Shown piece after piece: positions 1 through 64,000 of a stretch of 64,000 nucleotides of DNA (positions within the stretch are counted from its first letter, which is position 1; every line of letters begins with the position of its first letter). Source of the stretch: Moniliella sp. 'wahieum' (Eukaryota); assembly GCA_003971905.1 (NCBI GenBank), contig RSEE01000105.1:62001-126000 (forward strand). The letters are read 5' to 3'. The notes under the pieces were generated by a model. That model was not told where the DNA came from, did no database searches, and was given only the letters and a program-made list of their open reading frames with translations. Position numbers and translations under genes: made by a program.

Positions 1-769
1 ATGCGCAGTTGAGTGCGCGTGGGGCCGAGCTGGAGCGGCTACGGGCTGAGATGCGTGGGATGCGAGAAGAGTTGGAGCAAGCGCGCGAAGCGGGATGCGT
101 CCGAAGTGTGTCTCCAAGCTTTAAGAGAGTACCTTGCTCTCTTGCCCAGGACCCTGTGGACGCAGGTGCGTCTGCGTCTGGGTCAGGCGAGAGAGGTCAG
201 GGTCAGGGTCTGGGTCAGGATCAGGGTCGGGGTCCACTTCGGCCCCAGGACCCGTTACACTCAACCTTCCCCCTCTTCCGATCGCCTCGACGGGTGCGCT
301 AGAACCGGGTGACGAAGAGGCGGTTCTCCGTCCCACGCGGCCCACTCATCAGGCGCAGGAATCCTGGTCTACCAAACTAGGCTCGATGTGGCGGCGGGCG
401 ACGACGGCAGGGCCTCAAGATGGCACGGATGGAGGAGAAGGCAAGCCTGGATCTCCCAACTCGGCCGCGAGTCCGGGCAAGCCGATTGACCCGTCTACCT
501 CGACACCAGCGTCGGCCACTTCGACGTCTCCCCGTGCCCGCTCCAACAGTTACGCCCAATCGCTCAGCGTCAACTTCTCAGCCTTGGGTCTGCCCATGGG
601 GCTGGGTCGCGCCGCGAACTCTCCCACGGGGGACGAGCGTCCGGAACCAGTGCCCGAGGAAGAAGAGCCACCGCGACCGAGGGGCAATCTCTCTACCCCG
701 CCACCTCGGCACCTCTTAACCACCTCGTTCCAACCGAGTCCAACCCTGTACCGACGGCGGAACCGGTAG
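1..769 (+). CDS. 3' end of a gene entering from the left edge: coiled-coil segment followed by a Ser/Pro-rich tail, function unknown
   Basis: Heptad-like ELERLRAEMRGMREELEQAR...RDASEVCLQALREYLALL spread over two frames (indels), continuing into ORF 134-769 with a stop at 769. Confidence 0.5.
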
Positions 770-1012
770 CCGTGTAGCCGGCTCACAGGCTAGCGCATGG
801 CCCTGCCCTTCTCGTGCTCCGTTGGTCCACCTGCCGAAAACGTGAAGCCCAAGCTTGGATCTTGGAACTTAAACGTTCGGTCGATGGGACGTGAAGTGTA
901 CCAAGGTATGATGGCCCAATGGGTAGGACTGTGTCGGTGTAACTGGAATCCCGTCGCTGTCTGTGTCTCTGTCTCTGTATCTCCACGCGCCCTGCTCCCT
1001 GTTCCCTGGGTA

Positions 1013-1116
1013 TGACTCACGGCTCACGGCTTCTGACTTCTGACTCTGGCTCATGGCTCATGGCTCATGGCTCATGGCTCATGGCTCATGGCTCATGGTT
1101 CATGGCTTATGGCTTG
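1013..1116. repeat. 7-bp tandem repeat (TGGCTCA)n with degenerate flanks
   Basis: Seven exact TGGCTCA copies at 1047-1095, then TGGTTCA/TGGCTTA; CGGCTCA and TTCTGAC heptamers upstream. Confidence 0.9.
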
Positions 1117-2069
1117 TTCTCATTCTGCATCCTCCCTATCCCCCTGTCCCTCTGTGCTCGGCCCATGGGTCTGTAAGCCGTCCCACCCAGTCTCTCTACC
1201 CTCCTCGCTCCCCTGGATTTGCCTCCGACTTACATCCCGACTTACATTGTACGCTGAGCTACTCGAACCCATACTGTCATGCATGTGCCGATCTCGATCT
1301 GTTACCTCCCCGCCGCCGCAAGGTTTCTTGGGCTCGTGGTGCACTTAGCTACGTATACCTCGGGCGCAAGAGGGGTAGAACGCAGAAACCAGTTGCCCTA
1401 CGGCTCTGCATCGAACCAACATCGAGCGGTAGAACGTGAACGTGAGTTCAGCCTGAGTGTATCGTGCAGAAGAAAGAAAGAGACAGACATGACATGACAT
1501 ACAGCTGGGCACACATGCAGCTGGACTCATAGTTGCGTCCCGCTGTGCCCGGGACGACAGGGGGGGGATACAGACATTTGGACATTGAGCTTTCCCTTAT
1601 TCGCGGGCCTCAAACGCGTGCCTAGGACTGTGAGTAGCAACCCTGGACCTGGGGTAGGCAAGCTTCTCCATCCCACCCTCCCCACTCCCCCCTACCCCCT
1701 TCGCCCACACCACGTCCAGCACAGGAACCAAGCTGAGACCCCTCCACGCCCACATGCTGCGGGCGTGTAGCCTTGCAACGTGCATTCTGAGGCACGAAAG
1801 CTGAAAGCTGAAAGCTGAAGGTTGACGGGGGGGACAGGCGTACGCGCGCCCCACGCGCTTCGCGCATGATCACGAAGTGGCGGCGGACGACGAGCTTGGC
1901 GGGCCGCGGCTGCTGCGGCACGAATGCGCTCTACGACCGCCGCTTCGTCCTGCTCCTGTCGGGGCAAGCTGGGCGGATCGAGGTCAGGCTGCGACCCGGT
2001 GGCTGGGGCGAGGGCAGGGGCGGGCGGGAGACCCTGTACCGGTCCTAGTCCTGGTCCGCTCTAGGTGCT

Positions 2070-3624
2070 ACTGAACGCCGGAGCGCGAGGGGGACGCCGA
2101 TGTGGTCGTTGACGGGGTGGGTTGACGTTGTTTTCGATACCGAGCAGGTTACACAGTGCCACAGTTGTGGGTTCGTGTACCACATTCCTGTGCGTACACA
2201 GACACGTATGCACATACAAGCACGCATGCATCAGTTAGAAAAGTTTTCCAGACAAAGTGGATGGGTAACTGTGTGCCTACTTGCGCCGTGATACGTACCT
2301 TCCAGTCCTGGTCCCATGCTCACGCTCGGCACGAGCGGGGGGCAGTAGGGGTGAATTGTTGGGTGGCCAACACGTCGAAAGAGGCAGTGTGGTGGAGAAG
2401 GTGTAGGGTTTTAGCTTGGACCTCGGCCGGCGTGGGCGGTTGTAATGTCGGCTGGGTGCGTTGGGTAGATTGTTGAGCTTGGGTAAGGGCTAGGATGGCG
2501 AGCCATTCGGGTAGGTAGCGCAATTGCTCCGGCGCAGGTGGGTCAGCCACTTGGTTCTCCGCCTCCTGCTGTGGGTGCGGGGGGATATCGAGGAACTGGG
2601 TGCATGGATAAAGGAGCGGAAGGAAGGTGAGTGGAAGAAGAAGAAAGAAGAACAATCAACTTTGTGAGGGACACTAGACGCGACAGACGGCGTACCTGTA
2701 AATGTTCATTGGCGCGACTGCACTTGCCCAAGGCGAGAAAGCTGGTGTGGGGAGTGGCAGGGCGCCATTGGTGGGTTGGAGGGGACGCTTCTGCCTCTGT
2801 CTCCGCCTCTGTCTCCACCTGGGCCTGCTCCCATCCGATGCGGGCTGGGAACTTGATGTGCATATGGGCGGCGAACCAGTAGCGAGGCCGAACCTTTTCG
2901 CCCATGGCGTCGGACAGCGGGTTGCCCAGCTGGCCGCGTAAGGCATCAGGACGAAAGTACGGTTTGGAAGCAAACAGGCGGTCCTTATCGCCGTACCGAG
3001 TGACCGAGGCTGGCCAGTCATGGGTTAGCAGGACGTCCACAGCCACCTTACCTGCGGTAGCAAGGAGAGACAGACGATCCATGTCGAAGCGACGGACGTG
3101 GTAGGCGCTCCTTACCGAGGCAGGGGAGTACGGAGCGCGTTCCCATCGACCAGCATCGATATCGTGGTCCTTGTAGATCCCACTCAAGCCAGCGACTGTC
3201 AAGCCGGCCACACGTACCGCGCCAGCGTGTCCGAGAAAGTACATGTTAGGCGCGACCCAGCCTCCGAGGGCGAGTTCATCGAGGTACCCGCTCCCCTCGT
3301 GGTTGCCGCCAACCAAGAGAGTGAGGTAGGGCGCAGTGGTAGCGCCAGCATAGTACCGCTGAAAGTCGCCCATGCGTTTGTACTTGTCTGGCACGGCGAG
3401 GCTGGTCAGGTCGGCGTTGCGCAGCGCCTGCACGTCGCCACAGAGAAGCACAAGCTGGGTGCGCTGGCCCGCCGCCTCGTCAGCAGCGGCAATGGTGGCG
3501 TAGATCTTGTCCAGCTCGCCATGGACGCAACCCTGGATGGCGACCTGTCACATCACGTCCGCAGCGGCGGTCAGCGCCAGCGGTGCGCAGCGGGAGGAGG
3601 GATAGGGATACGGACTCGGACCAT
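2070..3624 (-). CDS. DBR1: RNA lariat debranching enzyme (metallophosphoesterase), 3 introns
   Basis: Spliced N-terminus MVR|VAIQGCVHGELDKIY (intron 3545-3615, GTCCGT...GCTGAC...CAG); motifs CGD, GGNHE, GGWVAPNMYFLG, GLSGIY, THDWP, FAAHMH, FLALGKC, RYLPEWLAI and C-terminal YTNPQ; further introns near 2598-2695 and 2190-2298; 3' end approximate. Confidence 0.93.
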
Positions 3625-3991
3625 GGCGGAGGAGGGGGTGGCAGCAACCGTGCGAATAATATTCCCCTTGGGCGATCTAGCATCCTCGACCCCGGTTTCC
3701 AATGTTGGCTGTGTGCTTACTTAACGCACGCGGAGCGCGACTTGAGCGGGGGCCACCTGGGCCTTTTTTTTATACAGCAGAGGCAATCCACGTTCATTCA
3801 GGCCGATCCGCCAACACCCCAAGCGAGGCAGCGGCAGCGTTCAGGAGCAGAGCGGCAGGGGAGCAGGGGGGAAGAATGGCAGGGGAACAGGAGAACAGGA
3901 GAGAAGGGGATGAGGGGATGAGGGGAACAGGCGCAGGGGGGGGAAGGAAACGTCCACAGACCAGATTACGGTCGCCCGTGACCACGTCACG

Positions 3992-5611
3992 TCACCGCGA
4001 CGCGCGGTACACGTAGTGCTTGTTGATCAGATGGAAGGTGGTGGCGTTGATGATGGTAAACAGCCAGAAACACCAGACCGCCCTTTCCGCCGTCGAGGTG
4101 GCCGAGCAAGTTGCGCAAGGGCAAGAAGGTGGAGGAAGCAAGATGTTGCTGAGCCAGTTGATGCTCAGTCCTACTGATCCCGCGAGCGAGGCCGCTTGCG
4201 CGGGACCAACTCGGGCAAGATGAGGAACGGGACGGGGCCCATACCGATCGCAAAGCCCATGACGAAGATGATGATGCATAGGGCGGCAAGGACGTTGGAG
4301 AGGCCCGTCTCGAGACACAAGCCAAGTACAAATGATGATACGACAGTCACTCCCGATGAGAAGAGGAGTAACTTTCTTCGTCCCCACTGGTTCTCCGATA
4401 CGAGGAAGATAGGTGGGAAAGTCATCAGTGCATTGACCACTGTGATCCCCACACTGATTCTCCGAGCAATCTCGTCCGCCCCTTCGCCACCCTCAAAGAA
4501 ACCAGCCATGATGCCCGTGCTAAAGTAGAGAATGGCGTTGACGCCCGAAAGTTGCTGGCCCATCTGGGTAATGACGATCATCCACATGCCCGACCGCAAG
4601 CTAGGGTGGGTGAACAAGTCCTTGACCGTAATGGGGTTGGGCAGGTCACTGCTAGACGAGGCGGACCGAGTGCAGGGAAGAAGAGGGAAGCAATGCCTCG
4701 TGCTCTGGGCTATCACCATCTTCAACCCTACGGCTTGCTCCTCAGGATCTGGGGTGGCAATGGGAGAGGGAAGAGAAGAGGAAGATGGGCAGTTTGGGGC
4801 TCGGCCGCTGCACCGGTACCGGCACATCTGTCTCCGCGAGATCCGGGACGACGGTCCACAGTTGCTTGCGTGCATTGTAGCGAGCATACGAGCATTGGGG
4901 TACGCCAACTGTTTTCAATCGAATGTGGCCCATCGATGGCGACCAACAGGCCCCAGAGCAACTGTACCGCCGACACGCACGAGCTGATCATTGGCACAAA
5001 CCGCCAGGCACTATTGGACTTGCCATTCTTCTTGACTGATTCTGCTGCTAGGGCAACACCAGCACTTTGAGCGACAAAGATACCAATCACGACGCCGAGC
5101 TGGTTCAGCACGCCAATCGAGCCCTGGATCGAGGGCGGGGAGATATCGTTTAGGTACACATGGGACCGCGACCAACGACATGCCCGATCCTAATCCTGTA
5201 ATCGTACGTCCCAGACCTGCCATGCCACCTGAACGAGACACGGAGATACACGCGTTTCCCAGCGCATTAAGCGTGAGCGCGACACCAACGCGCCCCGCAG
5301 ACCCAGGTGGAACCGACGCTGCACCCAAGGCAAGGCCAACGAACCGGCAAACCCACCCACCGTAAACAGTGCCGTGACCAAGCCAAACTGCGTGTCAGAG
5401 AGCGGGATGCAATCCAGAAGTCCGCCCTGGCCACGCGAGGCACCCTGCACGCCGTAGCAGGTCAATGCGCCTTGGAGACTGTTGAGCTCGGAAATGCCAT
5501 AGCCGTAGGAGGAAAGCTGAGCACGACAAAGAGCACCACGAGGTAAAAGCGGATCCGCGGGCGGGCAGCGGACGCGGATGAAGCACCCGCGGCGAGCCCA
5601 GTGTTGGACAT
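3992..5611 (-). CDS. MFS sugar porter (GLUT/Vps73-like), frameshifted in assembly
   Basis: YGYGISELN, FGLVTALFTVGG, GRTITGLGSG, YLNDISPPSIQGSIGVLNQLGVVIG, QQLSGVNAILYFS, WGRRKLLL, FAIGMGPVPFLILPEL, LSINWLSN. Confidence 0.9.
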
Positions 5612-6322
5612 GGGGTCGAGATCTCAGAGGAGAAGGTGGTGGTGGTGGTGGTGGTGGTGGTGGTGGTGGTGGTGATAGTGGTGGCGATGGCGATGGCAAG
5701 ACAGAGCAAGAGAGTGAGATTGGCTGGGGCCGTCGTTGTCGCTCGGAGGGGGAAGGGTGATCTGTCATGATCGGTGATTACGATGTTTCAAGACCAGAGC
5801 GAGCGTCAAGCAACGAGCATCGAGCAGGCGCTTCGATGGGACAATCCTTAATCAAGTCAAGCTACTCAGGATCCGAGCTGGGCAACCTGCTGCGCTGAGT
5901 ACTGAGCGGGCTCTACGGAAGGCTATAGGCTATAGACTATAAGCTAGTGCTTTTAACGGCCCCAAAGCGATCCTGCTCATCCTGCAAGATAGAAGGATGG
6001 ATTCTGTGCGTGACATGCAAAGAGATGATCTCGGTGATCATCGAACGAGAACAGCGTACCACAGGAGCGCGGCCACAGATGATCGATGATCGATGATCGA
6101 ACAGCCATCAGCCATCCGGCCTCAGCCTCAGCGGCCACAGCGCCTCAAGACGACGGTCATCGAATCGAGTTGCCGTAGCTGTGGGGGCAACAACGAAGGA
6201 AGTGTCGTCGCACCTTCGAGCGGACAGCTGTCGATATATTGGTACTAGGGATTACGCTGCTGTGCGAAGGGGCAGAGGGAAGGCAAGGGACCAGTACCCA
6301 AGATTCTCACATCCATTAGGTA

Positions 6323-7465
6323 TTAAAACTTGTATACCTGGTCGGACGTGTACCCGAGCATCTTGAGGATACCCTGCAACTCACCCTGAGTTGAGTTGGA
6401 TCCTTTGGGCCCCGCCAGGGCCGTCACCTGTCCCGGCGGCCCACACACAAACACATGAACCTTCTCTGCGCGCGCCGGGTCGGGGAGGTAACGACGCACA
6501 AGCTCGGGGGTGAGGTAGCCTTGAACCCCGTGCCAGTTGGTGGGAGGCTGATCTAGGCCGTAGACAACGGTAAATTGTGGGTACCGGGAGGCCAAGCGAT
6601 CCAGCTTGTCTCGCAGCAGAATGTCCTGTTCGGTCCGGTTGGTGTACAGGAGAGTGACCTTGGTGGTATCGTTAGGGTCGGAGAGGATGTGGTGGATGAG
6701 TTGCCACATGGGCGTGATGCCGCTCCCGCCAGCCAGGAGGGCAACTTCCTCAAACTGGTTCGTCTCGTACTTCCACTTAGGTATGGGGCCCTTGAATGCC
6801 AGTCGATCGCCCGGGCGGAGGGAGGCTATGTGGTGGCTCATCTGGCCTGTGGGGTAGTCCTTGACGAGCAAGTCAAGGTGGCCCTTTTGGTCAGGGGAGC
6901 TGATGGGGGTGTAAGGACGCAGGAGCGGGTTCCCCTCTTTGTCCGTCAACCCTTCCACCGCCTGGACCAGGACGGCAGAGGCAGTGTACGTGCCAGCCTT
7001 GGCGGATAAGGGCAGGGCAAAGGAGACGAGGTGAGTGTTGTGGTTGTAGGCCGTGTTGCTGCGGACGGTGAGCTGACGGAACTCGTCGGGACTGAGCACG
7101 TCGTCGACAGGCGTCTTGAAGCGGCGGACGTAGTTGTAGCCGCCAGCGGCGATGACAAAGACGCCGAGACGTAGAAGGGGCTTTGGTGGGCGCGCGGCGC
7201 GGGGGGGGCGGATAGGGCGGGCGGGAGGCGCGCGGGCGGCAGTGGAGCGCTTGGTGGGGCGGGTGGTGGAGCGGGTGGAAGCAGGAGAGCGGGAGGAAGC
7301 GGGTGGACGGGTGGAGTAGGGACGGATGGGGGGTGCGCCGGCGGACGGAAGGCGAGGCGAAGGGCGGCAGTAACCGGAGTAACCCCCGCTGGCCGACGGA
7401 TGGCCCAGGCGAGGGGAGCATGGCGGAGGCAACGAAGAACCCAGCGCGGAGATGGATATAAACAT
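6323..7465 (-). CDS. MCR1: NADH-cytochrome b5 reductase, mitochondrial type
   Basis: RPYTPIS, LLVKDYPTGQMS, KGPIPKW, LAGGSGITPMWQ, VCGPPG, GYTSDQVYKF end; Arg/Ser-rich N-terminus plus hydrophobic anchor; exact start uncertain. Confidence 0.9.
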   Translation of the reverse strand: MFISISALGSSLPPPCSPRLGHPSASGGYSGYCRPSPRLPSAGAPPIRPYSTRPPASSRSPASTRSTTRPTKRSTAARAPPARPIRPPRAARPPKPLLRLGVFVIAAGGYNYVRRFKTPVDDVLSPDEFRQLTVRSNTAYNHNTHLVSFALPLSAKAGTYTASAVLVQAVEGLTDKEGNPLLRPYTPISSPDQKGHLDLLVKDYPTGQMSHHIASLRPGDRLAFKGPIPKWKYETNQFEEVALLAGGSGITPMWQLIHHILSDPNDTTKVTLLYTNRTEQDILLRDKLDRLASRYPQFTVVYGLDQPPTNWHGVQGYLTPELVRRYLPDPARAEKVHVFVCGPPGQVTALAGPKGSNSTQGELQGILKMLGYTSDQVYKF

Positions 7466-8181
7466 CCGCCTTCCCTCCTTCCCCCGCCTCGAGGGGGGGG
7501 CGAGACGGATGAGGTCAGCATGAAATGTTCAACTCTCCCCGCCGCCGCCACTGGGACAACTCCTACAAGATGAAGATGGTTAAATCTCGTTGACCTTCGC
7601 AACCTGCCGCAGCTAAGCATCACTCTGATTCCACGTCCAAGTGCTTTCACCCTGATTTCCAGGGTCGGGTTCCGTCTATGAACACGCCGGCATGATGCAT
7701 GACATAGTATGAAGCTTCGCCAACCTCCAGAAGGAGGGGGAGAGAGGGACAAACACAGCGTCCAAAGAGTGACTAGTGATGATCGCCAGCAGCAGCCAGG
7801 AGGACAGAAAAAGAACGTATAACCGGATAACCCCCAATGCAAGTAAAGGATTTCCTTTGGACGACTACATCATCCTATGGCGCGGATGACATGGGACAAA
7901 CAGCAGAAATCCAGGATAGCAAGCAAAACAAATAGTATAGTCATCGGTACGTTTTTGAGTAACAGGCAGGGAGTATACTTGAAGAACAAACAAGAGTCCA
8001 GCGGTCTCCCATTGCATCATGCATCATGCTTTTTGGAATACAGGGCAACAAGTGGATGTTCAACGTGAACTGGGAACTGGGAACTGAGAACTGAGAACCA
8101 TCATGCTGCACAGGCGTCATTAACGTCATTAGACGCCAATCTCAGGCCATGTCAGGTCAAGTCTCAGAGACGTATCAGGGT

Positions 8182-9937
8182 TCAAGCCGCTCCAAAGAAC
8201 TTGAGCATGCCCTGGAAGTCGGGCACGCCCAACCCGCTCGGGGGTCCCAACCGACTTGTGAGCGGAAACACAAGTTGGACACATCGGGGCAACCACAAGT
8301 TTCACCCTTAGTGATATCACGTACCGCGCCACCACCTTGCGCCTCGTACAAGCGAGGATGGACAAATCCAAGGTTCTTCTTACCTTGTTGTCGTAAGGCT
8401 GAATTGACCAGGGCGAGGTGGGCAGCAAAGATGGGTGCAGAAGCCGATGTGCCCGCGACGGTTTGGGTGGTATTTTGGATAACTGTGACGATTGCTTCGC
8501 CCTGCGCTGATACGTCAACAATAGCACGTCCGGTCTGGTTGATGTAGTGGGTAAGGTTGGATGGGAGGTGACGTGCAATGTACGTTTGAGATAAGTTGCG
8601 TTGCCACGATGGCAAGGCATTGAGGTTGGACCAGCCTGCTCCCGACCAGATAGCTACATTTTGCGCTGGGTCACTCAGTGGGTTGGTAGAATGTTCCGGG
8701 TTGGTACCTGCGGTGCCACCTACGACCAAGATGGTATCGGTCGTAGGCCAAGGTGGACTAAGTCCCTTTTGACAACTCTTGTTTCCCTCGTCAACGCCCG
8801 AATCGCCACTGGCAAAAACGACGGTGACACCTTGCGCGGCAAGTGCGAGAGCGGTCTTGTGCCACCGCTGCGCATCGTCTGCCGTCAAGGCCGATTCGGC
8901 CGGGCCGTACGAAACGCTAATCACGCCCGGTTTGGAGGGACGGTCGAGAACCTGCTGCAAGGGCAGGAGAAACATATCGTCTGCATGAGACCCGCTGAGG
9001 AGAAAGTCGACTTTAAGAGGACTGATTAGACCAACAGCCATCTCAAGGTCCAACATGGTCTCTGAACCACTCGTTGCATTGGTCGTAGCTGAATCGATCT
9101 GGTACGTGTCGGTGGAGATGGATGCGTTGGCCTGGTCGGGGCGGTACTGGGCGAGGAACGAACTGAGGTCCGAGTGAGACAGTTTCTCGTCCGAGCCATA
9201 ACCAATGACGAGCAAATCGGTCTGGTTGCCACTAGGCACAGGGGTAAAACCTTGGGAGCCATAGTGCTGTCGGAGACAGTCGATGGTGACAAAGGTATCT
9301 GCGCATCCTTGTGGACTCTTCTTTGCCGAGTCGAGCGCGGTAGCAGCTTGGTCCGCTGTGAACCGACGGCGAATGCGGTGGCGAGGCGCGGGGCGAAGGA
9401 AAGACGTGAGCGGGGTGATGCTCTCCACGCCAGGCAAGTCATCAGGGACAGTGTAAGACTGAGCACGGAACACACGCGAAGCGCCCAACTGATACTCCTC
9501 GAGCGGGGCTTGGAACGCAGACGCAACAACCGAGTGGGTCGTGTTGAACGTGACGCGATCGCCATGGGCACTCCATTGGGCGTGGGTAACGTTGTGCTTG
9601 TGGAGCCAGCGCTGGACGGCACGGGTGTGATGCGGGTGCGGAGCCAGGTAGCTGTGGACTTGGGCGTGGGTGAGCCACTGGGCATGGTGGGACGTGTTGC
9701 GCGCAATGGCGTGGACGTGCTGGTCCAGTTGGTCGAGCGAGGGCGAGGCAAGGTGGAAAGTAAGTGTGTAGGCGGGATCTTCGACGTTCGTGCGGGCCGA
9801 GTGGGGCAGGCGGTGTGCAGCGGCCGAGGGCGGGCGTGGTGGATGTTGGTGTGGGTGTGGGTGTTGGGCGCGGCGGAACCGGCAGCAGCAGCGGTGGCCA
9901 ACGCGGCAGCCGCAGCGGCCAGAAGGAAAGAACGCAT
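8182..9937 (-). CDS. Secreted sedolisin (S53 tripeptidyl-peptidase/aorsin-like) with pro-domain
   Basis: Signal peptide MRSFLLAAAAAALATAAAA; catalytic motifs ETMLDLE, SVSYG, ASGDSG, GTSASAP, DITKG, GWDP; indels in the pro-region and tail. Confidence 0.9.
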
Positions 9938-12141
9938 GAGATGGTGGCGGTGGAGGTCGAGGTGGAGGTGGAGGCGAGGGCGGCAGGGTAGATTATACCA
10001 AGCCAGCCCCCAGCCAACCAGAAGAGCGACCTGCTCGGCATGCTCGCTCGCACACGCACACTGCCCGCGTCCCGTCCCCCCGCGCCCGCCTCCACGCTCA
10101 ACCCTACCCTGTGCGGCCCTACCGCCACCCCGCATTTGAGCATCCTCATGCATCATCCATCATCGATCGTGTACGTGGCTTTCAGTCCGCCAAGCTTCAC
10201 AACAAACAGGGATTGGTGTAAAGTGGAAGCGACTGTGGCGCAGACCAAGAGGACGGGGCGTTTGGTTTCGCGTGGTCCGCTTGATCGGTTGAACGGCCGC
10301 CGGTGCAGGGTGCGTGTGGTGCATCCGACCAGGACGTGGAGCTGACGGCAGACACTCCTGGATCAGCTCGGTGGCGGACGAAGACCCAGGCGCCCGTACG
10401 TCCCGGTCCCAGTCCCACATGTCGATCCGATCGTCGGAGTAGGTGCGGCGGTAGGTCCGGGCGACGCTATGGCACGGAACTTATTTTAGCACTAGCACTA
10501 ACACTTGCTTATACCAAGCTACTCTGGCTGGCCAGGAAGGAAAGCCATGCGTCTGTGGAGCAGATGGAGCGCGGGTAGGGGTAAGAAGAGCGTTGGGCCA
10601 GGATGAGCGGGGTGCAAGTGGGCGCTGCAGCCATCGCCACGGTAAGTGGAATTGGTCGGTGGTGGCTGCCCACAGGTGGAGAGAGAGCCATTATGCGGTG
10701 GGCCTGGTGAGGTGACGTATATGTTGGTCGTAGGGTACTATACTCTGGCGGTGGTGGTGGGGATGAGCACGTGGTAGTGGGCGGCAAGGCGTGCAAGGCG
10801 TAGTGCAGGCCGAGGCCGTCGTGATCCAGCGGCAGCTGTAGCGAAAAGAAGACACGGGAGAAGTACGGGTTGGTATAGGTTTCGCTTGGGCTGGCGGGCA
10901 AGTTGCTGGCAAGAGAGTGTGAGAGTGAAAGTGCGAGAGAGGGCACGGCCGTGTTGCGGTAGTACACTGGTTGAACCGAGGGGGGACGATGTCCGAGTGC
11001 CAGGAGTGCCGGTTCACCTTCACGTGCACGTGCACGCTCGAGTGCCGGTTGAGCGCGGTGAGCAGGCCCGATGCGAGTGCGAGTGCGACACATCTCACCC
11101 CAGGGCGAGGAGGAGCAGTCAGTCTTCGCCCCGCCCACGATACGCGGCTCACGGGCCGCAGTACTCGGGGGTTTAGACGGATCCCATCCACACGCTCTAG
11201 AGCGTCTCACAACGCGAGAGGAAGCAGAAGCGGATGCGGCGAGGGGGAAAGCAGTAGCAGTCCAAGGCGTTGCCGAAAGCCAAGCAAGGTGCCCCCCAGC
11301 GAGAAGGCGACGACAATGAAGGTTTTGCAGCGGAAGTGAAAGCGGATATGACGCACGAGGAAGAGGTAGAGATAGAGGTACCTCGCCACGGTATTGAGGA
11401 ACAGCGGGGCGGGGCGGGCCAGGAGAGCCGAGGTGAGGCCGATGGGGCCTACACGCCTACACGTAAGCGTTCATCCAGACTAAACGTGTGATGCACGCGT
11501 TGGCGCTGTTGGCCGTGGCAGTTGGCGTTTGAGGCGGGCGCTTATGGGAGGGGGCCCGCCCCTCCTCCCCGGCGGGGCATCTTGTTGTGCAACAAGTAAT
11601 GCAGCCGCAGCGCTGCCAGCGCCTCGTGGGTTAGATCCATCCATCCATCATCATCCATTATCCATCCATCTGTGCGTCGTAGTCCGCCCCACGACGCACT
11701 ATTGCATATCTCCGAACCGATATGCATACTGGAACCACATGTGCCTAGTGGTCTATCCCGTTCTGGTCTGTACCCTCTATCTTGCCGCCTACCTCGTTCA
11801 ACGTTCAACCTCGAGAGTGGAAAGCAGGAGTGTCATGCGAGACGAGCCGGGGAACATGAGGTATCGGCCCCTGAGGAGAAGACGAACAAAGCAGCCCCCC
11901 CCCCAGGCAAGCGCAGCTAAAGGGTGGATGTGCCGGTGGGGAAGGGGGGAGGGGAGGGTGTGGGGCGTGGAACGCACAACGCAGAATGGGAAAGTAGGAA
12001 CGAGACAAGGAACCAGGGAGCCTACAAGCCTGCAGGCCTACACGACACGCCTACAAGCGGCAAGCGGGCGGATATCCACGTAGGCAGGCAGGCAGGCAGA
12101 CAGACAGACAGGCAGGTGTGCGTATGTCTAGGCGGGAGAGG

Positions 12142-12428
12142 CTAGGCGACCACCTCGCCCTTGAGGACCTCCTTGCCGGTCTTTTTGATCTTTTCCAAGA
12201 CCGTGTCGTAGGGCGCAGAGCCCTTGACGACGACGCTCTGCTGGTCGAGGTTGACGTCGTAGGAGGAGACGCCATCGAGCTTGCCCAGCACGCGGCTGAC
12301 GGCGCCGCTGCAGCCGCTGCCAGGTCATCTTGACGGTAAAGTGGTACTCGTGCTGGGGGGGGGGGGGGGGGGGGGTCAGGCGGGGATGCGGAGGGGGGCA
12401 AGGAGGAAGGGCCACGTACCTCGGCCAT
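12142..12428 (-). CDS. ATX1: Copper chaperone (HMA domain), 1 intron
   Basis: MAE|HEYHFTVKMT[C]SGCSGAVSRVLGKLDGVSSYDVNLDQQSVVVKGSAPYDTVLEKIKKTGKEV after removing intron 12353-12419 (GTACGT...CTGAC...CAG) and one extra base in MTCxxC. Confidence 0.92.
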
Positions 12429-12997
12429 GGTGGGAGAGGGAGGGGGGTGGAGGGGAGGGGCGAGGGAGCGCAGCTGGGCCAGCGGGGGTTTCAAGGGACG
12501 GATCGCCGATCTGATCAGGCAGGGAAAAGGTGCTGCGGCCGGAGTTTCGCCTGTGGGCCTTGCATCGCAGACTGATTAGGGATTAGGCTTAGGAGCGGGG
12601 GCTTACCTCAGCAGCGCCCATCGGGTGCTAGGGTTGATGGCGTGCTGCAGCAGCAGGGTTAAACATGTGCGTTTGGGCTCACCCACAGGGGTTATAAACC
12701 CACAGGCACGGGTTGCACGGCGGCATGGACCATGGTCGGAGTTGGGCGGGGTACAATGGTACATAGGAGCAGATACGTACGTCGCTATCATAACCACCCC
12801 CGCCACGGCGGGGGTGTGCATGGCTGTCGCATGTATATTCGAATGCGCGCTCGACGGACCCCAGACGACGACGCACCCCTGGCCGCAGCCCACGCGTGAC
12901 GGGCGTGGCGTGTGCGTTCTGCTATAAGGTTCCTACACAGTGCTCACATACTATACCCACACCAGTAGGCTACCCGTCTCGCCCGCTGCGCCCACCG

Positions 12998-13060
12998 CAT
13001 CCATCCATCCATCCATCCATCCATCCTCCATCCATCCTCCATCCATCCTCCATCCATCCT
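12998..13060. repeat. (CCAT)n microsatellite just upstream of the RhoGEF start
   Basis: Directly visible CATC/CCAT array; similar arrays at 11636-11670 and 45960-46085. Confidence 0.9.
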
Positions 13061-13073
13061 CCCCCCCCCCAGC

Positions 13074-16000
13074 ATGTCCGTGCACCAGCACCCCATACCC
13101 CCCCGCCCCCGCCCCCCACCAGCCCCTCTCCGTCCTCGCCACCCACCTCGCCGCCTCCCCCCCCCTCGCCCCACACCGCCGCCGCCTTGGTCGACAGCCT
13201 CGCCGCCCTCCTCCAGCCCCGCATCCACACCCTCTTCCACGCCGTCCCGCCCCACACCCCTTCAGCCTCGCCCGCGCCGCCGGCCCCCCCGCGTTGGCCA
13301 GCCCCCCGACCCCGACGACCCCCACCACCCCGCCACCATTGCCGAGGCAGCTCGCGCCCATGCCATCCACCGTCTCGCCGCCCTCGCCGACGCACGCTTC
13401 CTCGCCCCGCAGCCGTCCCGTCCTCCTCCTCCGCCGCCGCAGCAGCTCCCTCGGCCGCATTCCTGCTCCAGGACGGCGGCCAGGATCTGTGGCAGGTAGT
13501 CCACCGGCCTCTTCCCTGCCCACGGCTGTCATGCCCGCCTTGGCCTGCTGCTACGCCCCCACCTGCGCCACCACCACCACCTCCTCACCCCTCCTCTGCG
13601 ACAGTGCTGCCGGCTGCTACTCCCCCACGTGTCCCTGCCGCGCCGGGCCCTCGGCCACCCCACGCATAGCCAATCCCGATCCCGACGCACCCGCGTCGGC
13701 CTCCACGGTCCGACACATGTCCCAAACGAATAAGATCATCAACGTCCTCCAGTCCGCAAGGGCTCTCGCCCTTCCCCGCACATCCGTCGCCACTCGTCCT
13801 CGCCGCCAGCATCTCCAACAGTATCACTACCGTCCCTGGTGGCTATACCTCAGCAGTCCCGCCGTACGCCTCCCAACGGACAGCAACCGCAGCTTTCTCC
13901 CGCTCCGCTGGACAGCCCTTTTGCTTCGTCCTCGCCTCGTCGGCCTTCTCGGCCACTTAGTCCACTCAGTCCGCTCAGTGGCCCTCCTGGTTTCGAGACC
14001 AACGGTACTCCCTCTTCGTCTCCTTGGCACCGCCACCACCACCACCACCTCCACCTCCTCCTCCGTGCCCAACAGCGGGGCTGGGGCCATCCGCCAATCT
14101 GGTTCGCGCCCTTCCCTTCCCATCTCCTCCGCCGCCGACATTGTTTGAGACTCCGTGGGACACATCTCATCAGCCCCTCACCCAAACCATCGAGGACGAG
14201 GACAACCCCCCACCGCAGGCATCAGCGTGCGCACCAGATCAAGATCAAGGCAGCAAAACCCTCCGGAGCAAACTGCCTCCGTCAGCCACCGTCCCTCCGT
14301 ACCTGTTGGAGGGACAGTAGTGCGACCACCGTCAATGTTTGGATCACATTCCGTCGATGCAAGTAGCAGTCAACGTCGCTTGACTGCGGACCAAGCTGCG
14401 GAACAAGACGAGTTGTTGAACCGCACCAAAACCAGCAAGTCTCTCCCTACCAACCCCACCCCAATGCGCTTGGTCTTCGCTACCCTGGCTCCTTGGTCCC
14501 TCCCACGGTCGCCTCCTCTTCTTCGTCGGGGACTTGGCAACCGTCTTCGTACCAAGCTACGGGACTTGTTTCTGCAGCCCAGCAGGCGACTTCTTCGCCC
14601 TCTTCACCCGCTTTCTCCCGCCACGTCGCGCGAGCTTCATCCAGTGGACCTTGGGGCCCAAGTCCTACGCCGCTACTGGACCGGCCTCCGAACGAGCGGC
14701 TACACGCGTCGTTGCAGGATGTCTTGACGCACAAGGTGGCTACCAACCGGCGTCCTGAGTGGGTAGAACTTATCCTGCTTTCCAGCACGCTCCCGCCTGG
14801 CACAGTCCCGAGCACAAGCGCGAATGTGGCCGGCAAAACGCGCTGAACGAGTTGTGCTATAACCATGCGGCGTTCGTTGGCGATCTGCGCTTGCTGCGCG
14901 ACACGATCCTCCCGCGCTCCAATCTGGCATTCTTCCATCTGGACTGGACACGGCAGGCCAGCACAACATCGTTCGTACCACCACCACGGCCAGTACGGAA
15001 TCGAGCATGAGCACGAGTACGAGCATGAGCATGAGCACGATGCGTGCCCGTCTTGGCTGCCTACATCTGCACGCCTCGTCACTTGAGCTCAGGTCTGCTC
15101 AGTCCAAGTACGCTCCTTTCCTCCTCTCCTACTGCGGGGTTAAAGTTATCGCCGAGTCGGACGGACTGTGTACGCAAATGATCCATACGACCAACATGCT
15201 AATCAAGGTGAACGAGGAGTTACTCTTTGACCTGATGCAACGTGTCTTGGCCGCGCGCGAAGGGTACATTACGCATGTGGGAGATCTCTTGGTAGCGCAT
15301 TACACCCGACCTGGATTTTGGCCTGCGGTACGGTCGTACTTTACTGTTTCGCGCGGTACCTCACCGAGCGCAGATGGACTATTTGCGCGACACGCAGTTC
15401 CAAGAATTCGTTCGGATGCTTTCCCAGACCTCTGGGGCGAAAAGAAAGACGTGATGGCGTTGGTTGATCGGCCTCGGACCGCGTTGCCGCAGGGAGCGTA
15501 CCGTTGAAACCGATTTTGGACAAGACGCGTGGGGAGGGTGGGCCGGGTTGACAGAGGCGCAAAGTCAAGAGGAAAAAGAGCAACTACGACGTGCACATAG
15601 TTTGCTCACCAATATTGTGCATTTACTTGACAAGGAAGTGATCCCAACAGTACAGCGCGATGTCAAGCGTTACAGCTGCAACGGCTCTTGTGGAAAACCA
15701 ATGTCGGCATTGGAGATGCCTCTATGATCCATACGGTGCGCCTAGCTGGGCCGCACCGACGAGTACTGTTGGACAAGGCGGGGCGTACGGCAGTGTACGC
15801 TACCGCCCACTCGAACTTGAACTCGACCTTGAACTCGAACTTGCACTCGTACGTGCCAGGACAAGTGCACCAATCGATCCAGCCGTTACGTTTGGTATTG
15901 ACCGACTCGTCGTTGTTGCTCTTGGTGCCGGTGACTGTATCGATCAAGTACCTCATTCTCCACTCGACTCGCACGTCCGACATTGATGATCCGTATTACG

Positions 16001-18358
16001 TCGCCGACCGGGCGCATGCGGAAACCGACCCGAGGTTGGATACGGAACTCACGGAAGCGTTCCGCTTTGCTTGGAGGGTACGTTTGTCTCTTGTCTCTTG
16101 TCCCCCTTATTGTTGCCCTTGCTTGCGCTTGTTGCGTTTGAGGGGTATGGGCAAGGGTGCGGTGTGGTAAAAAGGGAACTATGGAGAACATACTGACGCA
16201 GCCTCATCGGTTTCGGTTCATCCGATTTGGGTTCGGATTTGGATTCTTCTGTGGGGACGACGATACGTGCATGGGCTACGTCTTTGTTTTGGGTGTACTT
16301 TGTTGTACAGCCGATTCCACTGGAGGCACTCGAGATGGGCAAGTTTGATGAACCTGCGATCCAGGGGGAGAAACAAACGTTGTACCCGTTCCATTTGGGG
16401 CACGTTGCGACCGGTCCCAAGGTACTCTACACCACCACCTCCTCCCGAGCGGGAGGAGATTGAAAAAGTGGTGCAGGAGGCAGCTGATGCACGTAAGTCA
16501 CCATTCCCAGATGCGCCTAGCAGCTCAACCTCTTGACTGAGCAGCGGTTCTCCGTCGCTACGTCCGCCGCACTTCTTCGTCTGCTCCACTTCCACTTCCA
16601 CTACTTCTACTCCCACCCCTTCACCTCTTTTCCTTTCAGCTTTTGTGCTACTCTTCCGGGCAACCAGCGGGCCCCGAACGCAAATGGAAGTGGTGAAAGC
16701 GATTGTGCCAGACGAACGAGGGACGGGACTGGATGGCGATCGCGACGCGTTCGACTGTCTGGGTAGGCCAACGGGGATCGACGTTACACCCCGCCTTATC
16801 TACCAGCAACTGCAACATTGTCAACATGGCGCTATTTGCACCGTGCCTCGGCAGCGGTACAGGCACGTTGGTGGTACAGTTTGGCACCGACGTGTGGGGG
16901 TACGCGTTGGATGCGATCTTGGCTCGTGATGCGGCTTTACAGGAAACCAGTAGGGTAAGGATCAACCGTGGTCGCCGTGACGAGGTGGGCGTGATGCGGG
17001 TAGGCAAGACCCCTGGCCCAACGGGCAGACCTGTACTGGTGTACCAAATCGTCGTACCCCATGGACGTTTCGGTACGTGCGCGTCGAGCCCAGCAGCAGC
17101 AGTGGCGGCAGCAAGCTTGGTGGTTCCCCCTCAACCTCAACTTCAATCTCGACGGTTGGGGGGCTACGACGTATGTTCGGTTCGTCCGTGCGACGCGGGG
17201 CGAGTGGACAAGTGGAACTAAGTAACGATCGTACGCTCTCGACGCAGCGTAAGCATCCTCGTGCCATCCAGTTGTACGGTGCGGGGGTGGCGGTGATGCA
17301 TGAAGATGGGGTGGACGTTGTGCATCCTACCTTGAGTGCGCAGGGCGACCCGAACGCCATCATTTCGTTACCGGACTTCACGTTGACCCCGCGCGCACAG
17401 CTCGATTGGTCGATGGTGCGTACGCCGGGGCACAGCAGCACCAGAAGCACCAAACCAAGAAGCAACACCAACACCAACAGCCACCCAGTCGCAGTCGCAG
17501 GGCAGAGGCAGTCGCAGGTGGGACCGTCCTCTACGTCAGTGGGCGGTGGGACAACAGTGACGACGACGACGACGCCAGACCAAGCGGAGACAGAGATGAC
17601 CTTGTCGCGCGTACCTAAACCGAGTGCGGTCCGAACCGAGCTGGAAAACAGTCAAGTGCTCTGTCTCTTCTCGGTTCCTAGGCCTGTGCGTGCGCAGCAC
17701 GCGACCCCTCCTACGCCATCTACTCCGCTTAGCTTGCAAGCCTCGCCAAGCTTATCTACTCCGACGGCCGCCGGTGCGGGCACGAGTGCGGGCACGGGCA
17801 CGGGTGCTGTGGGCGTAGGCGTACCCACGGCGGCGACGGGACATTTTACTCGTGTACCAAAAGTACGGTGTGTACGTGGTTTCGGAGCAAGGTGGGATGG
17901 CGAACTGTGCTGGGTCACCTACGCGGATGGAAGATGCGTTCGCGTGGGAAGGACGACCAGACCATGTGATTCAACGTGGCGAGTACCTTATTGCCATAAG
18001 TAAACGGTTAATCGAGGTGCGTAGGACCGATGGAAGGTTGCTCCAGGTCTTGGGGATCCCATTGGCACCTCGTATCAGGTGACGTCGTCCTCATGCCCCC
18101 CCTGCAGGCTGAAGATCAACTCACCCCAAGCGGTGGGAGCAGGGGCAGTACGAGTACGAGTACAAGTACGAGTTCCTCCCACGCCCAAAAGGGTACCCAC
18201 AAGGGCACCCACCAGAGAGCAACAGTAAGGACAACAAGGAGGCGACACAACCCATCTTGGTGTGCCAGCGAGCGCCGTCGCGTGTGCCCGGGTACGAGGA
18301 GCAGACGATTTTTGAGCTGGTGCTCAAGCGACGCGAACCCGGTAAGACGGCGGCCTAA
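13074..18358 (+). CDS. Rho GEF with DH-PH region and C-terminal CNH domain (Rom2/Tus1/Rgf-like), many indels
   Basis: Long Pro/Ser-rich N-terminus; DH-like segments (NALNELCYNHAAFVGDLRLLRDTIL; TNMLIKVNEELLFDLMQR; LVDRPRTALPQ); PH-like RRVLLDKAG...LVLTDSSLL and VVQPIPLE; CNH-like tail (LIAISKRLIEVRRTDGRLLQV, EQTIFEL); start approximate. Confidence 0.75.
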
Positions 18359-18872
18359 ACGTTCTGCTTGGTAGGTACGTGTACCGTACTACGTGGGTGT
18401 GTACATGTCCCGTGCCGTACAGTCCGCAGCGGCCTGCTGCGGGAGGGAGATTGGGCCAGGAGACGTACGTGCCATGGTCAAGCCGGATGCCGGTGGATGA
18501 GGGTGGGTGCGGTTGGAGGTGAACCTGAATCTTGGCCTGTGAATTAGAGGTGGGGGGGGAGGGGAGGGGGGAAAGGGGTACCCGGAGGGTTTACCGATTC
18601 CCGATTCCCGATTCCCGATTACCGATTACGATTGACATGGATACTATGTGGTACGAGATGTGGGATGGACGGATGTTACGGATGATACTACGGAGACGGA
18701 GATGGAGATGGAGATGCACAGGGGTGCCAATTAACCGGTCTTCCATGCCATGTTACATGTTATACTAGCCCCAAAAAGTATGGCGTCTTCCGCATCATCA
18801 GGCGTATAATCGTAGAGGGAAGGTTCCCCGTTGAAGTTCTGACGTTAGATCTGAGATATCGCACGAAACTTA

Positions 18873-18918
18873 AGGGATCGTGGAAAACTTGAGACAGGGA
18901 TCGTGGAAAACTTGAGAC
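18873..18918. repeat. Perfect 23-bp tandem duplication AGGGATCGTGGAAAACTTGAGAC
   Basis: Copies start at 18873 and 18896, followed by a partial AAGGGAT. Confidence 0.85.
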
Positions 18919-19225
18919 AAGGGATACTCATTGGAATCCGCAATGCATCGACAATAGAGTAGTACGTTTCATAGTTGGCTGTACCAACACGAGAAGATGG
19001 GCCACATCAACAGAAGAGAGAAGGGTGTGTGTAAAAAGACATCTAGGTCTCAACGGTAGGGAGGGGGAGGGGGAGGCAGAGAGCACAAGAAGAAGGATCC
19101 ACAAACGTGGTAGCTGTTTCAGTACTCAAGTACTCAAAGTGCACAAGCACTCAGTCCGAGATCCCACCTCGATCTCAGATCCTATACCACAGACCACACA
19201 CCACAGACCACAGATCCAAGCTTAC

Positions 19226-21234
19226 TTAGTCTGCGTCGCGTCCTCGCCCGTCTTGTGGAGCTTGTGGGCGAGGCGATCCAAGAGCGAAGGGTGGGTCTGC
19301 TTGCATGCTCGTCATGGGCAGAAGAGTGCGTTCGGTGTCCTGCTCAGCCTCTTCTGCGGCGACAGTACCAGGGCCCAAGACTTCCTCTTGCACCAGATCG
19401 CTTGGGCCAGACGACGCATCGTACGTGCCGCCTCCGACGGGTTGCTTGGGAGCCGGATGACCAGCTTCGAGTACCGGGTCCGCACCAGGAACACCCGAGA
19501 GAGCCGCCATGGGTTCCGATGGGAACGACTCTCCACCCCCATGCTCAAGCCCATGCGCGTGGTGATGATGAGCGTGGTGATGGTCGAAACAGTACGTCGG
19601 ATCCGTTTCGTCGCGCGGCACTTCATGTTTCATTCTGTTTTGAGCTGCAATTGCCTCGTTGCGATCCACCTCGACCCGAGGCAAGGAGGCTACCTCGTGC
19701 ACCACGCAGTCCGATGGGAGTCGTGCGCCTTCACTACCAGCGACCGAAGCGACCGAAGTGGCAGAAGCGACGGAAGGAGTTGGGTGCAGACCAACCGAAG
19801 TAGTGGGGTGTCTTTGTCAGTGTCGGGTGAACAGGAACAGCGGTCTTCTTCTCGGCTCGCATTGCACCCGCGGTCCCTGGTCCCAACACCCGTTCCTGCA
19901 CCAACGTGGTTGGGCCTAAAGCTGCATCGTACGTGCCACCACCGATGGGGTGCGTGCGGGTCTCACCCCACGTTGGATGGGCGGTATCCACGTCCGAGTC
20001 GGGAGAGACATCCTCCTTCGCATGTCGGTGCGAATGGTGGGTGAAAGAGTAGTTTTCGGAGTAACATCTTGCGGTACCTCCTGTTGGAGTCTGTGCTGGG
20101 CCAACAAGACAGCGTTACGGTCCACCTCGACCTGCGGCATGGAAGCTACCTTGTGCACGACGCAGTCGGAGGGAAGGCCCGCGCCATCGGCCCCGGTACC
20201 TGCAATGGTGTACGACTCATGCAGAGGGCTCTCACTTGCCGTTGTCGTAGTCTTCTCTAAGGACGGGTGGGGATCCTTGGCCTGTTTGGCGCGCATAGCA
20301 CCCACGGTCCCTGGTCCCAACACCGTCTCTTGCATCAAAATGGTGGGGCCAGAGGAGGCGTCGTACGTGCCCCCACCGACGGGGTGGGGGCGGGTGCACC
20401 TCCGAAGCTCGGATCAACGGGTGCGGGCGGGTCAGCGACCGAGTCGTCGTCCACAGCATGGGCATGCTTGTGCGGGTGATGGTGCGTAAACACATAATAC
20501 GACGAAGGGTGAACGTCGCGCGGCACGGCATGTTCGAGTTTGTTCTGAGCCACGAGCACATCATCCCGACTCAGCTCGGTGCGAGGTAACGTGCCCACCC
20601 TGTGCACGACGCAGTCTGACGGCAGACCTGCGCCGTCCGCCCCGTTCCAGCAATGGTGTACGCCTCATGCAGCGGTTGTCGTTCGACACCGTCGAGGTTC
20701 TGCAGAGCCGGCGGGGGCTGATCAGCTTGCTCCTGCGTCATCTCAGCAGCCACAGTGCCTGGGCCCAGGACCTCCTCTTGCACCAGCTCTGTGGGCCCAG
20801 AAGAGCTGTCGTAGGTACCGCCGCCGAAGGGATGCGCCAGGGCCGCGAGAGGCACACGCCCGAGTCGGATGGGTGCGCTTGAGCGTGAGGGTGGGGGCAA
20901 GGAGCATAGGTAGGCGAAGTAATGTCCTTTGGAACGTCGCGTTCGCGCTTATGTTCCGCTACGAACGCGGCGTTGGGGTCCGGTTGGACTTCGGGCATCG
21001 TAGCCACCTTGTGCGACGACGCAGTCCGAGGGCAGGCGCTCGCCCGCCTTGGCGGGTTGGTCGGCCTCGGCGTCGTGCACGTACCCCCCGGCGGGCTGGG
21101 GGTGGTGGCGTCCGGACTAGCGTGGGAGTTGGTGTGCAGCAGCCTTCAAAGGCGTTGGTGAGGGAGTTGAGCAGGCCGCCTTGGGCTGCACCGTGGGTTG
21201 GGGCCGATGTGTCGGCAGCAGGGAGGGAGGACAT
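19226..21234 (-). CDS. Uncharacterised protein of four ~140-150-aa tandem repeats
   Basis: Motifs LPSDCVVHxVAxLP...EVPxD and GGGTYDxSSGPTxLVQExVLGPGTVAA recur four times across ORFs 20959-21345, 20738-21007, 20571-20900, 20335-20607, 19916-20338, 19734-19991 and 19226-19705; start MSSLPAAD at 21234. Confidence 0.8.
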
Positions 21235-21713
21235 GGGGGGGGAGGTGGTGGGGGGAGGGCGAACGGGGCGGGGCGTGGGAGGCAAAGGTGACGCTTGAAA
21301 GGGAACGGCGGAAGAAGAAGACAGCTGCTGGGCTGGCCGCGGCATAGACAGGAGACATGCGAGTGCTCACACGGACCGGTATGCAGCGTCATATAATGTG
21401 CGAGTGGTCTTGTGCCTGCGCTGGGCTGCCAGCCAGTCCAGCGAGCAACCCGCACCGTCCCAGCCCAACACGGGCTCCAGCAGGCGCACCTCCCTCTGCC
21501 GTCCCACACACCTCCCCCTCTGCGATCTGACATCTCACCACCCCGTGTCCCGCGTCCTGTGTCCCGTCCATGCCACCCCGTTCGCCGATGACATCATCGC
21601 AGTCGCCATGTCCCGTCCGCGTCTCCCTCGTCACAGGGATGCACATGTGGCCACCTCCACCACTCTGCCCGGTCCTTGCTTTGGCCGTGCCACAGTCCTT
21701 GTCTTTGTCATGG

Positions 21714-21867
21714 TGTTGACATCCGTCCTAGGACCGCGCGGACCCTGAGTCACGTGAGTCAGCTTTCATTCCTTCCGACGCACCATCGTCTGGACGAGTC
21801 AGTCGCAGAAGCTTCTAGTCAATACGACGTTCAGTGCTCACATTCTGTGGTAGTAGCGAGGCCGACA
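21714..21867 (+). repeat. 5' LTR (154 bp)
   Basis: TGTTGACATCCGTCCTAGG...GAGGCCGACA, matches 26586-26746. Confidence 0.95.
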
Positions 21868-21920
21868 GAGTTACATCCTTATCTGCTCATCCCTGAGCTG
21901 GCCAAAACTACACCCAAACC

Positions 21921-23148
21921 ATGGGCGCCAACGCTAAAACCGATCTCTCGGTCAGCGACACCACAATGGTGAACAAGCGCGATTACTGGACACCAACCGG
22001 TCGCGATCCGCCACCGATTGGCACCGACAACGAGGAACTCATGATGCTTTGCGCCGAAGCGCACCTGTGGTTCAAGAAGACGAACGACATCGATGTCGTT
22101 AAAGAGAAGATCACAGAGCTACACGACAGAGCCGAGTGGCTTGGATGGAAGGACGAACCTAGCTATCACGACAAACTGGGTTCGACGGGCTACGAATTTG
22201 TGGTGCAAAACATCCACCAAATGGAAACTCAACCAACGCAACTTTGGGGGCACACAGGCGCAGCCTCGCGACCCGAGTACGACCTTTACAGATCACTACG
22301 CGAGTCTCCACCAAGAATATCAAGTGGCCTGATATGAACAAAGACCCGTCCGCTACAGCGTTGGGAAGAACGATTTCTCTTCGCGAACAGATGCCCACCC
22401 CCACGCAAGCGACGTCGTCCAGAATGGTCGCAGCTCCCGCTACTTCACCGAGGACCTCGACAGACGCTTGCACAACCTTCTTAGGGAAGCCATGCCGTCA
22501 ACCCTCTTCCGGACGATCCGCACCCACCACGAAATATCATGCACCCAGGACACGCTGAACATGCTGCGTCAGCGGTATGGATATACGCCTACCGCAAACA
22601 GAGGGCCTCTACTCATTCGCTACTTTTCGGCCGACCAAGGAAACCGATCGGGTCGAGGACTACCTCGACTACATGGAAGAGATCAGTGCAAGCCTGACGC
22701 GAGCGGGCATCCCACTTACGGAAGAGCAGGAACGCACTGGGATCCTACTCGGCTTACGCGACATGAGCATTCGCCAGCGTGAAGAGCGCTCGAGTCTAGA
22801 CAAGTTACGGCAGGCCGTGATGGACATACCAGCCGCCACGTATCCGGTGGGAAAGGAAGAGAAACGGAGGCAAGCCGGTCAACGGAGGAACGCCTTGGAC
22901 TCGACCGACAGCGGGGACGACCCACCAGCGGGGGAAAAAACTCCAGCGGGGCAAAGCCGGCGACGACAACCTCGCGGACACAAAGACCAAGGGGCAAGAC
23001 CGCACCAACCAACCCTGGCGCAGCGCGACGTCTAATAAACCTGTTGTCCCTCCGCGCAACCAGGCCGAGCCAACGCTCACGTCGCTCAGAGAGCGAGCTC
23101 TCCGAGTCTGAAGTGATTGACGTTGATGCGGGCACAGCTGACTACTAG
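21921..23148 (+). CDS. gag: Gag of the copia element (indel-broken), ending at TAG 23146-23148
   Basis: Successive ORFs 21921-22337, 22468-22782 and 22577-23035 with copia-gag-like helices (LNMLRQRYG; VEDYLDYMEEISASLTRAGIPLTEEQ...ILLGL); the pol frame is open from 22783 to the TAG; no CCHC knuckle seen. Confidence 0.75.
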
Positions 23149-26100
23149 GAACTCGGGGGCGAAATGCGAATCATCCGGGCATTATATGACAGTGGGGCAT
23201 TCCCATCCATTTGGAAAGACAAATCCGTCTTCACATCCATGACCCCTTGCGACGACGAGATAGAGGTTGCTAACGGGACACATGTAAAGGCGGAAGGACG
23301 AGGCACGGCCACAATCCGTATCCGATGCTTAGGAGGACACCAAATGGAGATAAAACTCCCCAACAGCCTATACATGCCCCGTTTCAGCCGAAATCTCGTC
23401 AGTGTAGCACACCTGTCGAACACCGGAATCGCATCATACTTCGCCCCACACCAGAAGGGTATCTGGCTTGGTAACCCAGGATCCACCCTACGAAAAGTAA
23501 CCGGCAGTGACTATCAATTCACGATCTTACACAACCCGCGAACGCCACCCACACCCCTGCGGGCCATGGCGACCAAACCGATCAAACCGGCCGACCCACC
23601 CTCAACCCCAAACTCCCTCGCAGCATCCCTGGCCCTGGACCACGTCTCTAAAGCCCACAAACGCTGGAACCACGCAGCCATCGACCTCCTCCCCTGGCTT
23701 ACACGATCGGAAACCGCAGGCCTCCGCGTCACAGCCAAGCATATCTCCCTCTGTCGTTCAGAGTGGGATTGCCCAACATGCGCGGTGGCACTAGCGACAG
23801 CATCGCCCCATCCGAGCCGGGACCGCCTCCGATCCAAAAGACCTTTCGAGGTCCTCCACGTCGACGTAGTAGACCTCCCCCGGGTAACCGGCATGGGGCA
23901 CGGATACGCCCTCGTCGCCGTTGATGACTTCACGCGGTACGTCTTCACCACAGCGATCCCGACAAAGGGCGCTGCAACGAAGGAACTGCGGAACCTCATA
24001 TTGCGGGAGCAACGCTACGGCCCGGACAGACTGCTGCGGACTTTGCGCACGGACAACGCCCCCGAATTGACAAGCGCACTGCAACCTTTTCTGGACGAGC
24101 AAGGCATCACGTCAGAACGGACAATCCCGGGGCAGAGTGCTAGCAACGGTGTGGCTGAGCGTGCCATCCGAACCATAACGACTCGTGCAAGGCAGTTGCT
24201 CTTGGGTACAGGTCTTCCGACGTCGGACTGGTGGGAACACAGCCTCCACGCTGCGTGCTTCACCCAAAACCAAATGCCACTCAAAACATCCGGGGAAGAC
24301 AACAAATCGCGATTTGAGCGATACAAAGGCCACGCATACTCGTTACCGATGCAACCCTTTGGCCGCGTTGCATACCTCCATCTGCCCGAGTCACGCCGCG
24401 AGCACAAGCTCAGCGCGCGGGCAGAGGAAGGTATGCTGGTAGGATACCACCATCAGCGCGGATCAAAGGGATGGCTCTTCGCCACATACCAACCATCCCT
24501 GGGTACCTTCACCTACCGCTGGTCGAAACCGTACAAATGGGGCAACGCCATCTACCCCCATCTCCACCCCGACCACTTCCCACCCGACATCTCCAAATCA
24601 CCTCAAATTAAAATCGACAGTGAAAAAGACGCTAACCCTACTCCGCCAGCCGCGGCAGCACCCATGCCCCGAACCGCCGCCACACCCCAGACACCCGCTC
24701 CCACCACCACCCCCCCTCCGCGCCGCTACCCCCTCCGCCAGCGCACCACCCGCACCTCCCTCGACCTGCACACACTCCCAATCGCTGACGACCCCACCGA
24801 CACGACCTACCATGCTCGTGCTGCAGCCGCCACGCCCCACTGCGCCGCACCAGAGATCGGCATCGCCCGCCCCCTACCTGACACATCCGCCCCCCCGTTT
24901 GCCGACACAGTTCAACCTCCCGAATACGCCGCCATGACTGCTCTCAGCGCACCCATCCACCCGGACACGGTTCAGCTCACCAAGGATGGCGTACCCCTCG
25001 CTCCCAAGACGCTCAAGGGTCTCGAGACTCACCCCTCCTTTGCCATGGTCAAGCAGGCTATGGCCGACGAGGTGGCCACACTCGCGCGATACGGCACCTA
25101 CGAGGCTACGTACCCACCACCGGGTGCACAAATCCTCATAGGACTATGGCGCATCACCACAAAGACGGACGCCGAGGGCCGGTTCCTGCGCCACCGCGCG
25201 CGCTTTGTCGCGGGCGGACACCAACAATCGGCCGAGACTTGGGGCCAGACGTTCGCACCATCGGTGCGCACACCTGCCATCCTGACCCTCGTCGTGCTGG
25301 CCGAGAAGTATAAGTTTGGCCTCTTCTCGGCGGACGTCAATGCAGCGTACCTGAACGCCCCCCTCGAAGAAGCAGTCTACATCCGCCCACCCCCCTACTT
25401 CCCCGAAGCGGGTGGTCGCGTGTGGCGTCTCAAGAAGAGTCTATACGGGCTACATCAGAGCGGAGCAAACTGGGCACGATACATCCGGAACCTGCTGCGT
25501 GACAAGCTCGGCTTCACGCAAAGCTTGACCGAGCCCTGCTTGTTCGTGCGCGCTGCACCACCGGGTGAGCAGATCCTCCTGGCGGTCCACACCGACGATC
25601 TGCTCCTCGCATGCAAGTCACACCAAAAGTACGAGGAGTTTATGGCCGAGATAAACACACACATTGATGTTCGTGGTAACGGTCCCCTTCACTACCACCT
25701 GGGATGCCAATACGATCGGATCGGTGGGGAGCTGTACCTGAGCCAACCAAAGTTCATCGAGGAAGTGGTGGCAAAGCACCACATCAAAGCCCCGTGGATC
25801 CGGACTCTCCCACATCCCGTACGGATGATACCGCCCCGTGCCGACCCTGAACCCCATCCCTCCCAGCCTTGCGCAAGGCATATCAGGGGAAGATCGGATC
25901 GGGACTGTGGGCTGCACGAATGGGCCGGCCTGACTCCCTCTTCGCTATCACGGCCCTCAGCAGAGCCGCTGCCGACCCATCGCAGCAGCATCATCAAGCA
26001 GTCGATGACTTCCTTCGCTACCTGTACCATACTCGAGGAAAGGGCCTGAGGTTGACCCCAACATCAGATGCACCGGCCATTGCGCTGTATACAGATTCCG

Positions 26101-26591
26101 ACTTGGCGGGAGATCCCATCCAGGCACGCTCCACATCTGGATGCCTACTGATGGTGTACGGTGTGCCGGTGTCGTGGCGATCCATTCTTCAGCCGAAGAG
26201 CGTTACCAGTACCGCCGCCGCCGAATATACGGCAGGATATGATGGACTGGTTGACGCCAACTATGTCAAGAACATCATGATCGAGCTTGGGGCCATCGGC
26301 GAGGGTACACCCATTCATTGGTATTGCGACAATAAGTCTGTCGTCGATCTCGCCCACAAATTTGGCAGCACCGGCAAGCTCCGAGAGCTGAAGATCCGGT
26401 ACCACAATGTACGGCAACACGTGGACTCGGGCGAGGCCATACTTGTACACATCCCCGGCGAAAGGAACCCAGCGGACGTCCTCACCAAGCCTCTCGGCCG
26501 TCCCGCCCTGACAAGCCATCTTGCTCAACTCCGCGTCGAGGAGATGGATCCAGTCCACATGACTGGGCCCTCCGGTCAGCGGGGGTGTTGA
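23149..26591 (+). CDS. pol: Pol polyprotein (protease, integrase, reverse transcriptase, RNase H)
   Basis: PR LYDSGA; HKRWNH...CPTC; IN LHVD, DDFTRY, LRTDNAPE, SNGVAER, SKGW; RT DVNAAYLNA, LKKSLYGLHQSG, HTDD; RH YTDSD, AAEY, CDNKS, NPADVLTK; one frameshift near 25800-25870. Confidence 0.95.
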
Positions 26592-26746
26592 CATCCGTCC
26601 TAGGACCGCGCGGACCCTGAGTCACGTGAGTCAGCTTTCATTCCTTCCGAGCTCGCACCAGTCTTCTGGACGAGTCAGTCGCAGAAGCTTCTTAGTCCAA
26701 TACGACGTTCAGTGCTCACATTCTGTGGTAGTAGCGAGGCCGACCA
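26586..26746 (+). repeat. 3' LTR (~160 bp)
   Basis: Matches the 5' LTR apart from a few small indels/substitutions; preceded by GGGGG. Confidence 0.95.
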
Positions 26747-27116
26747 ATGGTGCACTCGTAGCAAAAAAGAAGACCAAAAAGTAGATGTACTGAGAGGCCC
26801 TACGGTTGGGTTGGTACTCTTGTATAACTGAGTGGGAGGACTTGTCGGCGCCACGACAGTGTCCGCACACATCACACATCACACATCACACAACACACAT
26901 CGCGCTGTTCCATCCGCCTTTCAGCTAGGTTCTGTCCCCTATCGGGCTGCTCATGTATCGGTCCATTCCTGTCACTGTCACCTTCACTCTCATTCTGCAT
27001 TCAATACCACTTCTCTCTGTCGACCTCGACCTCGGTCCCCAGTCGCACGCACGCACTGCATGGTAATCGCAAAACCAATGGACTGCACCATGGGGTACTT
27101 GTTGGCACAAAAAAAG

Positions 27117-27211
27117 TGGTCAATATGAGGCTTGAACTCATGACCTTGGCATCACCAACACTCCGGAAGGACATATTAGTACCACGCTCTGACCAACTGA
27201 GCTAATCGACC
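27117..27211 (-). tRNA. tRNA-Ile(AAU) with 21-nt intron (27153-27173)
   Basis: GGTCGATTAGCTCAGTTGGTCAGAGCGTGGTA-CT-AAT-A[intron]A-TGCCAAGGTCATGAGTTCAAGCCTCATATTGACCA; cloverleaf, A/B boxes, oligo-T terminator. Confidence 0.96.
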
Positions 27212-27712
27212 TGAATACGATACCAACCGGTTGCCCACTATGAAGCTTGTACAATGGAATTTCAAGCAGGGTACACCTGGCAGGGACACCGAAATGCGGA
27301 TCCCACTCTAGTCCTGCCGCTATCGACATGACAGCCGTGCGCACTGAGAGCCGAGACTCAGCGCAGCTTGAGCCAAAGAGAGAACAGGACATGTAAACCA
27401 AACTCATCGAGATCGAGACTGGCAGCTACCGCTTAGCTGTCAACGGATCGAGGATCGGTCTATCATTTTACCACGCTTCTATATACCACGTACGAGTTTT
27501 CACCCCCTCTACCGCACCCCCCCACCACACATCTACTGCGCGCGGCCGATCCAGAGGCGTGTCATGATGCATGACATGTGATTACTAGTTACTGGATACC
27601 AAAACCGATACCAAAACCGATACCCAATCCAAAAGAGGTTTTGCCAGAGCCGATACGCCATACCAAAAAACAGGTTGTCAAAACCGATACGCCGATACCC
27701 AAAAAAAACTAG

Positions 27713-30596
<2,884 letters not shown>

Positions 30597-31053
30597 GGAG
30601 GCGGCGGTGTGGGTGCTGTCGCTGTGCTTCGGCGGGGCGCCTGGGCGATGACGTCGGCGGAGAGCAGCAGGCGGAAGGCGGAAGGCGGAAGGGCGCAGTG
30701 ACTGCCCCCCTGCGCGTCGCGTGGGCAGGCGCGGGGGCAGCGCGCCAGCACACGCGCCGAAACGCGCCGAAGCAGCGCGTCGCCTTCGCACCCGCCCCAG
30801 TAGGGTTGCCATTAATGAGTACCCAGCAGTCCATGCAATGGCAGATCTACAACGGCCTCGATACAGGGCACGGGATGAGCATGCGGATGAGCATAGGCAT
30901 AGGCATAGGCATGAGCATGAGGATGGGTGGGAAAAAGAGGGAAGAGGATGAAAGAAAAAGGAGAGGGAAAGAGAGGGAAGAGGATGAAAGAAAAAGAAAA
31001 GAAAAGGAAGGGCAGAGGATGAAAAGGGAGGCACCAATGTCCCCCGAGGAAGT

Positions 31054-34000
31054 TTAGGGTGCGTGCCCTGGGACGCGGGCAACGGGGGCAGACCATGGCT
31101 GTCGTAGTGGGCCAGCGGGGGACCAGGATCCGTGTCGACGGGCACGAGCGGCGGCGTAGCTTTGCGCGCCAAGATGCGAGTGCGAGGGGGACCGGCACAA
31201 TCGGGATCTGGATCTGGTACGGGTCCCACGTCGGGGGGGGTAGCCTGAACAGGAGCCGAAGCCTGAGCCGGGGCTGGAGCCAGACCTGGAACCAGACCTG
31301 GAGCTGGAGCTGGAGCTGGAGCCGGAGCTGGAGCTGGGCTGGAGCGGGTGCGGAGCCGGGGCAGAAGGTGGTGGCAAGCCCATCCCTGCCCCCATCCCCC
31401 CTCCCAATCCAATCCCGGCCCTTAGAGGCGGAGGTGATAGTTTTGCGTCGGCTACTAACGCGTTTAGCCACGGGCCGCGGGTAGACGTGTTGGATCCAAG
31501 GGTGGTGCATGGCCTGGGAAGGCGTGAGACGCTGGTGCTTGTCCCAAGCCAAACACTGGGCAAGGAATCGACAAACCGGTCGTCAGGACATTGACTTAAC
31601 GCCTGGTGCAGTGTCTTGCCGCTGGGCGTACGTGTTTTGCCCTTGGAGTTGACCAGGTGCCGTGGCGGCCCTGCGAGTCAAAGAAGAGCGACGCACGGGG
31701 CGCTTGCTCCACCATCTCCTTGGGAGGTACACCCAGGATCTCCATAATGCATGCTAGCTGTTCCTGCTCGTTCTCCCCGGGAAACAGCGGGTAGCCCGTG
31801 TACATTTCCGCCAGGATGCAGCCCAAGCTCCACATGTCAATCTCTGCTCAGACGGGGGGCTGGTCAGCTGTTGTGCCTAGGATGAGGGGAGGGGGGGGGG
31901 GGGGGGAAGGGGGAGGGAGAGGGAGAGGAAGGGAATCAGAGCAAAAGGGAAGAAGTACGTACCTAGGCCATAACTGATACCGAGGATGACTTCCGGGGAA
32001 CGATAAAAGCGAGACTGGATATAAGTGTAAACCTTTTCGTCTTTGAAGCAAGAGGAGCCAAAGTCGATGACTTTGAGCTGGGACTTGCGAGGGTTGACGA
32101 GCAAGATATTTTCCGGTTTGAGGTCGCAGTGAACGACGTCGTGCTGGACCAAAGGAGGAGAGCACGTAGGATTTGGAGCGTGAAGCGGCGCAAGAGACGC
32201 ACCCGAGCATCCGGCAAACGAATTGCACTTGATCAGTTCGTATAGGTTCATGCTCATTAGTTCCATGGCGATGCACAGGTGGTTACGGAAGTAGAACGAG
32301 TCGACCATGTGCACCACGTTGTGCACGTCGTCCGGGTCCCAATCGACAAGTTGCTGTAGGATCTTGGTCTCGACGAGCGCTTGGTGGTGGAATCGTTGTT
32401 TGTTACGGATCAACTTGATGGCCACCCACTACCCGTCTTGTGATCCTTGCATTTGAGCACCTGCCCAAACGAGCCCCGACCTAGACACTGCACCACCTCG
32501 TACCGGTACGCCAAGTGGTCACGTAAACGACCTTGTAATCCCTCGCTCCGTCGTCGTAGCCATAGTTAAATTCCGGCGGGAGAGGTAGGCAATATGCTTG
32601 CGTGTCGTGCCGGCATAGTAAATCTTCTTACCCTTCATCGTCTGGTTCATCTCCTCCACCTCATACTCGCACAGCCGATTGCCAAACATGACCTCGGCCT
32701 GGCGCACCGAGTACTCGCGCGACCCGGCTTCCGGCAGGGGGAATTCAAATTGCCGATCGAGATCACTTTGCTTGACGCCTTGTGACAGTTTCCGCGTCTG
32801 GTACCGCTCAATGTACCCCTTCATCTCCTCGTCGCCAGATACGGTCGTCCTCGTGATCGCGCTGAATCTCTTCGCTGGACCGCTGTCCACCCCATCACAG
32901 GCACAGGCACAGGCACAGGCACAGGAGGGAGACTGGCGCGGTGCGAAGCAAGCTCCCGCGGAGACGGCTGCTTGTCCAAGTGGTCCGCGTCAAGCAAGTC
33001 GGGCTTCCTGTCAGCCGGAGGCGTCTCCTTGGGAGCCTGCATTTCAGCGGCGCGAATGAGCAAGCCATGGAGAATATTGTTTTCGTTAGGGGTGAGAGGG
33101 ACCGAGGGGTGGTAGAACAAGCTCCGCACCCGCTGCATCACCGCCTCGGTCTCTTCCGCCGTCTTGGCCACCGCACACGCATTCAAGATCGACACGATCG
33201 CAGGAGAAACGATGGGTGGGGGACTAAGGTCAGGAAGCGCAATAGAAGGTGCAGAGGGGGACGCGGGAAGAGGCACAGTCGCCAGATGTGGGGGGACAAA
33301 AAGCGAGATGGGACGCGCGGTCTCACTTGGTTTCTTCAAAGGCAAAGGTCGCGGGTGGGGAGGTACGATGGAAGCAAGCCGTTCCATTTCTTCGGAATGG
33401 GGAAGAGCAGCAGGAGCAGGAGCAGAAGCAAGAGCAGCAGCGGCGGTGGAAGCAGGAGCAGGGCAGGAGCAGGGGCCGGTACCTCTTTGGGGAGCTGTCC
33501 GACCTCTTTTCGTCGTGGATGGGGAGGGAGAGTGCGACTAGCCCGTGCTGTGGGGCTTTTGTTTTGGACTGGTTTCCTGGACACACTCGTCTTACGTTGC
33601 GGGGGAAGGAACAGGAGCCGGTGCCGATGCTGGTGCCGGGGCCGGGGCCGGTGGCGGGAGGGAGAGAAAGCGGTAGGGGCGGCTCTTCCCTCGCGGGCGG
33701 AGGAACGTTGAAGGGTAAAGTACTCCATCGGGCCGAGAAAGAAGAAGGAGCCTTTTCTCTTTGCTGAACAAGTCCTCTTCCTCCTCGCCCTTGCGGCGAC
33801 GAAAAAGGGGGGTGCGACGGGACTTGGGAAGTATCCCCGGTCCTCAGCAGGGCCGGGTCCAACGCAATCGACGACGACGACGCAGACGTACCATTGGGGA
33901 ACAGGACTGAACCTAGCTCGTCCTCCTGTCGCTCCCCCGCCCCCCAGGACTGGGCGAGAAGGAAGTATCTTCCCATCGCGGCGTCGAGCTTTCGCGGCCC

Positions 34001-36256
34001 GACCTTTCCCTCGCGGCAATTTCAACTGCAAAGCCGATCGGCGTTTCCCCTTGGGCGTATCCCGCCCTTGCCCCACCGACGCCTGCCATGTCTTGTCTGT
34101 CTTCTTGTCCCGCTGCCCACCGGAACTGGAGGGCGATCGCAAGGCCTGCGACAAGGTCGAAAGGGAAAACTTGCGCGCGTGGGAACCGGTGCCGGTGCCG
34201 GGGCCGATGCCGGCCTTGTCTGTCTCCAAGCGGTCAGGTTTATCGATGGGTTTGATTTCCTGAGGCATGCGCGGCGGCGTGGGCTTGGGCTTGGCTTTTT
34301 TCTCCGAGGGGCTGGCGGAGATGAGGTAGGCACCACTGGACGAGCGACGAGTCGAGCCTCGTTGGGGAGGCGAGGCGGGCGTCACTTCCCCGGCCGTATA
34401 CGGCGGGGTGAGGAATTGGCTCCTGGCTAGGTGGGGAGACAACCTAGGACACGGTCCTGGGGGCAGGATTTCTCCCGATGCTTGTGCCAGAGCAGGATCC
34501 TTGCGCCAAGAAAGCGGCAGGGCCTTGTCTTCCTCGGAGAGCGGCCCCCTCCATGCTGAGAGGAGCGGGTCCCGGCCCTCTTGATACGAAGGTTTCTCTA
34601 CCAAATCTCTCGGGAGAGGAGGGACTGGCGGGATGGGATCGCGCAAGTGCGTCGAAAACCGCTTCCTCTCCTCTGTCTCGACGCTTCCGCGTGGCTCGTC
34701 CTTGCGTCTTCCGGGGCTGATGCCATCGAGCTTGCGCAGGCTTCCGTCGTTGCCGGGTCCGACAGGATCAGGCCGGATATCCGACGCGATTTTTTGGGTG
34801 TGCCCAAAACGACAGTGGGCGCGGGAGGGGTGGAAGGGTAGGTGCCGGAACCAGTGCGAGAATGAGCATGGGGCTCCTCTCGTAGGATCTGGGCCAGGGA
34901 GGATTGGGGGTATGTTTTCTGCCGAATTGGAGGGAATCATCTGGGTTGATCTCGGCTCGGGCCCGATTGCGAGTAGAGTTGGACCGACTGGGCGCCTCGA
35001 TGGATGAGTTGCGTGACTGGTTATCGGGCGTTTTGCGGCGACGCGGAGGGGTTGCAGCGCCGGAAGCAGTGCCATGAGGAAGGGGTGGAAGGGAAGGGAG
35101 GTTGGCACGGCGCCCTATCTGACCTATCCTGCCCAAGGCTGGGCTAGGATGAGCACTGGCCTCTCCGCTGGTTGTGCCGGGGGTTCCGTCGCGTGACTGG
35201 GTAGTTGGGCGGGAGGAGGTGCGGGGAGGGACGAAGGTGGCAGAGGCAGGGGAAGGGAATGCGCTGATTCCAGCTGGGAACAGAGGATTGGTCAGCTGGC
35301 GGGGTTGGGCTCGCTCCCGTTCGCCCTCGCTGTGGTACTGTAAAAAAGTGGCAAAGGAGGCTTGGAAATTGGCTACCACGTCCACGTCGAGATCAAGACC
35401 GAGGGAGGAAGAGCGGATGGAATCGGTGGGGATGCCAGAGGCGTCACGGGGCGGCAAGGCCGGGGGAGGGGCCGCGGCTGTCAGCAGGGGGTGCCGAGCT
35501 TGACGGGGTCGGGGGCACGTCGTATGGCTAGGAGAAAGAGAGGGCAGGTTAGTAATGAGGCGGATAGAGAGGGAGCAAGGGGGGTGAGGGGGGACGCACC
35601 ATGGCGGAGGTGGAGTTGTCGCGCTTGGGCGGCAGGTAGGCGGTTGGGGCCGGCCTTCGGACACGTCGCGGCGGTGGCGGCGTGGGAGACTGGCAGGGCG
35701 GGCGGGGCGGGGTAGTGCTCCTCGTGGCTGGTTTGGGATCGGGGGCCTTGCGAAGCGGGGTGGCGAGGTGGGCGTAGGCGGCGCGCGGGGGCGCGTCGGA
35801 GGACTGGCGCGATGGGGTGGTCCATGCAGAGGGGCGGCGGGCGGGGCGGTGTGGGGCCGGCGGGGGCGGCGGGGGCGGCGGAGGCCATGCGGCTGGCCAG
35901 CTCGCCAATGCCGACTAGGCCGGCGCGGTCCATGTAGGCGCGGGAGGCGCTGGGGGTGAGGAGGCGGCCGAGGGGGTCGTAGGCGTAGGGGGTGCGCTCG
36001 AAGGGCGTGCGTGGGCTGGCGAGGGCGGCGGGGTGCGGGGCATAGGGGTGGAGGGTACGCTGGGGGCGGGGGTGGGTGCTGGGGAGCGAGTCGGGCACGC
36101 GTGGGGGCGGGCGGTGGCCGTCGAGGTGCTGCTGGAGGCGGCGGGCGCTGAAGCTGTGGGGGAGGGGCCGCTGGTGGTGGGGGAGGAGGCGGCGGTGGCG
36201 GCGGCGGTGCTGGGGACGGTGGCGGCGGGGCCTGCGCCTCGGCGCGGATCGCCCAT
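31054..36256 (-). CDS. DYRK-family kinase (DYRK2/Pom1/Ppk15-like) with long disordered N-terminus
   Basis: [86 protein letters not shown]; introns near 31846-31962 and 35530-35600; start approximate. Confidence 0.92.
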
Positions 36257-37903
36257 GGCGGCGGAGGAGGTGGTGGTGGCAGCGCGTGGCCACCGTGGAG
36301 CGCGGCGTGAATTGAATAGGGCGATGCATGCACCCCGCCGGCTGCGGCTGCAGGCACACTGCCCCCCTGCCGGGCGCGCACCCGCTGCGCCACTGCCCCC
36401 GTGCACTCCGCCACCGGCCGTCGATCGCCGGGCACCAGCCTTACTTGAGCCCAGGCGATCGACAGGCCACCGCACTTTGCTGCTTCATCTAAATACTTCG
36501 TCCGCCGGCTTCCCACGCTGCCCACACGCGTGTCTGCGCGTGTCCACCAAGTTGCGACTAAAAGTAAAAGCACTGAATCGCCTATACCCCATCTCACCAT
36601 CAGGTGTCACCGCGGGATTACCCACGGGGGCGGGGTTGAACTTTGACGACCATCTGGCGGTGTTAGACGTTAGGCGTTACGGGGAGCAGACCGCAAGGTG
36701 GTGCCGGCAAGGGTGAGTTGAGTTGCACGCTGCTCCAATCTATGGTAGAGAGCTCATCGACAAATGTCCGTACAGTTTTGCTTTCAGCCATTTCCATAAT
36801 TGCCCCTCACTCCTTTGCTTGCCCCGTTCGGCTTGACAGTGGGCGCGCCCCAGGCAGCCCCGTGAAGGCAGGCCGGCTTGGGGATAGGCACAGGAAAAAG
36901 AGGGCAGGTCGTCTCTCGGCTAGATGCAGGCGCCAGACGGCAGACCAGCTCGCCAATACATTGCCTCAATACTAAGCCTGACACGAGAGTCTCTCTCAGT
37001 GCAAAGCACCAGAGAGGCCTGCTCGGCAGTACATTCGGCTGCACCACTGTGCTCAACACGGTGAGCGATGGGTCATCGATCATCCACCCCTTCTTGCTGC
37101 GCATCGAGCATCGTTGGCTCTATGTACACTCTACATGTGTTATCCATCTCTATATTTTGTGACCGTGTCATTGACAGCGCCTAAGGCTGGGACAAAAAAG
37201 GAACGCTGCGCCTCAACCGACCTGTTCATCCTGCGTGTGCTGCTTGGTAGCACCAACCCCTTTTAAAGAACCAGGGGAATCACCAGGAGATCAGGATCCT
37301 CTGGTGACCACCATCGTAGCTGTTGCAACGACCATTGACAACCACATGAAGAAGCGGATTCAACGTTCCACTGGCATACTTCTTCTACGTTCAATCTTTC
37401 GGTACATAGCGGTCCACACCTGACCGTTACCTGCATGCGCCTCCTCCAACACCTGCCCTGAACACACACCACACCAAACCCACCGTCGCAAGCTACAGAC
37501 CCACCGTGCTATGCCAGAGGGGAAGAATAGGATGAATCGGCATGATCAAGGTATAAAACAAGTTGAATCTGCTAACCGTCAGTCCTTCCCGACCTGAGGC
37601 CACCCCGCCCGCTGTCGGTGTGGCCCCACGGTTCGTGACTGGTTTACTATTCGGCCTGAAGAAAACGACCGTGGCCAGTGTCCAGTGCCCTCGTCAAACG
37701 GACTATGGAGGAGAGCGATGGGGACCGCTGGGGACCGATGGGAACCGATGGGAACCGATAAGGACCACTACGGCCGAGTGGCGAAAGCAACAAGACGATT
37801 GCGAGCATCCGTCGTGGCGTGGCACATCACCCCCCCCCCCCCTGGTGGTGATACGCAAACCAGCCACCCCCCAGCCGTTCCCATCCTCTATTCCGCCTAC
37901 CAC

Positions 37904-39580
37904 TCACGCCGTGCGCAAGCGGGAAGCGTAAACGACCACCTTGGTGCCTGGTTGTGCCGCAGCTGCGCGCGGTCTGGTCCCCGGGGCGGGGGGAAGGGTG
38001 ATGGTGTGAGAGCGACAAAATTTGAGGAGCAACGCATCGCGTTTATGAGCGTCGGGAGCGAGTGGATGAATGTAGGGCATGAGTTCTTCTTTGGGCCATT
38101 GGGGTCGGGCAGCAAGAGTTGGGCAAAGCGTGTGGGTGCATGGATGGATAAGTCGCGCTCGGCCAGACGCACGATCCGTGTTCCTCCCGATGGGACAGTT
38201 TCCGGTAGCAAAGGTGATGGCACGAGGTAGTGTTCCCCCTGGTGCGTGTGTGCACAAGTGTACGTCAGTAAGAAGCGAAAGAGAGAAAAAGAGAAATAGA
38301 TCAGTGGGGGTCAAGGGGACGTACATCGAGTAAAGAAAGCTTGGCTTCGTCGGTCCAGTTGGCGCCAAGAGCCTTTTGCCATTCACTCTGAAACTGGTCC
38401 AAGAGGATGCGCGGGCTTTCGCGGGTCAAACGACGAAGTATGTGCGATCCCAACGTACGTGCAATGGCGGGCATGTCGAGGCAGACCGACGCTTCCTCTC
38501 CATCCCCATCCTCATTCGCCCCCACTCCCGTACCCACCGCAGCGCCCGCATGGTTAGGATGGGCAAACCAACGCAGTACCACGGCCCGAGCAATCGCCGA
38601 CGGTACCCCGGCCGCTTGCAGTTCCGCCTCGGCTGATTGGAGCGGTACCTTGTCGGCCGGGAAGGCGTTCATTTCGATGTGGGCGAGGAGCCGACGAAGA
38701 ACTTCGTCGGCGAGGTACTCTGTGTCCACCATCCGCGCATACCCATCCACCACCACCACCCGAGCCTCATCCAGTCCTACAGCCAGCTCTTCCGGGCTGG
38801 CCTGCACGACGGAGCGGACGTGGTGCATGGTATGCAGTCGGCGCGCCGGCTACTCGCACTCGGTCAGTACCTCGCTCGGACAATACGGAGCAGCAAGAAG
38901 CAACAAGGAAACACAACCGGAAGCACATACGTCGTCGTGGGGCAGAGCGGTGCGCTTGGTCTCGGCGCGAACGCCCCGGTAGGCCGAGGGGGCCAGTAGC
39001 TGCCGCAGCCGGTCGAGGCGGGGAGATGTATGTTGGAGTTCGAGGGTGGTCGTGAGCGTAGCGCGAAGCGAAAGACCAATGCATTGATCGGCATTGTCAA
39101 TAGCTCGTGTGCGCAGGTTGCCGGCGGAGGTGCCGTCTGTGGTACGTGGGGTGGCGGTGGCGAGGGAAGGGTGTACGCCCAAGTCGCAGAGCATCATTGC
39201 ATTGCTCACTGCCACGCCGCGGACTGTGTAGCTGGCATTGCGAGTGCACAGTACCGCCTCGTCGTTCTGACGGCCATTGATCGTCAACCTTCTTCGAGTC
39301 AGCGATGAAGAGCAAAACAAGCAACAACAGCCATATCAACCCCAACAACAAATCCAACATACACCAGCTCATCGTCAGCGCTATCGTCGGCGCTGTCGTA
39401 CTCGTCGCCGGTGCCGTCGTCGGGGTGGGGACGCTTGCGTTTGTGGGAGCCAGCCTGTTCGGACGCGCGCTCGAGTAACGCGGCCACCTCCTTGGGCAGC
39501 TCGAGCAGCTGGTACTCGGACGAAAGGGACGGGTCGGAGAAGAGGGGGACCGGCTTCCCAAATGTCTGGGCAAAGGACAT
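37904..39580 (-). CDS. DCC1: Sister chromatid cohesion protein Dcc1 (Ctf18-RFC subunit), 2 introns
   Basis: YQLLELPKE, LTINGRQNDEAVLCTRNASYTVRGVAVSNAMML, VQASPEEL, DALLLKFCR; GTATGT/GTACGT...CTGAC...AG introns. Confidence 0.88.
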
Positions 39581-39815
39581 GGACGCGAGCGGGGGGCGAA
39601 GGTAGTGGCGATGGCGGGGGATGCAGCTTCGCCGGAGCGGGGCGCTTCGCTCGCGTCGACGCGCCGAGCGCGACGCGTCCATCCGTCGCGACAATTTGAT
39701 TTGATTTCCATTTCATTTTATTTCCCTCGTCCCTCCTCGCCGTTCCGGTCCGGAATTTTCGCCTCGACCGCTTGACCTCAAGCTTGACCATCCTCCCTCG
39801 CTCGACCCGACGGCG

Positions 39816-41122
39816 ATGGCAGGCGTGAGGCCGGTGGGGACGGTGCTCAGGAGACGCAGCATCTTTGACGATGGTGCGGCGTACATGCGGGCTCTGCAGC
39901 GGCGCCTGTGTGCGTCTCCCAACGCATGGACACCGACCGAAGCCCACATGCACCTCCGCTGGCTCGCCGAGGCCGCGGGCGTGCCTTGCTCCTTAGGCCT
40001 CCCCCTCGCCGCATGCGACAGCGACAGCGGCAGAACACGCCTCGCACCATCGACGCGGCGCGAACTGCTGCGCAACGTACTGGCTCTCAAGACTGGGATG
40101 CCACTGCTTACGTTCTGCGCAGCGTACCCTTTGCCCACCTCGACCTCGCCATCCGACCGCCCACGTTGATCCCGCGTCCGGAGACCGAGGAGTGGGCCAT
40201 CCGCCTCGCCTCGCTTCTTCCGCCTCGGACTAACGTGCTGGATCTGTGTACGGGCTCGGGCGCGATCGGAATTTACCTCGCTCATGCTACCGACGCCGTG
40301 GTGACCATGGTCGACGTATCCCCCTCAGCGGTGGAGCTGGCGCAGGAGAACGTGCGGCGGGTGTGGCCTGTGGAAGCGGGAGAGGGATCGAGAGCGGGTG
40401 CAGGTGCGGGTGCGGCAGGCGAAAGCGAAGAGGGGAAAGGAGGGATAAAAGGAGCGGGAACGGAGTGGGAGGGGCAGAAGGAGGAGGAGGAGGAAAAGCA
40501 TCCAGGTGCCCGCCCAAGGTGGTGCAAGCCGACCTGTTTGCCCCACCGACGTTTGTGCCGGATGGGGTGGAGGTAGAGGTGTGGTGTGCAATCCGCCGTA
40601 TGTGACGCCGGACGAGTACGACGAACTGGACGAATCGGTGCGGGCATGGGAGGACCGAGGGGCGCTGGTAGGTGTGCGCCCGACACCTTGTGCTGGCCAT
40701 CCCCATGCCTCTTCCTCCGACCCCAATCCCCACCTCACTACCAACACCCACCACCCAAGAAGCCCCAGAGCAAGCCCAAGAGCAAGGGCAAGACCACGCG
40801 AGAGGGTTAGCATTTTATCGGCGGCTGGCGCAGTTGGTTCCGACGTTACTGAGCGGGGCAGCGAAGCCAGTGGACGCGGCTGCGCCCGGGCACGTGCACG
40901 TGCTTCCCCAGGTGGTGGTGGAAATGGTCCGACGCAAGCCAAGGAGGTGGAAGACATATTCCGTTGTGCGCGTCCGCCGCGCGCTGGCCTGCACGCCCAC
41001 ACGCACGCTGGCAGGACCTGGCAGGACACGATCGCGTCGTACTCGTTTCCTGGCTTGCCTCCGCATCTCCAACTCCATCTCCATCTCCAACTCTAACTCC
41101 AACTGCATCTACATGTACCTGA
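39816..41122 (+). CDS. MTQ1: HemK/PrmC-type N5-glutamine methyltransferase (mitochondrial release factor)
   Basis: GMPLxYVL, TLIPRPETEEWA, VLDLCTGSGAIG, CNPPYV, WEDRGALVG, GLAFYRRL, DLAGHDRVV; divergent from DCC1 with ~235 bp between starts. Confidence 0.87.
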
Positions 41123-41514
41123 CCCAACCAACTCGACTGGGAGAGGGAGGGAGGGGGGGGGGGTAAGAAGGACCCAAGTGCGAACCACAGGATGCAGTTC
41201 GAACAGCAGCAGCGTGACAGGGGGCCAGTGGCGGCGAAGGCAGGGGTGGGGGCGAGGGGCGCAACACCTAAAACCGGGACAAGCAAGGGAAAACAGGGGA
41301 CAACGTGCAGGGTTTGACATGCGCGGGGGGGGGGGAAGGCAGGAGGGCATGTCAAATGCAGGGCAAAGTAACAAAGCAGAGGGGGGTGGGCTGTGGGCCG
41401 TGGGCCGTGGCCTACAGGCCAGTGACGCAGGTAGGAAGCAGGATAGATACAGTCGGCGGGGACGGAGGCCCCAAGCAAGAGGCCGACCAAGAGCCGTGTT
41501 GGAAAGAAAGGCCG

Positions 41515-44500
41515 CTAGAAGGGGAAGAGAGAGGGGAGAGAGAAAGAAGAGAGAAGGTCAAGCAGTCGGACTGTTCGCTGGTCCTTCTCGTCCTTGTCCT
41601 TCTTTGGCCGTACCTGGAGCCCTGGACGCGGTCGGGGCAGAGGAAGGCGCGCTGGGCGCGATCGGGGCAGGGAAGGCCCACTGGGGCCCGCTGCAGAGGC
41701 AGAACGTGCCATCTTATCCAGAGTATCCTTGTCGGACACGTATCCCTCTTCTCCGCCGGGTGTGGCGCGGATCGGTCCAAAAATATCATCAAACACGTTC
41801 TCGTCCGGGGCGCGCAGCGGCCCCAGATCCGCTCGGGTACCCGCTGCGTCCACTGCGGCGCGAGCCTGGGGGGAAAGCGCAGCGAGCGAGCGCGAGACCG
41901 AGCGCGAATGACGCGAACGTCGACGGAGCCAGGTAGGATCGAGCTGGGTGAGCGCCTGGTGGCGCGCAGCATGGATGCGCGCTTGTCGCTCCGTTTCCAG
42001 ATGGCTTCAAAGGTGGCGGTGAGTTCTTCAGGCCCCAGAGGTATCCTGAATCGGGCCCATCGGGTGCGAAGGCGCAAAGCGAACGACGGGACGCGAAAGC
42101 CATTCAGCAAACGCCTCCTCTTCCAATGCATCCTGTGCCTCGTACAGCGCTTCCTTGTCGGCGTACAAGTCGGCCTGGGCCGACCAGGCGTATCGCTCCT
42201 CCTCCTCCGACTGGTTGGCCAAAGGGGAAACGAATTCCTCCCCGGGCATACGATAGTCCTTGCCCGTGGTCGAGTGGGCAAAATCAATGATGCGAATTTT
42301 CATCTCACCGCGGTGGGGTTTAGCATGGTGATGGTGGTGGTGATGGTGGTGTTCCTTACCCAGACGTGAGGGAGCGCCTGTAGCCCCGGCAAACGTCCAC
42401 GCAGGGGGCACACCTGCCTTTCCCTCGCGTACGCGCCGCTCAAAGTGGTTCATCAGGCGCGTCTGCGCCGCACAGTCGCCATCGTAGATGAGAGGAAGCG
42501 ACGAGGCATAGAAGCGGTAGCCGGGCAGCTGGTGCACGATCCGCGCCAATTGGCGCAGCTGCGCGACAATGCCCGGCACATGGTGGATGAGGAGCGTGGC
42601 GCCATTGTACAAAAACCGAGCCAAGGCAGATTGGAACTCGGCAGGACGAACGGTGCGACCATAGTACTTGTCCTGGAACAGGTAATCGAGCTTTCGCAGT
42701 TGAACACTTGCATCCCGCAGATCCTCGCTCCATGGGTCCGGGTCGTCGTTGCCGCCGCCTTGGCGGACTGCGACGCCCGCTTGGTATCGGTCGCATCGAG
42801 ACTGTACTGCCGCATGCCCATTTTGAGGTCCAGTTACGCACGGCGAACGTAGCCGGCCAGTCAAATCCTCCATCAACAAAAAGTACCCCGATCGAAGCAG
42901 TTTCTCGTGGCCGCCGGCATCGAGCCAAGAAAGGTGCGTGCCGCCCTCTTATCGTGGACACATGCTCTTCCCCTCTCCCTCGTCCTCCTCTCCCTCCCCT
43001 TCCTCCTCCCTTCCTCCCCATTGTGCTCCTCAGCCAAGTCCAGTGTTGAACGGGGGGGAGTAGGCATGCCCTCGGATGGATGCAGGTCGTCCATTTCGAA
43101 CATATCATCGTGTCCAGCCGGCATGCCAGCCTCCCCCTGCCCCCCACCTCAGCTGGTTGGGAATGGGAAGGTGGGGATGGGGCTGAAGGAGAACGTGTCG
43201 GAAGCGCGTCCCTGCCCGGGCGGGTAAGGGGTTGATCCCTCGGACTCGTAGGCGCCGAAGGGTTCGGGGACCGGATGGAGGTGTTGGAGGAAGCAGGGTG
43301 AGTGGGTGAGGGGGAGGATGCGAGATGGCGCAGCAACGGGAGGAGGGTACGCCTACGTGGGTGTTCTGCCGACATGGAAGCATGGCCGCGCTCGGTCGAC
43401 TGAGCTCGGCTGGTGGATCCGGGGCGGGTGGAAGAGTGGGAGCGTGAGTGGCTCGACCCAGCTCGGGACGAATGCGTGCGTCGACGAGCAGCGGCAGTCG
43501 GGTCGCGCAAGTTGGACGCCGAGAAGACTTCGCGCAACACCTGCGCTTGCAACCGACGATGACCGCGGTGCTCCCGCGGCCAAAACGCAAGCCTGACTGC
43601 CAGGCGGGTGGGTGCTGCTCGGTGTGCCCGGGTCGAGGCGCGGGATCCCTCCTGGACCTACGGGTGCCGGAGCGGTAGCCAGCCCAACAGGCGTGCGGAG
43701 CGGTGTATGAGGGACAGATTGTCGCCCCTCGCTCCGGCCGGGGAATGTGGGGCGCGGGGAGAGCTAGCGGAGGAGGGGGAATGAGGACTGCTAGAGAAGG
43801 GAATGCGGGAACTTCGACCGTTCGAGCATCCGAATCGGATAGGACACCCGAGTCGTAACTTCGTCTCGCCCCATTTGCTGCACCCCAAGTGGCCATTCGA
43901 GGACGAAGGCGGGCCGGGGCGAATGGGCATGGATGCGGGATGGCCACGAGGATGCTCCAGCGCCCATAGGGTTGGAAGGGGGGAATGAGGTTGACTCCCT
44001 TCGTGTTCCCCCTCGGTGCCCAATACCCACTCGGGCATCAGGTGCCGGTTCATCTCCACTGCCCACTCGGGAACCTCCACATCATCCATGTTCTGGCCCT
44101 TGAAAATCTTGCGCCTGGGGGTAGGCCGGGGGTGCCGGGTCGGGTAGAAGGGGTGCCGCCGTGGGGGGGCAGGACTGGAGGTGGGGTCACGGGTGTAGGG
44201 GGACGAGGGGAAGGTTCAGCAGTAGTGGTGGCGGGATGCTCCTCATGGTCTACGGGGCGGAAGGAACGTGAGCACACCCAGGTAGCGCGGAACGAATCGA
44301 AGCAGTTGGCGTCCATTGAGTTCCAGCGACTCGTAGAACGGTTCTCGCGCGACACGAGCGGCTTGCACACTGCGTGGCTCGAAAACTGGAAGATGGAGCT
44401 GTGGCCACCGACTTGGTGTAGAATGGCTGAAGCTGTATCACCGTCGGCAGCTGTCCCGCTTGATCGTCGTCCTCGTCCACCGATGCACTCTGGTCGTCCG

Positions 44501-45762
44501 AAAGAGGGAGCGATGAACCAGCACCCCCGCGGAAAGAGGAGCTTGCGCTCCTTGTATCCGCTCCCACTCCTCGGCGGGGGGAAGACGGAATGGAGATGGA
44601 TGAGTCTGGAGGCGGCAGGAGAGTCGTGTTCGGCATCATCATCCTCATCCTCAGCAGCCTCCTCCTCCTCCTCAGCCGCATCATCTTCCCCGTTGGCGGG
44701 GGAGAAACTGTCGGTATCGGACGAGAGTACGAAGAGAGCTCCGTGTCGGTGGTGGATAAGGCATGTTCAGGAACAGGGGCGCGTGGGGGCACAACGTCGG
44801 GATGGGGTCGTGTCGTGAGCAGCGGGCTGCTAGGGGAGATGGACAGAGGCGGTGGGACCGGACGAGAAGGAAGTGCAGCGCGCTTCTCTGCAGGGGGCGG
44901 TGCGTGATGGAGACCAGCTCCGGATTGACCCGGGCCAGAAGCGCCAGGGGAGTTGCAGGTTCGGCGGGCGAGGGCTGGAGCGCGTCCCTGGTAAACTGCA
45001 CAGTGCGTCGGCGGGGCGAGGTGGGGTAGCGACGGTGGGGCGCGGGAGAGGTGGGTTTGGGGATGGGGGTGGGACTGGGACTGGCCTTGGCGGCGGCGGC
45101 GGCGGGCGGCGGCACCAGCGGGGGGCGGGGGCAGGGGGGACGGAGCCGGGTGGTTTGGGGGCTTGTCTTTGGCGTGCTTGCTGGACGCAGAGCCGGCGAA
45201 CAAGTGGAGGGAGACGGAGGCCTTGCGCCCAGAGGCGTGCACGGGGGAGAGGCAGGGCCATGCCATAGTCGCCGTGCGCGGCAGGCGCGTCGTGCTGGTG
45301 GCTGGGCGAGCGGAGCTCGGGCCCGCGGGCAAAGGAGACGGGCTCGGGCGGCGGAGGAGGCGGGGTGGGGGGGGCGGCGGGGCAGCAGCGGCGGTGGGCT
45401 TGGATGCGCTCATGCGCACGCGGGGCGAGCGCACCAGGCGGCCATCGGCCCTGCCAGCCTGCGCGGGGGGCTCCATTCGACCACGGGCTCCCACGACGGC
45501 GGCACGGAGGGGGTGCGGGCCGGTTTGGAGGAGGAGGAGGAGGGGGGGGGGGGGGGGGGGGCGCGCGGGGCGGGGAGGAGGTGAGGAAGTCGTAGGGGAG
45601 GCGGATGTGGATGCTGGGGGGGCGGTGGGGGGGACGTGGGGGCGGAGCGGAGGCGGAGGCGGCGGGGGGCGGGGGCGGCGAGGGCGACGAGGGCGGGGGC
45701 GCGGGCGACGCGGGTGGGGATGCCCAGGAGAAGGCGGACAGCGGCGGAGGCGCGCGGCTCAT
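41515..45762 (-). CDS. KCS1: Inositol hexakisphosphate kinase (IPK family)
   Basis: [23 protein letters not shown], [40 protein letters not shown]; termini approximate. Confidence 0.9.
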
Positions 45763-45959
45763 CGTGCTCGTGGCGGGCTGGCCATGCAGCAGCAGCCGGG
45801 GGCGGGGCGGCGGTGGAGGAGCGCTCTGGACACTATCCCCCATCGGCCGCATCCAGCCAACGCAGCCAGCCGCTCCGCCCGCCCGCACCACACCAGTCTC
45901 GCCCAGCACCTGCCCCGTGCAGCGCCCGCAATGTTCCGAACCGACATCGGTAACGATCA

Positions 45960-46085
45960 CATCCATCCATCCATCCATCCATCCATCCATCCATCCTCCA
46001 TCCATCATCCATCCATCCATCCATCCATCCATCCATCCATCCATCCATCCATCCATCCATCACCATCCATCCATCCCATCCCATC
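45960..46085. repeat. Long (CCAT)n microsatellite upstream of KCS1
   Basis: ~125 bp of CATC units. Confidence 0.92.
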
Positions 46086-47388
46086 CCCGCCTTCTCCGCC
46101 GCCAGCCCATCCACCCACCGCCACCACCACCACCACCTCCGCCGGTTGGCACACACGCCCTTCTTGCTCCGCCCGCCCCCTCGCCATGGCCCGCCGATGG
46201 AGAACCTATAGGCTGTGCGCCTAGCAGACCAGCGACCCTGGCTCCCTCACGCTCACCGCTCGCATGCGCACGCCGGTGACGCGCCGGACGCTCCAGCGAG
46301 CCCGAACGATTCGTGATGAAGAACCGGGAGAACCGGGGGGACGTGCACGCACGTGCCCACTACGCCCAGCGTAGATCGATAAAGGCCATCGATGTGACAT
46401 CCATTCCATGCTCCGTCCTTGTCTGATACCTTTCTGGCCGCGCTCTTCTCCAGACGGGACGAACGCGGTTTGGGCATGCCCGGCAAGGCGGGCGGACGAG
46501 GCGATGGGGGCTAACCCAGAAATGGCGGTTAATCGTTCAACGGGTGGCCCAGCCAAACAGACAGACACACCGACGGGGAGACGGTGGCGGAGGCGATTCC
46601 GATGGGTCACATGGCCCTGCATGCCGCTTCTTGTCTGCTTAGGGTAACGTCACCAGCGCCCCAACTAACCCATTCCATCGGTTCCAAAGCGGCGGCCAAT
46701 CAAGTCTGCGATTGAATGAACGAAACAGGTGGCATAATGCGATGCGGGTCTTTCCTGGCCCTGCGCCATCGCCTTTGGTGGACAGAGTGCAGTGCTCAAG
46801 TAAAGTACTAACTACCAACATGCACGGCGCGCATCCTGCGCCCTTCTGCCTGTCCCACGCACCTCCTTGCCTCCTTGGTCCGCTCGCCACACAACATTAC
46901 GCAACAGTCCGCGTCCTGTGGGCACGCTGGCGTCTTGATTGCCCCGTGGTCACATCTCCCCACTGTCGTCTTTCCACCACGCAAGCGCCACTGCTTCCAC
47001 TCTCGTTGCTCCTTGCCCAAACAGCCGTGGGGAGCGACTGACTCGCTGCAGTGTACCGCTCTTTCAGCGATTCGTCGGGACCATCGGATTCGGGCAAGAA
47101 ACGACCATGTAGAGCGAACCAGCAATTCCCATCAGCGGAGAGGCTTCATGGAAATAGACGTACTGCAGACATGCATACGAGGCCCCATATAACCCCGCCC
47201 TAAGGGAAAACAGAAACGAAGAGAAAGTGCACCTCGGAAGACAACTGAGGCCCTTTATTCTATAGGGGAGAACAACCGCGCTGAATTGGACAAGGAACTG
47301 TTGCGACACGGCAAGACGGGGAGAAGGAAAGAAAGAAAGAAAGAAAAAAAGGAGACAGAACAAGATATCCCTGAGGAAGTGCTAACGA

Positions 47389-48229
47389 TTACTCCAGGCC
47401 AAGTGCGTGGAGGAGGTACGGAAGTCCAAGGAAGTTCTCCAGCTTGCCAACCGCGCCGCCAAGCAGGGTGTTGTCCAGGACATCCTCCAGAGCCGTGACG
47501 CCTGTACATAGGAGCCAGAAGAGAGAGGAAACGGAGAACGAAAAAAGAGGGAAATTATTAGTACCTCGTGTTTGCATCAACGTAACACCACGCCCGCGTG
47601 AAGGAGACAAGACTGTGTGTCTCAAGCAACACCAAGTGAACGCATAGAAAAAGGAGAACATACCAATCTTGTCGTCAATGAGCTTGACCAGGTGCAAGAT
47701 CTCTCCAGAATCCCATCTGGCACACAACCGTTGACGAGACCGAGGCCCAACTCGGCCTTGGTCAATCCAACTTCCTCCTCCAGCTTGTCCTGTACATCCA
47801 CAACATAATACCGATGTGTAATAATACCCCCTTCGGTTAGCCTCTCTGCATTCTCTGTTTTCTGCTTGCACCAACCACAGCACAGCACGGCACGTAGAGT
47901 GAGGAAGGAAATGCGCATGTGGGACATACCAAAGAACCACCCAGTGCACCATTCAGCGCATTTTCAATCGCCGTGATGCCCAAGCCCTTCTCAATCAGAG
48001 CCACGAGTTGGCCAACAGTCTGGATCAACCCTTTGGGAGGAGGCGACGAAGATGAACCTGATCCAGCCCGACGCTGCACTTCAAACCCGGTCTTATCGTA
48101 CTGCAGCCCCGGCAGACCCCGGGCCTGAGCTACCATCCCAGTCGGCGAGCGACCCACAGGGCCTGGAGCCGCGGCGGACACAGCGACCGCAGCAAGAACG
48201 GCGGCGAAGGCGAGAGTGAAGAACTTCAT
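47389..48229 (-). CDS. Small secreted protein with two amphipathic helical repeats, 2 introns
   Basis: Signal peptide MKFFTLAFAAVLAAVAVSA; QRR site; introns 47790-47929 and 47502-47663 (both GTATGT...CTAAY...TACAG); one missing base near 47705. Confidence 0.8.
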
Positions 48230-48357
48230 CTTGAGCGTAGTTGGGATGTGTTGAGAGAGAGAGAGAGAGAGCGTGAGGAAAGCAAGTGAAAGCGAAAGAG
48301 TGTGGTCTGCGGTGGTGAGGGGAATAGAAAGTGAAGGTCAACCAATGACACCCTTCG

Positions 48358-48365
48358 TTTATATA
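48358..48365 (-). promoter_or_regulatory. Candidate TATA box for the secreted protein gene
   Basis: TATATAAA on the minus strand ~130 bp upstream of ATG 48229, followed by a CT-rich leader. Confidence 0.55.
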
Positions 48366-51081
48366 GACATTTTGCTTTTCACTTTTCTATGATACCCTTC
48401 TCATCCGTGGGTATTACTATACGTCTTTTGGTATGCTTTGCTCTGGTTAAGCAAAAGATCTTCTGTGTAGAATTGCAGTACATCTCTCTATCTCCAGTAC
48501 GATCTGGCAAATGCCTATCAATCTCAGCTTGTTCGTGACTGTGTGTTGAGTACACTGGAAAATCTTTGTACACCATGATTCTGCTGAAGAACTTTCATGT
48601 TCCCAGCATATCATTTGTACCCCTGCCCTCTGATACAGGGTGTGTGTCGATCGGCAATAAGTGACCATCTGACACCCAATCGGACGGCAGCACTACCAAA
48701 AAGTAGCAAGTTGCTGTGGAAGCACAGCGGCCCCATCCCACCCGCTGGGGTAACGTGTAATAGTGTCGCTATAACTATCGTCCCTAATGCTGGTCTCTTG
48801 ATAAGTCCTGAAAGAAAGAATAGTAGTTCGTATAGTCTGACATGCGATATTCTCCTCCCCTAGAAAGCGTCTATACTACTACTACTATTATTGACGATCC
48901 AGATGGATCAAAATATACTGAATCAAGAGTAGCTCTGATCTCTGTCATGTCCGTGCGGTCGCTTAGAGCGCTGCCGAGACTGAACGTGACACTGGGCACG
49001 GACGAATCCACACGTCGGGACTGCATAGCCGTTGCGTTGCCTCTTTTCTTCTACAGCATGGGCGTGGCGTCAATGATCTACAGCATCACGAGGGCTATGG
49101 TACGACGGCCGCCGCTCGCACGAACAAACACTGGGTACTGGGTACTGAGTACTGAGTACCGACGAGTATCCAGTATTGAGTAGAAGCTCCCTGCCCTTGT
49201 TTTCCACGGAAGCGCGGGAAAACATAAATATATTATAGAAAGGGAGATGATGGGCGATCCCGCCGGTAATATCTGCCTCATCACTTGGCATCAATCATTG
49301 ACCTTTCATGCACACGGAGTGACAAAAGCATTTTGACTCATGACGTTTGTATCCTATCGTGCTCCCACAGTGTAGTGATGGGCGCTTGTCCAAGCCTGCT
49401 CGCCCGGACGTGTTTCTTTGCACTTTTTTGCTCTTGATCATGCAGATCATGGACGTCTCTTCGAAACGGCCTTATCGACCTTATCGATTATCTCCCTTCG
49501 CCAGTCCAGTGACTAGTTGCCCCAGCATAAAATGTCTTGGAGCAGTTGCTTGCGCCGACCGCCAAGAGCGCTAGAGACAACAGTGTGTAACAGGGACTTG
49601 CTCCCGAATGCCCTCCTATTTACTACACGTATACAGTAGATGAGGTACGTTGAAGACTGTGCGTGGGTAATACCTTAGTCGTGTATATATATACTAGTCA
49701 CAAAAAACGTTTTGTTTCTTCGCGGGTCGGAGAAACGTGTACGTTAAGATTGACGTTGAGATCGATCGCTGAGATGGCACATACGCGATCATGCCATCAG
49801 AGGGGAGCACATATATGCAAAGAAGATCAAGTCGATCACAAAGTATCTGTGAGGCACAGATGCAGCCTGGTGCAGCCTACCAGCAGAAAACCTGTGGAGA
49901 GAGCAGCCTCTGCCGTTGCTGGTCAATATGTCATGCGTTATTGGCAGGCATTGCCAAACATGCCACAGCCAGAAATCCTTACTACGTTGACCAAATCCGT
50001 AGGTGGAAGAGAGACACATTGACCACGAAGAAGCCTACGCTGAAACATATATAATGGGCGCTCAGTATTACTGAGTACTGAGTTGCGTGGTAAGTAATTG
50101 AGTACTAACTAACAGTACTAATACTGAGTAATGTCTGACGCGCTGACGTATGATGCAACAGATGTGCCACACTTGTGCAACGCATCTCCGCTTTTTACTG
50201 TATCATCGTGCCTATAATAGTCATTTGGATACTCTGCTTCCTCTTCGGCGTTCCTGTGTTTCTGTGTTTCTCTTGTCTCACTTCCCCCGCTGAAAGGGGC
50301 GGTGAGATGATATATGATACGTCGACGAGGATATCGAATATCGAGATGATGCCCAGCCGACCGTAACGCTGGCCCGCAAGCTATTTGACTCTTCAATAAG
50401 GTTCCGATGCCTCTCCTCAAGCTTCACGAGTAGTGTCAAGCCTGATCAAAGCCTTTCAGTGTTACACTGGGCTCCGAATATCTTCAGACGCGCTGAGCCA
50501 CGCATGTCGTAGACATCTCATCCAAACACGCGCCAGTCCCGTTAGACTAGCAAGGTGACACTCAGCAGCCCCATCGACCGGTAGTACTTTTTTTCCCAAA
50601 TCTCACTCTTCGAACTGTCAACAGACGTATGCCGCTATAATTGAGTTCACTTCGGTGATCATTATATCATTGTACTATTAGGCCTTCAACATTCAGGGTT
50701 AAACTGGTAGCTATACTAATAGACGTAGTATGTCAATCACTTGACTATATTGTCGCCGGAGTCACCCGAGGATCGTATGCCCGTGGAGAGGGAAGGGAGA
50801 GCCACTTAATTATTAATCCTTGCTCTTCCATTATTCCGAGCTTACTTATCACTTCAGACTTCAGATGCCAGAAGGACCGGATGCTGGCATGTATGCGATA
50901 CGGTTATACTACGACCTCTGCCTTCAATGGGGGCTATTCATCCATGCATACCCAATCAACGTAATCAACAGTGTTGCATTACTATCAACCGAGGCCTGGA
51001 TCGATTGCCAATGGTGTGGATCAGAAGCGGCTTAGTAGTATGACAGGGAAACGAGAGGGGTATGGTGAAAAGCAGCTATGT

Positions 51082-53918
51082 TCAAGGGGGTGGGGGAAGA
51101 ATCCAAACGAGGGTGTGTGGTTTCAAGGCCTCAGAGGTGAAATAGTGACTGGGGGAATCGGTCAAGTTCGGTTGGTCGCGCAGACGCGTCTTGCAACGTG
51201 AACTTTCCGCCCAAGGGTGGGACTGTGTGGTCACCCGCTCGTCCTGACGAAAGGGTGTAGGCTGAGAAGGCCGTCCGGCAGGATGAGGCGGGGAGAGCCG
51301 GCCAAGTGGGAAAGACAAAGGCGAAGAAGTGTACGGACCCTAAGGGCTGAGGAAGTAGGCGCAGGAGTTGGAACAGGGAAAGGGGGATTCGAGGCACGAT
51401 GGGATTTACGTGGTTGCCCTACCACGGGAATCGGCAGATTTTCTGACGACGCTAGGATGGTGACCCCCATATGGAGACGATGGGATGAACCATGCGCCCG
51501 CACGGTCTTCCTTCCGAATTGGATGCAGAGTTCTCACTCGTTTGGAGGGAGCACGACATTACTTCCCTCTGCCGCAGGGCGAAGACGCGAAGTAGACATG
51601 ATGTGCTCTCCGTTATCTTCATCCCTTCGTTTTCTACATCCGACATGGATGATGGGAGTCCGGGAGAAAGCGTCAGGATGGAGACAGAGCACTCTTGCGC
51701 TTAAGCCTGTCTTTTCCATTTGGCTCGGGCAAACTGACCCTGGGCCCCGTTGGAGTTTACGGGTGAGTGTTTGATCTCTTCATGCAGACGCTTCCGTTCC
51801 TTGCGCAACGACGTTCTGCCTCTCTGATCCGGTCTCGCTCGGCCAAGCGACGATGGTGTGGGTCTTGCTGCGAAGAAGAAAATGTTTGGGCCCAACCACG
51901 CAGCCAGGACGCATCAACCGCATCCACCCATGGCCTCGTTGGCATCAAACCCGTACTTGTAGATCAAGAACTGCCAATTAGCACCCCTGTCCGTCCCAGG
52001 ATGCTTTGCAATGGACTGCAAAACGCCCCCGTCGGCGGTGGTGACGGTGCGAATGCGGTGGAGAAAAGTACGCAGAATTTGGTCGGTAGGGTTGGAGCCA
52101 TCTTCAAAGTAGAGATCGAGATGGTCGATCCCCGCCTCGGTGAACAGTGCGGGATCATACAGCGCTTCATTCAGTCGCACGACCAGTTTAACATTGCGGG
52201 AGGAAAATCGGACAGAAGACGGTCACGCATCTGGTCCCACATGGAAAACGAGGCGCTCTCTTCAACCGAATCGGGAGTGAGGGCGAGGTACTGTGAGAAA
52301 AGCCAGAAGCCTGGTTGGCATTCGCATCGGGTTGCTGAACGATGCCTTGTTCTACCCCTGGCGAAAGCGCGGATCTTGGGGCGAGGCAAACGCGATCACA
52401 TGGGTGTGATCCAGGACCAGTCGTTGTTGGTTGTGCGTTCCGCTTGTAGAGGTATTCGCAGAGGTCAAACCTCTCAATATCAAAAAGGTGGTTCAGCGTC
52501 ACTGCTCGCCAAGCGCCGTAGACCACATCTTGTAACGACAAACCCATAGTCAGCCTTTCCGTACCCAGCATCTCGAAAAGGCTCAAGTTCGAGCTATAAT
52601 ATGCAGGATAGAATGCGTAGCTTGTTCACAGAAGGAGAAAGGCATTGGGGGACGCACCGTGCAAAAGGGTGTGCAACGCCTCAGCTGGAGATTTGTCCTC
52701 AATTAGGACCATGCGCAGGGCAAGCAGAGCGACGGCATTGGCCTTCACCCGGGGGCGGGTGGAGGGTGTGTTAGAAGACGATGCCATGTCGTCGATAAGG
52801 TCCGGCAGCTGGAGAAAAAGATTAGTGTCCATGCCAGTACACAGAAAGCGGTTCAACTGGCGTGGCGGTGGCAGTGGAAGCGGTGAGGTAGACGCGGTCT
52901 CATGGAGAGAGCGGGGAGGAACGGGGAGGAGCGGGTTGCTTACCGTGAGCAAGTCATGCAGAGAACACAGAACTGATAACAAGCGACATGTTGAGTGGTC
53001 CCCAGTCATCAAAAAAGGGAAGGTGAGCAAAAATTGGTGGCCGTTGCCCAGGGGCAGTGTGGTGGAGCCTTGGGCTTGCGGTCAACGGTAAACCAGTAGA
53101 ACTTGGATTCGATTGGCCTGGGAGCCAGACGGAATCAAATGACGTCCCCTGACGAAGGCAGCCTTCTGCGGCGGCGGAGCATTCATTCCTGCCGATTTGG
53201 GTGCCGCGTGCGGGAAGATGGCATGCCGCGTTCCATCATGCGCATTCAGCAAGGAGGGGGAGGGAAGGGGAGAGTCGAACATGCCAAGTATATGCGCGAG
53301 CTTGCTTGAATCAAGGGCTGGCCCAAAATAGGATGTTTCTCTAGCCCTTTGATACGGCGCCACCTTTTGAGATTGAAGCATGGACTTGGGGGTGCTGGTG
53401 GAAGAGGCAAGTGAGGTATTAACGAGGGTGGGGAGGGAGGGCAGAGGGCTTCTGATGCGGGCGGATCGTATCGGTTAAAGGCCGTAGGCGTTTACGTGGC
53501 CGCTCGACTGGGCCATCATCGACGTTGAATGCGAGGGGAAGCTCAACGCCGGCGACGGATTGGTTTGGGGCAGTGGCGCTGTCGGGCATACCCAAGTCAT
53601 CGGGTATGCAGCAGTCTGAGGGGGAAGGGGAGGCAACACAGGTCAGGTCGCCCATATCGACCGGATGGGGGCCCAGAAGAGAGGCGGCGACGGTGCTGTT
53701 GTGCTGTGATGGAAGGAGGTCGAGAGGGTCTCGGACGATGCTTGCGGCAGCATCGGAGGCGAGGGAGTACGAGACGCAGATGCAGAGCGTGGCGAGAGTG
53801 TGTTGGCGGCGGGTGCGTTTAATACATCTGCCGCCGCTGCCTCTGATGAGGCAGCTGCGGTGGGCCGTGCCGAGACAACAGAGGCTGTTGCCGTGGGGGC
53901 GATGGAGATGGTCGCCAT
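51082..53918 (-). CDS. CDC14: Cdc14 dual-specificity phosphatase, heavily indel-broken, termini uncertain
   Basis: FDDWGPLN, KANAVALLA, PFRDAGYG, LSLQDVVYG, VRLNEALYD, LYFEDGSNP, VHCKAxLGRTG, MRPGCVVGP. Confidence 0.87.
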
Positions 53919-55654
53919 CCTCGCCTGGCCCTGCGATGGCGACGAAGGGGGAAGGGGAGGCGGAGGTTGGTTGGTTAAAGGCGGTGGTGGCGAGGAGGCG
54001 CTGACGAGTACAGACGGCCAATAGCAAGGCAACGCCCCTGGAGCGCGGCAGGGGGTTATTGTGGCCCCCATGCGCCCTGGGTGTATTTTAGTGTTGCGCT
54101 CAGGCCGGGTGGGTGATAATGGCGGGTGACTCTCACGCGTCACACCGCGTTTTAAAGTACCCCCGTTCCGCCCCAGGCCTTGTTCCGCTAGAGCGTGTAC
54201 TGCTTACATCAGATGCGTACTTGAAACGTGCCGCCTGCAGGTTGATGTGCTGGCCAAAAAGCGGAGCGATGCAAAACGCAGCTGCTGGCAGGCTGGTTTG
54301 CCCTCTGCTTGCGTGTCCATGTCACCAGCAACGCTGTCGGTGATGGCGCCCCTCCAGTCGAGCTCGGTGCGATTGGAAGCCCACGTTCAACGCGGTGTGT
54401 CACACACATGTCACAGGGCGCTCGGTGCACCACGGGTGCCCCCATGCCCAGCGTCCAACGCGCACCGCCATGGGCGGAGGTGATATGGCGATGCCGGTGA
54501 TAGCAAGCGCTGGGCGCAGCTTTCCCAGTTGGATGTCAGCATGTCAGAAGCTACCCATGTCCAAGTTGAAATGTTGCGGCTTACTCTTTCCTTGCCTTGG
54601 GATCGGCCAGCGTGTTCCGGACTACCATCAAACAAAGAGAGGACACATCGAAGGTCCAACCCCATCTCCATCTTCACGTCGCCTCCCATCTTCGCTAGCA
54701 GCCTGTCCTCCACGTCGCTCGTAGCGTCTTTCAACGGGGCCAACAAACGCCAAGTTCCTCTTCCCGCAACACTAGCAATCCCCAGTCACTCACACTAGAC
54801 TAGTACTTTTGAAGTCAGTCACATCGTCACGTCTGGCGAAACGTCTCATCGGAGTACCCCATCACTCGCATCACTCTATCCCAGAAGGCCTAAGGCCTAA
54901 CGCGTAACGCAAGCGCCAGGAACACTGCTCTGCCAAACTTGAGGTGCTCTTGTCCTCGATCCTCTCCGTCACTGAAGGTGTGACTCGTCTCCAGTTGCAT
55001 CATCGACATCCTCGCATTTCCCGCCCAGATCGCTGGCCATTATCGATCAACTGAGGGATACTGAGGTACTGAGGGGCGAGAGCTACAACAGAGACCGAGT
55101 GACTAGTGAATATTGAATGTTCACCACGTTCACACCGGTTTCCAGTGCCGCTGGTTACCGTTTACATCCAGCCCCACGGGGCCCTCTCAGTACCCGAATC
55201 CTTCAGAAGCTCATTCGGGTTAGCAGCTTGCAGGCGAACCATTATGCATTACATCAGTAGCAAACTGCCGAAACGTGCCCGTCGATTCATACACGCCGCC
55301 TCACCGGCCTGACCTCAGGCCTCATCCGTTCAACGTTGTTCAACAATCAACTGAGCGTTCGTTCAACAAACGTTGACCGGCCTTGAAGCTTGAAGCATGA
55401 CCGGATGACCACCCCAAGTGAAGAACAAATCTGCACGTGTGTGCTTGCTGGGGTGTGCCTGGGTGCATGTGACGGATGTGACCATCGTCGGGGACTGCAG
55501 CGACGGTACAGAACGTAGAGGACCACTATGTGCGCACCAGAAGGCTCAGCCTGAGCTCGGTACCCTTGGTCCAGCCCATTCAGACGCCGCAAAACGCCAC
55601 CACCACGCAATCCACCACCACTCCCACCCGCCCCCTCGCCACTGCTCTAGGGCC

Positions 55655-56289
55655 ATGCGTCTCCCCGTGCTGGCCACTGCCACTGCCTTGGCCAGCGCCA
55701 TGCTGGCCGCCGCCTCGCCCGTCGACAGCGCCCCAGCTGCGGTTGCGCGTAGCTATACTCCTACCGCCAAGTTCGACCATGAAGGGCTGCGTTTCCTCAC
55801 CCCTTACAACTTCAACAAAACCACGGCCGAGGGCATGTGGTTCGTCGAGTTCTACAGCCCCAAGTGCAAGTGTACGTCCCCCCCCCCCTAACCCTTCCTC
55901 CTCACTTCTCACTCCTGGCTGGCGAGGGCACTTTTCCTTTTCGAGAGTCTTTGGGGTGCTAACTGTTAGGCCTGGCTTGGTTTCCCTCTTGATCACTCCA
56001 CGCCCAGACTCTCGCCACTTCATGCCAACGTGGAAGGAACTGTGGGGCTAGCGCCCGGCTGGAGAAGTCGAGTTCCTTCTACATGGCTCGTGTCAACTGT
56101 TTGGACCACGGTGAGCTGTGCGACCAGGAGGATGTGGAACTGTACCCCACCATGCGCCTGTACGACGAAGGAAAATTCGTTACCAATTACTTGGGCAGCC
56201 GCCAATACTCCATCCTTCACCCCTGGGTTTTTGGTCAGGCGGACGAACACCGTCGCCACCAAAAATCGTCGTGGTGGTTCGGATGGTAA
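55655..56289 (+). CDS. Secretory single-domain thioredoxin/PDI-like protein (resembles the Eps1/TXNDC5 first domain), 1 intron
   Basis: Signal peptide; LTPYNF...GMWFVEFYSPKC, intron 55872-56007, HFMPTWKEL, ARVNCLDHGELC, YPTMRLY; one indel near 56045. Confidence 0.8.
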
Positions 56290-56520
56290 TGAGTTCTGAT
56301 GGCTCCTTGTTGACCAGTACAAAACTATATGAACTCATTGACCGTTTTCCCAGTTCCGTCCCTACCCTGTCAGTGGTAGCAACTCGCCTATTCTACGTTC
56401 TCACTTTCTAAGTCTGCATTCTTCTTCTGTCTTTTCTCGAGCTAGACTGGGATAACAAGCGTTGGATTTGTGATTATAGATCGATCAGAGAGAGCGCACC
56501 GTGGGCAGTTTGACTCGTTC

Positions 56521-56940
56521 TTAGCTTTCCTCCTGCACAAAGGCGGTAAGGATGGAGCTGAGCACGTTGGGCATGTCCTTGGTCTCGGGGCAGACAAATG
56601 CCTTGCCTGGTAGGGCACGCGCAAAGTGCTGTGCCTCGGACCCATTCTTATCGATAAAGATGATGGCAGAACGCACCTTGTCGCCGCCCTTGTTCAAAGC
56701 ACGAGACAAGGGGTACCGTGATCCCGTACCGCGACAAGTGGGCGTCCGACATGCCAATCACAAAACGCGCATCCGCCTCTTCCTTGGCCAAGTCGATGGC
56801 CGACTGCTCAGGAAGAGACAGTGTTGTCGCCGCTGTCCGTGTACTGCATATAAGCCACCATGTCACGTAGGACTAATAGCACCGAGAACAGAGTGATTCC
56901 AGTTAGCACCGCTGAAGCACGAGAGCGAGCAAACCACACC

Positions 56941-56973
<33 letters not shown>

Positions 56974-59900
56974 ACACGTACCTTTCCACTTGTCACCCTG
57001 CGTCCGCGGCGGCTTGTTGGCCGGGATAAGGACGATGGAGTTGCCATCGCCATTGTGTCCGACCAAGTCCCAGACGAACTTGCCCGGATCAGCATGCTGC
57101 ATGGCTTCCATGATCATCGTCACCGTCTTGACCTCCCGGTCCAGACGTCCGTCAAACTGCATCACATACATGCTGGCCGACAAGTCGACCAAAAACCGGA
57201 TACGTTTCGGCTTGGTCTGTGGCGCGCCAGGCTCGGGCGGCTGTTCTTGCCGGCGACGGAAAATGTTGCGTTCGCCCGTCAGGCCATCGGCCAAGCGCCG
57301 TTCGTCCAGCTCGCCCTCCTGCTGACGGGAGAGCCATTGTCGTTCGTGCGCAGACGCCTGCAATGCATCAAAGATACCTCTCAGCGCACGAATTTGCGGG
57401 GCCATCTCGGCCTGGTACGCATGCAACGTCGCGCCCTCGGTCGCTGTCAAGCCGTCCTCGGCCAACTTCTTAGCCAAGGCCGCTAAGGCCATCTCCTTGG
57501 CCTGCTTGCGCACATGTTCCGGCACAGCATCCTTCATCTCCTGCGGCACTTGGTGGATATCGTGACCGGTATACAGACGCTCGTACCCTCCCCTGCCTCC
57601 GAGGCCAGCCGTGTCCCTGCCGCCCGTACCACCGCGCCAGGTATTGCCACCGACATGCGGGTTGTTCTCAGGATCGATCTTGCCCTCCTTGGGCTGATCC
57701 AGCGACGTGTCCTTTCCACTCTCCCGTGGGTCAAACTTGATGAGTTTCGGTGCCGCCTTGCCTTCCTTTTGCCCAAGTGCCGCTTGGGCTGCCTTGGCGG
57801 CGGCTGCAGCGCGCACGGCGGCCAAACTCATGCTGGACGTATCGATGCCGTAGCGGTCGAGGATGCTAAGCACATGCGACATGGCCTCGGGTCGGTGGAG
57901 GTCAAACGCAAGTGTATTGAGCAGCACAGACTCAGCTGTTCCTCAGGGAAATTCTCAAGGTGACGGACGAGATGAAGCAATTCGCGCAACGAGTAGGGGT
58001 AGGCCACCAGGCCATCCACAAATGCTTGGCGCAGTTCATGAAAGGCCAAATCGAGGCGCTCCAACAGGTCACGCGGCACACTGGGTGCGGCCTGTTGCAA
58101 CAGTCGGATCTCCGAGTCGGGGTCCGGGTTCGACACGGCATAACAGCTAAACCCTTCTCCGATGACTTGGAGGAACTCGTTGCCCAAGAACGGGTACCCC
58201 GGCCGGTTCGATAACAAGATCAATCGGAAATCCGGATGGAGCAGAATGTCGTCAGGAGAGCCATGGCGCGCCGAGGGCCGCCGAACCCGACGTCGTGGAA
58301 GGGAAAGCTCTCCGCGCTCGGCGAGCGACTTGAACACTGCTGTCACGGCGGCCGACGCCTTGTCCGCCTCGTCAATCACCATGATACGTCCTGTACGAAT
58401 GGCACGGACCAAGGGTGACTCGAGATAAGCAAGTTGCCCGTCCTTGAGCTGAACTTGCTGCAAGATGGAGGCCACCGTCGAGTCACGATGCAACTGGATG
58501 TACTCGCGGGGCCGACGGAGGAGCTGAAGCAAACGATCCACCAACTTGTTTTTGCCAGTACCTTGGTTGCCCATCAGGAGGAGATGCTCACCAAGAAGAT
58601 GCAAGTCCTCAGCCATAGCTTTCAGCAAAGCCGTCTGGTCGGGGTTGTTGTAAAACGACTTCATTGTCGGTACCAGCAGTTTCCCCTCGGGGTCCCTCTG
58701 GTCCACATCAACAGGGGCACCTTCTCGGGCGGAGAGGAAGGTTCGGTAAGATCGGAAAAGACGAGAGAATCTCCCTCCACCTCCGGATCCGCAAGAAGCG
58801 GAGGAGGACGGTACTGGAACGCGCCCTCTGCTCCGACGGGATAGATCCGATTCTGGACCAAGAGATCCAGCACCACCGCCCGCACACGCCTTGGGCAAAA
58901 AGTCTACCAGCAAGGAACGCGTGATGAGCCAGTGCAGATCCGAATCGGGAAAGTGAGCCAGACGATGGGCCATGCGCAGCAGTTGACGCGTGCCGAGCCG
59001 ACGCGACTTGGCCAGGGACAAGTTGGGATCGGCACTGAGTTTGCGGTACTGCGCCGCAAAGTCCAGCAGCGGTTCCAGCTGCTCGGGGGGGCACTCGGTG
59101 CGGTCCGCTACCACGTGAGCCTCTCCTCTGGGTCCATAGGACTGGGCTGGACAAATCCAAACATGGTGCTCGACTCTTCGTCCAACCAGTCACCTTTGGC
59201 CGCGACAGCCGTGGCGACCAGTCGAAACGAAGGCTGAATCACGGGCAGCACCGCCCCACCCGCTGCCTCGGCCAATTTTTCCCGCACCGTCGTAAGTGAC
59301 AGCGGCGGATCGTCAGGGTGGGCGAGGATGAAGCGGTTCCCGTTCCAAAGTTCCGACTCGCGGTCGGTAGCCAGCCGAGCCAAGCTGCCCAGCGTGGGGC
59401 CGAGCGTGTCCACCCCGGCCAAGTGCACCAGACGGCCCTCGACGGCTCCCTTGAGCAGAGGCGCCAGCTCCCACGTGGTACTGCCATCGGGTGCGGTCGC
59501 ACGGCGCATGAGAAGCTCTTGACCACTAATGTCCTTGAAGAGATGGAGCGTCTCCAATGGATAGCCAAGGATCGAAGCAAAGATGCCAATTGAGGTTGAG
59601 GTGGATGACGAAGCTTGTCCGCTCACGCCCTTGCGTGCTACCGACGGGCTGTGCCGCCCGGCCAACGACGAGGGCAAAAGACAAATGTCGCGCCCGACCG
59701 CGTGCAGCTGGAGCATCAGAGTCAACTGGGCCATCATGCGCGGTGTGATGAGGATCCCGTCTTGCGTCGTTTCTCCTAGAGTGGGAACAGGGACCAAGGG
59801 TAGAGAGCCGCCCGGCGTGCGCAAGCGAACCACTTGGCCTGTCTCGACTTGTTCAAACAGAAGCGAAACCTGGTTCGAAGCCGGGTCGGGACGCTCGGCA

Positions 59901-61365
59901 CGGATAATTCGGTAGCCCAAAAGCCCCCCTCCTTCTTGGGCCGCCTCTTCGCCCAGGCCTTGACTCAGCCCCACAGCAGCCAACAACTCGCGAGAAGCTT
60001 GTCCTGGGCATCGTCAAAGGTATGCATGACGGGGTACCCAGTACCCAACAGGGTCGCTGTAGAAGGAGCGATCAATGCCGCAGGGGGACGATTGGCTAGC
60101 TTTTTGAACGCCTCCATTTCCCGTCGAGCTTGCATGGCACGTTGGGTCGAATGCATCTGCAATGCATGCGACGAGGAAGCTGCCTTTTCCAGTTGAGCCT
60201 CAGGATTGACACGAGGCGGGGCAGAAGTGGGTTGGTCATCCGTTCTCGCCCAAGTTGGCCACAGCAGGAGGCACGCGGGCCGGCAGGAACTGAGCAATTG
60301 TCTCGTCAATCAGCGGGATCGCCGTGCCGGCCAAGTGAGGCAGTTGGGTGGTGGGGGGAAGCCCCGTCTCGCCCGAAGCGACATGGTTGTGCTCCCGGAC
60401 CAAATGGCCCCACTGATAAAACAGTTTCTGTACCTCCAACCCTTCAGCTTGGTGTGTTGGGTCTGGCGTACCTTCTACCCGAGCTGCCACGTCTGCCGAG
60501 CCCGTGTGACCCACATACCCTTCCACCCAGCGGCCTTGGAACCGGCTCCGAAAAGGGGGTCGAGCGGATGGCCCTTGTAGGGTGGAACAGGGACTCCGAT
60601 GGTGATCACGCGAAAGTTGGGGTGGACGGGAATGAAGCGGCTATGACTACCGTCCTTTGCTCCGCCCCGTTGGGCCTCCTCAGCCCGCGCTGCCTCGAGA
60701 CGCTCGGCTGGGATAAGGTGCGTGCCATCGGGTAGGTTTTGTTCCCGGTTCTGAGCCCAATGCGAGTCAGGATATGCAATGACAGAAAATTGGTTGGTTT
60801 GTAGAGTCAAGAAAAAGGGCCACAACGTACCTCGAGAATGTTGTTGAGGAGGGGAGGATGTTCCTCTCGGCACGTTGGGTGCCTTCGAGAATGAGAAGTG
60901 CACCTTGCGTCATGGCACGCACAACCGGTCCGTTGTGGTACACCAGCGACCGACCTCCCTCCAAGTTCCGAGTCTGGAGCAGATCCGCCTCGCCTACATC
61001 GCGGTGGAGCGAGACCAGCTCGTAGGGCAACTGAAGAAGCGCAGCAAAGGTCAGGGCCAGGCGGCGTGCGTACGGCCCGGGAGGAGAGAGAAGAAGACAT
61101 CCCCAAGCGCCACTTCTTGGCGAGCCATTCCAGATGCTCGGCGACCAAGGGGTCGGCCGTGTCGAGGAGGAGGCGGGGGGAGGGCAGGCGGGCTGGCTGC
61201 GGGGCGGGTGACAGGGAGGGACACGGCGCCGACATGGACGGTGCCAATGAGGTCGTCCGACGCGGCGGTGGCCAGGAGACGGGTGCTGTGGGGGGTGGTG
61301 GGGGCGAGCTGGCGGGCCAAGGCCGCGACGCGCTGCTCGGGGGCGGGGCGGGAGGGCGGCGCCAT
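56521..61365 (-). CDS. VWA8: VWA8-like multi-AAA+ ATPase with C-terminal VWA domain
   Basis: EHLEWLAKKWRLG, SLHRDVGEADL, VHPNFRVI, PLDP, LLLMGNQGTGKNKLVDR, IDEADKA, YPYSLREL, PHVGGNTWRGGTGGRDTAGLGGRGG, DLSASMY, SGDNT; introns near 56870-56980 and ~60770-60830. Confidence 0.93.
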
Positions 61366-61667
61366 GCGGGCCAGGGAGAGGTGGTGGTGTGGAGGTGGGG
61401 TGGGGTGGGGGTGGGGTGGTGGCGATGGAGATGGAGGTGGTGGTGGTGGTGGTGGAGGCGGGCAGGATGGGCAGCACGGAGCAGACGGAGGAGCATCCTA
61501 CGCTGTGCGACTTTCCCGCCGGCAGCAGCAGTGGTAGCAGCTGGGCTTGGGCCTCGCATTCACTGTCCGTCGCTGCCTGCCTGTGAATCGGCCCTGCTCG
61601 GCCACCGCCTCGGCCCAGCCCACATCCGGTACCCGGTCGCCACTCCCCTCTCCCCACCCAAAAAAGA

Positions 61668-61763
61668 TGGTCAATATGAGGCTTGAACTCATGACCTTGG
61701 CATCACCAACACTCCCGCAGGGACATATTAGTACCACGCTCTGACCAACTGAGCTAATCGACC
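61668..61763 (-). tRNA. tRNA-Ile(AAU) with 22-nt intron
   Basis: Exons identical to the copy at 27117-27211; oligo-T terminator. Confidence 0.96.
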
Positions 61764-62288
61764 GCTTGAGTGCGTGGTCTTTTTCCAGTAGCGTGTCGTC
61801 ACTTTCAATTTCAATTCTTTCAATTCCGCCAGTCGATCTAGCGCCAATTAAGCATTAGCGCGAATAAGCGCGCTCCCCATGGCGCTTATCAGCCTGTTTG
61901 CTCCGCACCAGCCCACCGCCAGTCTCCCGCCGCGGGTGACGTTCAAATCCATCCTTCCTGTTGCACAGCTCGGCCCAAGTTGCCCTATACCAAGTGTTGG
62001 CCCACAAGAAAGAGCCCGTAATGGGGGGTTCACAGTTCACAGTTCACACATCAGAGCCTGCGCGCCAAACACAAAACAACTGGAAGTTATGGGAGGGAGA
62101 CATGTGTGCATATTTCAATCGAGGAAGACCAGGGGGAAACAAGGCATAGGGGGGGGCAAATGGACAAGTGAGGAAGAAACCTCCGAACAAAAAAGGGAGG
62201 AAAGGATATGGCCTAAAGTACAGATGAACTAGAAGTAAAAGGAGAAGCAAGGGGAGGCAAAAGGGGAGGACGGTAGAGGGAACGCGAT

Positions 62289-63423
62289 CTAAAGCTTGGA
62301 CGGGACACGCCGCACAGGTTCGGCCGCCTTGGGGGTCCAAATGTCCTCTGGGTCCGTGCCGTAAGGCGTCATCTGCTCCAGTGCATTGGCAAACACATTG
62401 TCCACCAAGCTCTTGAGTGCACGCAGCTCATCAAAGTCGACCGTCGGTGCCTTGAGCCCGCCGCGACGGCCATAGGCATCCTCAATGGACTTGCGCCGCT
62501 GCCCGAGCATCGACTTGTACTCCCCCAAGGTCTGCTGGACCAGGTCGAGACGCGAGACGAGGTACTGGTCGTAGAGCTCAAAGTTGTTGGAGCAGTTGCG
62601 GATGTTACGGAGGTTGGTAATGTCCTCGGTCGGCCGCTTGGGACGGAAAGAGGTGACCATGGTGATGCGTTCAAACGCATTGTCGCAAGGCAAGGCAGCG
62701 TGGTTAATGTACCCACCCTGCATCAGCACACACGATCCCAAGTTGGGACCGATCGCCTTGATCGCCTCGCCATCGCCACGGCGAATCTCCGTTTCACCAC
62801 CGACCATGCCTTCACATCGGACAGCATCAGCACGCACACCCAAGGGTAAGCGTCACGGTGGTAGCCCACCACGGGCGCCGTCTTCTCCCCGTTCTTGGAT
62901 GCACCGACACGTGCGACTTGGCAAACGGATCGGCGAAGAAAGGGTGTTGATGTACTCGCGACGGTCCCAGCCAGCCGGGACTTGGATGTTGGTGTGGCCC
63001 AGCTCGTAATCAAACACTGGCACCAGCTCTTCTCCGGCAGCTTCGGCAAGCGCAGCCAGGGTAGCCGGGTTGGTCCAAAGTCGTACACGAACTTGGATGC
63101 TTCCGGCGCCATACCGCGCAACTGCGCATGCGGCCCAGCAAGGGTAGACTGCATCATGTGGTGGTCGAGCACGTGGGGTTGGAGGATGGCTGACGCATCG
63201 CCTTCACGCCCTCGTACGAGGCCAGGGGGAAAGGGCCAGCACAGCCCATAGAGACGGGGCCTTGAGACCAGCCAGCGCCAGTTGGTTCATCGTTTGGCGC
63301 TCCTGGTCAAGTGGCTTGGTGTACTGCAAGTGCACGGCAGGGTGAGTGAAGGTTGGCCTCACCGGCCGGGACCGTACACAGGCGCGGCGGAGTAGCGGGC
63401 TGCTGTTGAACAAGAGCGTCCAT
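62289..63423 (-). CDS. 2-oxoglutarate/Fe(II)-dependent dioxygenase of unknown substrate, ending in -SKL
   Basis: HxD motif VVGYHRDAYPWVCVLMLSD, GGETEI, distal His LMQGGYINHAAL, RITMVTSFRP; several indels. Confidence 0.82.
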
Positions 63424-64000
63424 GGCGGAGATTGTGGTGGAAGAAGGGTGCAAGGAGGGAGAGGGAGGTGGAGAAGTGGGCTTAGGCGGCGTGGTGTGGT
63501 AGATAGGTTGTCGACGAGGCAAGAGTGCGTACCGTTTATCCAAGTAGGTGCCTCGGGATAGGCATCAACCTGCGCTGGGGTGGATTATACACTGGCCAGT
63601 TACGCGCTGTCGCTTAGATTAATTGGCCGGGGACAAAGGAACAAGACTGGCGCAGTTCGGTGCTCAGCGTGTAGTGAATGCGGCAGGGGGGCAGTGTATG
63701 CGCGCGGCGACAGCACGGTTGCTGGGAAGCGCTGTGCCGCATCCAGACGCGGACAGACTGGCGCTGTGCGTGGGGGTAGCGAGCAGCGCTGAGGCTCGGC
63801 TGGGAGGCGCAGCAGTAAGGAGTAAGGAGTAAGGATTGGGCTGCGAGGAGAGGCGTGTGATGTGATGCGTGTGATGGAGGCTGCCTTAGCGCGTATGGCT
63901 GCTCCAAGCAGTGTGGGCAAGCGCGTATATGGGCGAGGTCTGACGTAACGGACGCCCCACTCAGCCACTCCGCCGCGCTAACCATCCCGATTAAATCGAG

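Follow-up and report, generated by a model that had tools for sequence, protein, structure and literature searches.

The Moniliella element and its leader

The window analyzed here, a stretch of 64,000 nucleotides from the basidiomycete Moniliella sp. 'wahieum', contains a young Ty1/copia retrotransposon lying between two LTRs at 21714-26746. The 5′ LTR (21714-21867, +) has TG...CA ends and forms a direct repeat with the 3′ LTR (26586-26746, +), with boundaries set by the differing flanks of 30 copies; in better-read copies of the family the LTR is approximately 160 nt long. The internal region encodes gag (21921-23148, +), which is frameshifted in the assembled window copy, and pol (23149-26591, +), whose open reading frames cover protease, integrase, and RT, followed by a C-terminal part in another frame, with one frame break near 25.85 kb. 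As originally read, gag ends at a TAG (23146-23148) that is preceded by TAC and is in frame with pol. The Pfam domains Pol_BBD, rve, SH3_retrovirus, and RVT_2 are arranged in the protease-integrase-RT order of Ty1/copia elements, and the RT is of the RVT_2 type. A short purine-rich tract just before the 3′ LTR (26577-26585, +) is a candidate PPT. The TSD of the window copy is imperfectly read, as ATGG on both flanks, and a clean 5-bp TSD is found in the related copy L134, completing with the TG...CA LTRs, the PBS, and the PPT the structural features of Ty1/copia elements (Pseudoviridae).

A neighboring host gene has its best named hits in basidiomycetes, at no more than 55%, which agrees with a basidiomycete host that has no close named relative among those hits. 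A junction pattern applied to the whole genome (69.5 Mb, 223 contigs) recovered at least 55 copies of this element, hereafter family A. Most of the 30 copies fetched differ from each other by a median of 0 substitutions over approximately 1340 sites, and the family is therefore very young; the frequent single-base indels among its copies look like assembly noise.

Directly after the 5′ LTR, at 21868, the element reads GAGTTACATCCTT and lacks a TGG, in agreement with the original prediction. The first eight nucleotides (21868-21875, +) constitute the core of the putative primer-binding site (PBS), a Watson-Crick complement of positions 40-33 of tRNA-Tyr(GUA), which is free of substitutions in 54 of 55 junctions and has a 1-nt deletion in the remaining one. 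Nucleotides 9-14 of the PBS (21876-21881, +) face tRNA positions 32-27 and pair at three of six positions; nt 9, 10, and 13 are the ones altered in copy L134. Downstream, the boxes GCTC, TCC, and CTGAGCT (21885-21899, +) are complementary to the D-arm positions 25-22, 20-18, and 15-9 of tRNA-Tyr, with GCTC beginning at 21885 and CTGAGCT at 21893, where they had been placed before. In free RNA the same boxes also form a 5-bp hairpin, GCTCA/TGAGC. Comparison with the host tRNA-Tyr gene L074 further reveals an alternative 5-nt box (21881-21885, +) that would complement tRNA-Tyr 32-28 if nt 9-13 were looped out; this is not the pairing of minimum energy computed for family A with tRNA-Tyr.

The PBS matches a spliced host tRNA-Tyr

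A loose tRNA-Tyr pattern gave 349 matches in the genome, and 14 Tyr genes were fetched from among the first 100 of the 349. A specific pattern returned 28 genes, its positions being fixed up to 36 so that other isodecoders would be missed. All 28 matched genes have TCAGA at 27-31, TT at 32-33, the GTA anticodon, A37, an intron, C38, and TCTGA at 39-43, and the intron sequence varies from gene to gene. Their C38 and T39-C40 are those called for by the PBS, and PBS nt 1-8 pair 8/8 with positions 40-33 in the spliced form only, across the 37/38 junction. Like the predicted site of Copia-50_PHord, the PBS fits the spliced and not the intron-containing tRNA-Tyr. Because it complements the anticodon stem-loop with a primer end at nt 40, it has the form expected of a half-tRNA site.

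The original prediction had named the same primer, a tRNA-Tyr(GUA) 5′ half ending at nt 40 with extra D-arm complementarity, and our comparisons favor that identification. It had also read nt 9-13 as an anticodon stem, AAGGA-[C]T, from which C32 was missing through a 1-nt assembly deletion, and this part does not hold. Host tRNA-Tyr 27-33 is TCAGA-TT in the 28 matched genes, and nt 9-13 are mostly mismatched to it (11 of 14 ungapped pairs over positions 40-27 as a whole). As for the deletion, the extra G is found at none of the 55 intact junctions, of which 51 match the window exactly and four are variants; a single 50-nt string spanning the LTR end and the PBS is common to the 30 fetched copies. 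The host anticodon arm resembles the expected AAGGACTGTAACTC in one half, since positions 33-40 match exactly, and departs from it in the 5′ part. The right tRNA had been reached from the wrong stem. A pattern for a C32-type tRNA-Tyr gave 13 matches, which proved to be six tRNA-Gly introns and seven non-tRNAs, with no tRNA-Tyr. The host tRNA-Tyr genes (L074-L087) carry U32 and C38; C32-A38 is the more usual combination.

Specificity was assessed with a splicing script run on 33 host tRNA loci, of which 30 were parsed (two Tyr and 28 others); at least two loci in this set are misparsed (L108, L115), and iMet, Lys, Cys, and others lie outside it. Contiguous Watson-Crick pairing from nt 40 extends over 8 nt with Tyr and over at most 3 nt with the 28 other parsed tRNAs, or at most 4 nt in any register. 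When G-U pairs and any register are allowed, other tRNAs reach runs of 8-9 nt. The energy of the whole-half duplex does not single out Tyr among the parsed tRNAs for family A (Phe -35.5, Ala -32.8, Tyr -32.8 kcal/mol). Phe ranks above Tyr because the D-arm boxes are common to several tRNAs, and both Phe and Ala are unpaired with the family A PBS at their nt-40 end. In the nt-40 register, only GUA or GUG anticodons would be compatible with PBS nt 5-7, even for tRNAs outside the parsed set. These nucleotides, TAC, should be unable to pair with CAU, which would place family A outside the Hemiviruses in the narrow sense, defined by a tRNA-iMet primer. tRNA-Thr(UGU) in a shifted register was also considered and rejected, the host arm being TGC at 39-41. 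Taken alone, family A does not make an overwhelming case for Tyr, its core being only 8 nt long; strong support for the putative Tyr primer comes from the register together with the sister families and the converted copy L134.

Three sister families carry related sites

Sister families were sought by protein search with P0002 and by a PBS pattern that excludes the window-type site, which gave 73 matches vs 4 in the control. The matches comprise 31 sites of family B, 17 places of family C, 19 sites of family D, one family A variant, two copies of a candidate repeat F, and two others. The pol sequences of B, C, and D are 41-57% identical to that of A, with D its closest relative (53%), and blastn found no hit between their LTRs and the family A LTR. 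In family B, 11 contiguous nt pair with tRNA-Tyr, four are looped out, and eight more are paired; in family C, nine contiguous nt pair. Tyr ranked top for B, C, and D alike among the 30 parsed tRNA loci, a set without a correctly spliced His.

The GCTC and TGAGC boxes are unchanged in B and C, and the loops between them differ yet still pair with G18-G19. The invariant stem sequence across A, B, and C argues for pairing with the tRNA, while the A that all three place opposite tRNA A21 favors the hairpin and argues that it is selected as well. The free leader of these three families also has its energy minimum in the GCTCA/TGAGC fold. The suspicion that the pair might be just a local hairpin is borne out as to the hairpin itself (-5.9 kcal/mol) and not as to the word "just": it is probably both a local hairpin and a docking site for the D-arm.

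The family D site is 14 nt long and reads C at nt 4, a base that mismatches A37 of Tyr and pairs with G37 of His. Its 14 nt pair at -15.3 kcal/mol with Tyr vs -20.9 with His, 13 contiguous nt being paired with the latter, and a genome pattern search found no tRNA-Tyr gene with G37. Over the whole half the two energies are nearly equal (Tyr -34.3, His -32.5). By pairing, family D appears to fit tRNA-His at least as well as tRNA-Tyr. A C at PBS nt 4 is likewise present in repeat F (L137, L232) as in family D (L131, G000:C57:59327; L132, C12:226083). Repeat F pairs better with the tRNA-His(GUG) anticodon arm than with that of Tyr, and no pol hit was found in L137. A switch of primer from Tyr to His, or dual use, is possible for family D and repeat F.

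Copy L134 may carry an imprint of the primer

L134 (G000:C33:561782) is a full family A copy, with a 5-bp TSD and LTRs that differ by indels alone. Aligned with L010 over approximately 1490 nt, it shows 21 single-base indel columns and three substitutions; the latter fall at PBS nt 9, 10, and 13, and each introduces the base complementary to Tyr. Six differences seen for L134 in a multiple alignment were set aside as gap-placement artefacts, the pairwise alignment showing the three PBS substitutions alone. The outcome is a PBS that pairs 14/14 with tRNA-Tyr 40-27, and nt 15 keeps the family base rather than the complement of G26. L228, a more diverged family A copy, has the mismatched T9-C10 state, which suggests that the state of L134 is derived.

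Given priming by Tyr, L134 probably represents the tRNA-Tyr primer copied into DNA. The end of the match falls where a block might be expected: m2,2G26, which is made in yeast by Trm1, blocks RT on human tRNA-Tyr (PMC11831618), and the modification is presumably present in the Moniliella host. Plus-strand synthesis in Ty3 extends over 12 nt of the primer, and the product is normally a dead end whose primer portion is not inherited (PMC5371799).

If Tyr priming holds, it is a good deal less likely that L134 has another origin, namely local duplication of the neighboring 5-nt box, a short tract acquired from family D or from a non-coding relative, an ancestral PBS that was retained, or an error in the assembly. 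The five replaced nucleotides do equal the adjacent box and L134 agrees with family D at nt 9-14, but the length of the site is unchanged, so that slippage would need both a deletion and a duplication, and no further substitutions occur in approximately 1.5 kb. The 21 indel columns relative to L010 would suit an error of assembly, and that primer sequence is not inherited in Ty1 and Ty3 (PMC5371799) likewise speaks for another origin. Against such an origin, three independent changes would be expected only 2e-9 to 2e-6 times among 55 copies at per-site rates of 0.1-1%, a post hoc figure, and the state of L228 suggests that the mismatched site is older. No L134-like conversion was seen among the 31 B, 17 C, and 19 D sites, and family A has one in 55 copies.

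A model for priming by a tRNA-Tyr half

Sequence complementarity, register, copy counts, and conservation together make it very probable that family A primes its minus strand from nt 40 of a spliced tRNA-Tyr(GUA) half by way of a split site. From these we infer both the cleavage and the priming step: minus-strand DNA would start at the 3′-OH of nt 40 in the mature, spliced tRNA-Tyr(GUA). Its 5′ half would be gripped by the element RNA through eight perfect pairs (40-33), a weakly paired middle, and the D-arm boxes, which would fold as a small hairpin when the tRNA is unbound. The primer sequence would normally not be passed on, as in Ty1 and Ty3, so that the mismatched PBS persists. Rare transfer of plus strong-stop DNA reaching primer position 28-27 would yield a copy of the L134 type, with a modification of G26 as the presumed RT stop. 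For Pol, the most likely route of synthesis is a bypass of the in-frame UAG that does not depend on priming.

The gag-pol junction and its proposed link to priming

TAC-TAG is in frame with pol in 30/30 family A copies, and gag is open to the TAG in 17 of them (16 at 415 codons and one at 414). An in-frame UAG ends gag in all four families, and UAG-GA stands 13-17 codons before the protease motif in B, C, and D. The codon before the UAG is TAC in A and B, GAA or GAC in C, and AAA in D. A readthrough signal of the MuLV type combines a purine-rich spacer with a pseudoknot 3′ of the UAG; the four families have UAG-GA, and no significant fold was detected 3′ of the UAG (z +0.94, -1.47, -0.85, and +0.95, for structures without pseudoknots). 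In families B and C (L128, L130), a G+C-rich stem of 9-10 bp begins 4 nt after the UAG, its z-scores not being significant.

The original prediction had speculated that one tRNA couples priming with UAG readthrough, such that the same tRNA-Tyr would be mechanistically selected both as reader of the gag UAG and as primer of reverse transcription. A parallel could be drawn with Tca2, which we take to be one of the Candida families that use a stretch inside tRNA-Arg(UCU). Tca2 carries UGA between gag and pol (PMC2194720), the primer of those Candida families is tRNA-Arg(UCU) (PMC4139406), and yeast inserts Arg at UGA (PMC4150775). UAG-GA precedes the protease in all four families, and Tyr accounts for 92% of UAG readthrough in yeast, where the 5′ context has no effect on the amino acid inserted (PMC4150775). 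Readthrough by Tyr is plausible by default because Tyr dominates in yeast, and nothing can be drawn from the preceding Tyr codon, since the 5′ context does not alter the residue inserted.

Coupling nevertheless finds no support in these families and is very unlikely. The Tyr codon precedes the stop in just two of the four (A and B), a cleaved half would be unable to decode, and Tyr would be the default reader of UAG whatever the primer. Family D retains its UAG though His fits it equally well, in-frame gag stops also occur in fission-yeast elements related to the self-priming Tf1 (10.1101/2022.12.06.519325), and significant structure 3′ of the UAG is lacking. Just as improbable is a fuller scenario in which tRNA-Tyr caught in UAG readthrough is co-packaged and, after cleavage at nt 40, serves as primer, with L134-type inheritance resetting the PBS and allowing drift between Tyr and His. 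Its inheritance part is far more likely than the coupling, and taken alone we lean towards it: a copied primer may occasionally be inherited and reset the PBS.

Alternative primers

There is only a very slim chance that the primer is instead a tRNA-His(GUG) 5′ half, or that Tyr and His halves are interchangeable. Between positions 27 and 40, only 27, 36, and 37 distinguish the anticodon arms of the host Tyr and His tRNAs (tRNA-His as found in 26 of 29 pattern matches), and the family A core would form six Watson-Crick and two G-U pairs with His, at -8.2 vs -8.6 kcal/mol for Tyr. The 13-nt match of family D also points in this direction, tempered by its near-equal energies over the whole half. 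Against His, the D-arm boxes of A, B, and C fit Tyr and not His, and whole-half energies favor Tyr by approximately 10 kcal/mol (family A -32.8 vs -23.0). In L134, moreover, nt 4-5 are still T and nt 14 is still A, contrary to what a copied His primer would leave.

Self-priming of the Tf1 type, which the original prediction had entertained as a possible better match, or priming from a 3′-CCA end, with an incidental tRNA match and GCTCA/TGAGC as a hairpin only, is scarcely credible even though that hairpin is the preferred free-leader fold: TGG is absent, the LTR holds no complement of the first four PBS bases (against the first 20 nt, the longest stretch of complementarity is 5 nt) and so offers no Tf1-type pairing between the PBS and the LTR-borne 5′ end of the RNA, and the anti-tRNA core is common to unrelated LTRs.

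Comparison with known half-tRNA systems

The tRNA-Tyr half favored here has a precedent. Anticodon loops of spliced Tyr, Ile, and Asp tRNAs have been predicted as primers for Puccinia Copia and Helenus elements (Kojima 2024, PMC10886601), with Copia-50_PHord of Puccinia hordei a user of the Tyr anticodon loop and fungal Helenus TRIMs likewise of the half-tRNA type (PMC10886601). The account of Copia-50_PHord given there, so far as it describes that element's site, includes no D-arm boxes, gag UAG, His alternative, or imprinted copies, unlike that of family A (PMC10886601). Tyr-half priming is already in print (PMC10886601), and our core finding is an expected extension of known biology; the primer-imprinted copy is what is added. 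Family A is grouped with the fungal Tyr-loop users by putative mechanism, and would work like copia and Ty5. Outside the genome's own families and P0001, its RT hits are at most 37% identical. In a metagenome scan, the best 80 of 229 loci were all at most 38% identical, none fell in the family A clade, and three motif hits were judged to be chance.

A primer end at nt 40 defines Hemivirus-type priming (PMC1181622). The elements copia, Ty5, Osser, and 1731 resemble family A in Ty1/copia gene order, in the nt-40 primer end, and in a PBS that abuts the LTR (PMC1181622, PMC5371799). They use tRNA-iMet with experimental support, whereas tRNA-Tyr is the predicted primer of family A; family A also differs from the Hemivirus type in its shorter perfect core (8 nt) and in the stop codon between gag and pol. 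Like family A, Tca2 belongs to the copia elements and has gag separated from pol by an in-frame stop, a feature of all of families A-D, and its junction alone gave no readthrough in S. cerevisiae (PMC2194720). The Candida families use a non-iMet internal tRNA region, that of Arg(UCU) (PMC4139406), whereas family A has Tyr, and UAG rather than UGA.

In plants, Osser, Bryco, and Gymco-II use a half tRNA-Met and Bianca a half tRNA-Ile, the half-tRNA PBS is confined to Ty1/copia elements as it is here, and the identity of the primer can change; for these four elements the source describes no Tyr half (PMC6317226). Primer sequence is not inherited in Ty1 and Ty3 (PMC5371799), and the mismatched PBS is likewise kept in 51 of 55 family A copies. 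L134, unlike Ty1 and Ty3, appears to carry 13-14 nt of inherited primer, as retroviruses routinely do.

Within the literature that we found, experimental support for half-tRNA priming concerns iMet only, and Tyr, Ile, and Asp are sequence predictions. The present genome offers four diverged families that can be compared with tRNA genes of the same host. If the imprint in L134 is true, it would provide in vivo evidence for the Tyr half and reveal a leak in the Ty1-type pathway in which the primer is not inherited, and the copied primer would end where m2,2G26 should block RT. An imprint would also offer a route for resetting the PBS or for a Tyr-to-His switch, a kind of change whose mechanism is called unknown in PMC10886601. 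A literature search with thin coverage of older primary papers found no primer-imprinted half-tRNA PBS and no His half.

Other features of the locus and genome

A generic tRNA pattern applied genome-wide gave 879 matches vs 144 in the control, with most isotypes seen to have variable introns. One intronless tRNA-like gene with a poorly pairing anticodon stem is present in at least three copies (L107 at G000:C2:846782, also C5:903190 and C5:1043935) and was called Trp(CCA) by ARAGORN. Two intron-containing tRNA-Ile(AAU) genes lie in the window at 27116-27211 and 61668-61763 (-), the first approximately 370 bp beyond the 3′ LTR. Among 30 other element loci, tRNAs were found at just 2. The start of the LTR (21714-21724) and the PBS (21868-21878) share the 6-nt word ACATCC after GTT; the word was not seen in families B or D, and its occurrence at both places in family A is probably due to chance. 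Upstream of the element, a tandem array of degenerate repeats of approximately 450 bp occupies positions 18893-20843. Elsewhere in the genome, one family A copy (L018) stands head to head with an LTR-end-like fragment and another (L020) lies approximately 1 kb after another LTR, arrangements that suggest nested or clustered insertions.
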